A stretch of 64,000 bases of DNA, from the NCBI GenBank assembly GCA_907165135.1, contig OU015569.1, positions 6,200,001 through 6,264,000 on the forward strand, written 5' to 3'. The translations under genes were made by a program, and so were the position numbers. Shown here in pieces: positions 1 through 64,000 of this stretch (the stretch's first letter is position 1; the number at the start of each line of letters is the position of its first letter). This DNA comes from Oikopleura dioica. Taxonomy: Eukaryota > Animalia > Chordata. Below the pieces are notes generated by a model. The model did not search any database. It had not been told where the DNA came from and was given only the letters and a program-made list of their open reading frames with translations.

Positions 1-743
1 TCGTGCATTTCGTCCTGGAGATTCAGCTCGCCGGCCCTTCTTTTTGCCTCAAGGTCCAGACGCTTAGCGCGTTCTTCTAGAGTCTCTTCGCCTTCTTCTT
101 CTTCCTTGATACCGCCAGACTCACGATTCATAATGGCCCTAAACGAAACAGTTTAAAATCGAAATTGAGGAGACAAAATAATCCATTGAACAGTCGACTT
201 ACATTTCACTCAAACTATTCTGCTGCTCGAAGAGATCTTGCTCATTCGTGGGGACGAAGCGGTTCGGATTAACAGCTATTGCACGCCTTGATGCCAAATG
301 ATCTGGGTCAATATTAGGAAGAGAAGCTATTTCCGGAATTCTTGGTTGTGGGAGTGGCTGGATACCACGTGGGAGAAGGTTTGATATGCCAAAACTCAAG
401 CTCCCCCAAGTATTCTGTACTTCAGAGCAGAAAAAGGCGATACGTTGGAAGTCAGCCCTGTTCGGCTCGTTTCCTCTGGAAATACGGGCGGCAACATTGG
501 CGCACTGAACCATCAGGCTGAAAATAATGAGAAATTTGAAAATCGACGAATTGCTTACTCGGCAATGCTGCAACCGTGTCTCTGCATGAGCTCGTTGATG
601 GACCGACCAGCCCTTGAGGGGATCTGCTGGTCTCCCATTTTCCAATCTAAATAAAGTAAATTAAATGTGAAGTTTTGATAAAAAGTAAAACCCTCCACCT
701 CACTAGAGAGCGAAGGATCGGTAAGGGAGACTTTTACGATCAT
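1..743 (-). CDS. Hypothetical spliced protein (3' part runs off the left edge)
   Basis: ATG at 743 (MIVKVSLTDPSLSSEVE). GT-AG introns join it in frame to DWKMGDQQIPSR...CSIA and LMVQCANV...EQQNSLSE, then to an acidic/charged exon near 1-140. A probable 5'UTR exon ends at a GT donor near 836, with a GC/CCAAT-rich promoter at 977-1040. No family recognised. Confidence 0.6.
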
Positions 744-1813
744 TTTCAAGACAATCTCGAATAAAAAATTTCTCTCGAGGAAAGAGTGGCTTGATGAAAT
801 CTTTCTCAGAAGTTCTGATTTTTAGCTGAAACTTACCTATCCGCTGCGACAGAAGATGCGAGAGGCTTCTCTGGACTGCTGCAAGACAAAATTCTCTTCC
901 TTTACCGACAGAATCAGATTACTAAGGTGACTAGAACTCCGTTCGCGAAAGCGAAGTAAAACGATTCTTACTGGCGCTTGATTGGACGAGCGCCGCAGCG
1001 AATAGAAATTCGAGGAGAAACGCGCAGCAGCACGCTGCTCGGCTTTCCTACGCGGAGATTCCTCCCAGCACGCCATCTCCCGAAATTCTCATAAAACTCA
1101 CTACTTCCCAAAACTCCATGCGGTCTCATTAGAATAGAATATTATTCATCCTCTGATCTAAACCTATCTGAAAGAATCGAGGACGAGATTCTTCTCACAA
1201 CGAATCCATGAATACGTACATTTCCTGCTGCTAACATTGTAGACTAAGAATCAGTTAATCTGACAATGGACAACTCAGCTTGTACTGCTTGTCGAAATTA
1301 GGCCCTGATTATAATGCTTTCTTTTCGAAATCGTCTTTTTGCTTTCTTTAGTAGTTCATCCTGCATAAATACAAATTTAAGACACCAGGAAAGTATATTT
1401 TAGGATTAATACTTTCCAAAAGACTTGACCTCAACAATAATCTTTATTTATTGGAAGATTTTGCTCAATAAGCTCATAAATATATAAAAAAGAACCCCGA
1501 TAAATTCACCAAAAGTTAAAGAATGAGAGGAGGTTCATTGACAGAAATAAGGTTGAACTATTACGAGCTTCAGGCAGCATTCTTTTTGCTCATTTAAATT
1601 AATCCCTAAACCAGAAGATAGTTAGGACTTTTGCTACGGTTTGTTTAAAAAATATATGTTATCGCGAAGTACAGTAAAAATGCTTCGTAGTCACCAAGTC
1701 GTCATTTTTTTTGAATTGCTGTTTTGTATGTTTCGTAACGATGTTTTACTTTTTCTCAGCTTTAGGTTTGGTTGTTTTTCGTTTGTTTCAAGAGTATTAT
1801 TTCTCTATCAAAA

Positions 1814-4655
1814 TCAACCAGTCCCTTCAGCCTCATTGGCAGCTGGCTTCTCCTTCTTTTCTCCCCTGAATTCGTGTTCGGCTTTGAGGGCTCGTTTTTT
1901 GTGTAGCCGGACGAGCTCTTCGACGACGAAGTCAACATCGAGGACGCCGTGTTGCTGCGCATCTCTAGTTCGCACGGCGCAAGTTCCGGCTTCAAGCTCT
2001 TTGTCTCCAACGACGAGAATGAAGTTCCACTGCTCCAACTGGGCTCGTCGGATTCGGTAGTTAAAGGTGTCTGAAATTTAGTTAGAAAGCAAATATCATA
2101 TTTCGTTGCAAAATAAGGATAATATAATGGTAAGAATATACGGAGAATAAAAAGAAGGGGAAAACACATGAGTAAATAAGATTCTGATATTTCTTATAAT
2201 AAGAATATAGAAACTGACCGACGCAGTCTGCATCCGCTTCTGCTTCGATTCCAGCATCGAAGAGCTTGGTAGCGATGCTCTGGGCGAACTGCATTTGAGA
2301 TTTTCCGATTGGGACGACTTTGACTTGTCTGGGGCTGAGCCAGAAGGGCCATTTGCCGCCGAAAGATTCTGTAAGAATGGCGACGCATCGCTCGATTGAA
2401 CCCAAAATTGCGCGGTGGATCATTACGGGCGTCTCTTCCTTGTTGTCGCGCACGAACTTGAGCTTGAATCGCTGCGGCAGTTGGAAGTCGAGCTGAATAG
2501 TGGCGAGCTGGTGTCTTCGTTTCAACGCGTCGAGGATTTTTATATCGATCTTTGGTCCGTAGAAGGCTCCATCGCCGGGATTGAGCTCCCACTTTGTGTC
2601 GTTCGCAGTGCAGAAAGTGTTCAGAGCGTTCGTGAGCATACTCTCAGCTTGATTCCACTCAGCCACTTCTCCCAAAAACTTCTCTGGTCGGGTCGATAGG
2701 TTAAGTTCGAAGGTAAATCCAAATGTGTCGTACACAAATTTAAAGAATTCAAGAGCACCGGTGATTTCATCTTCAATCTGCTCACGGGCGCAGAAAATAT
2801 GAGCGTCATCTAAGGAGATTTTTAAAAGGTGTCTCGCTACGCGCTAAAGTGGCCTACCTTGCTGGAAGCGTCTAACTCTTGTAAGGCCAGATAGTGCGCC
2901 AGACAATTCATTTCGGTGGAGAACACCAAAGTCAGCGAATCGAAGGGGAAGCTCTTTGTAACTTCTGAGTCGAGAGCCGAACATGACACAGTGGCCGGGG
3001 CAGTTCATTGGCTTCATTGCCCATTTGTCTTCCTCGACCTTGAATGTAAACATGTCATCTTCGTAGTGTTGCCAATGGCCTGACGTTTTCCAAAGCTCTG
3101 AGTTGAAGATGTTTGGTGTGACGACCTCTTTAAATCCTCGCTTTCGGTACTCGCTTCGAATGAAATCCTAAAAGAATATATACAGTAGATAAATATGGCT
3201 TCTTACTTGGAGTCGGTTATAAATGATAGCACCGCGGGGGAGCCAGAAACAGGAGCCGGCGGAAACCGGGTCGAAAGTCCAAAGCTCTTGCTGAACTCCG
3301 ATTCTTCTGTGGTCTCGCTTTTTCGCCTCTTCCTGGAAAGTAACCCACTCGGTGAGCTGCTTCTTATCTGGGAAAGTGATACCATAAACTCGTTGAAGTG
3401 ACTCCTGATCGGCTTTTCCTTCCCAGTATGTTGCGCTCGTTTTGTAGAGCCTATAATCAGTGACATGCGTTTTCAATCAAAACTTACTTGCAAGCCTTCG
3501 CTTTCCCGGTATGTGGAAGGTGAGGACCTCGACACATATCGATCAGATTACCACATCTGTAAACAGTCGTGTCGCCAATATTTTTCTCTTCGATCAGACG
3601 TTGTTTGAAAGGATTATGCTTGAACATATCAATGAGCTGTTGCTTTGTGACATTAAGTCGCTGGAAAGGCTGCTTTTCTTTCATCATTTGGTAGTAAAGC
3701 TTCTCAAGCTTGGGCATATCTGCTTCGGAACTAATAGTATTGTTGCCCATCCACATATCGTAGTAAAATCCGTCTTCGATGTCGGGACCGTAGCAGAGAG
3801 CACCGCCAAAATATCGCTCCATACACTCACCCAAAATATGAGCACTAAAATAAAATTAAGAAGAAACGGTAAATATGTTATAGTTTACCTCGAGTGCCAG
3901 TAAGTTTCTTTACCTTCCTTATCCGAAAACTTGAGTAAGGAAAGAGTGCAATCGCCCTCTAACCGTCTGGTCAAATCCCAAACTTGATCGTTGACCTTGG
4001 CACAAACGACAACATTAGCAAGACCGGAAGAGATTGATTTCGCAATGTCAAGAGGAGTTGTTTCCCACGATGTTCCTTCCTTGACTGCTCCATCTGGAAG
4101 CGTGATTTTGATCGGATTCTTTGGCATTGCGGCGATTCGTTCTTCTTGGGCGGCAAAGAGCTCGTCGAACATCTTCATTCGGTGGGCAACATAGACTGGG
4201 TCCTCTAAACATAGATTTGAGTTTTTGTTTATATAAACAACTAGAGAGAGACGATTTTTTAAAGTAACAAACCTTTCATTTGTCCGGTTTTCGCATCACG
4301 CTGGACACCTTTCGCTGGGAGGAAATCAAAATTAACATCCTTCGAGTGGCAGGATCCGCTTGCACATTGAGCTGCAGGGGCCGCTGGTGTAGCAGCAGCC
4401 TCCGGTGCGGCTTTTTTCTCTTGCTTCTGATCGCCACCCATCTCGAATTTCACTTGTTTGTACCATCGCATCAGATGGGGGTGTTGCACCGGCGCTCCAT
4501 CAAATTTCTTGAGCGCGTCTAAAATCAATAATCAGTTGCTTTTGAAAAGTAAAGCGGCACTTGCCTTTGTCCGCTTGGGAAATTTGGTAGCCATTGAGGA
4601 ACGGAAGCTTCGAGAGCTTTTCGTTCAGCTCGTTGAGCTCTTGAGCCGATGCCAT
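1814..4655 (-). CDS. TARS1: Cytosolic threonyl-tRNA synthetase with N-terminal eEF1B/GST-C-like extension
   Basis: TGS domain ([28 protein letters not shown]), editing domain ([12 protein letters not shown]), motif regions [66 protein letters not shown], and the anticodon-binding domain. Exons join in frame across short introns. The ATG at 4655 follows a TTTAG acceptor. Confidence 0.97.
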
Positions 4656-5296
4656 TGAATCTAAATTGTGCAGCGTTAGCTTGAGTTTCTTTCCGATCCC
4701 TAAATCTAGGTAACAGGTTGATGCTATTGGCTAACCTTTGTCTTTTGGGCTGAAACGCAATATATGTGATATTTGCAGTGGGCGAATCGAGGCCTAAACT
4801 AAAGGTTAGCCAATTTTTCCCTTTCTTTGTCACTCAGCCTATTCCTCCTTTCCTTAGCTATTATATTAAACTTTTTACCCGTTAGCCACGAGTATTTACT
4901 TTTAGAATAACGCGTGTAGACACCAGGTGCTGAGCCTTGAACAAAGAAGGGCTCATTATCGCATTTTAAACGAGAACAACTAGAAATTCGGCGTTGAAAA
5001 TAACTGTAACATGTGAATATTTATTTTGTTTCTTTTGATTGAATTTAACTAAGTTTCACTGTTTATGATTGAAGCTGAATTGGTTCTTGAACTTATAAGA
5101 TGACACAGAGAGAATTAAGATTCATGGGATTACTCGTTGAACGTAAAAACGCAGTCAGACAGTAATTCTTATTGCAGTAAAGGTTTTTATCAAATGTTGT
5201 AAATCCATGGAGGAATCAAGAAAGCAGTAAAAGCAAGTTGAAATAGTCGCCGCGGTGCCCATTTGAATCTATCCTGCAAGAAGGCAAGTTCTTTTT

Positions 5297-5343
5297 GTCG
5301 GAAAAAATGCGCCGGCAATTTAGGTTTAACATAATTTCGTCAT
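5297..5343 (-). promoter_or_regulatory. Candidate SECIS element in the TGR 3'UTR
   Basis: The minus strand reads ATGA-cgaaattatgtt-AAA-cctaaattgccggcgcattttttcc-GA, which fits the AUGA-N12-AA-N~25-GA consensus. The helix II arms pair (gaaattatgt / gcattttttc, with two U-U mismatches). It lies about 190 nt downstream of the in-frame UGA. Confidence 0.7.
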
Positions 5344-5506
5344 AGGTTCGACTGAAGACTTACTGACAAACAGGTCATGTCTAACACGTCGAAAAAGAAC
5401 GAGCCCACTGCGAATGGACAACGACTGATGAAAGTATGCGACTTAGAACAAATGTGCAAAAAAGCAGACAGATCTTAATATTTGTTCATTTTCATCAGAT
5501 TTGAAC

Positions 5507-5530
5507 GCCCGTTAGCTTAAACTAACGGGC
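5507..5530 (-). promoter_or_regulatory. Perfect 9-bp hairpin immediately after the TGR stop codon
   Basis: gcccgttag-tttaag-ctaacgggc, beginning 6 nt after the Sec UGA (TGA GGA TAA then the stem). Confidence 0.6.
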
Positions 5531-8019
<2,489 letters not shown>

Positions 8020-8293
8020 TCTAAACATATAAATTTGAAGGATGGTGGCCATTGCGTGATGAGATTGGTGTTACTCATTGTGTTGAAATTGAAAGAGGAA
8101 TCGAACTTTGTGGAAATTGGAATTAGCGAATGTGCGGAACAGCTCGGAAAGGCAGCTCAAGTGGCAATGATAAAAGGAAATGGAAGAAGAATTCTCGTTG
8201 GTTTGATGCTCAATTGTGAAATAGTGAAAGATAGATAAATATCAATAGTGATTTGTCATCGGAAGAAGGTCTTTTCAGTTTTATACAAATATA

Positions 8294-11200
8294 TTAGTCA
8301 GTGATTGAACATTCGACAAGCAAAGCTGCGAGTTCGATAGGCTTTTGAAAGGTATTCTTAGCTAACTTGTAGGAATTCAATTGATTGGACTAGCTAAATT
8401 TTAAGAAATGCTTAAAAATATACCCTTGCCTCTGAGTAAATGTTCATAAGCGGAACGGATCGTATTCCTTGCCGGAGCCCCTTCACAGGAAAGACAGCTA
8501 CAGCTTTGACAAGGCTTTCCCCGAACGGATCTGGTGAGGAAATAACGAATCGAAGGAACGCTAAGTCCGGGTTATGAATCGTGAGTTTCAGTTCTTTCCA
8601 ATCAAATACAGGGTTGAGGGTGTTAGCTCCTTCTTGCTAAAATTAGCCAAGGATAAGCGAAAGTAAAATATTAATCCCCACCTTAAATCGATGCTTTTGC
8701 TTGTCCGCGTCTATTCCCCAGATTTCAACGCCGTACTCAATGTTTGAGGTATTAAGACTTTGATACGTTTTCCCCAGTCCGAAGATATTCCGTCCACCAA
8801 GGATTCTAAGCTTTATTATCTGCGGATTCAGTTTGCCATAGTGGTTCGATGTTCGTTGTATTGTCTTTATGTCTTCGTAGTCTTGTTTAGAGCATGGATT
8901 GTAAGAAACAGGGATACGCACTGTGCCTTTCTCTCCAGCACCCATAGAGCTCGACAACAGGTAGTCAGGTTTGAGGACGTATCCACATCCTTGCCTCTGT
9001 GCGAATTTCGCCTATTACAAACATGGCTTTTGAACCTCTAGAAATAATTGCTTACATGATTGAGTTGCATGGCCAAATCGGGTGTTTGAAAATTAAGAGC
9101 GACCATTTGCACGCCGGCATTCCAACAAGGGATTGGATTGTAGTTTTCCGAATGTATTCGTGCTCCTTTCGGGTAGGTTCTGCTTATCTGGTAGGTGTTG
9201 TAATCGAGGAAACTGGTGATGTAAGACTCTTGCAGGTACTTTTGGATCTTAGACTCGCCGATTGAACTCATCTGGCGGAACTCCCGCTTTTCGTTCGGAA
9301 GGAGGAACTCTTCACTCCACGTTGTCGCTTGGCAGTATACGACGAGATCAGAGAGGTTTCTAGACAAACGAAGCATCTTAGGAGGCGGTTCTGACTGATG
9401 ATTGAGTGTACTCTGCTGACTCCTGTCCATAAATACAGTCAGCGCTTGGAACAAGTCCACAATTACTGTAAAAAATTGTTAAACGCCTTGTTAGAACAGT
9501 CATACGCAACTAACCTGCGTCTCCTTCTTTTTGGTTACTCTTTCCTATTCTCATTGATTTCCGATTTGCAGCATCTCTGATCGTAATAACCTGGTCAGAA
9601 GTTTGAGTAATTTCAAACGATGTGGAAAGTGTTATTTTTCCATCGTTAGCTCCTTTCAACATATCTTCTTCCTCATCTTCTTGATCGCAAACTTGGACAT
9701 AGTTAGCAGGAAACCAGCCTGAATTTATTGATTGACCAATGCATAATTCCCGATAACTGATTACCCGAGATACCGGTATTTGGATTTTTTCCAAACCACC
9801 AGTCTTTTTGGCGCTGTTCAACGTCGATGATCTTGTCGCCCGTATTGATAGATAACTCGTTGTGGTCGTCAGCCTCGTATTTGTGCAGGGCATGAACTTG
9901 AAGGCGGGAAGTGTGATCGACGTATTCCTCTCCATTATGGTCTCCTATCTCTTGAGATGTGACACGATTGACGAGCGCCCGCTCGACTGGCTCACCTAGC
10001 TCCACTCCTGAACATTTGTTTTAAGCTCACGAGGCCACAACGCTCGAGAAAACACTAGAACACTCAAAGCGCACACTAAAATGAAACAAAGGGCGTCTGA
10101 GACGTTGCGTTTTATTCACCTGACTCACAAAAGCAAACAATTAAAGTTCGTTTGCCTTCGCGAAATTCAGGAAGTGACTTATATCATTTCATTTTATAAG
10201 TTCAAAATATTAGCTGTTTTTGGTGGATTACCTTTATAAAAAGCATTTCTTCTATAGTACTCTACAAGCGCCACAAGCGAGGGAAATATCAACGAGTCCC
10301 CGAATCTGAAGGCTTGAGTTTCCTCGTCAAATATTTTCGTTATTTTGCCGTGTTTGACAGATACAGGCCCATCTCGATCGCTTCTGAAGCTGATAGCAAA
10401 CTCTTTGTCCGTTTTTTGGCGGATCAAGAAGCTTGCGTCGGTGACAGAGTCATCTCTTAACGCGCGAGCCGCATCATCACGTGAAATGTTCTGGTAGAAC
10501 CAGATCATTCGTAGATGCTGCTCCGGCACACAAACAGGATGTAGAAGGCGCAAATCGGTTTTGATCGGACAGTTTTGGTAATGCTCGATTAGTATTTCTA
10601 AACTGTCGCAAAGGGGATGATCGGAGCTGTTGTCATCCAAAAAGTAGTACGGCTCCGGTCGATCTCTGTTTACTCGTTCGCAAAATTTATTCCCTGACAT
10701 CCAAAAATAATCCGCTGGAGTTATAAGTGATAAGTTTTGACTGAATAAAATAATCAAATGACGTCAGAGCGGCGAAAACTTGGAACGGTTCCTGTAATCC
10801 TTGTGAATTCTGATGTTAACGATTTTGTTTTTGTGATAGATACAAAGAGTTGAATCTGGCTTGAATCTATTCGAGTCACGAACTAGCCATGATCCTTCCC
10901 GGCCTTCGGACTGAAGAAGCTCGTCCGTCCTCGTTCTGCTGATGTTTCCATGATACCAACTTTTGCTCTGCGTTGATTCGTCTGTCTTTTTCGAGTTCGG
11001 CGACGCAATGGGACTCGCTGAAGATGCATCGTCGAGCATACTCTCCTCGCCATTTAAGTGGGAATCAGGATCTGGGATTTTAGAAAACTGAAGCTCGCCA
11101 GTGTTTGAAAACAGATTCGCGAATTTGGGGTGATGTCGACCGTCTGCACTGATGACGTTGACTAATCCTTGGAAAGAAGAAGTTTCGTGCTCGTCATTGT

Positions 11201-13018
11201 CGTCTTTTATCTGATCATCCTTATCCGAGCTCTTGAGCTTTCTGTTTTTGATGAGTATCTTGTTCCTTAGACCAGTTTTACGGCACTTTCGGATCGTAAA
11301 AATCTACCTGAGCATCCATGGCGACGGAAGTTGCTCCTCGTTCTCATCTACAACTTCTTTGAGTAGTTTGTCCTTGAAAAGTGTTTTAAACAAGTGTGCC
11401 ATCATGTCTTGCTGCTCTATGTTGCAGTGGTTCTCGATAGAGAGTGTCAGTGGAAGATTAGTGGTGGAAAACGCGTGCTCAGCGATAGCTTCAAGAACAT
11501 CTTTCAAGGGTACAGCAGAAGTCATGGTATGGCCGTGCAAGATCTCCGGGGAGCCGTTTTTGCCGTTCCAGCAGTCAAGTTCGATGCATCTGCAGCCCTG
11601 CCGAAGAGCGCGGACGTAGCATTCAACCGAGCTCATCGAAGAGTATTGATTCCCTAACGAGTCAATAAGATGATTTATAAAAAAAGCCAAGAACAACCTG
11701 TAAGGTAAGTATTATGAGACGAATTAATCCAGTAATGGCTGAACGGAGCGGAGAGGTACTTTTCGCCGGGCTCTTCATTCACAAACTCGGGGTTCAGTAT
11801 CGAGTTGTGCTCGGAGAACAAGAAAAGGGCGAACGTGTGATGCGAAATAAATTTGCCTTCGTTTTCTTCCGCTATTAGTTGAAAAAGTCGCTCGGTTTCG
11901 TCAACCTCTGTTCCAAAGATTGAACTGAATGTTTCCCGGCTGACCATGGCTTCGCCCTTGAGCGCCTGGTCAATCGGTTTTATTTTGCCGAAGATAGAGT
12001 GGTCTTCTGCGAACTGATACTCATGCTTCGAAAGTAGAAGGTTACCGAAGCTGTTTTTGTTGTAGCCTTTTTTTGAATCGAACTCAAATGTGAGTGAGGA
12101 GCGTTTTGACTTGTCCATTCGATCCCCACGGTTTTTGAAGTAGTTTATCAGAGTAGACGGGTTTTTGATAGACTCAGATATTGGGATGTCGATTTTAGAC
12201 AGTACAACATCAATTAGTACTAACACTGTTTTCGCAGCTAGCCAAGAATAATCCATATTTGATGATATTTTTAACAAGAATAGCGCTACTGTACAATCAA
12301 CTGATCATTCTAAGAAACCACCGAAAATGTGGATCTTATCTTCATCCCTACTCGTAAAGCTTGTTTTCCCCTAAATTGAAGCTTCTTCCTCCTGTAGCTG
12401 CTAATGAGAGCTCTCTAAATACATCAGATCGTGAAACACGCTTCCAGTGGTGAAAGAGTACCTCTCAATAACTCGATCGACACGCCTAAGGAACCATTCG
12501 TCTTGCATCTCCTTGACGACTTCCTGCAATCCAGTGACCCATTCTTTAGCGACATTCTCGCCACACTGGGAGTAAAGAACGGTCAGATTGAGATTAAACT
12601 CGTCGCCGTGGTAGATGCTGAAGCAGGATGCTTTGGGCACTTTTATCATACGAAGACGATGCTTGTACCGAATTTCGACGATCTGTAGCAGATCTATGTA
12701 CCCTTCTTCTACAGTGGTGCTCCGTTCGTTCCGCCAGTAAAGGAAGCCCTTCGTCCAGCTGACATTAAACTGCCTAGTAGGAAAGCCGCCTGCCTGCAAG
12801 TCATTCACGTGCTTCGAATTGATGCGCGAGTTTTTAACAATGCCGAGGTTGTAAAACGCCGACTTTTGGAGGAGCAATTTGCTGCGCAAGTCGCAACTGC
12901 TCTCTGAAACGGCTTTCACGGGACTTCCATTTTCTGCATTTGAGCAATCGGGGTGATAACGAGATGCGCGACGGCGCCATTTCTCCGGGAAACCTTCTGT
13001 TTCACCTGATGACGTCAT
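8294..13018 (-). CDS. PLCG: Phospholipase C gamma
   Basis: Domain order is PH, EF-like, X box ([34 protein letters not shown]), two SH2 (WYHGNISR...; WFYQNISR...FLIRQK), SH3 ([14 protein letters not shown]...DWWFG...WFPANYV), Y box ([27 protein letters not shown]) and C2. A Tyr in the cSH2-SH3 linker (GEEYVD) is positioned like the regulatory Tyr of vertebrate PLCG. Confidence 0.93.
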
Positions 13019-13603
13019 ATCCGATTATCATTCTATTTATAAGCCATATTAGACTTTTTCTCATAACAACCTGTCATAAATTTTTTATCGAATAAGAGAT
13101 CTTTATTTGATTTTTCAAAATTAAATTACGCATAGCACGGTTTTCAGTGAGTTTTTTCACTGAAAAGAGGATGGCGCGTATTTTGCGGGTTGGTTATTCG
13201 TGCATGGATAATGTTTTTATTCTCGAAATCATCTCGTGAGTTTTTCCAGTTTGTCTAGATTTGGTTCATTCCTAAAGTGATCTTTTTGAGCCGCGCGCTC
13301 TCATTGGGCGCGTTATTGGCTCAAAGCCTAACTGAGAATCTAACCAGAAGAACTCGTCGAAGAAAGTCGAAAATTCAGCTCAGCTAATTTCAGAGCCGCC
13401 TTCGGCCAAGGAAGACAGAATCAGAAGACGTCACTCAATCTAAAAAGAACTCACAAATTGGGAATAAAAAAAATTTTGAAGAAAAGCTTTTCCAGGTAAA
13501 ATGTCAATCTCAGCTATTTCTTTCATTTTAAATTTCATTTCAAAATTTCACTTCGAAATAAAAATTATTTTTAGAAAGAAGAGAGCCAATTTAACTCGTG
13601 GTG

Positions 13604-14370
13604 ATGGCGTCCCCATCCCCAGGAAAGAAACGGATGGACACTGATGTCATGAAACTGATAGAAAGTCGTCACGAAGTAAGAAAACACCATTTTAATTAAG
13701 CTTTATCGAGTTCACAAGGTTAATCTAATTGGAGACAGTCTCAACTGCTTCCAGGTAAAATTCTGTGGCCCAAGTGACAGTCCATACGAAGGCGGCGTCT
13801 GGAGAATCCGCGTCGAGCTGCCCGAGAAATATCCTTTCAAGTCGCCAAGGTAATCTTTCAAAAGCCCACCTCAGAAACAAAAAACGCGTTTTAGCATCGG
13901 CTTCCTGAACAAAATCTTTCATCCGAATATCGATTTGGGCTCGGGCTCCGTCTGTCTTGATGTCATAAATCAAGTAAGTGGAGAAGCACCATTCTTTTCC
14001 ACTGCCAATTAGTTGTGTTCGAAATTAACTTTATGAATCTAGACGTGGACGCCTTTATACGACCTATCAAATATATTCGACACATTCCTGCCGCAACTGC
14101 TGATGTACCCCAACCCTCACGACCCTTTAAACGGAGACGCTGCAGGATTGTGTAAGTGAAAAATTCGTGCGCCAGACGCGTGTATATTTTGTCTCAGACC
14201 TGCACCAACCAGAAGAGTACAAAAAACGAGTCCGAGACTACGTAAGTCGGTACGCAATGGAAATGGGCGCCACAGGCGACGGAAACGGGGCGGGTGACGA
14301 CGATGATGATGAATCTTCGATAAGTGAGTGCTCATTTGACGGCGATGACAACATGGAGATGGAAATGTGA
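13604..14370 (+). CDS. UBE2H: Ubiquitin-conjugating enzyme E2 H
   Basis: Spliced translation [128 protein letters not shown], with an acidic tail. This closely follows UBE2H. Confidence 0.96.
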
Positions 14371-14900
14371 ATAACTTCTATGCGCAGAAAGAACCAAAAA
14401 TATTGTCCAGGTAAATTTACAATTTTGTGAAGCAAAGATTCCAAGCTCTATCTTCAGAAATCAGACGCGGGTTCGTCGAAGACAACCTATCAAACCAACT
14501 TTACTAACTATCAACAATCATAGTACAACAACAATGTCAATATCAAATCGAGGGAAGGAATATTACCGTCAAATGATACATTTTTATACTTTTCTTTTCC
14601 TCGCTCTTTATTCAGTTTAATAAAATGCGTAAATATGACTCCATTCCAGTTGTATCTTACAGTCATCTATGATATAATACTTATATAAAAAAATTTTAAA
14701 AGGCCAAAGACTGAATGCATAAAAAAACAAAAAGATTGAAAGGAAGTTCTCGACTATCACTAGCCAGCCTCTTAGTGAATTAGACGAGTTATCCTCCATG
14801 TTTAGGCCTCGGACGTAAAAACAAACGATTTTATCCATCCGGTAGTAGGCTCATTCAGAAGCTCTGGGCCCTCCCTCCCTGTTTCGAGTTATTTGAGTTT

Positions 14901-14922
14901 CTCCGGACTCCGGAGTCCGGAG
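14901..14922. repeat. Perfect 22-bp palindrome
   Basis: ctccggactccggagtccggag equals its own reverse complement and contains three TCCGGA hexamers. Confidence 0.9.
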
Positions 14923-15374
14923 AGGATCCGAAAAACGAATATTGAATGCTCCGAAATCGACAGCAATTGTCAAAAAGAAAGCTCTTTTCAAGAGCTTCTG
15001 AATGAGCCTACTTTTGTCCCTGTACGATGACCGGATGATCGTGTTGGCCCAACACTGTTGGGTTTAACGTCCGAAGCCTGTCCATGTTTTTCAATAGAAC
15101 TAAGTAATTTGCGTAAGATTCCGTAAATGGCACTTCTTCTATAGATGCAGAAGCCGAATTCTAATTTTAGTAAATAGCATCTTTCTCTCACATCATTCTC
15201 ACGCGTAGAAAACACTACTATATTTTTCCTGAAATGATTTTTTTGCAAAAGTTATCAATGGACAACACATAACTTTTGGGGGATATCTTTGTTGCACGCG
15301 AGTATTGAGTCAACTCATCAGATTATACAGATTCATAGTCCACGTCAAAACAGTATCAAATTTTGATCATTTTT

Positions 15375-17924
15375 TTACCAAAGAAGAGCAAATAGGGCGA
15401 GGAGGGCAGAGCTAAGAATAGTAGTGGTGGCATGATTACTTCCGTCATTCTTTGGCGGGCATTTGCCAGCGGCGCATGGCATCCACTTGCTCGGGCTGCT
15501 TGGGAAGTCTTTATGATAATCTTTGTTAGCTTCGTCAAGGTACGCAATGAGAGGCTCGAAATATTTCTTGAGGGAGTCGGCTGACATTTTCTTGATTCCT
15601 ACTGATTCAAGGATAGTGTTGGCGTCCACTGAGTTTCCTGGTTCCAAAATTTGTCTAAAATTTGTTAGATCTCATCAATTTAATTCAGTGGGACTCACTT
15701 GAGAAGGTCACCAGCTTCTTTGCTGTCGGCAAAAGTGCATTTGTAGAGTTCTTCATTCCATCCAGCAGCCTCACACATCTTCTCGTAAAATTGGAACTGG
15801 AGAATGTGGGAGACGAAATATCGGATGTAAGGAGTGTTGTTAGGAATGTGGAATTTGGCAGCAGCATCGAAGTTCTCACCGTCATCCCGTTCTACTGGAG
15901 GGACGATTCCCTTAATTAATTTACATAATATTAATTAATACAGTTTTATTTACCTGGTACTGGTTTCGAAGTTCGGTCCAGCTCTTCTGGTAGTCAGCTG
16001 GCTTAGTTTCACCACTAAATACCTTCCATCGCCAAAGATCAGTGACGTAGCCAAAGGGAAGGAAACCAATCTTAGTCAAAGCGGTCTGCATCAAGTAGTT
16101 GAGGTCTGCTTCTTTGGATTCTTCGTAGCCAGATAAGAGTCCGACTGAAAACCGTAAACCGAAGATTTATAAATAAGTTCATACCATTTGTGAGATGGGC
16201 AGGAGTGTTCACGGAGAGAGCGATTGTATCACCGATAGCTTCGTGAAAGCCTGGATTGGCACCGTTTCGGAATACGATGGGCTGAGCGGCATAGTTCTGG
16301 TAATATTGAATATGACCCATTTCGTGGTGGACCGTAACGAAGTCAGAGTGAGTCTTGACGGTGCACTGCTTGATTCGGTAGTCACCCTCGGCCTCAACTG
16401 CGCTCATCGCATCACCGACAAAAAAGTCCCATGCTGAAGCATGACAGACCATATTGTCTTGTTTCTCAATTACAGATTCATTCCAGAAAGTCTGAGTCAT
16501 AGCGGGGAGTCCGAGGCCTTGGAAAAATTCATCTGCCATTTCGAACATTTGTTTTTCAGTCTTTCCTGAAAGCGCATCAGTGGCATCTGGTCGTTCACCT
16601 GCTTCTGGGTGTGGGACAACAAAGGGGTAAAGAGCACTCCAGTCCTGAGCCCACATGTTTCCGAAGATGTGTGCTGGCATAGGTTCTTTTGCGGCAACAC
16701 GTTCTTCACCATAATGAGCGTTCATGCGACCTCGGACGTAGACGAAAAGTTTCTCGTAAATTTCGCTGACTTCGCCCCAGAGCGATTCCATATTTGCTTC
16801 GAAATCGTCATCTTCATACCAAGATCTCCAGTAAGCACCAGTATCAGGGTGATCCATATCACTCGATACAACACCTTTGTTGCTTAGCTCAACAAATTGC
16901 TCGTAGCTAGCTTTTTGCTCGTTAGCAGTATTGTGCCATCCTTCCCAAAGATGTCGCATCTGCTCATAGTTATCATCGGATCCTTTGCCTGCATCAACAT
17001 ACATAATTTCTTCGATTTGGCTGAGATCGACTTCATCACCACTGTAGTCATTTTCGATTAAAACCTTCGCAGTTGAGTAGTGAGCCTGCATCTGTTGAAG
17101 AAGACCATTGTATGTTTTGAATTCTTCAGATTCAAGAGCAGCTGGCCCAACATTGAGAATCATGTCTAAAGCTCGTTCTTGAAGGAGCTCATTTTTCCAA
17201 ATTGACTCTTCATTTGGATCGGCGTGGATGTCATATCCTTTGTCAGTCTTAAAATGTGCCTTTCCACAGCTTCCAGTTTGAGTGGCCCATCGAGCGAGTT
17301 CAGCGTCAACTCGCCCAGCCTCAGCAGCATTATCATCGCTGATGTCGATATTGTTCGCCCAGTTCGCATTTGCAGAAGCTGTATAAAGTGGCTGCATGTG
17401 GACCATCCAGCTGTTAAGGAATTCGTAAGATTCTTTAACAACACATGGACCTCCAGCATTCATTCCGTTGCAAAGATCTTCTTCACAGTGCATCGAGCAA
17501 ATCTCACTATCGTTTTCAATCGTAATCTCATCTCCATTCTCGTCAGTAACGGTATCTCCTGCCTTGTAGTAGATGCATCCTTGACTGACCTCTTCGGTAT
17601 TATTTACGCATCCTCGTGTAATGATCTCGACTGAGAGCAAATTTAATTAATTATCAAAACGAAGGTAAACTTACGTGATCCATCAGAATAATTCTCCGAA
17701 AAGGCAATAACATCGGTGCCAAAGCACCCGATGTCGCTCTCGCAAGTTACAGGATTATCATTTTCGCTTATAGTTCCACAAGGGTTGACATCGTTGATTG
17801 TCTGATCAGAACATTCGTAGCATTGAAATGCTGTAACAGCCGAAGCTGACGTTGCAGCAACAAACTATAAATTTCGTTAGTCTCTCTGAATATTGAAAAA
17901 ACTAATGTAACTTACTAGCTTCAT
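15375..17924 (-). CDS. ACE: ACE-like peptidase (M2 family, single domain) with N-terminal Ly6/uPAR-like Cys domain and GPI-type C-terminus
   Basis: Signal peptide MKLFVAATSASAVTA; 10-Cys module FQCYEC...CSMHCEEDLCN; M2 motifs HIFGNMWAQDW, CHASAWDF, HHEMGHIQYY, GANPGFHEAIGD, AKFHIP, PYIRYF; hydrophobic terminal stretch ILSSALLALFALLW with no cytoplasmic tail. Confidence 0.92.
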
Positions 17925-18665
17925 GTTCGCAAGTGAAATTCACCCGGTAACATTTCTGTTATATAGTTCCCTGCTATAAAGCTCAACTGTTGGTAAATGG
18001 CAGACGTCGCTATAGCAAGAATGACTGGTATCGTCAGCCGTAAATGTTAATTTTAACTGCAGAGAATCTTGACGCACTTTTGCAAACATTCACCAAGAAT
18101 TTTTGGAAGCAGAACTTTGATAACTTTGGTATGTGGATTGAGGAAAGATCTGTATAGTGTAATCGTTACAAATTTATATAATCGTGTTGCTTGGAAACGG
18201 ACAGTGTCCTTGTTGCTATCACAACAATTAAGATATCATGAATGACGAGAGTAACAAGAGTTGCAAGTTATGGCGAGCGAGCAAATGGAAAGCCAACTTC
18301 GATCCGCTTCTTGTAGGAAAGATACCACGAACATATTTGCCAAGAAGAAGATGTTTTGGTATCCATATCAGGCGAACGAAGACCTGTGTCCATTTTCAAG
18401 TCCGAACAAGCTGTCGAATATTTTTATTGCTGCACATGTAAATTGAAGTTCAAAGATTTAAGGAAATGAATTCATTGATCTCGGATCGACATTATCATTT
18501 ATAGTTTAGAATCTTAACTTTAGATCGGAGTATGAATTCATTTTGCAGAGATTTTTACAGAGATTAATCTGCAAGACCCTTATTATTCTAAACGAGAGGA
18601 AAATTATTATCTCGTCGTAAAATTGAGTATTTCTCTTTCATTCTCATTTAATCAAAAGAGTCTTA

Positions 18666-19004
18666 AGGACCCCCCGTCAACAATTTTCGAAAAATCTATT
18701 TTCGGAATTTCGAAATTTTGACCCCGGAAATGGATTCTACAGGTCAAAAAACGATTTTGAGGCTACATTTTTTGGGGGTCTATCTCGACTCTAACACCCT
18801 CAAAATCGCGTTTGAAAATCAGACTTTTTGACGAAAAATGACGAAAAAGTCCCAATTTTGCTAAAATTTCAGATTTTTCTTGGTCAAAAAGTACTCCGAA
18901 CAAGTTTTTATGATAAATTGAAATTCCAGGAACGCTAAGAAGCCAAAATATGGCAATTTTGGAATTTTCGATTTTTTGAGGAAAATTGTTGACGGGGGGG
19001 TCCT
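18666..19004. mobile_element. 339-bp MITE, PIF/Harbinger (Tourist)-like
   Basis: TIRs AGGACCCCCCGTCAACAATTTTC / GAAAATTGTTGACGGGGGGGTCCT (one extra G), flanked by a TTA target-site duplication (18663-18665, 19005-19007). No coding capacity. Confidence 0.85.
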
Positions 19005-19591
19005 TTAATTAATCTCTGAATACGCATGCAGCGGAGAATCTCACCCGAAGCCAGAGTAGAGCAACATCGACCTTGACAGCTTCAAATGATGTCAAATGAT
19101 GTGTTTCCCTGTCAAAAAAGCAAAACTTTGATTTCTTGAATAAACAATTTTTCTTAAATTCGTTTCAATTATCTTTTTATACCGATAAAACTCGCTTGAA
19201 GATGTACCCTGTATCTGCTGAACTATCTTCTGAGAGATTTACGTCCCTTGGCAGCGTACCAAACAGCCCCGTTCTGAGTGATAAGATTCTAGTTATCTTT
19301 TGATCCTCTCTTGTGAGCTCATTCTTGTGCCCAGAGAAATCACAACTCACGGTATGTTCAGAACTTCAGATTTCTTCATCGTTGGCAATGGTGCTTCTCA
19401 AATTTAATGACAGTCCTTTCCAAGTGGACAGATCCTATGTAATGACCTTTTGCTTTATACAGTTTAGGGCTTTCATCGTTTTATTAAATATTTGAATTTG
19501 TTAATCAAAATTTTTTCAATTATTTGATACTATAAATCTCGTAGAAATAATAAAAACATTACAATTCCAGATTTATTAAATTATAAATAAG

Positions 19592-20118
19592 ATGCTTGGA
19601 ACAGGTGGCTGGGACATTTATGTTTCTGGAGTGAACGGTTTCGTGGGAAAAGATGGCGTCACAAAGGTATGTTCTGCGTTTCGTTCGGTCGCCAATACTA
19701 ATGGCTGGCTAGGGCGGCCTCTTTGATGCAAATACTGGAAATCCATGGTGCCAACAAGATTGTTCCAGACTGCACCCAGCTGAAGTCACCAAAATGATTA
19801 AAGCTCTCGAAGCTGGCAAGCTTGACGAGCCAATTACATGTTCCAAGGTCAAGTTCAGCATCGTCGCAATCGAAAAAGACAACACTCTGATGCATGCACT
19901 AGGCCCTAAGAACGTTCCTATGGTTATGAAAATGGTAGGATTTGACAAAGTCATAGTTAACTAATGACTGCTTGCAAGACTGAAGGAAAACGTGCGATTG
20001 TAATCGGTTTTGGCGATGAAAATTCGAATCACGGGTCAATGACGGCGGCAGTAGGTAATAAAATATGCAAATACTAACTTTCCATGCACGAGATGAATAT
20101 CATAAACCACCACCATAG
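19592..20118 (+). CDS. Divergent profilin (not in the ORF track)
   Basis: TAAG|ATG start. Exons MLGTGGWDIYVSGVNGFVGKDGVTK | (46-nt GT-AG intron 19667-19712) GGLFDANTGNPWCQQDCSRLHPAEVTKMIKALEAGKLDEPITCSKVKFSIVAIEKDNTLMHALGPKNVPMVMKM | TEGKRAIVIGFGDENSNHGSMTAAV... The WxxY and later W match profilin poly-proline-binding residues. The last exon is uncertain. Confidence 0.7.
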
Positions 20119-20425
20119 CTATGCAAATGATAAGCCCGTAAAAGTTTCCGAATGAATTTAATGTTTCTTTATGAGTAGCAAGGGAACCGTAAGATGTCGT
20201 GCCAATAAAGCGAGATCTTTACTTTTGTTCTAGAACGCACGGTGGCGTACCTCAATCCAGCTGGTTATTAATCACTCGAGAAAATAGCAGATTTATGACT
20301 CTGTTTTTGCAAAATAAAGACGAACTGTATTTATATTGGTGAAGTTTTTACTGTACAAAAGGTTGCAGGCTTTATCAGTTTGAAATTTCAAGAGGTGAAA
20401 ACGTGGTTTGATTTGGACAGCGTCA

Positions 20426-22642
20426 CTAGCCGATGTCCTGAACGTGGACATCCATCTCAATTTGAGTCAACTGTTTTTGTTTTTTGGCAATTCTAGCGCG
20501 TAGCTTTTCTTCTTCTTCTAAGTGGCCGTAGAGTTTCTGCCAACGAGACTGAAGATTCAGGCGCCTTACTAGATTTTTTCTGTTTCGCGTTAGTTGCTGA
20601 TTTATTTGTACCTGAGTGTGCAACCGCTACAATCTCAAAGACAATGACAACCCAGATGAGTACCCAAAGTCCTGCTAAGGTGGCTGTATTGTCGGAAGTC
20701 CAACGAGCCATCTTTTTCACACAGCCAACTTCATAAGCTTCTGTCATGTCACACTCGAGCCCACTTGGACAGCAAGAGCTCGGTGGCGCACACTTATTGA
20801 GATGGATCTCTTTCGCATCGCAAAAACCGAGACTTTGAACGGCGTAGTCTGCGCGTGAAAGCACTCCACAGCAGCGAAAGTAGCTTTCGACAGTTTCAAG
20901 TGCGAAAAAACTTGAACCCGTATTTGACACTCTCATTTTGATGAAATGAAAGTACAACTGCTTTATTTTGTCCTGATAAGGATGATCAAAGATCAGTACA
21001 GAAAACAAACTATCGAAGTATATTTATTTGTGATCAACCTTTTCCTGAATGGTTTCCGCCATAGCCCACACAATTATTCCTCCGATGAAGATGCAGAGAA
21101 AAATTGCTGTCAACATCCATCCAAAGAATCGCATCATTATAACATTGCCCCGGAAGAACCCGAAGCCACCATTGAAAGAAACGACTATGGAAATCAATGC
21201 AGCCACGAGAAGAATAAATGAAGGATCCGTGATGACATTTTCTGTTTTCATCTTGGCAGTATGGAATTTGATTTGACCCATGACGCCTAGAACAAGCAGG
21301 ACAACTCCGCAAATCATCGCTAGAAAGTTGAAAGCGGTAACGACGAATCTGAAGAAAGCGACACAACAACCAGGATTTCGATAGCTCTGCTTGATATGAA
21401 TCTCTTTTTTCATCTTCTTTAGTGCACTTTTTGAGTCCTCTTCTGCTTTTGCCTGCATGGTTTCGGCAGAAATAAGTCTTTTTTGGGAGTTCATCGTCAT
21501 GGTTCGAGTTAGCTTTGAAATGTCGAATTCACCAGATGCAGGTTCTGCGCCAGGAAAAACATCCGGAAGACTGAGGTCGACTTTCTCCTGAACAAAATTT
21601 AGAATCTCATTGAAATTTTCTTAAACTTACCGTTTCGTCATTCAAAACTTGCTCATCAAACTGAACGTTACTGATAACGACTTCTACGACTTCAGGCTCT
21701 TCCTTTTCAACGATAACGTCATCGTGGACTTGAATTTGTCGTTCCACACTTAGCTTAGGCTTTGTTACTTCAATGATTGGAAGAACAACTTCTTCTTCTT
21801 CTTGCTCTTGATTAGAAGAAACTGCTCGTCCAAGAACTTCTTGTGTAGCTGCCTTGTTTGCCGCCTGGGCCATTGCGTTTGTTGCCATTTGACGGAGAGC
21901 AGCCATCACTTCTTCATTGGACATGCTAACAAATATTGTCAAGCCATGAAATCCAGGTTCAAAGAGTAGAAAAATGTGATGAAAATATAAAAAACTTACT
22001 CTCCATAGTCCTCTTCATTCAGCATAACATTAAAAGGACTGTTGTTAATCTGCTCAGCGTCAATTTCAGGTTTCTGTTCTGGCGCGGATTGTCTTCCAAG
22101 AGTTCGAACTGGAAGGGCGCTTTGAATCTCGATAGATCTAAGGTCACTGTTAATTTTTGATTTCAAGTTATTCATTGTACCTGTTAAGGTGTTCTCTTTG
22201 TGCCCCCTCAGACATAATTGCTTGAGGGTCGACAATCTCTATAGAACGAGCTCGAACAGAACTTGCTTCTTCTGACTGGTTATCATTTTTATTTTGAACT
22301 GGAGGAGGATTCTTTTTCTCTATGTTCGAAACTGTTGACTTGACAGACGGTCCTCGTGCAGAAACATCTTCGATTGCGCTCTGGAAATCAGAGAATTCAG
22401 ATATTGAAAGACCTGGCTCGTCTGGGCTCAACGGACCGGAGATACTTGCGCAAGATTTAGAATTACAGGTAATGAGTGCTTATGATCTACTAAGTTTCTT
22501 TAATCTTAATCGCACCTAAATATGGATCATCTTTTCATCGTTGTATGAACGGACTTGATTCTAAACCCATGTGCCTAGTGATCGTCGGCACTTCCGACAT
22601 GGTGTTTGCCGCTTTCGAGACATTGTCGGATATCTCGCTCAT
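20426..22642 (-). CDS. Tetraspanin with ~300-aa acidic N-terminal extension
   Basis: Four hydrophobic segments, the CCG motif (FRCCGV), PSSCC and GC in the large loop. In-frame splice junctions (ACG|GAG at ~21630/21590; GA|C at ~22010/21928) link upstream E/S/V-rich exons. The ATG at 22642 follows an AG. Confidence 0.85.
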
Positions 22643-24860
22643 CTTTTATCGTATTAAGACATTAGGATTCTCTTCATTATGTGTAGTACTTTTGCGCTAG
22701 CACCTCCTGGAGCGCACGCCTACACAATTCTTCAGCGCATCGGCGGTGGAGGTGCAGCCAATTGACGCAGAAAACGCGGTCTTCGAGGAGAAATAAAGCG
22801 CACTTTCTTGTTTACACACTGATTTGAAATTACGGTTTCTCCGACCGTGGAGCAGACTTCTAACATAAGCCTTTGTTTATCTGAACTCCTCCCTGAGTTT
22901 TGCTTCGATTTCTTGCCTCGACAAGTTCCGCGATGTGGAGACTTTTAAACGTGTCTTCATCACTAAGTCATCAGTTTAGAAATTTTATCTTCATCTTTGA
23001 TTGTATTAATTTACTGAAGTCAACTTTTTATATGAATCGGCTAAAAATGAGCATTTTGGATTGAACTTTTTTCGGGTACCAAGATTAATAGTTAATCATT
23101 AACTGGATTGGGTGTAACTCGTATTATCGGATAAACAACTAAATTGTTCTGATAAAAATTTGTTTCAGTAAAACTATTATTTAGTATAATAGCTTCTTAT
23201 GTATTGCAGTATAAACACCAACTGAGGATGCTCCACATAACGTGCCAAATCTGATAGTGACGTAATCTAAGGTAAAAAATAGTTTCGAGTTTTCAATTCA
23301 ACTTCGAAAGTAAAGGTTTCTCTTTTATTTATCGAAGGGTACCTCGAGGAATAGCTTGAACTCTCTGTGAATGAGCTGCTCATATTCTCTGAGTGGCATG
23401 AAAAAACGCCGCGGTGAAAAATTTTGAATATGCAAAAAACTTACCAGGACTTCAAAAACTTTAACATGATTTGGCATGCAATGAGCAGCGCCGGGATTCC
23501 AGACTGTGACAGAAAGATAGCAAAGCTGAGAAAAAGTGAGTTGACCCGGACGTTACATCCCCGGAATGATTCAATCAGCTTCTCCGTTCTCACAGGTCCC
23601 TAACTGCGCCACATTGTCCAGTTCCATTTGACATCGTTTTAAAATAACTTTGAAAGTATTCCTTTATTTAACTTTATTTTTAGCCCGCTATTTTTTCAAA
23701 AACACTGTTTTAAATTTGTGAATAAGCATATGTGACATATCACATGTCTCAGAGTTTAATTTAATTTGCTCAGGGTTTTAAGTTAACTCCTTAATTCTAA
23801 GAAGGAACTAGAATCCCTGCTTGTTTGTATGCAAACGAAGGTAGTACCGTTCTAATCTTTTGGTTCCAAAAGATTGACTCAAGATTTCCTAAGTCAAGCC
23901 AGCATTAGATAGTGGTTAAGTATATCGCGTGTGCCTCTAATCAGACCTCAAAATGGAATTTTTATGTCAGCTATCGGGAATTTCTTAAAGTTTTAGATAA
24001 TAGCCTTCCTTATCTTTGTCAAATATCGTTTCGTGCAAAATTTTGTGTGTTATATTTTGCACTTTTCAGTTAAAAATATATATTTTCAAGCAGATGTCTA
24101 ACAGTACTCTAAAGTATTCAATCTTGATTTTTGGTAAGCCTGATCTATCCTCTATTTTTCATAACTTGTAAATTGCGTCAATACAAAAACTACGTACAGG
24201 CGATGTGGAAGTATGTCAAAGTGTCACTGCATGCTTGGAATGTGAGGATACATCCTTAACCGCAACGGGAGAGCGCGACGCTTAGGATCCTTGGTAAAGA
24301 GCAGCTTCTTCGAGTAAAAGCCCTCCGGGTTTTATAATACTCGAACGCAAGGAGTGCAGTCGGGGAAGCAGTCCCTCATCAATCGGTGCACTAAAAGCTT
24401 AATCTCACGTTCGCTTGGATTTATTAGAGAGCTTGAAGATCCCTGCAGAGAATGAGAATCGCCTATCAAATTGCTGCTGTTTCAGCGTGTTTCTCGAAGA
24501 TCAATAAAAAAGGAACTGTTCAAATATAAAAAAAAACTTTTCATAGTCATTATCTTACCACTAATATTACTTTCGGAGTGTTTATCATAACTACAGCAGT
24601 AAATCCAACTCGCGAATGATTATTTTTACTCGCATAAATCGCCATTAAAATAGACCTTCTTTATTGATGAAACGTGTAGCTGTCATGCTTTACAGCTAAA
24701 AACTTTCTCCATTCTTTTGTCAGTCAGTGTAGCATTTTATCAGCTAATTTGATCTAAAAACTCATCATTCGGAAGTCTTGTTAACATTTTTTGCACACAT
24801 ATTTTAGAAGACGAGGCTTGACTCTATTTATAACAAATTTTAAAATATTTAAACCTTGCA

Positions 24861-25790
24861 AGAAGAAAAGAGCGAGGCCGTTCCTGTTGTTCCGGCACCG
24901 GTGTTCACACCTGAAGGTATCAATCAGCCCGTAGCTCCAGCTCAACAAGGGAATTACTTTCCAACTTACGACTCCTCGTTACCGTATTATAACACGTACC
25001 AGCCGCAAGGCGCTCCCTCCAATTACCCGCAGCAGAAGTCCAACCAAGTTACACAACCACAATCTCACAACTATCAGCAACCAAGTGCTCAGTTTACAGT
25101 TCAACGCGCAAATACTCAAAGAATAGGATTCATTTTTGTAGCGTCGATTAAACGTATCGGTTCGTAACGGCTTTGTTATCCTTGGAAAAGACAATTTTTA
25201 TCTCAAAATCAACGACCTCAAACCACACAGACTCGATTTCCAAATCAGAATGTGCACAAAAATCAAGGACGAAGTCAATTGCAGGGGATGCGAGGAGCAA
25301 ATCTGAAATCTGCAGCAGCTGGTCCGCGAAAGCAAAATAATGGAGCGCGTTCAAAATACAGACCAGTAAAGCAATACGCAGGAAAAATCAATGATTTAGA
25401 CGGAAAAAACATTCCCGGATGCGGAGGAACTAAATGCAGATCTTCGTACATTTTAGAAGGCGCTCTGATGCCGCTTGATTTCAACGATCAGCGTTGCGTT
25501 CCCTACTTCCGGTAATTTCGAAACGAAAAAATGAAGATAAAGCCTTGAATGTTGTTTTATCAAAGTCCTTTTTAGAGATCGAATTGACGCTAAAAACGTT
25601 TGTAACTCATACGCAGCTTGCAAAGGAGTCGTTCAGGTTTTCGACTTTTACAAAATCACTTCCTAAAGGTCAATTTAAGAGCTCTAGCGGTGGAAACTAC
25701 TTTGAGCTTCGCGGTGGCAAAGCATGCCCAAAACTGAAAGAGGATCCTTGGAATAAGCCGTATGGGAATGAATACTCTCATGGAAAATAA
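24861..25790 (+). CDS. Hypothetical protein: Q/P/Y-rich low-complexity part plus small Cys-rich module (first exon not found)
   Basis: Exons chain to ...GCGGTKCRSSY...DQRCVPYFR|DRIDAKNVCNSYAACKGVVQ|SSSGGNYFELRGGKACPKLKEDPW...HGK-stop via GT-AG introns. Confidence 0.55.
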
Positions 25791-25871
25791 CTCCATTGTA
25801 TTTCATTTTATGATTGTATATTTTAAGAACTGTGGAAAAGAATAAAAAATAGTTTCTGGGTTGTGTCTTAT

Positions 25872-26736
25872 TCAAGCTTGGTTTTCGACAGTCTTCTTGA
25901 AGTGATCGCGAAGGATATTTCGCCATCTACAGAAATTAACATTCGTTGGAAAGGAACTAAAATAATTACCTCTCCATGCGCTTGACTTGATATTCGAACA
26001 GTCGCTGCCCATGGCATTCCGAGATGTAGCGTTCTGTCCACTTCCGGAAGCCAGTGGTGATCTGTTGTATACCTTTATAAAAGTTTTATAATTAAACCTC
26101 ATATTCTCAATTATGAAAATACTAATTTCTTATTAAAATAAAAAATAAGCGTAAAACTCTTTCCTGTAGCGGGATTTTCGCGATCATAACGACCCTGGAA
26201 AGGACTTTCCGACAAGCCAATTTGAAAGAACATCCGCTGTAGATCTTCAAAGTCACTATTCTCAGTGTTTCTTCGATCACGACGCTTTCTCGGATTTGGA
26301 TTCGGTCCCCCATGCGGAATTGTTGGATCAAAGAAGCCGCAAGTACTTCGGTTGAAGGCTTTTAGCATTCTCCCTGCATTTTTGTCGAATTTTCGAATCC
26401 ATGCATCCTTTGAAGGCTATATTTTGCTAAAGATTGACTTCAAATAATCAGTTTCACTACACAATTAAAATTCCGATTAAGCTACTACAGTTTTTTCTTA
26501 GCCGCAAGAGTTTATCATCAAGATAAGACCCTTAGCAATTCACTCAAATTTCTCTCCATCCATTCTTTTGAAAAGCGAACAAGCGATTCCAAGCGCTGTG
26601 GTGGAGTCTTCGGCGCAACAACTCTAGATTCAAGTGTCTCGTCTTCGTTGTTGGCAATAGCAGTTGGTGGCCGCGCACCGAAAAACAACTGCGCGTTTCC
26701 ACCGCTCAACGCAAAAAGTCCTTTCAAAATTTTCAT
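25872..26736 (-). CDS. Small putatively secreted protein (CGFFDP-HGGP / ITTGFRKW-ERY motif)
   Basis: MKILKGLFALSGGNAQ start; exons ...PPQRLESLVRFSKEW... | MLKAFNRSTCGFFDPTIPHGGPNPNPRKRR...RYDRENPATG | IQQITTGFRKWTERYISECHGQRLFEYQVKRMER | WRNILRDHFKKTVENQA-stop. The last two junctions were checked in frame across GT-AG introns. Confidence 0.75.
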
Positions 26737-27260
26737 TTTTATCAATTGATAACTGTTAGAGAAGAAGAAAACTATAAAGAACTCGAGGGCGCTCTTGGAC
26801 ACGTCAGAACGATTTCAACCCCGTCGACATGGCCAACGTCATTTGCGGAAATTAAAAAGTCATCTGAATGCAAAACGAACTTGGACTTAATTAGAGTCAT
26901 TCAATATGCAAATTTGAAAGACTCGCTTTGCTCTCGAACGTCTGGCAGGCCACGACTCTTTTGGAGGCTGAAGAAATCAAACTGATACTTCTTTTTCGGA
27001 AGAACAAGTTATAGCGACTTCTCTATAAATCAACGATACTGAACATCTCCCTACCACTAATTGGCTCTCTCATCAAGCTTATCTCGACAAAATTGAACTG
27101 CAACTTACTCGCAAGAATACCGCATAGTAATCCCAACATATTCAAACAATATTTTGTATAAATTTTATACTATAAAAGAACGGAGCATTAGAAAATATAA
27201 TGTATTTTATCATCAGGTATAAAAATAAATCTCATCGTTGCTTTCAAACAGTGCATATTC

Positions 27261-28621
27261 TTAAAACATCCCGGGTTGCTGATATTGTGCAAGTCTTGCT
27301 TGCGGCCCAAGTTTCGGTTGCCACCAGTAGTAAGTGTGTAAGCTGTGGCTCAGTTGTGCTGGACGGAAAGCGCCGTCTTCACTCCACGATTGATCTGCCC
27401 GGCAATCAGTGTTCTCTAAATCCATTCTATATAAAAAGTTTTGAAGATCGTATGCTACCTTCTGTGAGGATTCCTTCTTTTTGGAGTCTCGTAATAGCCT
27501 GAGAGGACTTCTTCTCGAAGATATTTCCCCAGAGCATTGTACATTTGATTGACTCACATTTTTCAAACGCGCTGAGGAGAGCGACGAGTCCCTCATCTTA
27601 AAATTAGATTTGAATGAAATCAAGGAGGAGACTTTTTACCTCCGATATTGCAATTAGTGAGGCCTAATGTATGGAGAGTGCACTCGGGCTGTTGAAGATT
27701 CCTAAAATTTGAATAAGATAATTTGGCTTCGATAGTGGATTTACTTTGCCAGAGTGACGCCTCCTTCTGACTGAATATTGTTGTGTGATAGATCAATCGT
27801 GTCGAGCGTTTTGATACAGGGAGCTACGATTTTCGCTGCATCTCGAGAGAGTTTATTCGCAGCAACATCTAAGTACTTCATATTTGGTGATTTGGTCACT
27901 CCCTCGATCACGCGTGTCAGACCATAATCTCGGAGACCAACTCTTCTGAGGTGCAGTCGCTCGAGTTTCGGACGCTGCTGGAGAGCGTATTCGATGTGCT
28001 CACAAATGTATTGTTCGGGAGTGAACTGCTCGGATCCAGAAATGTCCAACTTTTTAATCTGACAGTTTTCGGAGACGATGTGTTTGAATATCGAAATGAG
28101 CCCTTTAGAAGTTAATCCACAATCAGCCATTTCCAGAATTTTCAAAGGACAAAAAGCCAACTCTTCTCCAATACGAATTCCGATCTCCTGATCGATATGG
28201 TTTCCCGAAAGAATAAGAATGCGAACGTTCGAGGAAGATATAGCATTCAAAAGGTCAGGTACAGCTTCACCGCTGATGTTGCAGCCAAGTACGTCGATGG
28301 TTAAGAGACTTTTCAACAACGGAAGTTGCTGCGCGATTAATTGGAGAGTTTTATCAGTTATGTGGTGGTATCGAAGAACGATAGAGCTCAGGGATGACAG
28401 ACGGTCAGACAAGGAGTTGAAAAGCCATTCGAATTGCTGATCATCGAGCTGGACGATATTCTTATCCAAGACTGAAATCGAATTGAAACTAACGTTTTGT
28501 TGGTGCATACTATACCTAAATCTACCCCGTATTGATCAAATGCGTCTTCAGATAGAAAATCCTGAAGGCCTTTGTTAGCCTCATCCCCAGCGAGTTCAGC
28601 GTATTTTTTCGCTATGCTCAT
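27261..28621 (-). CDS. LRRC34: Leucine-rich repeat protein, LRRC34-like (RNI-type LRRs)
   Basis: RNI-like repeats (LILSGNHI, LEMADCGL, LDISGSE, LDVAANKL, IDLSHNNI, LGLTNCNIG). The C-terminus LWGNIF...ENTDCR...DGAFRPAQLSHSLHTYYWW resembles the LRRC34 tail. Confidence 0.78.
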
Positions 28622-28662
28622 TCTTAAATTAAAGATTCCGAATAAAGATTCAGTTTTCTAGT

Positions 28663-31621
28663 TCAGCTTAGAATTTGTATTTTGTCAGAAACAGGACCTC
28701 TACAGATAGGACAGTTTTCGAGAGGCACAGCACAGTTATTACAGGTACAGACATGGCCACACGGAAGAAAGCAGATTTGAGCGCACGATTCCATGCAAAT
28801 ACAACACTCATTTTCTGCTCTGAAGACTTGTTGGTCCGCTGGAAGTGAAGTTGAAGATTGAATTGAAGCAGGTGGGGCAGAGGCGTTTTCGGCTTGTTCG
28901 ATCGCTGGAGTGTCGAGAACCTTTGGTGCCGATGCGTTCTCATCTTCGCCGTCGTCGAGAAGAACTTGCTCGAGAATGCGAAGACGATCGCCGAGACGAT
29001 ACACACCAATACGCTCAAGATCTTTGTGAGTCAGCTTCTTTAACTGCCCGAAAGAAATATTGTGGGCTCCAAAGCACTCTTTAATTCATTTTAGCTCGTG
29101 AAATCGAAAGAATAAGGAACCTAAAGAGTCAATGGCTCCGGCGCGTTGAATTATTCTCAGAACTCGTCGATCCATAGATGCTTCCATTCGTTGTAAAGCG
29201 ATAGGCTTTGATTGCATCAGAGTTTCAAACTGACGAACCCAAAACATGGCTTCATTTTGTTGACGAGACTTCTCTATTTGATCCAAATATTCACGAGCCT
29301 GCTCTTGTCGGACTTTTTCGTCTTTGAGAAATTTACCCAAAAGAGAAGACATCTCCATTCGTCGTTCTTCGAGTAAAAGCCTATATTATCGATTATTAAT
29401 TAAAATGCGCGAGGATAATTATAATTTGATTAAAAAAGATAAAGTAAATTACATCATCTCTTTATTTTCGACACTCTGACGATCGACCTCCATTACTGTG
29501 ATTTTTTCCAGTTCCAGTTTGACCATTTCTGCGTTTCTACGAATATCACGCAGCTCCATGTCATTTTGTTCGATTGCTCTTTGACAGGCTAATTTCTGGA
29601 AGTATTCCCGCTCTTCGAGATTTTGACGAGAGCATTTCTCGTTGTCCACGGAATCCATCAACGCGAATCGTTTCTGTTTCATGCTTTCTTCCTCTTCAGC
29701 AAACGCTTTCAGTCGTTTTCTATCTTCAAGGTCTTTGTTCTCTAAAAGAGAAAGGAAGAATAACTCAAGGATATTCTCGCTTACGATGATAATTCATCAT
29801 CCTTGCAAAGTCCTCTTCATTTTGAAGGAACTGCATCATCTGGCGTTGAGCGAATTCGACGTTGACTTTGCTTTCTTGTTCTTGCGTCAGCTTGAAATGC
29901 TCTGCATCCTCGGCTTCTCGTTTCTTTAGAAGGTCGATGAAATCGACTCTCTTCTTGCGCTCGGTCTCTTCGCTCAGCAGGCGGAAAGAAAGCGACTTAC
30001 ACTCGTCCTCGAATTCAAGAAGCTTTCGCTTCCACTGAGCTTTGTTTTCTTCTACAAATGGGGGTAATGATCACCAGTTGCTTACACGAAACTTTTGACG
30101 AAAAGTTTACGAGAAAGAGAGAACATAAAAAATCTAACACAACATATTTGATACCCTCAGCTTCGATCAGAGCAAGCCTCATCGTCTTGTCTTCGAGTTC
30201 TTCATTTTCAGCTCTGTCACGTGCCGCAAGTTCCTTCACGTAGTTCGCCTGTGCCTGTTCTTTCGCCAGAATCACACGCTGCTTTTCTTCTTCCTGGCGC
30301 TTGAAAATTCGTAGTTTCTCATCATTTTCGTCGATTTGTGTTCTCAGCAGAGTGTCGGGGGCATCTCCGTCGCTCGAGGAAGCTAAATCGGAAATTCCAG
30401 GGACTGGGGAAGTATTTTCTTCGACAATGGAAGCGATAGTTGACTTGTATTCCTCGGTAAGTTGGATAGCAGTTGAAGATATATTCAGGTGAAGAAGACT
30501 GGGTGGCTAAACACCAATATATTTTTGTGGAATTCAAAAGCGAGTAGTATTGTTTAAATAATTCTAGAGACATTTCAATAAATTCTTACTTTTGGAAGAT
30601 AAAATAGCTTCGAATTGAATGAAACGTCCAATTTTCTTAAACTCTCCATCTTTGAAAGCTCTTTCGGAAGATTGCATAAATCATTGTGAGACACATTCAG
30701 ATCGACAAGGTTTCCCAGTGCGAAAATGATTGGCGAGAGAAAGGTCAATCTGTTGAAGGATGAATCCAAGCGCTTGAGCTTGAGCGATTTGAGTAAATCT
30801 TCATTTGAGTCGAGTTTCAAATCGAGAAGGTGATTGTGGCTGATATCTAGCTCATTTTTTTGGTGAAGGCTCATTATTTTAAAGAGGTCTTCGGGAGGTA
30901 CTTGAAGTTCGCAGTACTATAAGATGGGCTTTAACACAACACAAAATAAATAATTGAATTAAGAACATTGATGATCCATGAAGGCCCTGTCCTGTAGCTC
31001 GAGCAAAGAACCCATCAGCGCTTTGTACTTGGTAAGTTTTTCTTTGACCTTTGCTTCGTTTCCAGGTGGATAACGTACTTTAGCGTCCGTGTCGATCCAC
31101 AAAGGGCATTCCCGACGAAAGACATCCTCCGGGATTTTCGTTATGTTCGTGCCTCGAATACGAAGGATTCGCAACTGCGGCAGGGCAAGGCACTGTTCAA
31201 GCTTATTGAAGTTCGTATTCCCCGAGAGGTCTAGCACTCGAAGGCTCTTCATCTTGGGAAAACCAGCTGGAAGCTCTTTAAAGTTGTTGTTCGCGAGTCG
31301 CAGCTCGATAAGCTCGTCCAAGTTCTCCATTTTGCCTTCGAGCGTCTTGAGTCTGTTGCAGGACAAGTCGAGCGTGGTTTTCTGAAGATTCTTGCAGCGA
31401 GAGAGAAGGCCAACTGGAGTCTTGACCAAATCGCAGGCCGAAAGATCGAATATTGGATATGGCGAGTTAGTCGCCGTGAAGAACATTCGCGTTTCGCGCT
31501 CTTCAATTTCCATTAAACAAAGTGATCATCGAATAAGATAAATTGAAGAAAGGATATTCTAGGAGGAGATACGCACCTTTTCCTTCTTTGGATTGAGCTT
31601 TTTGTCTCTTGAAAATACCCA
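28663..31621 (-). CDS. LRSAM1: E3 ligase LRSAM1/TAL (LRR, coiled coil, SAM-like, RING)
   Basis: MGIFKRQKAQSKEEK|RETRMFF...IFDLSACDL...CKNLQKTTLDLSCNRL parallels the LRSAM1 N-terminus; long coiled-coil exons; C-terminal RING CCICMESCAQICFLPCGHVCTCNNCAVPLENCPICR. Confidence 0.85.
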
Positions 31622-32019
31622 TCTTTGAAATTTTCCACTAGCTCAGTTCTAGTTGGACAACGTCGTATGGAGAGTTCTAGTGATTCAAGCGCCCTCTTGA
31701 CATAATGATCGTAAAATACGACGAACAATACGCGGATTGTTATTCACTGGGGATCACTCATGGCCTTGTGAATGCGTCTGGAGACCATTGTCGATTGTCA
31801 TTGCTAAAATTTTATTTCAAAACTTTCGCTCGTCGAGCCAGACTAGTAAAAAGACGAAAGACTTGCTTATTTTTAGCGGCAACAAAGAATAATTTGATCA
31901 ATGACAAAATAATTTTATTGGATAAATATATTGATTGTGACTATGTCTTTAGAGTCTAAATTTTAGACGAAATGTCTCTTGGTGGAATTTAACAGTGGTA
32001 AGGGCGGAGCAAATTGAAT

Positions 32020-32116
32020 TGGGTCTGGTTTGGCGCGGCGCGGAGGAGCGCTGCGGCGTGAGAAAAGCTGCGCCCGCGCGCACTGCTGCGCTGATGAGTA
32101 TTTGGACTTGATTGGG
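32020..32116. promoter_or_regulatory. GC-rich bidirectional promoter between LRSAM1 and QARS
   Basis: GGGCGG GC box, CG-rich tract and CTTGATTGG (CCAAT box) in an AT-rich background between divergent starts at 31621 and 32434. Confidence 0.55.
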
Positions 32117-32433
32117 AGAGAATCGGAATCAGAATGAACTCGATCAGAGTTGCGCAGAACTTTGTCCGCGTGAGAACGAAAAGTATTTTGCGCCCAGTGG
32201 CAGTTCAGATAAAGGTTATTCTTTTTGAATAAGCTACTATTCTCGACTGTTGAGAATTTTCATCAGATTTATCGATGACGCTACAAAAGATACCTTAAAT
32301 TAAAATTCTTAATTAAAATTTATCATTCATCAAAAACTGAAAAGAGAAAAAAAACTGCAAATTACGAACTTCTTGAGTTATTAATGTTTTTGTTTCGTTG
32401 TTGAAAACATTTTCTGACTGATGCAACTTTTAG

Positions 32434-35022
32434 ATGGAGGAACTGTTCCTACGAGCGGGATTGCCGGCCGACAAGGTTAAACAAACTTTAAAGAATGAGA
32501 GTCTGGCTCAGCAGCTGGCCGACTCTCTCAACGGTCTTGGCACTGACATCACGAAGGAGAATGGCACGCAGGTAGACCGCTCGTTTTAACTAAACCGATG
32601 CTAGTTCAATTCATTAGGTTTATACGCTCGTGACGAAATCGAAGAAGAAAGACCATATCGCTTCTATTCTGCCTTACATCGCCAAGAACCAACTGGACAC
32701 GCCAGCAAAATTGGATGCGGCGATTCTCTACGCTGCGAATGCTGAGTTTGTTTCCGCCAACTTTGAGAAAGAATGCGGCGTCGGCGTTGTTATTTCGGGC
32801 GAGGACATTGAAAAAGCGCTCAGAACCGTCATTGAAGAAAATAAAGAACAACTCGTTAAACAAAGATACAAGTTCAATGTGGGGATTCTTCTTGGAAAGG
32901 CACGAATCCTCGTTCCCTTCGCTGATGGCAAGAAACTTAAAGGAGAGTTGGACGCACAAATTCTCGAGCTCCTGGGCCCCAAAACTGAGGCTGACCTGGC
33001 CAAGCCAACAAAGACAAAAGCCAAGAAAGCGCCCAAAGAAGCGAAGGATTCCGCGCCAAAGGAGACGAAAGCGATCGAGTCCTTCCAAAATGTAATCAAA
33101 GGTGCTGCCTCGCAGTTCCACAAAGTCGGTGAAAACTACAAAACAGATCGATACGTCATGACACCCAATACAATGAAGCATATGGAGAATCACCTGAAAG
33201 TTACTGGAGGACAAGTTCGCACACGATTTCCTCCTGAACCGAACGGAATTCTTCATATTGGCCATGCGAAGGCAATTAACTTCAACTTTGGCTACGCGAA
33301 AGCAATGGATGGCGTTTGCTATTTGCGATACGACGATACCAATCCTGAAAAAGAAGAAGAGAAGTTTTTCACTGCGATTAAAGATATGGTTGAATGGCTT
33401 GGATACACTCCATGGAAAGTTACCCACGCTTCTGATAACTTCCAGGAACTTTACGAACTTGCTATCAAGCTAATCAAGGAAGATCTTGCCTATATCTGCC
33501 ACATGACTGCTGATGAGCTCAAAGGAATCGGTAAGCTTCACGATCGTTTTCAAATGCCCATGAAATGTTAAGACTCTCCGCATTCTCCATGGAGAAATAG
33601 ACCTATCGAAGAGTCGCTGGCTCTCTTCCGAGATATGAAAAACGGAAAGATTGAAGAAGGAAAGGCTACTCTGCGAATGAAGCACGTGATGGAGGATGGA
33701 AAGAAAGATCCCGTCGCTTACAGAGTGAAATTTACGCCCCATCATCGAACTGGCGAGGAGTGGTGCATCTATCCAACTTATGACTTTACTCACTGCTTGT
33801 GTGACTCGATCGAGCACATCTCGCATTCGCTGTGCACGAAGGAGTTTCAAGCCCGACGTTCTTCCTACTTCTGGCTCTGCAACGCCGTCGATGTGTATTG
33901 CCCCGTTCAGTGGGAATACGGCCGACTCAATATCGACTATACAATTGTAACTTATGCGAGTTACACTTGGATGCTAACCCTTTTAGTGCTCTAAGCGAAA
34001 GATTCAAGCGCTCATCGACTCTGGTCTCGTACGGGATTGGGACGATCCTCGTCTCTTCACTCTTACCGCTCTTCGTCGAAGAGGTTTCCCGCCACAAGCG
34101 ATTAATAACTTCTGTGGACTTGTCGGAGTGACTGGCGCCGACTGTACTCTAGGTTAGTTTCCCAATTATGAATAAGCATTATTTATTTTAGAACCCGCTA
34201 TGTTGGAGCATTGTGTTCGCGATGAGCTCAACAGAACGGCGCTTAGAAGAATCGCCGTCATGGATCCATTGAAAATTAAAATCACCAATTTTGATAAGTT
34301 GAATATTGCCGCTACCTGCGAAGTTCAAAATGTTCCCAATGAAACGGCGATTGAGATGGGCATCAATTTGACACGACATCTCAACATTAGCGACACTATT
34401 TATATTGGTATGTCTAGCAAAGTATTAGACAATGTTGATAATTTTTTTTACTCAGAACGGGACGATTTTGCGGAAGTTCCACCTAAGGGTTTCCGTCGTC
34501 TAACACCAGGTCAATCTGTTGGACTCAAGTACGGCGAGCTTGTCATTTCTGTTGCAAAAGTTATCAAAAACAAAAATGGTGAAGTTGAATGCGTGGAAGT
34601 CACTGCGCAGAAGTCGACGGAAGCCGAGAAGGTAGTTCATTAAATTTTCGATCGATCTTATTGTTTAAAATTCAGCCAAAAGCGTTTATCCATTGGCTGG
34701 ATGTCAAGCGATCACATGATGCTGAAGCTCGTCTGTACTCGCAGCTATTCAAGGAAAAGGATCCAACCAGTGTCCCAGGGGGATATCTCGCTGCTGCCAA
34801 TAAGTCATCGTTAGAAGTGAAGAAAATAAAGGTTTATTTGAAACCAGTATTCATTTCTCACACAAATCGTAGGTCGAGTCGTGTTTGACTGGAAAGCAAT
34901 TGAAAGTATTCGATAAATTCCAATTCGAAAGAGTTGGCTATTTCTGTTACGATAAGGATTCTACGGCGAAGCTTCCAGTTTACAATTTGACTATTGGATT
35001 GAAGGAGGACAAGGGAAAATAG
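32434..35022 (+). CDS. QARS1: Glutaminyl-tRNA synthetase
   Basis: TTTAG|ATG start [24 protein letters not shown]; [29 protein letters not shown]; [12 protein letters not shown]; [29 protein letters not shown]; VQWEYGRLN; [16 protein letters not shown]; FQFERVGYF. Confidence 0.97.
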
Positions 35023-35100
35023 GCTAATTGAACACTGTATTTTGACATGTCGCCAAAAGCAAATGTTAACGGGATTAAGAAATGTATTTTCGATTTTAGT

Positions 35101-36836
35101 ATGGGAGACTGGGGTGAATCTGAATACTACCAAAATAACGATTATGAAGACGACGGGGTGATTCCGGACTCGGGAATGAACAGGGAAGAAACAGAATGGG
35201 AACATTTTCTGAACAGATCGGGAAGAGAGATAATTCTCACTACAATAACGGTAAAATGATTCTTCTAGTAGCTTCAAATGATTTGAATCGAATCACTAGA
35301 TATTCTTTTTTAGCTTAAAGATGGTGAGGCCCTTGTTGAACGTCTCAAAAAAATTGACTCGTATCAGTTCAATTACTTCAAAAGCCTGTTGCGTATTTGC
35401 CGCGAGCGTCTGGAGAACATGGAGTATTGTAGGGAAAATTTCTATGATTCCGAAGAAAATTTCGAAAACTACGACGGTTAGACATTGTTCTATTTATAAT
35501 GAATTAATATCAAATTCTAGTCTATACAAGCGACGAAGAAGCGAGCGAAGAGGAGGAACTCGAAGATGAAGAATTTAAAGATCCTCGAAAGTTTTCGAAC
35601 TTAGAGAAAGTGAACCTGCAAATTTCCGTTTATCAGAATAGCATGGACTTTTCGAAATGCAAGGATCGTTTTCGGAACAATGGCGACCGTACGGAGATCC
35701 ACAGATCCTACAAGACGAACCCTGCTTTGAAGAACCGATCGGGATGGCAGTGGCTTAAATTTGAAGTTCGCAAGACGAAAAATCAGTATATTGACGGTCC
35801 TGATGAGTGGATGGAAGGGCCGAAAAGCCTCAATATTGTGTCTATCATTCCTATCGTCCATGTCTCATACACGAAGCATAGATCGCCGTTGCTTCATGGC
35901 TTTCTTTATATGTACAACAATCGCTCCAGTAAATACAATTTGAACATACCGTTCTTCCACTCGCAACATATAATCAGAATGCTTGAGTGCGAGCTATACG
36001 ATGGTTTTGTCGACTTCAAAGAAGGTATCGATAAAGATGAATGCTCTTCTTCCCAAAACTCGCTCAACATCGACTTTTGCGTTCAAAAGAGGATCATCGA
36101 TAAAAGTCTACCAATCGTTTTTATGAAGGAAATAGAAAGAGTCGGCGATAAACTAGCAAAATTGATGCGCCAAATGCGTGAGATTATAGCTACCGCTGAA
36201 CGCCCGGCGGAGGCTCCAGTTAAAACTGAGGCAGAAATCGCAAGAGAAGAAGCCGAGCGAATCATGCGAAAAAATCGAGAAGACGCAGAAGAGGCCGCAG
36301 CACGACGAGTAGCTGAGCAAACGCTGGTTAAAATGGAGGCAGATGCTAATATTCGAGCTGAGCAAACGGGTGAACAGGGTAGAGCTCAAGACAAAAGAAG
36401 ACGGGACCCTCGTTGCGCTGCAGCATTCATCACGACCTATGAAGATGAAATCGATTCCAGCCATCTTCCACGGCATCTCCCTCCAGAACTTACTCAGCAA
36501 TATTCTACTGGGTCAAGTACTGCTGGCCGCTCTGAATATAGTGCTGCCACAAACATTCCTTCAGACTGGACACCTCAGTTAGCCGCACAATATCAATGGG
36601 ACGCATCTGCTCGTCCGGCTCGCCCTGTATGGGCTTCTGATCAAGAACAGAAGCAGCATGATCGCACTGATCATAAATCTGCTGATGTTAAAACTGAAAA
36701 TGATGGATCAGAAGCTAAGGAAAATCCACGAAAAAGACGACTTGAAGATTCAGCTGATCCTTTGCGAAAAATGACACCAAGTGAACGAGTTCAATTCTAC
36801 AAAGACCTTTTAGCGCAGAAAAGTGGCAGGAAATAA
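35101..36836 (+). CDS. Hypothetical protein of about 540 aa, 78 nt downstream of QARS
   Basis: TTTAG-t-ATG start (MGDWGESEYY), two short in-frame GT-AG introns, then a ~1.3-kb terminal exon: acidic stretch, globular-looking region, coiled coil, low-complexity basic tail. No family recognised. Confidence 0.75.
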
Positions 36837-37077
36837 AAAAAATATTTTTCGAGACCAAAAAATCACTAGCCATTTTCCGAATCTTTAACTTCAATCATTC
36901 CGCTCGATATAACATCATTTAACTGTATTATTCGAAGGGTCGAAGTTATTATTTTGAGTCTGAATCCGTACAACAGTTCTTTTCTCAAACTGCCCCGGCA
37001 AACTGTATCTACTGCTCTCCTCTAAATCTTCTCGAATTTAATCAATAAAGACAAGAAAAGTTTAGATAAAAGATGCA

Positions 37078-40000
37078 ATGCGGTTGACTTTCTGTTTATT
37101 ATTTATTTCGTTCGCTTTCGCTGGAGATCTCAAGCTTTCTGGATGGGTCAGTTGCTCGAATTGGGCTTGCGACGAGGCTATTCAAGAAGGTGTAGCAAGA
37201 CTTAACTTCATTGGGCTAAAGTCTGACGATGACGTCGACTGGCTCAAAGTTCAGTCTGGTGATACTATCGTCGTAACTGGCAAAGATGCTGGGACACTGA
37301 AAGGTGTTCCTCTTCTTCATGGACATATAAAAGGCAAAGAAGAGGACAAAGGAAGTGGCCTTTTCCCTTCGTCAGTTCTACGCGTTCTTCGGGACAAGCT
37401 TCGCCCATTGAATTCTCGTCGCTACTTCGAAGATATTCAAAATGAAAAACGTGGGATAGATACTCAAACCGAGTCCGACGATTCAAAAGCAGAAGCTAGC
37501 ACGCCACCTCCGACAACAAAAGCGCCTCCGATCGCGACCGAAGCCCCACGAGTGGATTTCAAGCTGGTTCCTCTGCAGAAAACATCCCAAATTTGGACGT
37601 GGATCGATAGCATGTTGGACGAAAGATTTGTTGACCGACTTTTACTGACGCTCAAGGATGAGCAATCTGCTCTGCTTTTGCTAGTATCATCAAGAATGGC
37701 AACACAAAAGAGTCAAGATAAACCAGAACTTCAGAGATTCCATCAGCTTGCGAAAGAAGTATCTGCGGCCGTTGAATCAGCTCACGGGATCGGCAAACGC
37801 AGAGAAAGTAGGACGCCGCCAACGCTCTCAGAACTTTCAGAACTCGCTCACAGAGTCAGTCAACTCCTCCTCGATCCATACGCCGCTACTATGTATCAAA
37901 ACTCAAAGGGCTTCGCCCCACCCAAGCTTCAAGAAGTTCGAGTCAAGTACGGTATCGCAACAGATGAAGAAGTCAACAACGTTGAAAACACTGAAAAAGT
38001 TGAAGAAAAGGAAATTCCTGATAATCGAAGTGAAGAAGCAAAGCCTGTTGAAGAAGCGACGCCTGAAGACAATTCTAACTTATCTGAAAAGTTGAATGAT
38101 ACGGACTTCATAGAGGAAAATCCCGAAGAAATTCGAATCGATTCAGAGCAGATCCAAGACTTAGACCCTATTAATGAGCCGAATGAAGTTACCCAAGATT
38201 ACCACGAAGAAGTTGTCGAGGATGTTACAGACAAGTCGCAGCCGTCACAGGATCAAGTGGAACCCGAAGACTTGGCTATCGAGCAAGACGAACAAAATGA
38301 TGCTCCGGTTGTCGAAGAAAATGAACCCGCCGCAGAAGAAACATTTGAAGACGTGGCTAAGGACGACTCTCATGTAGAAAATATTGATGAGCCTGTTGCC
38401 CAGCTTCAAGAAGCAGAGCCAACTATCGAGGACCCTGAAGGGAAACCCGAACAAAGTGAGGAGCCGCAAGTAGATGAGGCCGCTATCGATGATCCTGTCA
38501 TTGAAACCTTCGTAGATGAAGAAGTAGAGGATTCTGTGACTGAAGATGAAATCGATTTGTCCCTGCCAGAAGCTATTGGAAATGAACTTGTCGGCGAAGT
38601 ACCAGCACAGACAGGACCTCCTGAGGGTGTCGATCAGGAGGCCGAAGATCAAGAAGAAGTGATTAACCAGACTGACGAAGCTCATTTAAATGAAGATGAA
38701 GGCGGCGAAGTTGCGGAGGAAGTTGTTCCAGAAGATATTATTCACGAAGAGGAACTAATCGATGAGGTTGCTAAAAAAGTTCAAGAGCAGATCCAAGAGG
38801 GAGTTCAAGAGCAGATCCAAGAGGGAGTTCAAGAAAATACTTTGGCTGAAATTGCAGAACCTGTCGAAACAGCGACTGAAAATGAAATAGACCCGATCGT
38901 TGAGGAAGAACCTCTTCCTACCGATGTTCCTATTCTCGAAGTTGATAAAACAACTAACCAAAAGATAGAATCAGACACAGAGTTTCAAAATGATGACCTG
39001 CCTCTTGCCGTTCCTCCACTTGATTCTAATGATCCGGAGCTCACCGAAGACGGCGTTTTGGAGGGCGATATCCAGCCTGATGCTTCAGAAAAAGTTGAGG
39101 AAGCTGTTTTGGTGGAAGAAGAAAGCCAAGAAAAACTGGAGTCCGAGGAAGACTTGTTCATTGAATCTGAACCAACGATTCCAACTGAGCCTGAAGTTTT
39201 CACGGATTCCCCAGACAATGAGCCAGAAATGATTATTGATCCTGTAGAAATCATCCCTGAAGACATTCCTTTGACTGACCAAGATAATCAAGATGCTGTA
39301 AATGTCCCAGAATCTCAGGAAGAGGAGCTGGTGAAGATGCAGGATTTTGATGAAGAAGGTATGATGTAATTTAATGTGCAAACTTTGAACATTAAAGCAT
39401 GTCACATGTGCACAAAAATCTCTAGAGCAATAAATATTATTAAGTATTGAGTTTAAATTCGATTAGTTTAAAATGCGATCTATATTTTTTTGGATTCTTT
39501 ATTTAACCCTACTTTATGCGCCAGAAATTTATGAAACTATAGGATCGACAGAGCTCCACCTTGCTGATGTGCCTGAGTCCCTTGATGTTGGTGTTATCAC
39601 TCCAGAATCAGATAGTTTTAAGATAGACCCTGAAGGTAATGGCCGCTACTAAGAGCTCCTTATCCCAAATTGATAATCTAGTTCAAGTAGATGAGTCACT
39701 CGAAGCAATCGAAGATCCGCCTCATGAGGAGGACACGCCTGAACCAACCATCGAGAGCACAACTCCCTATTCCCGCGAAACGAATCCTTACCGGGAACGT
39801 GAACTGCTCAAAATGCTGGAATCGAAGCCGCTTTTATTCAAAATCACGAGTTGGATAAATGTCATGGGAGAGGAGACATTCAGCGAGTTCTGGCTCATCT
39901 ACGTGCTTCTTTCGATTTTTACCTTCTCATTCATTCGTCATTTGGCGACCATTTGCAGCGATGGAGGAATCTGTAAGTTCTGATAATTATAAATAATGCA

Positions 40001-41806
40001 GCGTGGATTTATTACATCAGCCATCAAGACTTTGCTTTTAATATTTTTCATTTGAGCTTGACTTATTCAGCCGCCAAAATGGCCATTCTCGATAAAGAAC
40101 TTGCCGCAAAGAAAAGTGAAAACGACGCAAAACGAGAAAAGCAAGACAAGGAAGATCTTGATCGAGCGCAAGCCGAGCTCAATAGCACACGTCACGAAAT
40201 AAAATCGATTGAAGAGAAGATCACTGCCCTCCGGAAGTTTGAAGCACAATTCGATCAATATCTACAGCAACTAAATGACAGCGCTATAGGCTGGGATCAC
40301 CTTTTTCTTAGCTTGAGTCATTATGGGCTTTGACCCGCAGGCCGCTTTTGAAAGTAAAGCTGATTAGGCGCATACGGAGGTCTGCTTACTATCATTCATA
40401 GTTGAATTTGCTGCATATTTTTAATAGTATTGATCCGTTCTAGAAATGTCACAAAAAACCGAAGAGCTCCGTGCTCAAGACACGAAGTTCACGGCGGAAA
40501 TGGAAAGTGAAGGTGGCAAATACACCGAGCTCCAGCAGTTCTCTTCGCAAGATGCTCAAGCAGTTGAGGACATTAATGCCCACGAGGCTGATCTCAAGGA
40601 GAAAATTGAGAATATGCTCTCTCAGAGTCAGAATATGCTCAAGGAACAACCTAAAATTGAAGCTGACTTGAAAAAGGCAAAGCTAGTCAATCAAAACTTT
40701 GTCCAAGAGCTAGAGGTAACGCAGAAGATGTAGATTCCATTTAACGAATATCCATCACGCAGGAGTTGAAATCAGCAAGCGACGCTCACAGCGCCAACAT
40801 ATCAAAACTCTCAGCAATCAAAAATGACAGCGAAGAAAAGCTTTCTAACGTTCAACAAAATGTATTCGACCAAAAAGTTGTCTACGCATGGCTTGAAGCT
40901 AATGCCGATTGCGCTGGTGATAGTGCGGAAGAAATCATTTTGAATCAGCGATCATACCTCGTCAATGCTATCAAAAGGGTACAGTTGGCTTAGTTCTTCT
41001 CGGTAATTTATTTATCTCGCTAGATTCCAATGCAACAGTCCGAAAACAAACGCCTTCTGCAAGAAAACGAAGAACTGACAAATCGTCTAGAGGCCATACG
41101 GGCTTCTTGTGCGGAGCTCGATAAGAAAATCGATGACGTAGAGACGAGTGAGGAGCTCGAAGCACAATTTACAGAGCTAAAAGAAGAAGTAGAAACTCTA
41201 CAGGCTAAGTTGGAAGTGACTAATGACTACTACGCCAAACGAGAGACGGAAATTAACGCGCAGCTTGGAACAGAATCTGCCGAAAGGTTTCTCTCTCTTC
41301 AAAATTCTAAATTGCGAATGATGTTCTTTAGAGACAATTTCGAAAGCTCTTACAATTCGCAAAAAGAGCGTGAATCTCAGGTGAAAGAGCAGCTCGATAC
41401 TTTGAAAGAACAGTGTGCTGATCTCGAGTCAAAATGGGAAGATGCTGATGTCAAATTTAACAAAATGCTTGCAGAACTTGAAGAGAGAAAAACAAGCAAC
41501 TTTTTGGCTTTGACTGATACTGAGATGAAAGGTTTGTGGCTGTGGATTCTACCTCATGATTAAAACTTTGTTTCAGTTGTCCAGCTCACTCAAGTTGTGC
41601 GCTCATTGAGAAACGATACGAACGAGATTGATGATCGCATTGAGCAAGCGCAAGAATACATGGCCGAGCTTGAGATGAAAATTGACGACTCGAGCCGCTC
41701 CGATAGACGCTCCGATACCGGTAATACAACGGGCACTAGCTCTCAAGGAAAAGCAGAAAATGAAAAATCTCGGCCTTCTCAGCCGAAAGCCAGACGACGA
41801 TTATAG
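37078..41806 (+). CDS. MIA3: TANGO1/MIA3-like ER-exit-site protein
   Basis: Signal peptide; MIA-type SH3 (CSNWACDEAIQEG...GDTIVV...GLFPSSVLRV); very long acidic luminal region; TM segment (FWLIYVLLSIFTFSFI); multiple coiled-coil exons. The 3' end is uncertain (stop at 41806, or an alternative last exon ending at 42178). Confidence 0.8.
38779..38834 (+). repeat. 24-bp coding tandem repeat (VQEQIQEG, about 2.3 copies)
   Basis: gttcaagagcagatccaagaggga twice exactly, followed by gttcaaga. Confidence 0.9.
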
Positions 41807-42290
41807 CTTAGAGATGTGATGGTAAACTAGCGGTGAAGTTTAGCTACGGTGTGTTGCAGTGAACTTTCATCCTCTCTTGCGAACTCGTTTTCTATTTATA
41901 CAACATAGAAGAGCTTTTCGCTAATCAATGTCTGTATTGATGGGAGGCGTTTTCATAAAACCATTATTAGTAACAAATTGCCTCTGATGACGGATGCGAC
42001 TATGTTTTAGATGACTAGTGGTGCCAAAAAGAAAGCTAAGCATCAATAACTAATTTATGTTGAAGGATCCGATCTGGGTTCTATGTCCCGCTCAATTGGT
42101 TCGCACTCCCATGCTTCAACCCGTCCAGATTCGCGACGTTCAAATCGTTCACATCGCCGCAACAACAGCGGCCGTTAGCCAATCAATATCATTAGTTTCA
42201 ACTGCAATGGATATTAATATTACTGTGCAATACAATGAATCAAATAGCTTCTATGATCTTGCCAATTATCGTTCTGATTTAAGATACCCG

Positions 42291-43183
42291 ATGCCGGTTG
42301 ATGTTCGTAAGCGGCCTACTCGACTTGTATCCTCTGCCTCTGCGATCTGGTCGTGGCAGTTTCGGATAATTCTTGTCGGCGACTCGACTGTCGGGAAATC
42401 AGCTCTTTTGAAGGTACTCAAGCTAGATTTATCATTGAATGACTGGAGAGTTTAGCGTTTTACGGAGGGATCATTCGCCGAAACGAGCGATCCAACTGTC
42501 GGAGTTGACTTTTTCGCGCGTGTGATTGAGATAGAAGACAGCGTTCCTGACTTCAGTAGATGTCGTCTACAGATTTGGGATACAGCAGGGCAAGAACGCT
42601 TTCGAAGTATTGCTAGAAGCTACTATCGAAATGCTGTTGGTGCATTGATAGTTTACGATATCACATCGCGGCAAGTTACGCTATCCCGACTTAGCGCTAA
42701 TTTCATTTCTAGAAAAAGCTTTGAAAATGCGTCCAACTGGCTGAAAGATGCTCAGTTGCATGCGGAGAATGGAATAGCGATTGCTCTTGCGGGTCAAAAA
42801 TCAGATCTTGATGCCCGTCGCGAGGTTTCGGTGCGTAATTTTTCTTTCTTATTCTATTTACGTTTGGCTCTCATTAGACGGAAGAAGCGGAAACCTGGGC
42901 TCATGAGAACAATCTTCCTTTTCTGGAAACATCTGCCAAAAACGACTACAACGTCGAACGCATATTCTCCAAGCTAGCAGTTGATATCTACAACAGAATA
43001 AATGATGGCCGATTGGTAAGAATCACATCAATGAATATTTATAAAGCTATTCAGAAATCCTGCGAGGGAATCAAGTCTGGGCTGGTCCCTGCTCAACCCC
43101 TCAGCGACATCGCCTCACCCATCGATGATTCTGGGTGCACAGTCAACACATCTGAATGCTGTAATGCAACTGGCAGCGCTTAA
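42291..43183 (+). CDS. RAB39: Rab39-like small GTPase
   Basis: AIWSWQFRIILVGDSTVGKS|RFTEGSFAETSDPTVGVDFFARVIEI...LQIWDTAGQERFRSIARSYYRNAVG...FLETSAK...CEGIKSGLVP matches Rab39 signatures. Confidence 0.9.
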
Positions 43184-43749
43184 AACTGAAATTCATTTTC
43201 ACTGTTTTGTACTTCTTCTTATCTCGTTAACTCATTTTTTTCTTCAACTTCAAGACCTCTTTTCTTCATTTTCAAGTTTTGCCTGTCAAGTCAATGTGAT
43301 TTCGTTCGTTCTATTCAAATTCTTGTAAATAAAGAAATGCCATTTAGATAAAATCGGGCTACGAAGATGATCCATAATAGATCGGAAGATTCAAAGAATC
43401 AACTTAAATAGACCTTTCAAATAATGCCTTACGACACTGCCTTCATAATAAAAATGACGAAATCAAAAACATACAAATATATTTCTAGGGGTCTCCACGG
43501 CAACAAGCCTCGCAGTTTTTTCGATAGTTAGGGCATATAGTCTATATGATATAGAGAGTTTTTGAAAGGGCTCGCGCTTCCGTCAAAGTCTTGAAGCCAA
43601 AAACTTATTGCGGTTACTAGAAGACCTTTGTTACAAAGAGGCGTCTGAAATACTATGGAATCTTGTTTAATGTTGGATCTGTCTTAATTTCGGATTTTGT
43701 ATATTTACACGCTTTCACATGGCCGCACTTTCGAGTTGAATCTTTTAGT

Positions 43750-45682
43750 CTGGCGTCTGAAAGAGAAAATTTGCTCTACTCGTTCGTATTTATGTGGAAA
43801 AAGATTCTACGTCTTATCTCGTCTCTTTTAACGTAGGTCCAATCTTAGAGCTTCTTTAGGGGGGTTGAACTTTGAGTTAAGCAATCGATGGCTCTACATA
43901 AGCCTTATAGTCGCCATCTTTGAGCAGGCAATCATTTACTTTACTGGTCTGATTCCATCAAAGATGATAACTGCGTTGACAGGCAAAAACCAGTCAGATT
44001 TCCAGTTTTGGCTCCTTGTTGGATTAGTCGGATTCACTCTGAACTCGTTAATACGATCTGCTAAAGCATACTTCGCCAATCTAACCTACATAAAACTACG
44101 CTCCGATTTAACTACTACAGGGTTAGAATCCTACTTCCTCAAGGTATTGAGTAGAACGAGGCGCGAGCATTCAAATGCTTCAGAATAACTTCTATCACTT
44201 GTGTGAATCTTCAATTGATAATGCTGATCAGCGACTAACAATGGACATCGACAAGTTCGCTCGCCAAACGATCGACCTCATTAATGTAGTCACAATTTTG
44301 CCTTTTACCATTGCATGGTACATGTACAAATGTGTCGTTGTTGCTTCATGGATTGGCACTCTGGCCAGCGTGCTCTTTTTTATCTTTGGTGCTGTTAGCC
44401 ACTCTTTGATCCTTCCCAAAGTAATCTTTTGGGCTAAGAAAATCGAAGAACACGAGGGCGATTATCGTTGGAGTCACGCTAAAATACGATCTAATGGGGA
44501 GGCCATTTGCATGTACGAAGGCGAAAACACTGAGAAGTCACTCCTTGCTTCGCTCGGAAACGTGTTATTTCAAACCCAGGTGACCATAGTCGAGTTAAAG
44601 GATGTGGATTAAACTTTTACTGCAGCGTTCCCATGCAGTACGCGGCTTTTTCTTGGAATGGTCAATTCAATTTTTTGATCTCACTGGTGGTCTTGTTCCT
44701 TACATGTGCCTTGGTCCTCTTGTCTTCGGAGGAAAATATTCAGACCTACCAGCGGATGAGCTCTCTGGGATAATCTCTATGAACAGCTTTCAAATTATCA
44801 TGCTCATTTATCAATTTACGCAGCTCTTAGATCAAATGAAAAAGATATCGGACATTATTGCCTGTGGAGAACGAATATCTGATCTTTTGGAGTTTTGCAA
44901 GAACTCGCCAGAGCTCGAGAACAAGTCATTTACTACATCCCGAATGAGCAGCAATCGTGATGATCAAAAAGACTTAAAAATCGAAGCAGGGAATATATTG
45001 GAATTATCAAACCTCGATGTGAGATTCAAATCGAAACCGCTTATCTCCAATATTACGATTTCGCTGATGAACAACGAAAACCTCATGATCACTGGGCCAA
45101 ACGGCAGTGGAAAGTCGAGTATATTTCGATCGCTGAAGGGACTTTGGCGAAAAAATCTTAACGCCAGAATACGTCTTTTGGACGACTCAATGTTTATTTC
45201 TCAATATCCTTACGTAACAGATGGCTGCCTTTTATTTCAAATCACTTATCCTCAACGAGATTTGACCGTCGATGCAAGAAAACGAGCCGTGAATGCTCTG
45301 AAATTTGTCGGTCTCGGTTCTCTTCAGTTGCAGATTGACGATGATAGAAACTGGAGCCAATGTCTCTCTTTTGGAGAACAGCAAAAGATAGCTCTAGCAA
45401 GGTTCATATTATTATTTTTTTATTTAGAACTATCTATTCGATGTTTTATTGGTTGTTCGTCTTTAAAGTATTTTTAGAGTTTTCTTTCGAAAACCCCGTC
45501 TTGTTTTCCTGGATGAGTCCACTTCGGGTATCCCAGAAGAAGAAGAAACAGAAATCTACAAAGAACTCGTAAAACAAGACGTCACATTCGTCTCTATCGT
45601 TCATCGATCGAATCTTGCCAAATTTCACGTAAAACACCTAAGAATCTGTTCCGATGGAACTCACACTATTTCTCCCATTTGA
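43750..45682 (+). CDS. ABCD4: ABC subfamily D half-transporter, ABCD4-like
   Basis: FEQAIIYFTGLIPS, IDNADQRLTMDIDKF, EGDYRWSHAKIRSNGE; Walker A ITGPNGSGKSS; signature LSFGEQQK; Walker B FFLDESTS. The start is approximate. Confidence 0.88.
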
Positions 45683-45738
45683 ATCGACTGTTAAGCCACT
45701 CAATAAATTATTTATTTCCCATCATATTTCTAGCCTGA

Positions 45739-48620
45739 ATGAATAGTCGTTTCCTTGTACTAGCATTCGGGTGGATCGTGTCATATGCTCTCGCATCTCA
45801 TGCAAAGCACGTGCTCGTTGTAATTGCAGATGATTTTGGCTGGGCGGATGTATCTTACCATAACTCAGGCGGCATAAAAACACCAAACATTGATAAGCTT
45901 GTGCGGGAAGGACTCGAACTTACAAACTACTATTCTCAGCATGTTTGCACGCCTACTAGATCAGCTCTGCTAACTGGAAGATACCCTATCCACACTGGCC
46001 TGCAGGGAAACTTTCTCAAATATTTATGTTCCAGTTATTGCATTCTTTTGCGCGGAATGCTAAAAATATTCTCGGAGGATAATATTTAAGTTAGCTAAAA
46101 GACAAACGTTATTGCGATCTCCCAGCCGAGCGGACTGCAAAGAAACGAAACGCTTTTGCCGGAATACCTAGGTTTGCTGATTCTGGTTTATTGGTCGAAG
46201 ATGAGAATTTGTGCATAGATGAGTTTTTACAAAGACAATCAAATTAAGATCTTTACAGGGAAATTTAAAATATTCATATTGAAATGTACAAACAATTTGC
46301 AAATCCATGGGTGACTATTTAACAGATGGAAGAGTCAGTTCGAGTTCTTTTGGACGGCTGCAATGGTTCCTCGTTTGATTTTCTCTTCAGTTTCTCACGT
46401 TTCAGGCCTTCTTTGACGGACATTTTCCATAGTTCTATTTCTTCGCGAATAAATTCACGAAGATTTGTTTTTTCTTCTTCGGTGAAATCAGGGTCATCTG
46501 TGACTAACATAGCATCGTAGAGTTGCTGCAATTTTCTAACGATTCGCTGGTCGCGCTCAAGAATAGTCAAATTTTGCACATTCATATTTTTCTCGATTTT
46601 AAACTGAATGCGTCCCTGTTTGGATTTTTCAGATTGCTTTTCTTCCCTGATTCTTATCGAGAATAACCGTTGAAGTGATCGTTGTGTGTAACCATTTTGC
46701 GATCGCTGTTTATTTAGAATCATGCAGCATCACACAACGGCATATGGTTGGAAAGTGGCACGTGGGGCACGGATATTCTTGGATGACTCCATGGAGACGT
46801 GGGTTTCAAACATTCTCTGGGTATTTGGCAGGTACCCATTTTTATTCCCCTTATTTTCAATTTTTGTCATTTTTGGCAGGTGCGGAGGATCATTACACTA
46901 GAGAATGGTGCATGGAGGGGACAGATTGGTGTGGTGTGGATTACGCAGAGCATAACCATGGTTTTACTGGACCAGCCAACTCTACTTGGGGAGAGTACAG
47001 TGGGGACTTGTATCTTCGAAAAATGCGTCAAGTTGTTCAGGTCAGGGTTCCAAATATACTTGCAGCATATATAGTACTCTTGACTTTATTTAAAACTATT
47101 TAAAACAAACTTTATTTAAAACACTCCACTCACGGGTGTCAACATCGATTTCAGGATTTTTTGGGACGCAGCTAGGAAATCTTCTAATAATTTTTTTAAA
47201 TTTGATTTTTTGCCTACTATAAGATTACCTGGGCTAATAACTATCAGAATAATGGAAACTGCCTATCGTTTCCAGATCGTTCAATGGTACCACATTCACA
47301 TTCGTGAGTGACCAAGTCAAAATCGTTTGAACATTTCCCTGTGCTGAAACATAGGACTTTTGTTCAAACGAATTACAATAGAAATCGATTCTGGTCAGTC
47401 AGAAATGTGAATCACGGTATGTATCTTTTGACTGTAAAAATTTGATCGCTTTCTTTTGCAAATATCTGGAACCCTATTTCAGTCCATTGATCCAACTCAG
47501 GATTCGTTCGTCTATTTCGCCCCTCAGCATGTCCACGTAACGTTTAATCCATTTATATAAAATCTAATATCTTATATAAGTATCCATTGCAAGCACTAGA
47601 AAGACACCTTCTCAAGTACAGCTGGATTGTCGATGAAAACAGAAGAAAGTATGCAGCTATGGTTGCTTCTTTGGATGAAATGATCGGAGACGTTGTTGAG
47701 CTTTATCGGAATAGAGGACTTTTGGATAAAACAATTGGTTTCTTTGTTGCTGACAACGGAGGTGAAACAAGAGACGGGGGAAATAACTGGCCCTATTCTG
47801 GGCAAAAATGGACACTTCTCGAAGGTGGTGTTAAAACTACCGGATTCATGTTTGGCGGACTTGTTCCTCATGGTAAATATAACGGATTCTTCCATGTATC
47901 GGATATTCTCCCGACGATTTTGAACGCCTTCAAATGTCCAATAAGCAAGAACATTGATGGAGTCGCGCAATGGAACGCTATCAAAAATTCGGATGCATTT
48001 CCACGATCGGAAATTCTTCATAACATCGACCCAACAAAAGTGAATGATGTTTCAAGAGATAATCGAAAGTGGAATTCCAATTGGGATGTCCGAGTACAAG
48101 CTGCTATCCGAAAGGGGCCCTGGAAACTTATAACCGGTGATCCTGGATTTACGTCCGATGCCGTTCCTGAGTACCCTGTGCCCCCACCAGAGTGGAATCA
48201 GCAAATTTACCAACGAAATAGAATTCTTTGGTCTGTGAGTCAAATCACCGGGCAATCTGCAGACCGTTTTGAAAATCACCGAGACAAACTCGTGAGGCTC
48301 TTTAACATCGATGAGGACCCATATGAAAGCAGAGACATCAGGAACGTCAACCAAAGATTTATCTAGTTAATTTATTGCAAGAAAATACGGTGACCTGCGA
48401 AGTAATGAATATCCTACAATCGTGGAAGAGATGCTCGATCGTTTGCTTGCATACAATTCTACAATGATACCTCCACAACTTCCTGATTTAGGTTACAGTG
48501 TATTTGAGTTACTTGGAGGAAAACTGTACTTTAGATCCCATATCGAATCCAAAGTTGCACGCGGGTTTCTGGTACCCTTGGAAAAATGATGTTGAAATTA
48601 ATGAACATCAGCTTCTTTAG
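45739..48620 (+). CDS. ARSB: Arylsulfatase B-like sulfatase
   Basis: Signal peptide; HVLVVIADDFGWADV; formylglycine motif CTPTRSALLTGRYPIHTG; HMVGKWHVG; FVADNGG...GNNWP...KWTLLEGGV; AAIRKGPWKL; LFNIDEDPYE; FWYPW. It could equally be ARSI/ARSJ. Confidence 0.9.
46319..46723 (-). CDS. Intronless antisense ORF nested in a sulfatase intron (134 aa, or 88 aa from ATG 46585)
   Basis: Open frame filling most of the ~545-nt intron (about 46172-46717); highly charged, helical-looking, with a basic KRK...KRTR C-terminus. Confidence 0.45.
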   Translation of the reverse strand: MILNKQRSQNGYTQRSLQRLFSIRIREEKQSEKSKQGRIQFKIEKNMNVQNLTILERDQRIVRKLQQLYDAMLVTDDPDFTEEEKTNLREFIREEIELWKMSVKEGLKREKLKRKSNEEPLQPSKRTRTDSSIC

Positions 48621-49415
48621 CTTATCCTGCTAATTTCTGCATAGACATGAACTTCTTTACTGCCAATAAACTCAACTCAAGGGAAAACTACATTATATGA
48701 CCATGTTTGATAGTCATAAAAACAAAGAATATCGGTCTGGCGCTGGGAATATATTTACAATTGTGGTTACCGGTAGGAAGGCGGAATGTGGGATTTAGGT
48801 GAAAGAGGAAACTTGAGTCTGGAATATACTAGATCTCAGGAAGGGGCGAGTTTCATAGCCCAGAAAGAGTTACAAAAATAATAGTAGAGGTAAGAATATA
48901 CGGTCGGGGTCTTCGATAGGAGACAACACGCAAATAAATTAAATAGCAGGAGAGCTCGTTCTCTTGCAAGCAGGAAGCGAGAAAAAGCGGGTTGGAGGCT
49001 AGGGCAACTGTAAAGCGGTTACGATTCAGGAATGAATATCCACACATACACTGAACTAGTAGGTTGCAACCTCAAATGAGTTGTCCGCTGTCTCGTGTAC
49101 GCGAGGATCTCGACAATGATTAATTCAAAATAGGTTTAAAAAAATCATCAATACAGTCGGCCTAGCCACCAAGCAACTATGAGTTTAAAAGAACCCCCGC
49201 GATTCTTGTTAAGTTTAAATAAACAATTAATGAAAACTGGCTTTGTTTTTAGTTAAAATGATAGGATAAAGAGTCGCGGAGATGTTTTCAAACTTAGTAG
49301 AATCGTTGTTGTTTGCATGGAGGAATTACTTTGACAGATATATGTATTTTGCCGATCAACGGTTCAAGTAAGTAACTAGCTTACCTCTCTTGTGAAAAGA
49401 ATGACCATTGAGTTT

Positions 49416-49558
49416 TGACGTCATAAATTAAGCACTTATTAACAGAGGGAAGTAATGGCGAAAAACGGAACGCATAAGAACTTTGGCGGAATGATTTTTA
49501 CAATTTCTAGCCAAAAGAGCCAGTTACAATGCTTCAATTTAAGGAGTGACGTCACTCC
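49416..49558. promoter_or_regulatory. Pair of full cAMP-response elements
   Basis: TGACGTCA at 49416-49423 and 49547-49554; the second lies within the perfect 16-bp palindrome GGAGTGACGTCACTCC. Confidence 0.5.
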
Positions 49559-50229
49559 ATAATTTGCAACATTAAATGTTTTTGAGTTAAATGAAGTACA
49601 TTCCTAGTGATGCACCGCGCAACGTATTTGAAATAGCGGTTAGGGGTGTCCACGGGAAAAATAGCATTTACTCGAAGCAGACCCAAATTGGCAATAGAAA
49701 ACGGATTCATATAGTAAAAGTTGTTTTTAATTTCGATCTTTGGAGTTTCAGGAGCAAGAATAAAAAGTCAGGAAGAGGATATAACCCAACCGATAGCGGA
49801 AAAAATCAGCCGAATGTTTAAAGAAGACCATCACCATTACGTTTTTAAATATATAAATATGCTCATGTGTGTGTTTAGGGAGTGATCTGGCATTCATGAT
49901 CGTGAAAGTTCTCGCGTAGGTAAAGGGTTTTTAATTCCGATGAATAAAGAGAAATGTGTGCGCATTGCTAAAGTAAAGTTGCTGAGAGACACGAGTTTAT
50001 CGTTTACAATCAGTTGCAAAAAAGCGTCGAAAACCAGAAGTATTAGGTCATAAAGAAGATTCAGACTATTTTTAATAGCCATGGGTTGAGTGACGTATTG
50101 TTAAAACGTTTTTTAACGAGGGCTTTTGGATCAAGCTTGATAAGAAGCAATCAAATGTAGAATTTAAAGTTATAAACACGAGCCGTGGAGTCGAGAGCTC
50201 CTCTCCACGAATTTGAGCGTTAACTGAGG

Positions 50230-53200
50230 TTAGGTCATCATATCACGCTCAATGACGAATGTGAGTCGGTCGCCTAGCTTCTCTAGTCCTAGATGAATCA
50301 GATCCAGCTCGTTGATATCGTACACAGCGGTGCCTTCTACTTGTTCGTCCGCGAAGTTACGCGTAAACTCTCCCAGCTGAATAGTTCGCAACCAAAGCCC
50401 AACATCTCCCATCGGCGTAATCCATTCTTTATTCCTCCAGCAGTCTTTCGATGACTGGAGCGAGGGACTCAGCGGAAGAGCTTAATTAAACTCGATGGAT
50501 TAGAACTCATCTCGGTAAACTTACATTTCTGAGTAACATGCATTCTTAATGCACGCCAAAGAGTTTTTCTGGGGCCGAGTCTTTCGGCGAGCGGTCGTAT
50601 CTGTCGTAAGTTCTCGTTCTCCGCCTCTTGCGTCATTAGACCTGTGCGAATCATGTATTCGTTCAAGTAGTTCAAATGGCGACCGTTAATCTTCTCCCTG
50701 CGAAAGTTCTCGATGATCTCGTCGGACATGTGCCACTCCTGGAGTTTTCTGAATAGTTGGTCAGAATATTAGGTTTGATTAAAACAAGTGCTAGGAAACG
50801 TTTACTTACGAGCACACTTCCTCTGTTGTTAGATCAGAGTATTGCGTCGGTGAGAGTGAGTTTGCCTGGAAATTCGAGTCGTCCATCACCGAATCAACTG
50901 GACTTGATTGGGCTGAGCTGAACCCTCCCGAATTACCCGATATATTTCGATGCAGGCGTCTGTTTGAAATGGACTCCGCAGGTGAACCTTGAGGTGAGTC
51001 ATATTCTCCACTCCTGTGAGGCCGCCTGTATGGATGATGAGTTCTGTAGCGCGGCTTTCTGTACGGTGATTGCTCAACGTCAGAATATTGTGATGATGCT
51101 GAGTTTGATTCCGGCGTTTTAACTAGATCCGGCCATCGTTCACTACTTCTTCGCTCACTACAATGTTTGTTTTTATTTACAATCAAACTATAAGAATTAC
51201 CGTTCCCCGGAAGCCTCCCGGATCTTCTCGGGGAGTGATTTTGTTAGTTCCTTAAACTTGTTTTCCAACATCTCTACCATCGTTTCTTTGAGTTGTTGAT
51301 CTCTACTGGCGTCCTGCGCCTGTTGAGATCGCAATTCTTTCAGTTCCATCTGCATTTGATAATTTTGAGCCATTTCTCGATGGCCTTGTTGAATTCCCTG
51401 ATCTTTTATCATTGGCACAATCATGGCGTTCAAACTAGAATCAATTCGGATAGGTAAAACACTAAAAGACTTACGAGTTCTGCAGATTTCCAAGACCGAT
51501 CGTATTGGAAATGGACGAGAGTTGAATGAGCTGATTGTTTGTCTGATTTTCTTGCGCGGACAGGTGAGCGCGGGGATTAAGCCTTGGATCATCCAGATGA
51601 CCCGGATTATTCGTCTGCGGAACTAGCTGGTTCATAGAATTCGTTTCCATTCGCGTTGAATTCGGGTCACTTTTCCTCCTATCGCGAGGATTAGATTGAT
51701 GACGAGCTTCTTAAAAATTGTTATTAGCGATTGACAAACAGAGGCCAGAATAACCTCGTGAGCTCGAGCGATGCGGCGAGTCGTCATCATAAGAATCAAT
51801 GCGCCTTCTACCTCGATCATCATCTCTGTCTCTTCTATCCCTGCGAAACGGAGATCGTGATTGCCGAGGGGAGTAGTAGTCGCGATCGTCGCGATCGTAC
51901 GGCGAGTGGTCTCTTCTGCAGTCAGCTCTACGATCACCATGATGATGTCGGGAGAAATCTAACGCCCTCCTGCTATTCCGACTTGGATAACTTTCATGAG
52001 GAGATAAGGAACGATAGTGGTGGTCGTCATTGTTTCGTCTGTAAGGTGAAATAGGCTAAACATCTTTACTTACAATATTGTTAAACAAGCTGAATTACTC
52101 TATGATGTTGTGATGCGTGATGCGGACGTCTCTGATGATGATCACGTGATGGAATACGCGAACTGTGCCCGTAAGGAGCTTCTTCAAAGTCCATTGGAGA
52201 AAGATGTCCAGTTTGGTAGTTTTGATTGTGATGTTGGTTATGCGCATGCAGGGCGCTGGGCGGTTGGACAACAGGTCCAGAACGAATGATCTGAGATGAG
52301 ACAGCGGGCTGTGTAATTCGAGGTTGATAGTTTAGGCTTCCCGAAAGCTGGACATTACGAGACGGAATCGTTGTCGTTGAGGCGGCAAGCAGTGGTCCAT
52401 GCGTTTGGTTTGTTGGTAAAAAGCTTGCGGCAGACGGGATAAACTGTTGATGGGCTGGCTCAACGTAGGTCGTCGGCCCAGGTACATTTACAGGTTGAGA
52501 AGAAAGATGTACTGTAGAGGCATGTCCACTTTGAGTTTGGTAGGAGTTGTTATTCATCTGACTGGATTGCTGAGCGTTTGAGTTCGCAGTCATTTGCAGG
52601 GGCTGCTGAACGGGTCTTGGCATCGGCTAGAAAGAAAGTTAGAGCTAGCTTTGAAGAGCAACGCGCGTACAGGTGGTTGGACTTGAGAGAGGTTAGATTC
52701 CTGATATAGTGGTTCTTGACGTCGAGGTCTTGTATTAGCGGGAAGCACAGTCGGCGTTGCCAGCTGGTCGTTTGTCTCGCGTGACGGTTGGATATGCGAG
52801 GGTTGAGCTAAAGCAGCTTGATTTTGTTGTGGTGTTGACGGAAGGTTGCTTGATAGTGTTGGAGCGCGAGAGCCAGTTTGGTTTGGACTATATTGCAAAG
52901 TCGATGCTTGGGGGTTGTGTGAGTAAGCAGGATTGGAATGAATGGGGCGTGTTAATGGTAGAGTGCCACTTGCATGAAGGGAAGCACTCGCTGCTGGAGT
53001 TGGTAGCGATGTAGCAGGAGTCGTTGGTTGGTGAATAGATGGTGTTGGATTGAATACCCGCACAGGCTCTACCTGGCGATGGTCCGCTCTAGGGCGCGTT
53101 GGTTGAAGAACTTGAGCAGGCCTACGTATCGGCTGGCGGTCAACCTCCATTAGCTCTCTACAATAAGAAAATAAACGCGATGTTCTACGCTTAAACACCT

Positions 53201-54264
53201 ACCCAGTGTTGGTGGGATAGCTTGAGCGAGGTGAAGGATTCGGTCTTGGCAACCTGAACTCCGGCTCTCTGTCAGTTTGGTATTCTTCGACTCGTGGGTG
53301 CGAAATGGGAGCTCGATGATGTTGTGTCGAGTCCGATAGCCCCGGATCACCGAATTGCCGTCTGACAGACCTGGGTGGTTGAGACGGAGGCGCATAACGC
53401 ACTTCGCCAGTATGGGGCTCCGTGAGTCCTATACTCGTCACCGGCTAGAGTTACAGTATTTAAAGGACGGTAGAGAGACGAAGCGAGGTAAAGCTAGCTT
53501 TTTTCAATTATCCCACACAAGAGAAAATAATCAAGTTTATTTCACGGCGATAAATAAAGAGAGAAACTAATAGCTTTTTATAATTACCACAATTGGAGAT
53601 CTCGGCGTCATAGGAATATTCGGAATGGGCTCCGTTGGTGAGCGAATCTCTCTCTCAATAGAACCAATTGTTGAGGCAGTCATCGTGGATGCTCTTCCAA
53701 AATCAGCTCCGCTCGGCAACTCGCCCGGCCTCGGGTCTACCGGCTGAGGGGGAGGCATAAGCTAGAGTAATCATTCATTATCGCTCCTGCAATTCGCAAT
53801 AGTTCTCACCCGTCGCTCATCGTTGAGCTCGCTGAGCGGCGTATCACGATGACGATTTCCATGTGAAACATTCCCAAATGCGTCTCGTCTTTGCTCACGT
53901 TCTTGAGAACTCTGAATCAAAATCGGTCAATTATCGTCATCAGAGGCAAGAGAAACAATAGAAAGAAATATAGATTTAGAAATTACCGATTCAAGATTAG
54001 ATTGGCGTGCTATCGGCACAACTACGACCATAGAATTTGTGTTCTCGCTGTGGTGCTGGTAGGTGACCGGAACGAAGGCCGAAGGCTGATGGGGAGGACC
54101 AGGAGTGTCTGCCCCAGGCTCTTGGGAAAAGGGAACTGTTACAAGCTTGAAATATAGTGAATGAGATTACCTGTAAAACTCGATTCAGAATCTATGTGTC
54201 TATAGACAAATCGATTCGGAACTCCAATTTCTTCTTCATAGTGATCGGTTGTCTGCCGTGCCAT
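50230..54264 (-). CDS. Large low-complexity protein with two C-terminal SAM domains
   Basis: Probable ATG at 54264 (MARQTTDHYEEE). Many P/Q/S/T/H-rich exons, an RD/RS-rich exon (~51750-51950), a short coiled coil, then SAM-like IIENFRREKINGRHLNYL...LGPRKTLWRAL and DVGLWLRTIQLGEFTRNFADEQVEG...LIHLGLEKLGDRLTF. Confidence 0.75.
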
Positions 54265-56663
54265 CCATAAATTTTACCTATCCGTCTGATTAGACTAGAC
54301 GCGACAAGCCTAAACGAACCTGATTTTTTGTATCTTCATAACGATAGGTATTGTCAATACTGCAGCCGAAAACGATTCAAGGCTCTATATTTAAATAGAT
54401 TCTAAATAAATCACATTAAAATAAGAAGCAAGCAGTAATTCTTATAATTGAAAAACGGCCCGTGAAAATATCCCTGAGAGAGTAATAATAACCTGCGAAA
54501 TTGGAATCAATTGAAAAAGCTTATTTTCAACACTTTTCTTGCATATTTACGACAACTAATGTTTCTTTATTCATCGAGAAATGTGCCGCGTAAAAAAGAT
54601 CAATTTCAAATGCAAAAGATGTTCTCTCGCTTGGCACTCGTGGGTAGTAGTAAGCCATAGGTGAAGAATTCTCTTTCCGAATTTTATTTGCCCCGCGGTG
54701 CTATAACGAGCAGCCTCTAATTATGCTCTCTGGCCATCATCGGGCAGTTTATCCAACTATCTGACGCAGAATACGCATTTTTAGTGCATGCAAGGCGGCC
54801 GAAAATAATATTTCAAAGCCCCTCATTAATTACCAATTCATAAACTAATTAAACGTCATTAGTTAATTAACTAAATCGGTCCAAAAACAGCGCTAGAATG
54901 CAGGTAACGCAATTAAACCTGCATCTACTGACTAAAAACTGAAAGATTTTGGAAATGAAAGCGATCTTTAGATGGAGAAGCCGAGCGGCGAAAAAGCGAC
55001 AAGGCGTAGTGGTACCTTTCGTTCGGACAATCATTAGGGATCGGGCTAAGCGGCTGTTTCTTCGGAACGGGAGAGCTCTCAAGTTCTTAGAAGGTTGAAT
55101 TCTCTCGAGAATGTGAAATTTGGGTGGCAAGTGATTGAGTTTTATAACACAAGATGTGCAGAGCGAGTTTCGCACACGACGGGGAGGTAGCACCAGGTGT
55201 GAGTTGAGCGTTCATGGCATCTGGCCTTGGGCAGTGATTGCCGCCTACACCACCAATGCAGAATAGGCACCACCACAACAGGATATTACATTAGCATTCG
55301 GATAATCCACCCATTACCCTAACACTTTTCTTTGGCAAAAAAGCCAATCCCCATCAAGCCGCTTTCAAAGAGAACTACTCTCCCATTGCTATCATTTATC
55401 GTTCCATAAGACCAGGCGCAATTCAATGAAACTCGTGATAAGCAACTCATCAACCTGATACACACCAAATACTGTACTTAATTCTTATAAAGTAAAGCGT
55501 TTGAAAACGCTCGTGACTATTGATTCCAATTAAGTGCAATTATTAGGCTCTTCTAGCCGATAATTTAAAGGTTGAAAGAAGTCCAGAACAACGAGCAAAT
55601 ATTGAATGAAGCTTCGGCAACATTTATTTCAAGATTTGATTAAATTTGTAAAATTTGAGAAGAATCCAAAACAAGAGTTAGTTTTTGTTTATCTGAAATA
55701 AGAATTCACCAGCTCAAATAGAAATGCATATAAATATAAAGCAGAGTTGTAGAATTAAAATGATGAAAATTGGAACATAAGTTGGTCTGGGGTAGGGCGT
55801 TATATAAAACAAAACGGAAAAGATCCAGAATAAGAGTGAATCAATAATATGTACAGGTCGTTATGATGGAGAGATCTTAAACGTCAGCAAACTGAATATT
55901 TCTTTGATGGAAGCATAAAATTAAGAAAAAAGATGAAAAACTTAATACAAAAAATAGAGGCGTGACCGTTAGATCATGTTGGCAGAGTGTATTTTGACGA
56001 TTTCAATTTATCAGATGGTCAATAGAGAAAAGGATAAATGAGTACAGGAAAACTTAAAAGAAAATTTCTGAAAACTTAAAAATCATGAAGAGAAGACTTC
56101 AAAAAATGAAGTTGGAAACTAAAAAGAATTGGTAGAATGCGATCCGTGCCTCTGATGCGTTTTAATTTTCGCAGATGTCGAAGCAGAACCTTCACGATGC
56201 AAGGGGAATTAACAGATTGAAATCGAACGTAGAAATCAAGGAGGATAATGCGTTCTTTGTGCAACGAAAACATTTTTAAGATCACTGCAAATTTAACAAT
56301 CGACTGAGCTTCGTTTCTTTTTTTTCAGGTGAACGCATATTGATTTATTTTAGAATATAGAAATAAGTGAAATACTCAGCATAAATCGTCGTTGTTTTCT
56401 ATACTCCAGTATCAAATTAAAAATCAATCAATTGCAGAGGGCTACTTTTTTTATGATTTCGATGGGTTGTGAATAACAAATGACAGTTCTGCCTTGACAG
56501 ACCCAGCAGGTACGTGAAGAAAACCGAATCTTTACGGAGCACTTAGTGGTAAGAAATTCATGAAAATTGCCGAAGCTGGCAGAATTAGTCGACACTGAAC
56601 TTCACTTTTTTATCAAACAAAAAATTCATCAGTAAGGCGCGAAAGGACACGGTTAATTTTCTG

Positions 56664-58586
56664 TTACTGCTGCTGGCTACCGGCGGGCTTATGACAGTAC
56701 ATCTCTTTAAGATTCTTCAATTCGTCTATTAGGCCTTTATTTTGTGCTTCGAGGACTTGGACTCTATTTTCGAGACACTTAATATATTCCTTCTTCTTTC
56801 GACGACATTCTCTGGCAGCTTCGCGATTTTTCTGTAACCTTATCTCTCTTCGTTTCGTGGCTTCTATCACCATTCCTTCGGGACCGTTACTAAATGAAAA
56901 GTTAAAGCTCTAAGTCGATTTTGAGCTAATTCATACCCCGGAAGAACTGTTGAGGACAAACCATTATCGTTAGGATCGAAGTTTATGGATGCATCGGCAA
57001 CTGCCGGATGCGGTTCCAGTTTCGTAAAGTTGTTATAATCTGATAATGGAACCATCGGATTAGTTGTTTGATAAGGCGTCATTTGAGACTGGAGTTGATG
57101 CACGGGAACGGCTAAAAATACAGGTTCACAAGTGATAAGGAACACCGGCAGTGCTTTATCGAAGTTCAGTCGCAATAGTAGAATGACGCAAATTTACATC
57201 TTTGGGACAACGTTTCCGAAATCATCATAGTGTCTTTGAGACAGCTATGGAAATGTAGAATTTATTAATAATTTAATTCATAAAATCGGTGCTGTGACAC
57301 TGACCTAAGATCGGTTGGGAAACAACGGGAAGACCAAGAGGAGGCGCCTCCGGCGCCGTCGGAATGGGAACGATGTCTGTCATAACGTCTTCTGTGTCGG
57401 AACTATCGGAGTCTGTAGGATGTTTAGGAGGCCGCGGTTCTTAATTCCACTTCTTTAATTTGCTGAACTGAGGGTCTAATTTTACACGCCATTTCACCAC
57501 AATAAAAAGAGAATATTGCCAGAAAATGAAACAAAGGAGACTTGAAAGCCCCTTCTGAACGTACAAATATCGCTCTTTCCAATATATGTTTACTATAGCG
57601 CGACATTTGAAGGTTCAAATTGAATCCTCTTCTAGCAAATAGATAAACTGAGAGCACCGGAATTTCGAAAATCACCAAAGTGGTCACCATTTTTTTATTG
57701 ACAGACCTTTGGCGAGAACTGTTTTCTGCTTTTGATTGCTAACCCGACCATCGCTTGGAATGACGGTTAACTTACCTTTCTTTATCTTTTCAAGTTGATA
57801 GTTGTGGGGCGTCCTAGGGTGGGGCTCTTTGAATCCATCCGTGTCTGTTTGAATGCCATCGTTCGAGTCTTTGACTTCTTTGTAGATTTTTTGATAGCTA
57901 AAAATACCTTTTCAACCATCGGTCTATATTTAAGCTCCATCGTCATGTCGCTGGACAGTCGGTGTCAACTTTAAAACCCTCGGTATTCGACGTGGCAAAA
58001 AATGATTCACGGAAGACTAATGTCGATTTAAACCTTTTGAACTAGTATGCAGTATTAACTCGATAAATACGAAAAAGGCAATGTGAAAGTGAGAATCTGG
58101 AATTCGTACTTATTTAAAAGTACTAAACTCAAAAGGTCACAGAGACAACAAGAGCCCATGACCTTTGTTGTGACTACTTCTCGAAAGCTTCACAGAGCAA
58201 TGAATTACCGTGCACACCTTCTTTTGTCTCACTCTTTGTAAAATATTCTGATTGAATAGTTTACTCAGAAATATGTTCTATGAATTGGAGGGTAATTAAT
58301 AATGCATTCGAAGCGAGTGAGTTCAGGTAAAAAGAAAAGTGCTCATAAAAACGGGGCGCTTGAATAATAAAAAAAATGCTAGGGAACAAACAATAGCGGA
58401 CGTCATGGATTACCTGGCTCGCCGGCGAAGCTCTTCATGATGCTGGTTTTTGAGGCGATCAATGTCGCGATTGGAGTTGGAGGAGCCGCCCGGAAATCGG
58501 GGTACGTTCGGTCTCGATTCAAAATGGGAATGGTAGTTGGTTCCTGCCGGCGCGCCCAAGTGCTGAGAGCTATCTGAGGTCATCAT
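56664..58586 (-). CDS. CREB: CREB/CREM/ATF1 family bZIP factor
   Basis: bZIP RREIRLQKNREAARECRRKKKEYIKCLENRVQVLEAQNKGLIDELKNLK. The KID is assembled across an intron as ELRRRAS|YQKIYKEV (donor near 58411, acceptor near 57899). It may have an additional upstream exon (ORF 58868-59212). Confidence 0.92.
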
Positions 58587-60492
58587 ACGCGGCTTGAGCC
58601 CGTTGCGTGTCTCGCAAAAAAAAAGGAATAAGACGTGAAAGTGACGCTGCGCTATGACAAATGTATATGTTGGCTGATTATGGCGTGGCTAGCTCACTTA
58701 TTTCTCTTTCTCTCGTTCGCGTGTGTGTATCTATCGAGCGCGCCCGTGTGTCGTCAGTAGTGACTTCACGTTAGCCTGGCTGGGGCGAGCTCGTGGGAGC
58801 TCTTGCAGGCGCTACACTTACGAAAATATGCTAGCTCACAGAGCGCTACAGCTCACAAAAGAAGCAGTCAATTTCCAGTTCCTTCTCTCTCCCTCGCGAA
58901 ACACAAACACACATACATTAACTGTAAAAAGAATCCGCACAAGAATAATTTCGACTTTCGCGGGCGACCGTTTTTCAGTTGCGAGAGAAATTGATCATCA
59001 ATGTCGTATTTAATTAATGGCTCATAAAAAATTAGATCTCTAGGAGTCGTATCACTCAACACTTTCGGCCGGGGAAAATTAGATTTTAAATTCCGAATCG
59101 ATGGCTGACTTCGTAGAGGTGGATGGTATCTGTTTTTAATAGCGGGATTGCTGGCACTGTCGGGGCTTGAATGGTTAGGTCTTTGTAGCTGAATCTCCTC
59201 AGACTGACTCATATTTGGAGACTGATTATTTACAGAGGCCTCTTTGTAGTCCGTGGATTGAGCTTGACTTTCGATTACATGACTTTTCGGAGTTAAATCA
59301 TCAGCCTTAGATGCAGACGAGGTAGGTGGTGACTAATAACAGGCTGCAGAAGATGTTTTACGTTATTATAAACTCGTAGACTTTTACGCCACTAATTCCT
59401 GACTTTTATTAGTGCTTACAATAATCTAAACTTATTTTACTCCATCGAATTTTACTTCTATCGATTTGTTTCTTTTTAAAACATTGACAGACGAAGATAA
59501 AGATTTCATGCAGCCGTAACAGGTAGAAGTTAAGAGTCTGGACATTACCATCTCCTTTAGGTACTGCTACCTAAAACATTTTTTTCTTAATGGGATTTAA
59601 TATTTAATCCTGCTGCAGAAGTGAGCAGGATTGCTATTAAATGAGATATGGCGAGGTTGATTTTAGGAGTAAAATTACACAAATGGGGCAAATCACCCGT
59701 AAAATTGCCCTGATAAAGAAGTCTTTATCAGTCGCACCGATTACACTTACTGATCGCCAGTTATGATTCATACCTGATATATAACCTTGAAATCAGTTTG
59801 AGTTAACATTGATCAGCATGCAAGTGTGTTAAAATAAACAACGATTATGATAGTTAATCACAATTGTAAAACGAAGTGGCCCGCGGAGCAGTTGCTTATT
59901 TACCTGGCCGTTTCTGTCTGGCTCGGGAAGTTGCACGTGAATGGCACCGTCTGACTGCAGGTATGGCCGGCTTGTAGGAAGAATGACTGTATTTTGCCTA
60001 AAATGTCAGACAACTACCGTTTCTGCACTGATCAAGTCATAACTAAATTCGAGTTGCTTACCCATTATTAATATTATTTTCCATTCTTAGAACATGCTAC
60101 AGCTGAATCCCTCCTGCCACCGCAACGCCTGGTATGTTTCCTTGTTGATTTCACTCAATTAAACACCTAAATATGGATGCATGAGTGTAATGAGATTGTA
60201 GGATGTCGATGAAGAGTTCAGCTTGTATTTTGAAGATAAGTAAGACTGCATCAAAATGCTTTGATGCTAGAAATTTCGTTCAATTTATTATCATCTACAG
60301 TAGAAGAGAAATATTGACTTCGTAGGCCCGTTATCGAATGAGACAACCATATTGGAAACTTTGTGTGTTGAGGTTTATCAAAATAAGACGGCGCTAATGA
60401 TGATATCATACGTAGTCACAGAAGCCTGAAAATAGCGAGAGAATATGCAAGTTAACCCTCATAAAATCGATAAATCAATCATAAGTTATGAT

Positions 60493-60755
60493 GGGGGACG
60501 GGCGGCTACGTTACAAATTTGTAACGCCGTTACAATTTTGTAACGCCGTTACAAAAACTCAGATTTTTTTCGCAATAAAAATTACTTTTCATCCCGTAAT
60601 TCTTTTTATTGTGGACATAATAAGCAATAAGGTAAACCAAAAAGTAGTTTCCTTCAATTCAAGCGCGAAGCGCACACTCGTTCAATGATTTTGATTTTTA
60701 ATTTTTGTAACGCCGTTACAATTTTGACTACTTGTAACGTAGCCGCCCTACACCC
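60493..60755. mobile_element. 263-bp MITE with 8-bp TSD and internal palindromic repeats
   Basis: TSD GTTATGAT at 60485-60492 and 60756-60763; TIR core GGGCGGCTACGTTACAA / TTGTAACGTAGCCGCCC; three copies of TGTAACGCCGTTACA inside. Confidence 0.85.
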
Positions 60756-61422
60756 GTTATGATTCATAACGTTAATTATTTAAGATTGGATATAAAATTG
60801 TCCAAAAATCGTCAAAACTGTAAGGCGACGAGAAAAAAAAATAGAGCGGAACCATGGAACAGACAGGAGCAAGAGAAGAAATTCGGGTGCTTCATTCTTT
60901 CCGTGGCGTTATTAGGGGCTGTCCTTCGAATAGAAAAAAAAATGTTTATTTTTACAAGGCGTTATCTTTGTTTCGTAAAACATGCACGAAAAGAATGAAG
61001 AAATGACTGCTGCAAGGAGTGTGCTGCTAACGAAAAAGTGAGCAATAGACGAAGTTAGAAGAGGAGGCAATAGAAAAATAATGAAGGGCAAGTTTATGAG
61101 CGTGGACTTATACAGTAGTAAGCTGTAGTTTGTGCGGTCCTTTACAAAAGTGCATTTGCAGAAAAGAAGAGAGCTTTCTTCTAAGGAAGGTTTCTGCTAC
61201 TGAGCGATGCGCTTGAAAGAACGGTGGATAGTCTGTACAGTATACATGAGGTTAAAGGCTCGTTTCTTTGGATATTTGATGCTTAAAAATTTGTTACTGT
61301 AACAGGCAAATAAAAAGGCCCTACCTGAAGATGGGAGTTTTGCGTTCTTTTCGATTCCGATTCTAGCCAAGACATTTGAGCGCCAATGCCCTACGTATAA
61401 AAGTTTTTTTAATGATTAAAGT

Positions 61423-64000
61423 CTAATTTATAATTACCTTCTGAATAACCTTTCTCTTTGAGCTTCGATTATAAGCCGTCGCTTCTGGGAGCGCAGCAGA
61501 GATCGGCTCGATCAGTTTGGGCACATTGCTGAGATCTATGTTGTTGTTGGAACTGTTGTTCGGATTAGAAGTAGACTGCTCATTAAGCCGAGTTCCGGAA
61601 TGAAAGTCCGTTTCGCTCGGGAGTCCATTTCCACCATTTCCCCGTTTTATATGGTCTTCCAAGTGTGCCATAACCTGAGATAATGGTTGTAAAGTGAACT
61701 TTCTGGTTGTCAACTGACCTTCAAGGCGTAGGATTGATTGGGAGGGAAACCTGGAGGATTAGGAAATGATTGAATCATATCTGGATTTATATTCGGATAT
61801 GTATAGCTGAAGCTGATAAAAGAGTTAATCTTACAAAGCAAATGGAAGTTTCTTTACCTGGACATATAATCGACCCACTGGAATCTATTCTTTTCGTTGT
61901 GCTCTCTTCGTTTTTTATCGACGTAACAAATAAACATGGAAGCAGGAACCTGCAAAATTACAAAATGAGAATCGGCCTGAAATGAGAATTGTTTACCCAA
62001 AGCATAAAGCTGAAAATCATTATCGCTCCAGTTATATTGTTCTTGACAAGATCCTTGAACTTCTCAGGCTGAAAGTACTCCAGGATATTGCTGAGACTTG
62101 GCGTGTCTCCGATATTGACAATGCAACGAGTGACGTTTATATTTTCGTTGGGGTCAACCCTTTGCTGGCAGAGACCAACATGACAAACAGAGTTGTTTTT
62201 CATGATGACAGGGTTCTCCAGCAGCGTCTTCAGATCTGGGTCGATTTTTTCAAGTCTACTTGCCCAGATATGAACAGGTTGACACCTTCAAATCAATAGC
62301 TTAAAGTCGCCATCCTTTAACTCTCTTACGTTTGATTCTTGTCCTCGCAGCAACGATGACACATTTCTATGTAATCGTCTTTCTTGTCGCAGTAGCATAT
62401 CTCCATATCGAGCTGCTGACAGATATCTTGACAGTCACTCCTGCCTGTAGCAGGATTAATTTTACATTGTGATTGAAGGCCATCAGCATCAGTACATTGC
62501 GTTCCGTCGTCTTTAGGCCGCGAAACTGGACAAATAGCACCTAAAAAGTCAGTTTGGATTTCTTGAGATTTCTAGGGCACTTACTATCTCCGCTACAGAC
62601 GGATTTTTCCATGCACTGGTTCGACTCGCGACAAACGTGCCCCTCGTTCTGGAAGCGACAGTTTTGGCAGCATGCCTGTTCGTTGGGGTTCTTCCCATCA
62701 CACTGCGCTGGCAGTCCATTAGTGACATTTTTGTTGAGCCGACAGTCGCTGGTGCAACAAAACGAGGATCCACCAATATTAAATCCCGAGTCACATTCCT
62801 CTCCGTCCTCGACTTTGTAATTGCCACAAGATTGGTTCTTTGTTTCGCTGAAGCCGATGCTGACACATTTTGACAATTGACCGGCCACTTGACTTTTTGA
62901 ACATATGGAAAACTTATTATTGTTGGGTTTGTCTCCTGTCACTGCGTTTCGAAACATCACATAGTAGCCGTCTTGAGATGATTTTGGCAGACATTCTAAG
63001 AAGCATTTGAAATTCGCGAAAAGTAAAAATTCCACTTACCGTCGTCTTCTGTTGCAATACGTAAGCTTTGAGCATTATCATCATGATAAGCTCCCCAGTT
63101 GTGGCCGAGTTCATGAGTTGTGACAAGCTGAGCTTCATCTGTGAGGATTTTCGATCCCCAGTTCAATGTAGAAGTAAGAGCTGTATTTAAATGTGCTCCA
63201 CTTGAGTCTGTATCCTAGAAAAGATTGAAAGGAAAAATATAACTAGCGCAGCGCATACCGTGTTGGCACATATTCCCATCGCTGCGTTATTCCCATTAGC
63301 TTGTCGGCCAATATGCGCTAATCCAAGGATTCCTTCTGGAAAATCTGTGTGCGTAAAAAGATGCGCAAGACACATTTTTTGAATTTCGCCCGTTTCCAGT
63401 TGTTCCTCGACAACTACTTTCTTCGCAAACTCCTTCAGGTATCGACAGACTGGAGCAGTACTAAATTTGAATGAGCGAGTGCATCTGGCAGGGAATTACC
63501 TTTGACTAGACTCGCAATCTTGGGAAGTCTTATCATCCATGATCTCAGTTGCATTGAGAAAGGGTCCATTGTTCGGATCCGACCAGACTTCAATCTGCGC
63601 GATTGTAAACCCGAAACCTTTCGCTTCTATTGTATTGCCATTTGAATCTTTTAGATCTTGCCGTTCGAGCCAGTCCGTATGCCGGAAGATGTTGTCAGCC
63701 GTCGTTATCACAGAGATCATATATCCGATTGTTTTGTCGGCATCGCCCTGGCCGATCTCAGAGTTAAAGCGCTCGTCCGCTACGAGCTTAATTTTGCAGT
63801 CTCGTAGCTTGAAGTTGGGCCCTCCAAGGCCTCGTAGAAGTCTCTGCTCATCCTCGTCGGTCTCACGTCTTTCTCTTTCGTTGCTACTTTTCGGTTCTTT
63901 TCCTTGATGCATTTCAAGTCCAAGAGGCGGTGCGCAGGTGCCACGGGCGCGTTTCTTTGCAAAGCTCTGTCTGTATAGCAGTAGATCATCGTCGTCATCT
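61423..64000 (-). CDS. ADAM17: ADAM17/TACE-like metalloprotease (5' part outside the window; 3' end uncertain)
   Basis: CKIKLVADERF; CLAHLFTHTDFPEGILGLAHIG; zinc motif EAQLVTTHELGHNWGAYHD; Met-turn YYVMF...AVTGDKPNNNKFSICS; disintegrin CGNYKVEDGEECDSG; juxtamembrane/TM KNNITGAIMIFSFMLW, resembling ADAM17 rather than ADAM10. Confidence 0.9.

Follow-up and report, generated by a model that had tools for sequence, protein, structure and literature searches.

An eEF1B-alpha-type N-terminal domain fused to threonyl-tRNA synthetase in Oikopleura dioica, with predicted docking on eEF1B-gamma

The window analysed here, a stretch of 64,000 nucleotides of the Oikopleura dioica genome (contig OU015569.1, positions 6,200,001 to 6,264,000), encodes on its minus strand a threonyl-tRNA synthetase (ThrRS) that carries an additional N-terminal domain (N-domain) and a linker. 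The features are given below from the 5′-end of the gene, with positions numbered within the window. L009, L010 and L011 are intronless environmental transcript contigs from sister lineages, X1 contigs come from a metatranscriptome, and X15, X16 and X17 are sets of raw RNA reads.

4900-4956, minus strand: coding part of exon -2, 19 codons from the in-frame ATG at 4956-4954 (alignment A5 with L009-L011)
4794-4899, minus strand: upstream 5′ intron, 106 nt, GT..AG, absent from L009-L011
4736-4793, minus strand: exon -1, 58 nt, completes the presequence-like ORF and lacks an ATG
4661-4735, minus strand: downstream 5′ intron, 75 nt, GT..AG, joint 4660/4736 in X15 and X16 raw reads, absent from L009-L011
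4565-4660, minus strand: exon 1, start codon ATG at 4655-4653, N-domain residues 1-30 (helix 1 plus the loop L-P-F-L-N-G-Y)
4519-4564, minus strand: intron 1, 46 nt, GC..AG, joint 4518/4565 in an X1 contig
4436-4518, minus strand: beginning of exon 2, N-domain residues 31-58 (helices 2 and 3, invariant R-W)
4358-4435, minus strand: linker in exon 2, Ala/Pro/Lys/Glu-rich, differing in length and sequence among lineages (in-frame indels)
4273-4357, minus strand: conserved end of the extension in exon 2, kept among appendicularian-like ThrRS
4205-4272, minus strand: intron 2, 68 nt, GT..AG, phase 1 (G|AG)
3889-4204, minus strand: exon 3, conserved pre-TGS helix and TGS domain
3845-3888, minus strand: intron 3, removed in an X1 contig
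3488-3844, minus strand: exon 4, editing-domain region (Pfam tRNA_SAD, E 6.9e-8)
1746-3487, minus strand: rest of the ThrRS exons, encoding the class II core and the anticodon-binding domain (open frames, frame check)
1760-1824, minus strand: last ThrRS intron, small and non-canonical, X1 joint 1759/1825, which places the stop codon at 1748-1746

The domain order of a eukaryotic cytosolic class II ThrRS (TGS, editing domain, class II core, HGTP) is found both in the window exons and in the ORF of L010. Exon 3 matches Pfam TGS at E 6.5e-19, and the full-length homologue L010:2599-5007, a natural intronless contig that served as a stand-in for full-length queries, matches Pfam TGS, tRNA_SAD, tRNA-synt_2b and HGTP_anticodon; the window exons themselves were joined only for reading-frame checks at two junctions. 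Identity to named animal ThrRS is 53-64%. One ThrRS locus was found in the O. dioica genome, and its spliced-leader mRNA encodes an enzyme of about 800 residues.

An earlier note on this sequence had described the N-terminal peptide, an Ala/Pro linker and an in-frame G|AG splice into the ThrRS core, all of which are present as described, and it is close to certain that the N-domain and ThrRS are fused in one ORF. Introns 1 and 3 are spliced out in X1 contigs with at least 99% identity to the window, which shows the proposed junction at 4564/4519, and further ThrRS joints lie at 3166/3206 and 2070/2219 in X1 contigs. Exon 2 runs in one piece from 4518 to 4273, and a motif related to its end (4273-4357) occurs in P0002 and P0154-P0160. 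The junction at 4272/4205, also named in the note, is upheld by the sister lineages: L009-L011 lack exactly introns 1 and 2, as well as both introns further upstream, hold a single ORF of 800-803 codons, and have 92-95% amino-acid identity in exon 3. No read or contig among those aligned for this strain covers 4273/4204, and X15-X17, which are sparse and come from a lineage 90-95% identical, give no count for it. In the genomic contig L001, intron 2 has kept its splice sites and diverged in its interior, and exon 3 shows synonymous-type changes from the first codon past the acceptor, with no earlier start codon. In related species, ORFs prefixed with the spliced leader begin right at the N-domain Met and continue into ThrRS. 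As both operons and spliced-leader trans-splicing occur in O. dioica (PMC7986045), exons 1 and 2 could be imagined as a separate small operon gene, with ThrRS trans-spliced at 4204 and the fusion an artifact; retention of intron 2 would lead to a stop at 4261-4259, and the joint in question is the one left uncovered by reads of this strain. We consider this idea refuted for practical purposes, as the three independent transcript contigs and the many spliced-leader-prefixed ORFs hold N-domain and ThrRS in one frame, and exon 3 is coding-like from its very beginning.

The ATG at 4655, which opens the peptide MASAQ, is the start for the spliced-leader form of the mRNA only, because two more 5′ exons, not in the gene model of the note, lie upstream with an in-frame ATG at 4956; the longer form starts there, as does gene call P0152. 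Exons -2 and -1 encode a basic, Ser/Leu-rich extension of 40 residues that resembles a mitochondrial presequence. Four lineages conserve the ORF of exon -2, in which most changes relative to L010 and L011 are synonymous, and exon -1 is unusually conserved in its nucleotides (pS 0.075, against 0.14-0.36 in adjacent exons). In a related lineage a spliced-leader acceptor lies within the 4794-4899 intron, at about 4812-4821, and three X16 reads have, next to about 4812, the final 26 nt of the leader known from O. dioica, the sequence of which was taken from PMC6883708. Trans-splicing of the leader bypasses the ATG at 4956 of the presequence-like extension, and both 5′ transcript forms seen in O. 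dioica retain the N-domain.

From sequence comparison it is close to certain that the N-domain, about 58 residues long, is a true homologue of the GST-C-like N-domain of eEF1B-alpha (old name EF-1-beta), as the note had proposed for the N-terminus of this ThrRS. A profile of 20 ThrRS N-domains that contains no eEF1B sequence matches the human eEF1B-alpha N-domain (PDB 5DQS chain D, here 5DQS_D) at E 1.2e-21 and 79.5 bits, with profile positions 2-60 aligned to chain residues 9-67, and chance resemblance is excluded by this value. The next match of the same profile is AIMP3 at E 2e-9, followed by EPRS and AIMP2 at E 1e-3 to 1e-4. Single sequences give the same picture: L010 against the whole PDB finds 5DQS_D as its only match (E 2.5e-4), and exon 1 and L004, an eEF1B paralogue of the same genome, share 48% identity over 27 residues (E 2e-6). 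Exon 1 or exon 2 alone yielded nothing useful against the PDB, exon 2 had no BLASTP match in the eEF1B paralogue, and a word search returned one 57-residue fragment for exon 2 and one termite only for the N-domain region of a cockroach ThrRS.

The corresponding Pfam family, PF21972 (Arc1p_N_like), is matched by 19 of the 20 ThrRS N-domains at E up to 1 (best 6e-7), and the matches span only columns ~17-59 of 81; exon 1 alone reaches E 0.034. The domain of the O. dioica lineage, at 23.4 bits and E 7.4e-5, lies below the gathering threshold of 27 bits, but so do the genome's own eEF1B N-domains, which score 13-24 bits over the same profile columns. One cockroach ThrRS has a precomputed PF21972 match. 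An AF2 model of the N-domain (pLDDT 89) has three helices at 4-14, 27-33 and 44-56, and Foldseek aligns it with 5DQS_D over 59 columns (TMq 0.80, TMt 0.57, rmsd 2.1 A, E 0.16). The small size of the domain leaves Foldseek with weak E-values (none better than 0.06), and we therefore rely on the TM-score and on the top matches, which are uniformly GST-C folds, with EPRS-AIMP2 chains ranked high. An ESM Atlas look-up gave consistent leads only, to Arc1p_N_like and GST_C clusters with scores of 0.89-0.90.

Purifying selection on the N-domain is as strong as on the enzyme core, with dN/dS of 0.03-0.09 and 0.015-0.03, respectively; the values are 0.3-0.46 for the linker and 0.03-0.08 for the conserved end of the extension (4273-4357). 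In alignments A3 and A4 the best-conserved columns of the N-domain are G22, R48 and W49, which belong to the contact elements. In 5DQS, loop 21-29 and helix 50-59 of eEF1B-alpha contact loop 147-155 and helix 186-196 of gamma (PMC9458455). As conservation of the ThrRS copy is highest in the gamma-contacting elements, we suggest that the N-domain most likely tethers the dimeric ThrRS to eEF1B-gamma, through which ThrRS would reach the eEF1B/eEF1A exchange complex, and that Thr-tRNA would then be produced beside eEF1A, as with vertebrate ValRS in the eEF1H complex.

A model of the complex between the ThrRS N-domain and O. dioica eEF1B-gamma, proposed in the note as a check, gave an ipSAE of 0.68 (runs 0.68, 0.70 and 0.68), compared with 0.01 for the best of three controls; the mark is attained by 51 of 78 solved complexes and by 2 of 108 mismatched pairs. 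The modelled gamma was the large exon only, without the first 28 residues (exon 1 not joined to exon 2). Contact agreement between the runs was 100%, with a partner pLDDT of at least 86. On the ThrRS side the predicted contacts are S15-P18, Y23-E24 and M47-E56, and on the gamma side the A-T-C-T loop and the R-W-F-L-T..N-Q-P helix, all of them homologous to the elements in contact in 5DQS. Since a like complex has already been solved, the pass may reflect memory of 5DQS, and it is to be read as likeness to 5DQS rather than as proof of binding by the ThrRS copy. What counts against docking is that O. dioica has at least two eEF1B-alpha-type paralogues, and the ThrRS N-domain would compete with subunits of this type for one site on gamma. 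The note had left open whether docking would be on EF1B or on the multisynthetase complex. Of these, eEF1B is the better supported, and on the strength of the conserved contact elements and of a complex model that stands clear of its controls we put docking on eEF1B-gamma, the best-supported mechanism, at roughly 60%.

The N-domain could instead dock ThrRS on another GST-like protein, such as AIMP3, MetRS, EPRS, AIMP2 or, in some animals, the gamma-like GST domain of ValRS or CysRS. The secondary matches of the profile to the GST-C domains of AIMP3, EPRS and AIMP2 and the Foldseek rank of the EPRS-AIMP2 chains would fit such a partner, the GST-like domain of vertebrate ValRS does bind an eEF1B subunit (PMC4394549), and our complex test cannot separate binding members within one family. 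We nevertheless regard this as unlikely, as the eEF1B-alpha match is better by 12 orders of magnitude than that of any multisynthetase-complex protein, the conserved residues are those that touch eEF1B-gamma in 5DQS, and contacts in the multisynthetase complex use whole GST domains, whereas ThrRS has a 58-residue piece. Less probable again is that the domain is no channeling tether at all but a decoy or regulator, displacing eEF1B-alpha from gamma, or that it serves a non-translational role of ThrRS. Predicted occupancy of the eEF1B-alpha site on gamma would suit a decoy, and a regulated function would fit the crab ThrRS, in which the N-domain is optional, being encoded on an alternative first exon. 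In O. dioica, however, the single ThrRS locus found keeps the domain in both of its 5′ forms, and the data give no hint of a non-translational role.

Appended domains determine which synthetases join the multisynthetase and elongation-factor complexes in animals, and ThrRS has so far been regarded as free, and its extension as unstructured. In vertebrates, TARSL2/TARS3 and TARS1 have a eukaryote-specific extension N-terminal to TGS, which is Lys/Glu-rich in TARS1, and that of TARSL2 reportedly recruits the enzyme into a translation complex; these extensions have no sequence relation to the ThrRS N-domain of O. dioica. With the eEF1B-alpha N-domain itself the ThrRS domain shares homologous sequence, the three-helix fold, the gamma-contacting loop and the R-W helix. 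In eEF1B-alpha, however, an acidic region and the guanine-nucleotide-exchange domain follow, whereas ThrRS has a linker and a complete enzyme instead. Accordingly L010:2599-5007 is no eEF1B-alpha/delta protein as a whole: the acidic region and the EF1_GNE exchange domain are missing from it, and the EF1_GNE loci of the O. dioica genome lie elsewhere.

A parallel is vertebrate ValRS, which has an appended domain that was taken over from one of the subunits of eEF1B and joins the enzyme to the eEF1B complex (PMC4394549). The likeness, a synthetase tied to eEF1B via a borrowed eEF1B domain, is a predicted one in the case of ThrRS, and the two domains represent opposite halves of the same type of contact: ValRS, with its complete GST-like domain of the gamma type, binds delta/beta, whereas the small alpha-type domain of ThrRS should bind gamma. 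MetRS, GluProRS, CysRS and AIMP2/AIMP3 also have helical modules of the GST superfamily, used only for protein-protein assembly, to which the N-domain has weak profile and fold matches. These modules are ~200 residues long with two subdomains (GST-N and a complete GST-C), and in contrast to the GST appendices of MetRS, EPRS, ValRS and CysRS, with which the note compares it, the ThrRS domain is a 58-residue, three-helix GST-C fragment. Curated lists place GST-type modules only on CysRS, GluRS, MetRS and ValRS, published lists of aminoacyl-tRNA synthetases with GST domains omit ThrRS (PMC11580382, PMC8319005), and in the literature we found no paper describing a ThrRS with an eEF1B-alpha N-domain.

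The suggestion of the note that the domain is newly acquired in this lineage is not supported. Several other appendicularian-like transcripts encode a ThrRS with the same N-domain, as do many pancrustaceans in public databases (locust, cockroach, termite, bugs, crabs, crayfish, barnacle and amphipod), and the architecture is therefore not specific to Oikopleura but old or recurrent. One protist-like ThrRS has the same domain at its C-terminus. The vertebrate ThrRS among the best 120 matches, at ~711 residues, are without it. Appendicularian N-domains have L-P-[FY] in place of the S-Y found in the majority of eEF1B-alpha and arthropod ThrRS copies, and the appendicularian copies form one clade (98/95) when the ~60-residue domains are placed in a maximum-likelihood tree. 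Branches deeper than this clade are not resolved in the tree, which cannot separate one from several fusion origins; a grouping of the appendicularian copies with an O. dioica eEF1B paralogue (43/0) was rejected as a long-branch effect.

Taken together, we tentatively suggest, at somewhat less than even odds, that appendicularians and many arthropods have an unrecognized assembly of ThrRS with eEF1B(gamma) via a fused eEF1B-alpha domain, reinvented C-terminally by a protist lineage and toggled in some animals by alternative 5′ exons or spliced-leader trans-splicing. Pfam thresholds conceal the N-domain on ThrRS. Its conservation as a putative docking domain predicts binding of ThrRS to eEF1B-gamma in tunicate and arthropod cells, and the crab isoforms with and without the domain, together with its loss in vertebrates and holometabolous insects, offer a natural experiment on tRNA channeling. 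If the proposal is true, ThrRS would be the second synthetase, after vertebrate ValRS, to be wired directly to the machine that recycles eEF1A.

The window contains a complete threonyl-tRNA synthetase (ThrRS) gene on the minus strand, extending from about 4956 to 1746 and interrupted by very short introns. The arrangement that the earlier note had proposed for exons 1 to 3 agrees with the sequence base for base.

Exons and introns of the ThrRS gene (window positions)
4660-4565, minus strand: exon 1, with the ATG at 4655
4564-4519, minus strand: intron 1, 46 nt, GC..AG
4518-4273, minus strand: exon 2
4272-4205, minus strand: intron 2, 68 nt, GT..AG, codon split G/AG
4204-3889, minus strand: exon 3, TGS domain (Pfam E 6.5e-19)
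minus strand: exon 4, tRNA_SAD motif (Pfam)

Intron 1 is GC..AG in the window strain and GT..AG in a sister-lineage genomic contig (L001). The last intron (1760-1824, minus strand) is non-canonical, GG..AG, with a placement ambiguous by 3 nt, and shifts the ThrRS stop from 1816-1814 to 1748-1746.

That exons 1 and 2 are joined to the enzyme is borne out by RNA. Contigs of a metatranscriptome run, sharing 99% or more of their bases with the window, have 4519-4564 and 3845-3888 precisely spliced out, which confirms the junction at 4564/4519 predicted in the earlier note; as these contigs have no coverage of 4069-4361, the second predicted junction (4272/4205) was seen in transcripts of relatives, but not in the window strain. 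Exon 3, used as a query against JGI environmental contigs, retrieved three such transcripts (L009, L010 and L011; 92–95% identity), which are intronless, lacking exactly the 75-, 46-, 68- and 44-nt introns, and encode a single ORF of 800–803 codons from the MASAQ start at ATG 4655 through the ThrRS stop. The sister contig L001 has a diverged interior in intron 2 but retains the splice site at each end. Substitutions in exon 3 fall mainly on third codon positions, starting at the first codon, and no start codon precedes this point. Furthermore, in proteins from other appendicularian-like transcripts the translated spliced leader runs straight into the methionine of the N-terminal domain (N-domain), and the frame continues into ThrRS. 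We therefore reject the reading of exons 1 and 2 as a separate small gene in an operon.

Queried singly, exons 1 and 2 gave almost no matches, because an intron divides the 58-residue domain. An alignment of 20 N-domains, taken from ThrRS proteins only, was used as a profile to search the PDB, and its best match, over the entire length, was the N-domain of human eEF1B-alpha (5DQS chain D, E 1.2e-21), followed by AIMP3 (2e-9), delta-class GSTs and the GST-like domains of p43, EPRS, GluRS and AIMP2. For searches and structure prediction, the naturally intronless transcript L010 took the place of a joined exon model of the window; its N-domain alone matched only 5DQS chain D (E 2.5e-4). The Pfam family PF21972 (Arc1p_N_like) was matched by 19 of the 20 domains, with the O. 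dioica lineage scoring below the curated cut-off; the eEF1B N-domains encoded by O. dioica itself (L002, L004) align to those same columns of the profile and likewise stay under the cut-off, and exon 1 is 48% identical to the L004 paralogue over 27 residues. The AlphaFold2 model is a confident bundle of three helices (pLDDT 89), for which the top Foldseek matches are all GST-C folds (5DQS chain D, TM 0.80, rmsd 2.1 Å). The N-terminal piece is thus, as the earlier note had claimed, an eEF1B-type GST-C-like domain, homologous at the level of the domain to the N-domain of eEF1B-alpha; it is not a full GST-like appendix. Four loci of the O. dioica genome encode the EF1_GNE exchange domain (L002, L003, L004/L007 and L005/L006), at least two of which (L002, L004) have an N-domain of the eEF1B-alpha type as well; an L-P-[FY] loop variant is common to L004 and appendicularian ThrRS N-domains.

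Among the three transcript lineages, dN/dS was 0.03–0.09 in the N-domain, 0.3–0.46 in the linker and 0.015–0.03 in the enzyme core. The last ~27–28 residues of the extension (4274-4357, minus strand) are also strongly constrained (0.03–0.08). This segment matched no known motif, and is recognisable in other appendicularian-like ThrRS.

The earlier note suggested that the domain may be newly acquired in this lineage, and this part of the proposal is not supported. By full-length word search and representative search, the same N-domain was found on ThrRS of Schistocerca, Homalodisca, Nesidiocoris, Diploptera, Zootermopsis, Procambarus, Amphibalanus and Trinorchestia, and of the crabs Portunus, Scylla and Eriocheir, as well as on several unnamed proteins from transcripts. 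The fusion is not lineage-specific. Vertebrate and holometabolous-insect ThrRS among the best 120 matches have ~711 residues and lack the domain. In the three crabs only isoform X1 (800–806 residues) carries it, the remaining annotated isoforms having alternative first exons with a mitochondrial-presequence-like start (MLTLLRTFSTRP..) or a short Lys-rich one (P0275-P0287). A protist-like ThrRS of 912 residues (P0117), known from one JGI environmental contig of one sample (single ORF, L040:61-2799), has the same domain at its C-terminus (residues 860–906), following an Ala/Lys-rich linker (best PDB match 5DQS chain D, E 1.6e-4). A tree of these short domains does not discriminate between single and multiple origins. 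Our full-text literature searches returned no paper that connects ThrRS with eEF1B-gamma or with any domain of GST-like or eEF1B type; ThrRS is absent in this context from a review of synthetase complexes (PMC4394549), and both AARS Online (PMC11580382) and a 2021 review (PMC8319005) list GST domains only for CysRS, GluRS-E, MetRS and ValRS. As the proteins are already in public databases, what is undescribed is the architecture, lying below Pfam thresholds, and not the sequences.

Upstream of exon 1, two further exons (4736-4956, minus strand; L010:2479-2598) add a basic, Ser/Leu-rich, mitochondrial-presequence-like extension of 40 residues, in frame and conserved as an ORF in four lineages; removal of the second 5′ intron (4899-4794) leads to an in-frame ATG at 4956 in the first of them. 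O. dioica RNA reads at about 4812 bear the final 26 bases of the published spliced leader (PMC6883708), and as the leader joins at about 4812-4821, downstream of ATG 4956, these transcripts use the MASAQ start. A genome search found one ThrRS locus only, and O. dioica has reportedly lost most mitochondrial tRNAs and synthetases (PMC11384887). Given these points and the position of leader entry, alternative cis- and trans-splicing may yield two forms of ThrRS, the longer one mitochondrial and the shorter one cytosolic. The second 5′ exon (4736-4793, minus strand) is nearly invariant in nucleotides between lineages (pS 0.075 versus 0.14–0.36 in adjoining exons), which suggests constraint beyond coding, perhaps for splicing or translation control. 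In two of the transcripts (L010:39-5010, L011:116-5076), which correspond to the minus strand of the window from about 1746 to past 5400, a spliced ORF of 602 residues and of Pyr_redox/thioredoxin-reductase type lies ~750 nt from the ThrRS ORF on the same strand; taken with the spliced-leader use at the 5′ end of ThrRS, this resembles the transcript of a TGR-ThrRS operon.

In the 5DQS structure, loop 21–29 and helix 50–59 of eEF1B-alpha contact loop 147–155 and helix 186–196 of eEF1B-gamma (PMC9458455). The near-invariant ThrRS positions (G22, R48, W49 and the hydrophobic loop) align with both eEF1B-alpha elements, and the O. dioica eEF1B-gamma gene (L039) retains the matching loop and an R-W-F-L-T helix. 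Models of the ThrRS N-domain with the large exon of eEF1B-gamma only (184 residues) scored 0.68, 0.70 and 0.68, whereas the best of three controls reached 0.01. Of 78 solved complexes, 51 attained the mark, as did 2 of 108 mismatched pairs. All contacts (100%) agreed between the runs, the partner pLDDT was at least 86, and each partner makes its modelled contacts through the homologous elements. The docking onto EF1B envisaged in the earlier note is thus favored by the model, but since a like complex has already been solved, the score speaks for likeness and is not proof. It is unlikely that the partner is a different GST-like protein, and a role as a decoy or regulator seems more improbable still. 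From the conserved contacts, the matching gamma elements and the model, we propose, with a probability of roughly 60%, that the N-domain would tether ThrRS to eEF1B-gamma.

Follow-up and report, generated by a model that had tools for sequence, protein, structure and literature searches.

XSR.g15071, a gene in the X-specific region of the Oikopleura dioica Okinawa lineage OKI2018_I69, encodes an angiotensin-converting enzyme (ACE) with a ten-cysteine, probably Ly6/uPAR (LU)-like module at its N-terminus. This fusion is a real ACE variant that is not described in the literature searched. It is reasonably probable, in our judgment, that the product is a GPI-held, single-domain ACE-type peptidase whose LU-type N-terminal module was fused once in appendicularians and serves a presumed binding role. 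The protein is already public in GenBank and UniProt, labelled solely "Angiotensin-converting enzyme": all 775 aa of the spliced product agree with CAG5097426.1/UniRef100_A0ABN7SDF7 (P0129; 100% identity), and the public locus L007 (22.5 kb) occurs letter for letter within the window (the whole 64-kb stretch of DNA analysed), where the gene maps to 17924-15375.

The gene is on the minus strand and has six exons, separated by introns of 51, 44, 40, 43 and 44 nt that are all of the GT..AG type. The outer coordinates given in a preliminary description of this DNA, 15375-17924, match the modelled gene exactly, whereas the inner exon borders given there (17692-17866 and 16072-17637) were slightly off and the three downstream exons were not listed separately. 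The modelled gene contains the following features:

15375-17924, minus strand: whole gene XSR.g15071, six exons, module plus ACE, stop codon included
17916-17924, minus strand: exon 1, ATG AAG CTA (MKL), then the donor GTAAGT
17675-17864, minus strand: exon 2, remaining predicted signal peptide aa 4-15 (17829-17864) and first module half C18-S66 from 17822
16185-17630, minus strand: exon 3, rest of the module up to N121 (17467-17469), 7-residue linker, ACE aa 129-548
15954-16144, minus strand: exon 4, ACE aa 549-612 (Pfam M2 E=5.5e-23)
15699-15910, minus strand: exon 5, ACE aa 613-682 (Pfam M2 E=4.8e-27)
15375-15654, minus strand: exon 6, end of ACE, PCAAGKCP loop, tail and stop codon
17467-17822, minus strand: LU/QVR-like 10-Cys module, aa 18-121, including the 44-nt intron 17631-17674
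16312-16326, minus strand: HEMGH zinc-binding motif, aa 502-506 (H502, E503, H506)
16228-16248, minus strand: FHEAIGD, aa 528-534 (E530 is the third zinc ligand)
15378-15449, minus strand: GPI-signal-like C-terminus, with N752-D-G, spacer SNHATTT and hydrophobic I762-W775

The MKL/MKI/MRL start encoded by the short first exon is kept among ACE relatives. Neither tandem ACE paralogues nor Rfam matches were found in the 64-kb window, and no exact counterpart of the exon-3 ORF, treated as a prokaryote-style gene call, is on record.

The Cys-rich exons and the ACE form a single transcript, as had been proposed from the sequence. Exon 3, which is uninterrupted, holds both the latter half of the module and the N-terminal ~420 aa of ACE, and alone matches Pfam Peptidase_M2 at E=3.2e-109. 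The spliced Logan contig L001 spans the exon 2/3 junction and every later junction, the cDNA contig L002 is full-length and runs from the signal-like N-terminus through module and ACE to the tail, and P0139, P0141 and P0152 are full-length products with the identical layout of module plus ACE. Spliced contigs with the module and ACE fused were found in other O. dioica lineages (~81% identity) and in a distant relative (47%); therefore, we regard the gene as one transcript and the fusion as old and under purifying selection. A small LU gene wrongly joined to an ACE gene during annotation would agree with the Norwegian model CBY19731.1/E4XLQ3 (P0130, 624 aa), which begins MQPLYTASA and has no module. 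However, the module half and ACE share one exon in an open frame, an ACE begun within exon 3 would be devoid of a signal peptide, and both parts occur in independent spliced contigs from several lineages. We therefore rejected this artefact, which we consider extremely improbable, and the Norwegian model E4XLQ3 is N-terminally truncated.

The M2 domain had been described as intact, which the full-length Pfam match and the conserved active-site residues confirm. Peptidase_M2 (PF01401) matches the full protein at E=1.3e-186 (622 bits) from residue 133 to 728, covering profile positions 6-574 of 581, and human ACE structures match the ACE domain at E ~1e-136. In the alignment, the zinc site and the catalytic Glu are present (H502, E503, H506 and E530). 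The substrate-docking and transition-state residues are kept as well, with Q395, H463, A464, K631, H633 and Y640 assigned by alignment and Y643 taken straight from YIRYF, as the mammalian reference isoform is broken after R522 (reference tACE residues Q281, H353, A354, K511, H513, Y520 and Y523). The segment KFHIPNNTPYIRYF at 631-644, encoded in exon 5, holds K631, H633, Y640, R642 and Y643. Chloride site 2 is intact (Y338 and R642; tACE Y224/R522), and chloride site 1 keeps W604 and R608 (tACE W485/R489) with tACE R186 replaced by H299. The product is predicted to be a catalytically competent, single-domain M2 peptidyl-dipeptidase of the secretory pathway, and its ACE domain would remove C-terminal dipeptides from extracellular peptides.

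The mature N-terminus appears to be a 104-residue, strongly acidic module (pI ~4, 24 D/E vs 2 K/R) of the Ly6/uPAR/Quiver kind with five putative disulfides. Its ten Cys are located at 18, 21, 32, 44, 50, 74, 85, 111, 115 and 120, and the last is followed by N121 (CYEC...CSMHCEEDLCN). The module has CxxC at its start and C-x5-CN at its end, the number and order of its Cys fit the LU pattern (8-10 Cys), and the same ten Cys are present in the modules of the full-length orthologues and homologues and in the LU-only paralogue P0121. The best Pfam match of the module in the window protein is QVR (E=2e-4, 22.7 bits, profile positions 2-86 of 86). QVR is the top match over the full profile in P0129, P0139, P0141 and P0157 (E ~5e-5 to 3e-4; 33-76% identity), with scores of 22.2-24.6 bits that are 3-5 bits short of the Pfam gathering cutoff of 27.3 bits. 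When the two exon pieces of the module were searched separately, the first had no match and the second matched QVR at E=0.15, compared with E=2e-4 for the intact domain. UPAR_LY6 was absent from the Pfam matches reported for the module, and the next weak matches, Activin_recp and Toxin_TOLIP, are other three-finger-type families. As a negative control, the Cys-rich N-termini of the ACE paralogues P0012 and P0016 gave no QVR match. AlphaFold2 models of the modules P0121:55-168 and P0004:18-118, made from shallow 10-row alignments, are both predicted as all-beta hairpins, at pLDDT 44.8 and 36.1, respectively. A Foldseek search of the PDB with a low-pLDDT model gave noise alone (ribosomal proteins and neurotrophins at E>0.4), and PDB sequence and profile searches with the module found no relevant solved structure.

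Since QVR stays below its cutoff and the AlphaFold2 pLDDT is 36-45, we regard a three-finger fold of the module as likely, not proven. The Ly6/uPAR assignment of the preliminary description thus holds in part: QVR ranks first over its full profile in four orthologues, but 3-5 bits under the cutoff. The module could instead be a lineage-specific, disulfide-rich domain with a convergent Cys pattern that resembles Ly6/uPAR superficially and is not three-fingered. Such convergence would fit the sub-cutoff score of every Pfam match, the PDB sequence and profile searches without matches, the non-converged AlphaFold models from 10-row alignments, the absence of any QVR match in the nearest LU-only paralogue P0121, and a profile search that gave ~7 relatives, none of them a canonical LU protein (see below). 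We nevertheless consider it rather unlikely, though a serious alternative, since a chance resemblance would have to span QVR from end to end (profile positions 1/2-86 of 86) in four orthologues of 33-76% identity, and to extend to runner-up families that are also three-finger-type and to the CxxC start, CN end and 10-Cys count and order of the LU pattern. The lack of a QVR match in other Cys-rich ACE N-termini and the all-beta hairpins in both models (pLDDT 36-45) also speak against convergence.

The two ends of the protein suggest its location. By inspection, the N-terminus is signal-like, MKLFVAATSASAVTA/FQ, where the slash marks the predicted cleavage site: MK precedes a short, moderately hydrophobic h-region of 13 residues (mean KD 1.62) and V-T-A/F, and the arrangement is kept in orthologues. 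The C-terminus reads ...KNDGSNHATTT-ILSSALLALFALLW, in which N752-D-G would serve, by rule of thumb, as the candidate omega, +1 and +2 residues, and it has no cytoplasmic residues. The last 14 residues have a mean Kyte-Doolittle value of 2.36, compared with -1.14 for the mammalian cytoplasmic tail. The design of the tail, not its sequence, is conserved in P0139, P0141, P0152 and P0157, and orthologues insert a Thr-rich stalk before the hydrophobic end. A GPI anchor most probably tethers the enzyme to the outer cell surface. The hydrophobic C-terminus might also be a permanent, tail-less transmembrane anchor or be cleaved to yield a secreted enzyme, both of which were raised for AnoACE7 and AnoACE9 (PMC1325048). 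We consider this unlikely: the hydrophobic stretch has just 14 residues including two Ser, is protein-terminal and is free of basic stop-transfer residues, the small N-D-G and a polar spacer precede it at the canonical distance, and orthologues keep this design despite sequence change and the inserted Thr-rich stalk. The resemblance of the C-terminus to a GPI signal, pointed out in the preliminary description, therefore stands, but it is not unusual for an ACE, as many marine invertebrate homologues are alike. The same type of tail is present on sea urchin, hemichordate, amphioxus, mollusc and other O. dioica ACE homologues, and GPI anchors were predicted in 2005 for AnoACE9 and Drosophila ANCE-3 (PMC1325048). 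Because such tails are common on invertebrate ACEs and were predicted earlier in insects, we rejected the tail as a special feature of this protein.

The architecture itself is very rare, as had been supposed. Searching 1.84 billion representative proteins with the module profile gave only about seven that contain the module, of which the traceable ones are from O. dioica or marine plankton, and retrieved no canonical Ly6/uPAR or vertebrate LU protein. A word-indexed search with P0004 residues 1-135 gave the self-match alone, and one with the module profile gave just five relatives, all known already. No other ACE with an N-terminal three-finger-type domain was found in the literature and sequence databases searched, and literature searches for Oikopleura with angiotensin, or for GPI, ACE and Oikopleura, found nothing on XSR.g15071. 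Accessory modules on ACE as such are not peculiar to O. dioica; amphioxus ACE carries LDLa (PF00057+PF01401 in P0030, P0051 and P0057).

The module aligns with that of the 47%-identical homologue at z=10, none of 2000 composition-preserving shuffles reaching the score, and with that of the LU-only paralogue at a shuffle z of 38. Ka/Ks is 0.28 for the module and 0.145 for ACE against the closest relative, and 0.08 and 0.07, respectively, against a more distant one. The fused sequences make up one clade (SH-aLRT 89) within a fully supported 12-sequence ACE clade, which contains both O. dioica paralogues and neighbours fish ACE in the tree. As seen, the fusion is confined to this O. dioica-containing clade; it was not found in the named hemichordate, echinoderm, amphioxus and vertebrate ACE matches, a set that included no named ascidian ACE. 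O. dioica also retains a module-less ACE paralogue (chr1.g967) and a small module-only protein (LU-only gene chr2.g4081). The closest relative of the module is the lineage-specific, LU-only Oikopleura protein P0121, and the LU-only paralogue L004 has a phase-1 intron at the same position (..GS/LE..), as inferred also for P0122. That the nearest relative is a small LU-only protein from this lineage and shares the intron position points to local domain gain. The fusion would have arisen once, within appendicularian tunicates, and purifying selection would have kept it in no fewer than three cryptic lineages of O. dioica and at least two far more distant plankton lineages.

TEX101 is a LU protein, which lends some appeal to the Rosetta-stone reading of the preliminary description, in which the fusion records an ancestral partnership of ACE with Ly6/uPAR proteins, surviving in mammals as testis ACE acting on GPI-anchored TEX101. 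Testis ACE was reported as a releasing factor for GPI-anchored proteins that is required for male fertility (Kondoh 2005, cited in PMC7555588). Tunicates and vertebrates are sister groups, the 12-sequence clade with both O. dioica ACEs adjoins fish ACE, and XSR.g15071 is X-linked in a dioecious animal. On the other hand, the module shows no similarity to TEX101 or any vertebrate LU protein that the profile search could detect, the restriction of the fusion to the O. dioica-containing clade and the local LU-only relative with its shared intron position favour local domain gain, and LU domains are promiscuous modules. We thus find such a record of ancestry very doubtful. A stronger version, in which ACE and Ly6/uPAR proteins are a direct, ancient surface pair in tunicates and vertebrates and the LU domain engages the ACE lid or cleft, strikes us as highly improbable; if it were true, the Oikopleura protein would be a single-chain testis ACE-TEX101 and a tractable model for the action of ACE on GPI-anchored LU proteins in fertilisation.

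For the fusion gained locally in appendicularians, the position of the module suggests how it might work. A linker of seven residues, GMNAGGP, leads from the module to C129 and the first ACE helix, and in solved ACE structures this helix helps to form the lid that covers the substrate channel. By analogy with three-finger domains elsewhere, the three-finger-like module may act as a binding module, through which the enzyme could dock to a substrate or to a partner on a surface or in the matrix, or which could affect access to the nearby catalytic cleft.

ACE is among the best-studied peptidases, and here a fusion was kept among deeply diverged lineages of the vertebrates' sister group. It offers a natural experiment in which a binding or gating module was added to ACE beside the lid helices that govern channel access. 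Angiotensinogen was reported to be lacking in Ciona (PMC3354321), and O. dioica, like other tunicates, probably has none. A defined binding partner of the module, if it has one, could reveal a substrate or location of ACE outside the renin-angiotensin system. It has long been asked how testis ACE deals with GPI-anchored Ly6 proteins, a question on which the Oikopleura protein could bear. Public entries are also under-annotated, as A0ABN7SDF7 is named for ACE alone.

Compared with human testis ACE (C-domain) and Drosophila AnCE, the Oikopleura protein has the same full-length Peptidase_M2 domain, which keeps the zinc site (HEMGH plus E), every residue for the substrate carboxylate and the transition state, chloride site 2 and, by alignment, two ACE disulfides out of three (C462-C489 and C658-C670). 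It differs from them in the missing C152-C158 disulfide, an additional clade-specific Cys pair (C129/C188), the 10-Cys module at the N-terminus, the lack of a type-I transmembrane segment and cytoplasmic tail, and the His in place of R186 in chloride site 1. AnoACE9 and Drosophila ANCE-3 similarly have a hydrophobic C-terminus without a cytoplasmic tail that was read as a GPI signal (PMC1325048), but both are without an LU-like N-terminal domain and AnoACE9 has two catalytic domains. Amphioxus LDLa-ACE, and ACE2 with its collectrin-like domain, also combine an M2 peptidase with a gained extracellular module and a membrane anchor; their modules are C-terminal and of other folds, whereas the Oikopleura module is N-terminal and adjoins the lid helices.

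LU genes are typically split by a phase-1 intron, and so is the Oikopleura module. It further shares with Quiver/Sleepless and Ly6/uPAR domains (QVR PF17064, UPAR_LY6) the ten Cys in LU order, the C-x5-CN terminus, a CxxC that begins two residues past the predicted signal cleavage site, an all-beta prediction, and a QVR match from end to end, though below the family cutoff. In contrast to classical LU domains, its loops are longer, with an acidic insertion in the third loop in particular, and it leads into a 600-aa enzyme instead of straight into a GPI signal. Among LU proteins, uPAR binds urokinase, and GPIHBP1 binds and presents lipoprotein lipase. In both systems a GPI-anchored surface LU domain, acidic in GPIHBP1, is paired with a hydrolase as in the Oikopleura protein; the partners there are separate polypeptides, whereas in Oikopleura they are one chain.

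The focal gene runs on the minus strand from 17924 to 15375 of the window and is a compact six-exon gene, in which every intron is GT..AG and 40-51 nt long:

17924-17916, minus strand, exon 1 (gene model)
17864-17675, minus strand, exon 2 (gene model)
17630-16185, minus strand, exon 3 (gene model)
16144-15954, minus strand, exon 4 (gene model)
15910-15699, minus strand, exon 5 (gene model)
15654-15375, minus strand, exon 6 (gene model)

The outer coordinates of the preliminary description (15375-17924) are exact in this model; its inner exon borders were off by a few to ~100 bases, and the last three exons had not been listed. The 775-aa product begins with a short, signal-like N-terminus (MKLFVAATSASAVTA before FQ), followed by the Cys-rich module (residues 18-121, with C18, C21, C32, C44, C50, C74, C85, C111, C115 and C120, then N121). 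A linker of seven residues leads to a single Peptidase_M2 domain, after which come a small PCAAGKCP loop and the tail KNDGSNHATTT-ILSSALLALFALLW, the very end of the protein. A cluster look-up retrieved P0129 (CAG5097426.1 / UniRef100_A0ABN7SDF7, "Oidioi.mRNA.OKI2018_I69.XSR.g15071.t1 [Oikopleura dioica]"). Since P0129 is 100% identical to the independent gene model across all 775 residues, the focal protein is already public, with only the generic name "Angiotensin-converting enzyme"; PF01401 is the only Pfam family on record for it and its relatives. The 22.5 kb genomic locus recorded for it (OU015569.1, 12.96 Mb) is contained in the window without a single difference, and the placement in the X-specific region was read from the gene name (XSR.g15071). 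The assembly of OKI2018_I69 is described in PMC8008620. The neighbouring genes in the public annotation are:

5537-13018, minus strand, long PLC-gamma-like model
13604-14523, plus strand, E2 ubiquitin-conjugating enzyme
18044-20271, plus strand, Profilin, head-to-head with the focal gene and 120 bp away
20426-22642, minus strand, Tetraspanin

The head-to-head intergenic region (17925-18043) is very short, with 120 bp from the focal start codon to the annotated profilin gene. The 1781-aa public model at 5537-13018 (minus strand) joins PLC-gamma-type domains (PI-PLC-X/Y, SH2, SH3) to glutaredoxin and pyridine-nucleotide disulfide oxidoreductase domains, and possibly represents two merged genes or an operon read as a single model. 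Elsewhere in the window lies an intron-free 763-aa ORF (37078-39369, plus strand). It opens with a signal-like stretch and has a short N-terminal domain with Cys residues, together with a very long low-complexity region that is acidic and contains Glu/Pro/Asp-rich repeats. Neither this ORF nor the preceding 408-aa ORF (35610-36836) has a Pfam match, and both coincide with a strong positive AT skew across 36-42 kb.

The Cys-rich exons and the ACE domain belong to one transcript, as had been proposed. Exon 3 encodes, in one open frame, both the latter half of the module and the initial ~420 residues of ACE, so that two separate genes would need an internal start without a signal peptide. The spliced Logan contig L001 (ERR9850558) falls in a 90% cluster with CBY19731.1, a protein of Norwegian O. 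dioica; it runs from the module across the exon 2/3 junction (..PSGS/LEIITRGC..) and all subsequent junctions as far as the stop. Three full-length products of 787-791 aa from Logan and JGI contigs of about 2.5-2.8 kb (P0139, P0141 and P0152; ~81% identity to the focal protein) carry signal, module, ACE and tail, and the distant products P0004 (contig L002) and P0157 have the same layout in a complete 795-aa ORF with a 5' UTR at only 47% identity. In yet another sequence, the Tara metagenome fragment L005, the module end is joined to the ACE N-terminus, and the Tara scaffold L006 (91% identity) matches the focal gene in its exon 1, 2, 3 structure. L006 starts exactly at the ATG, and its positions 1-110 are nearly identical to 17865-17924 of the window (one 7-nt indel and one mismatch); this stretch takes in exon 1 with intron 1 and, from exon 2, the part encoding the signal peptide. 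Over the remainder of the gene, the two differ by ~10-15% in DNA, and the near-identity may be due to chance. The Norwegian reference model itself (P0130; CBY19731.1 / E4XLQ3; 624 aa) begins at MQPLYTASA and therefore misses both the signal peptide and the entire module. Full-length transcripts in its 90% cluster (P0139) do have both, and the model is probably an N-terminally truncated annotation.

The assignment of the module to the LU fold is partly borne out. The best Pfam match of the intact P0129 domain is QVR (Quiver family u-PAR/Ly-6-like; E=2e-4, 22.7 bits, profile positions 2-86 of 86), with E-values of 1.9e-4, 3e-4 and 5.7e-5 for P0139, P0141 and P0157; every score is under the 27.3-bit gathering cutoff and thus outside curated-threshold membership. 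The next matches, Activin_recp and Toxin_TOLIP, are three-finger-type families too, and the QVR match is absent from two other Cys-rich ACE N-termini used as a small negative control (P0012 and P0016). Neither profile nor sequence searches with the module found anything in the PDB. A module profile run against 1.84 billion representative proteins yielded no more than seven genuine relatives, none of them a canonical Ly6/uPAR protein. Two AlphaFold2 predictions from 10-row alignments were all-beta but unreliable (pLDDT 44.8 and 36.1), and Foldseek with the first, low-pLDDT model gave only noise. The module is probably a divergent LU/QVR-type three-finger domain.

Homology within the module family is clear: in composition-preserving shuffles, the window module scores z=10 against that of P0004 and z=38 against P0121, an LU-only protein of O. 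dioica, with 0/2000 shuffles reaching the score. Full-length members all keep the ten Cys and the final CN, and the third loop accepts in-frame length changes. Ka/Ks of the module is 0.28 against L006 (ACE, 0.145) and 0.08 against L001 (ACE, 0.07; dS saturated); therefore, the module is under constraint, though weaker than that on the enzyme. With 24 D/E vs 2 K/R (pI about 4), the module is markedly acidic, and it has three N-glycosylation sequons.

The single M2 domain is intact, as first described (Peptidase_M2, residues 133-728, E=1.3e-186), and the orthologue P0002 hits structures of both human ACE domains (N and C) at ~1e-136. Alignment to a mammalian testis-type sequence (tACE), calibrated on HEMGH = H383, showed conservation of the zinc ligands H502, H506 and E530, the catalytic E503, Q395, H463, A464, K631, H633 and Y640, and the chloride-2 residues Y338 and R642. 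For Y643 (tACE Y523), the residue was taken straight from YIRYF, as the reference isoform is broken after R522. His replaces R186 of chloride site 1 (tACE numbering) and F527 of tACE, and the C152-C158 disulfide is absent. The most direct prediction from these residues is a peptidyl-dipeptidase with catalytic activity.

A maximum-likelihood tree of the ACE domains places twelve plankton-derived sequences, both O. dioica paralogues included, in one fully supported clade. This clade is sister to two further sequences, and fish ACE branches off next, the position expected for tunicates. Inside the clade, the four fused sequences group together (SH-aLRT 89) and are separated by up to 1.47 substitutions per site; the simplest reading is that the module was gained once, long ago. 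The LU-only gene chr2.g4081 (P0121) has a module 46% identical to that of the window, with the same acidic third-loop insertion and a phase-1 intron at the same site, within the Leu codon of ..G(S/Y)/LE... Both the module family and its fusion to ACE thus seem to have arisen within this plankton ACE lineage. At L004:6463-6960 (OKI chr2), the annotated N-terminus of P0121 (MSGSRAEY...) has no signal peptide; an alternative in-frame ATG at 6463 would give MIKHSQRIAIIFSLGSCVA immediately ahead of Cys 1, and the public 5' exon may therefore be misannotated. The JGI/ENA plankton relatives P0012 and P0016 carry a different Cys-rich N-terminal module (CESNCQATNLECITSCDAGDQICVSDCNRAFVQCEENCPCFKNCYNGCPC...) without a Pfam family, and N-terminal Cys-rich modules seem to have been recruited more than once by ACE in this clade. 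Amphioxus ACEs have an LDLa module ahead of the anchor; thus, ACE acquired accessory modules more than once. The second O. dioica ACE (P0166, CAG5103850.1, OKI chr1.g967; P0167, E4WTA3; P0008 cluster; about 784 aa) combines a signal peptide with a Thr-rich stalk and a GPI-like tail but has no LU-like module, and would be a useful internal control for functional tests.

The module-ACE fusion is real, conserved and rare: its architecture and catalytic machinery are intact and kept under purifying selection. It was not described in the papers searched, the sequence itself being public, and we consider it of moderate interest. The original observation is thus confirmed, and its interpretation partly supported. 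The Rosetta-stone reading, in which the fusion is linked by analogy to testis ACE and TEX101, is very unlikely by our estimate: there is no sequence link between the module and TEX101, and the restricted distribution argues instead for local domain gain. LU domains elsewhere bind receptors, channels and enzymes, and in ACE structures helix alpha-1 belongs to the lid that covers the substrate channel. By analogy, the module could be a binding unit, tethered by seven residues to what would be the start of helix alpha-1, which C129 probably staples to C188; this Cys pair is present throughout the 12-sequence clade. Such a unit might position the GPI-anchored peptidase beside a partner or substrate source, or modulate cleft entry.

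The focal protein ends in a hydrophobic stretch of 14 residues (mean Kyte-Doolittle 2.36) with a polar spacer before it; N752-D-G, ten residues upstream, fits the omega, +1, +2 rule. As judged from its residues, the C-terminus has a classical GPI-signal layout, and orthologue tails keep the design with a Thr-rich stalk inserted. The GPI-type label of the preliminary description therefore holds for the tail but not as a distinguishing feature, since such ends are common in invertebrate ACE homologues: besides the module-less O. dioica paralogue, they occur in sea urchin, hemichordates, brittle star, crinoid, starfish, amphioxus and gastropod, and GPI anchors were earlier predicted for AnoACE9 and Drosophila ANCE-3 (PMC1325048). 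The tail is ordinary and not peculiar to the focal gene, whereas mammalian ACE sequences have a transmembrane segment and a basic cytoplasmic tail instead.
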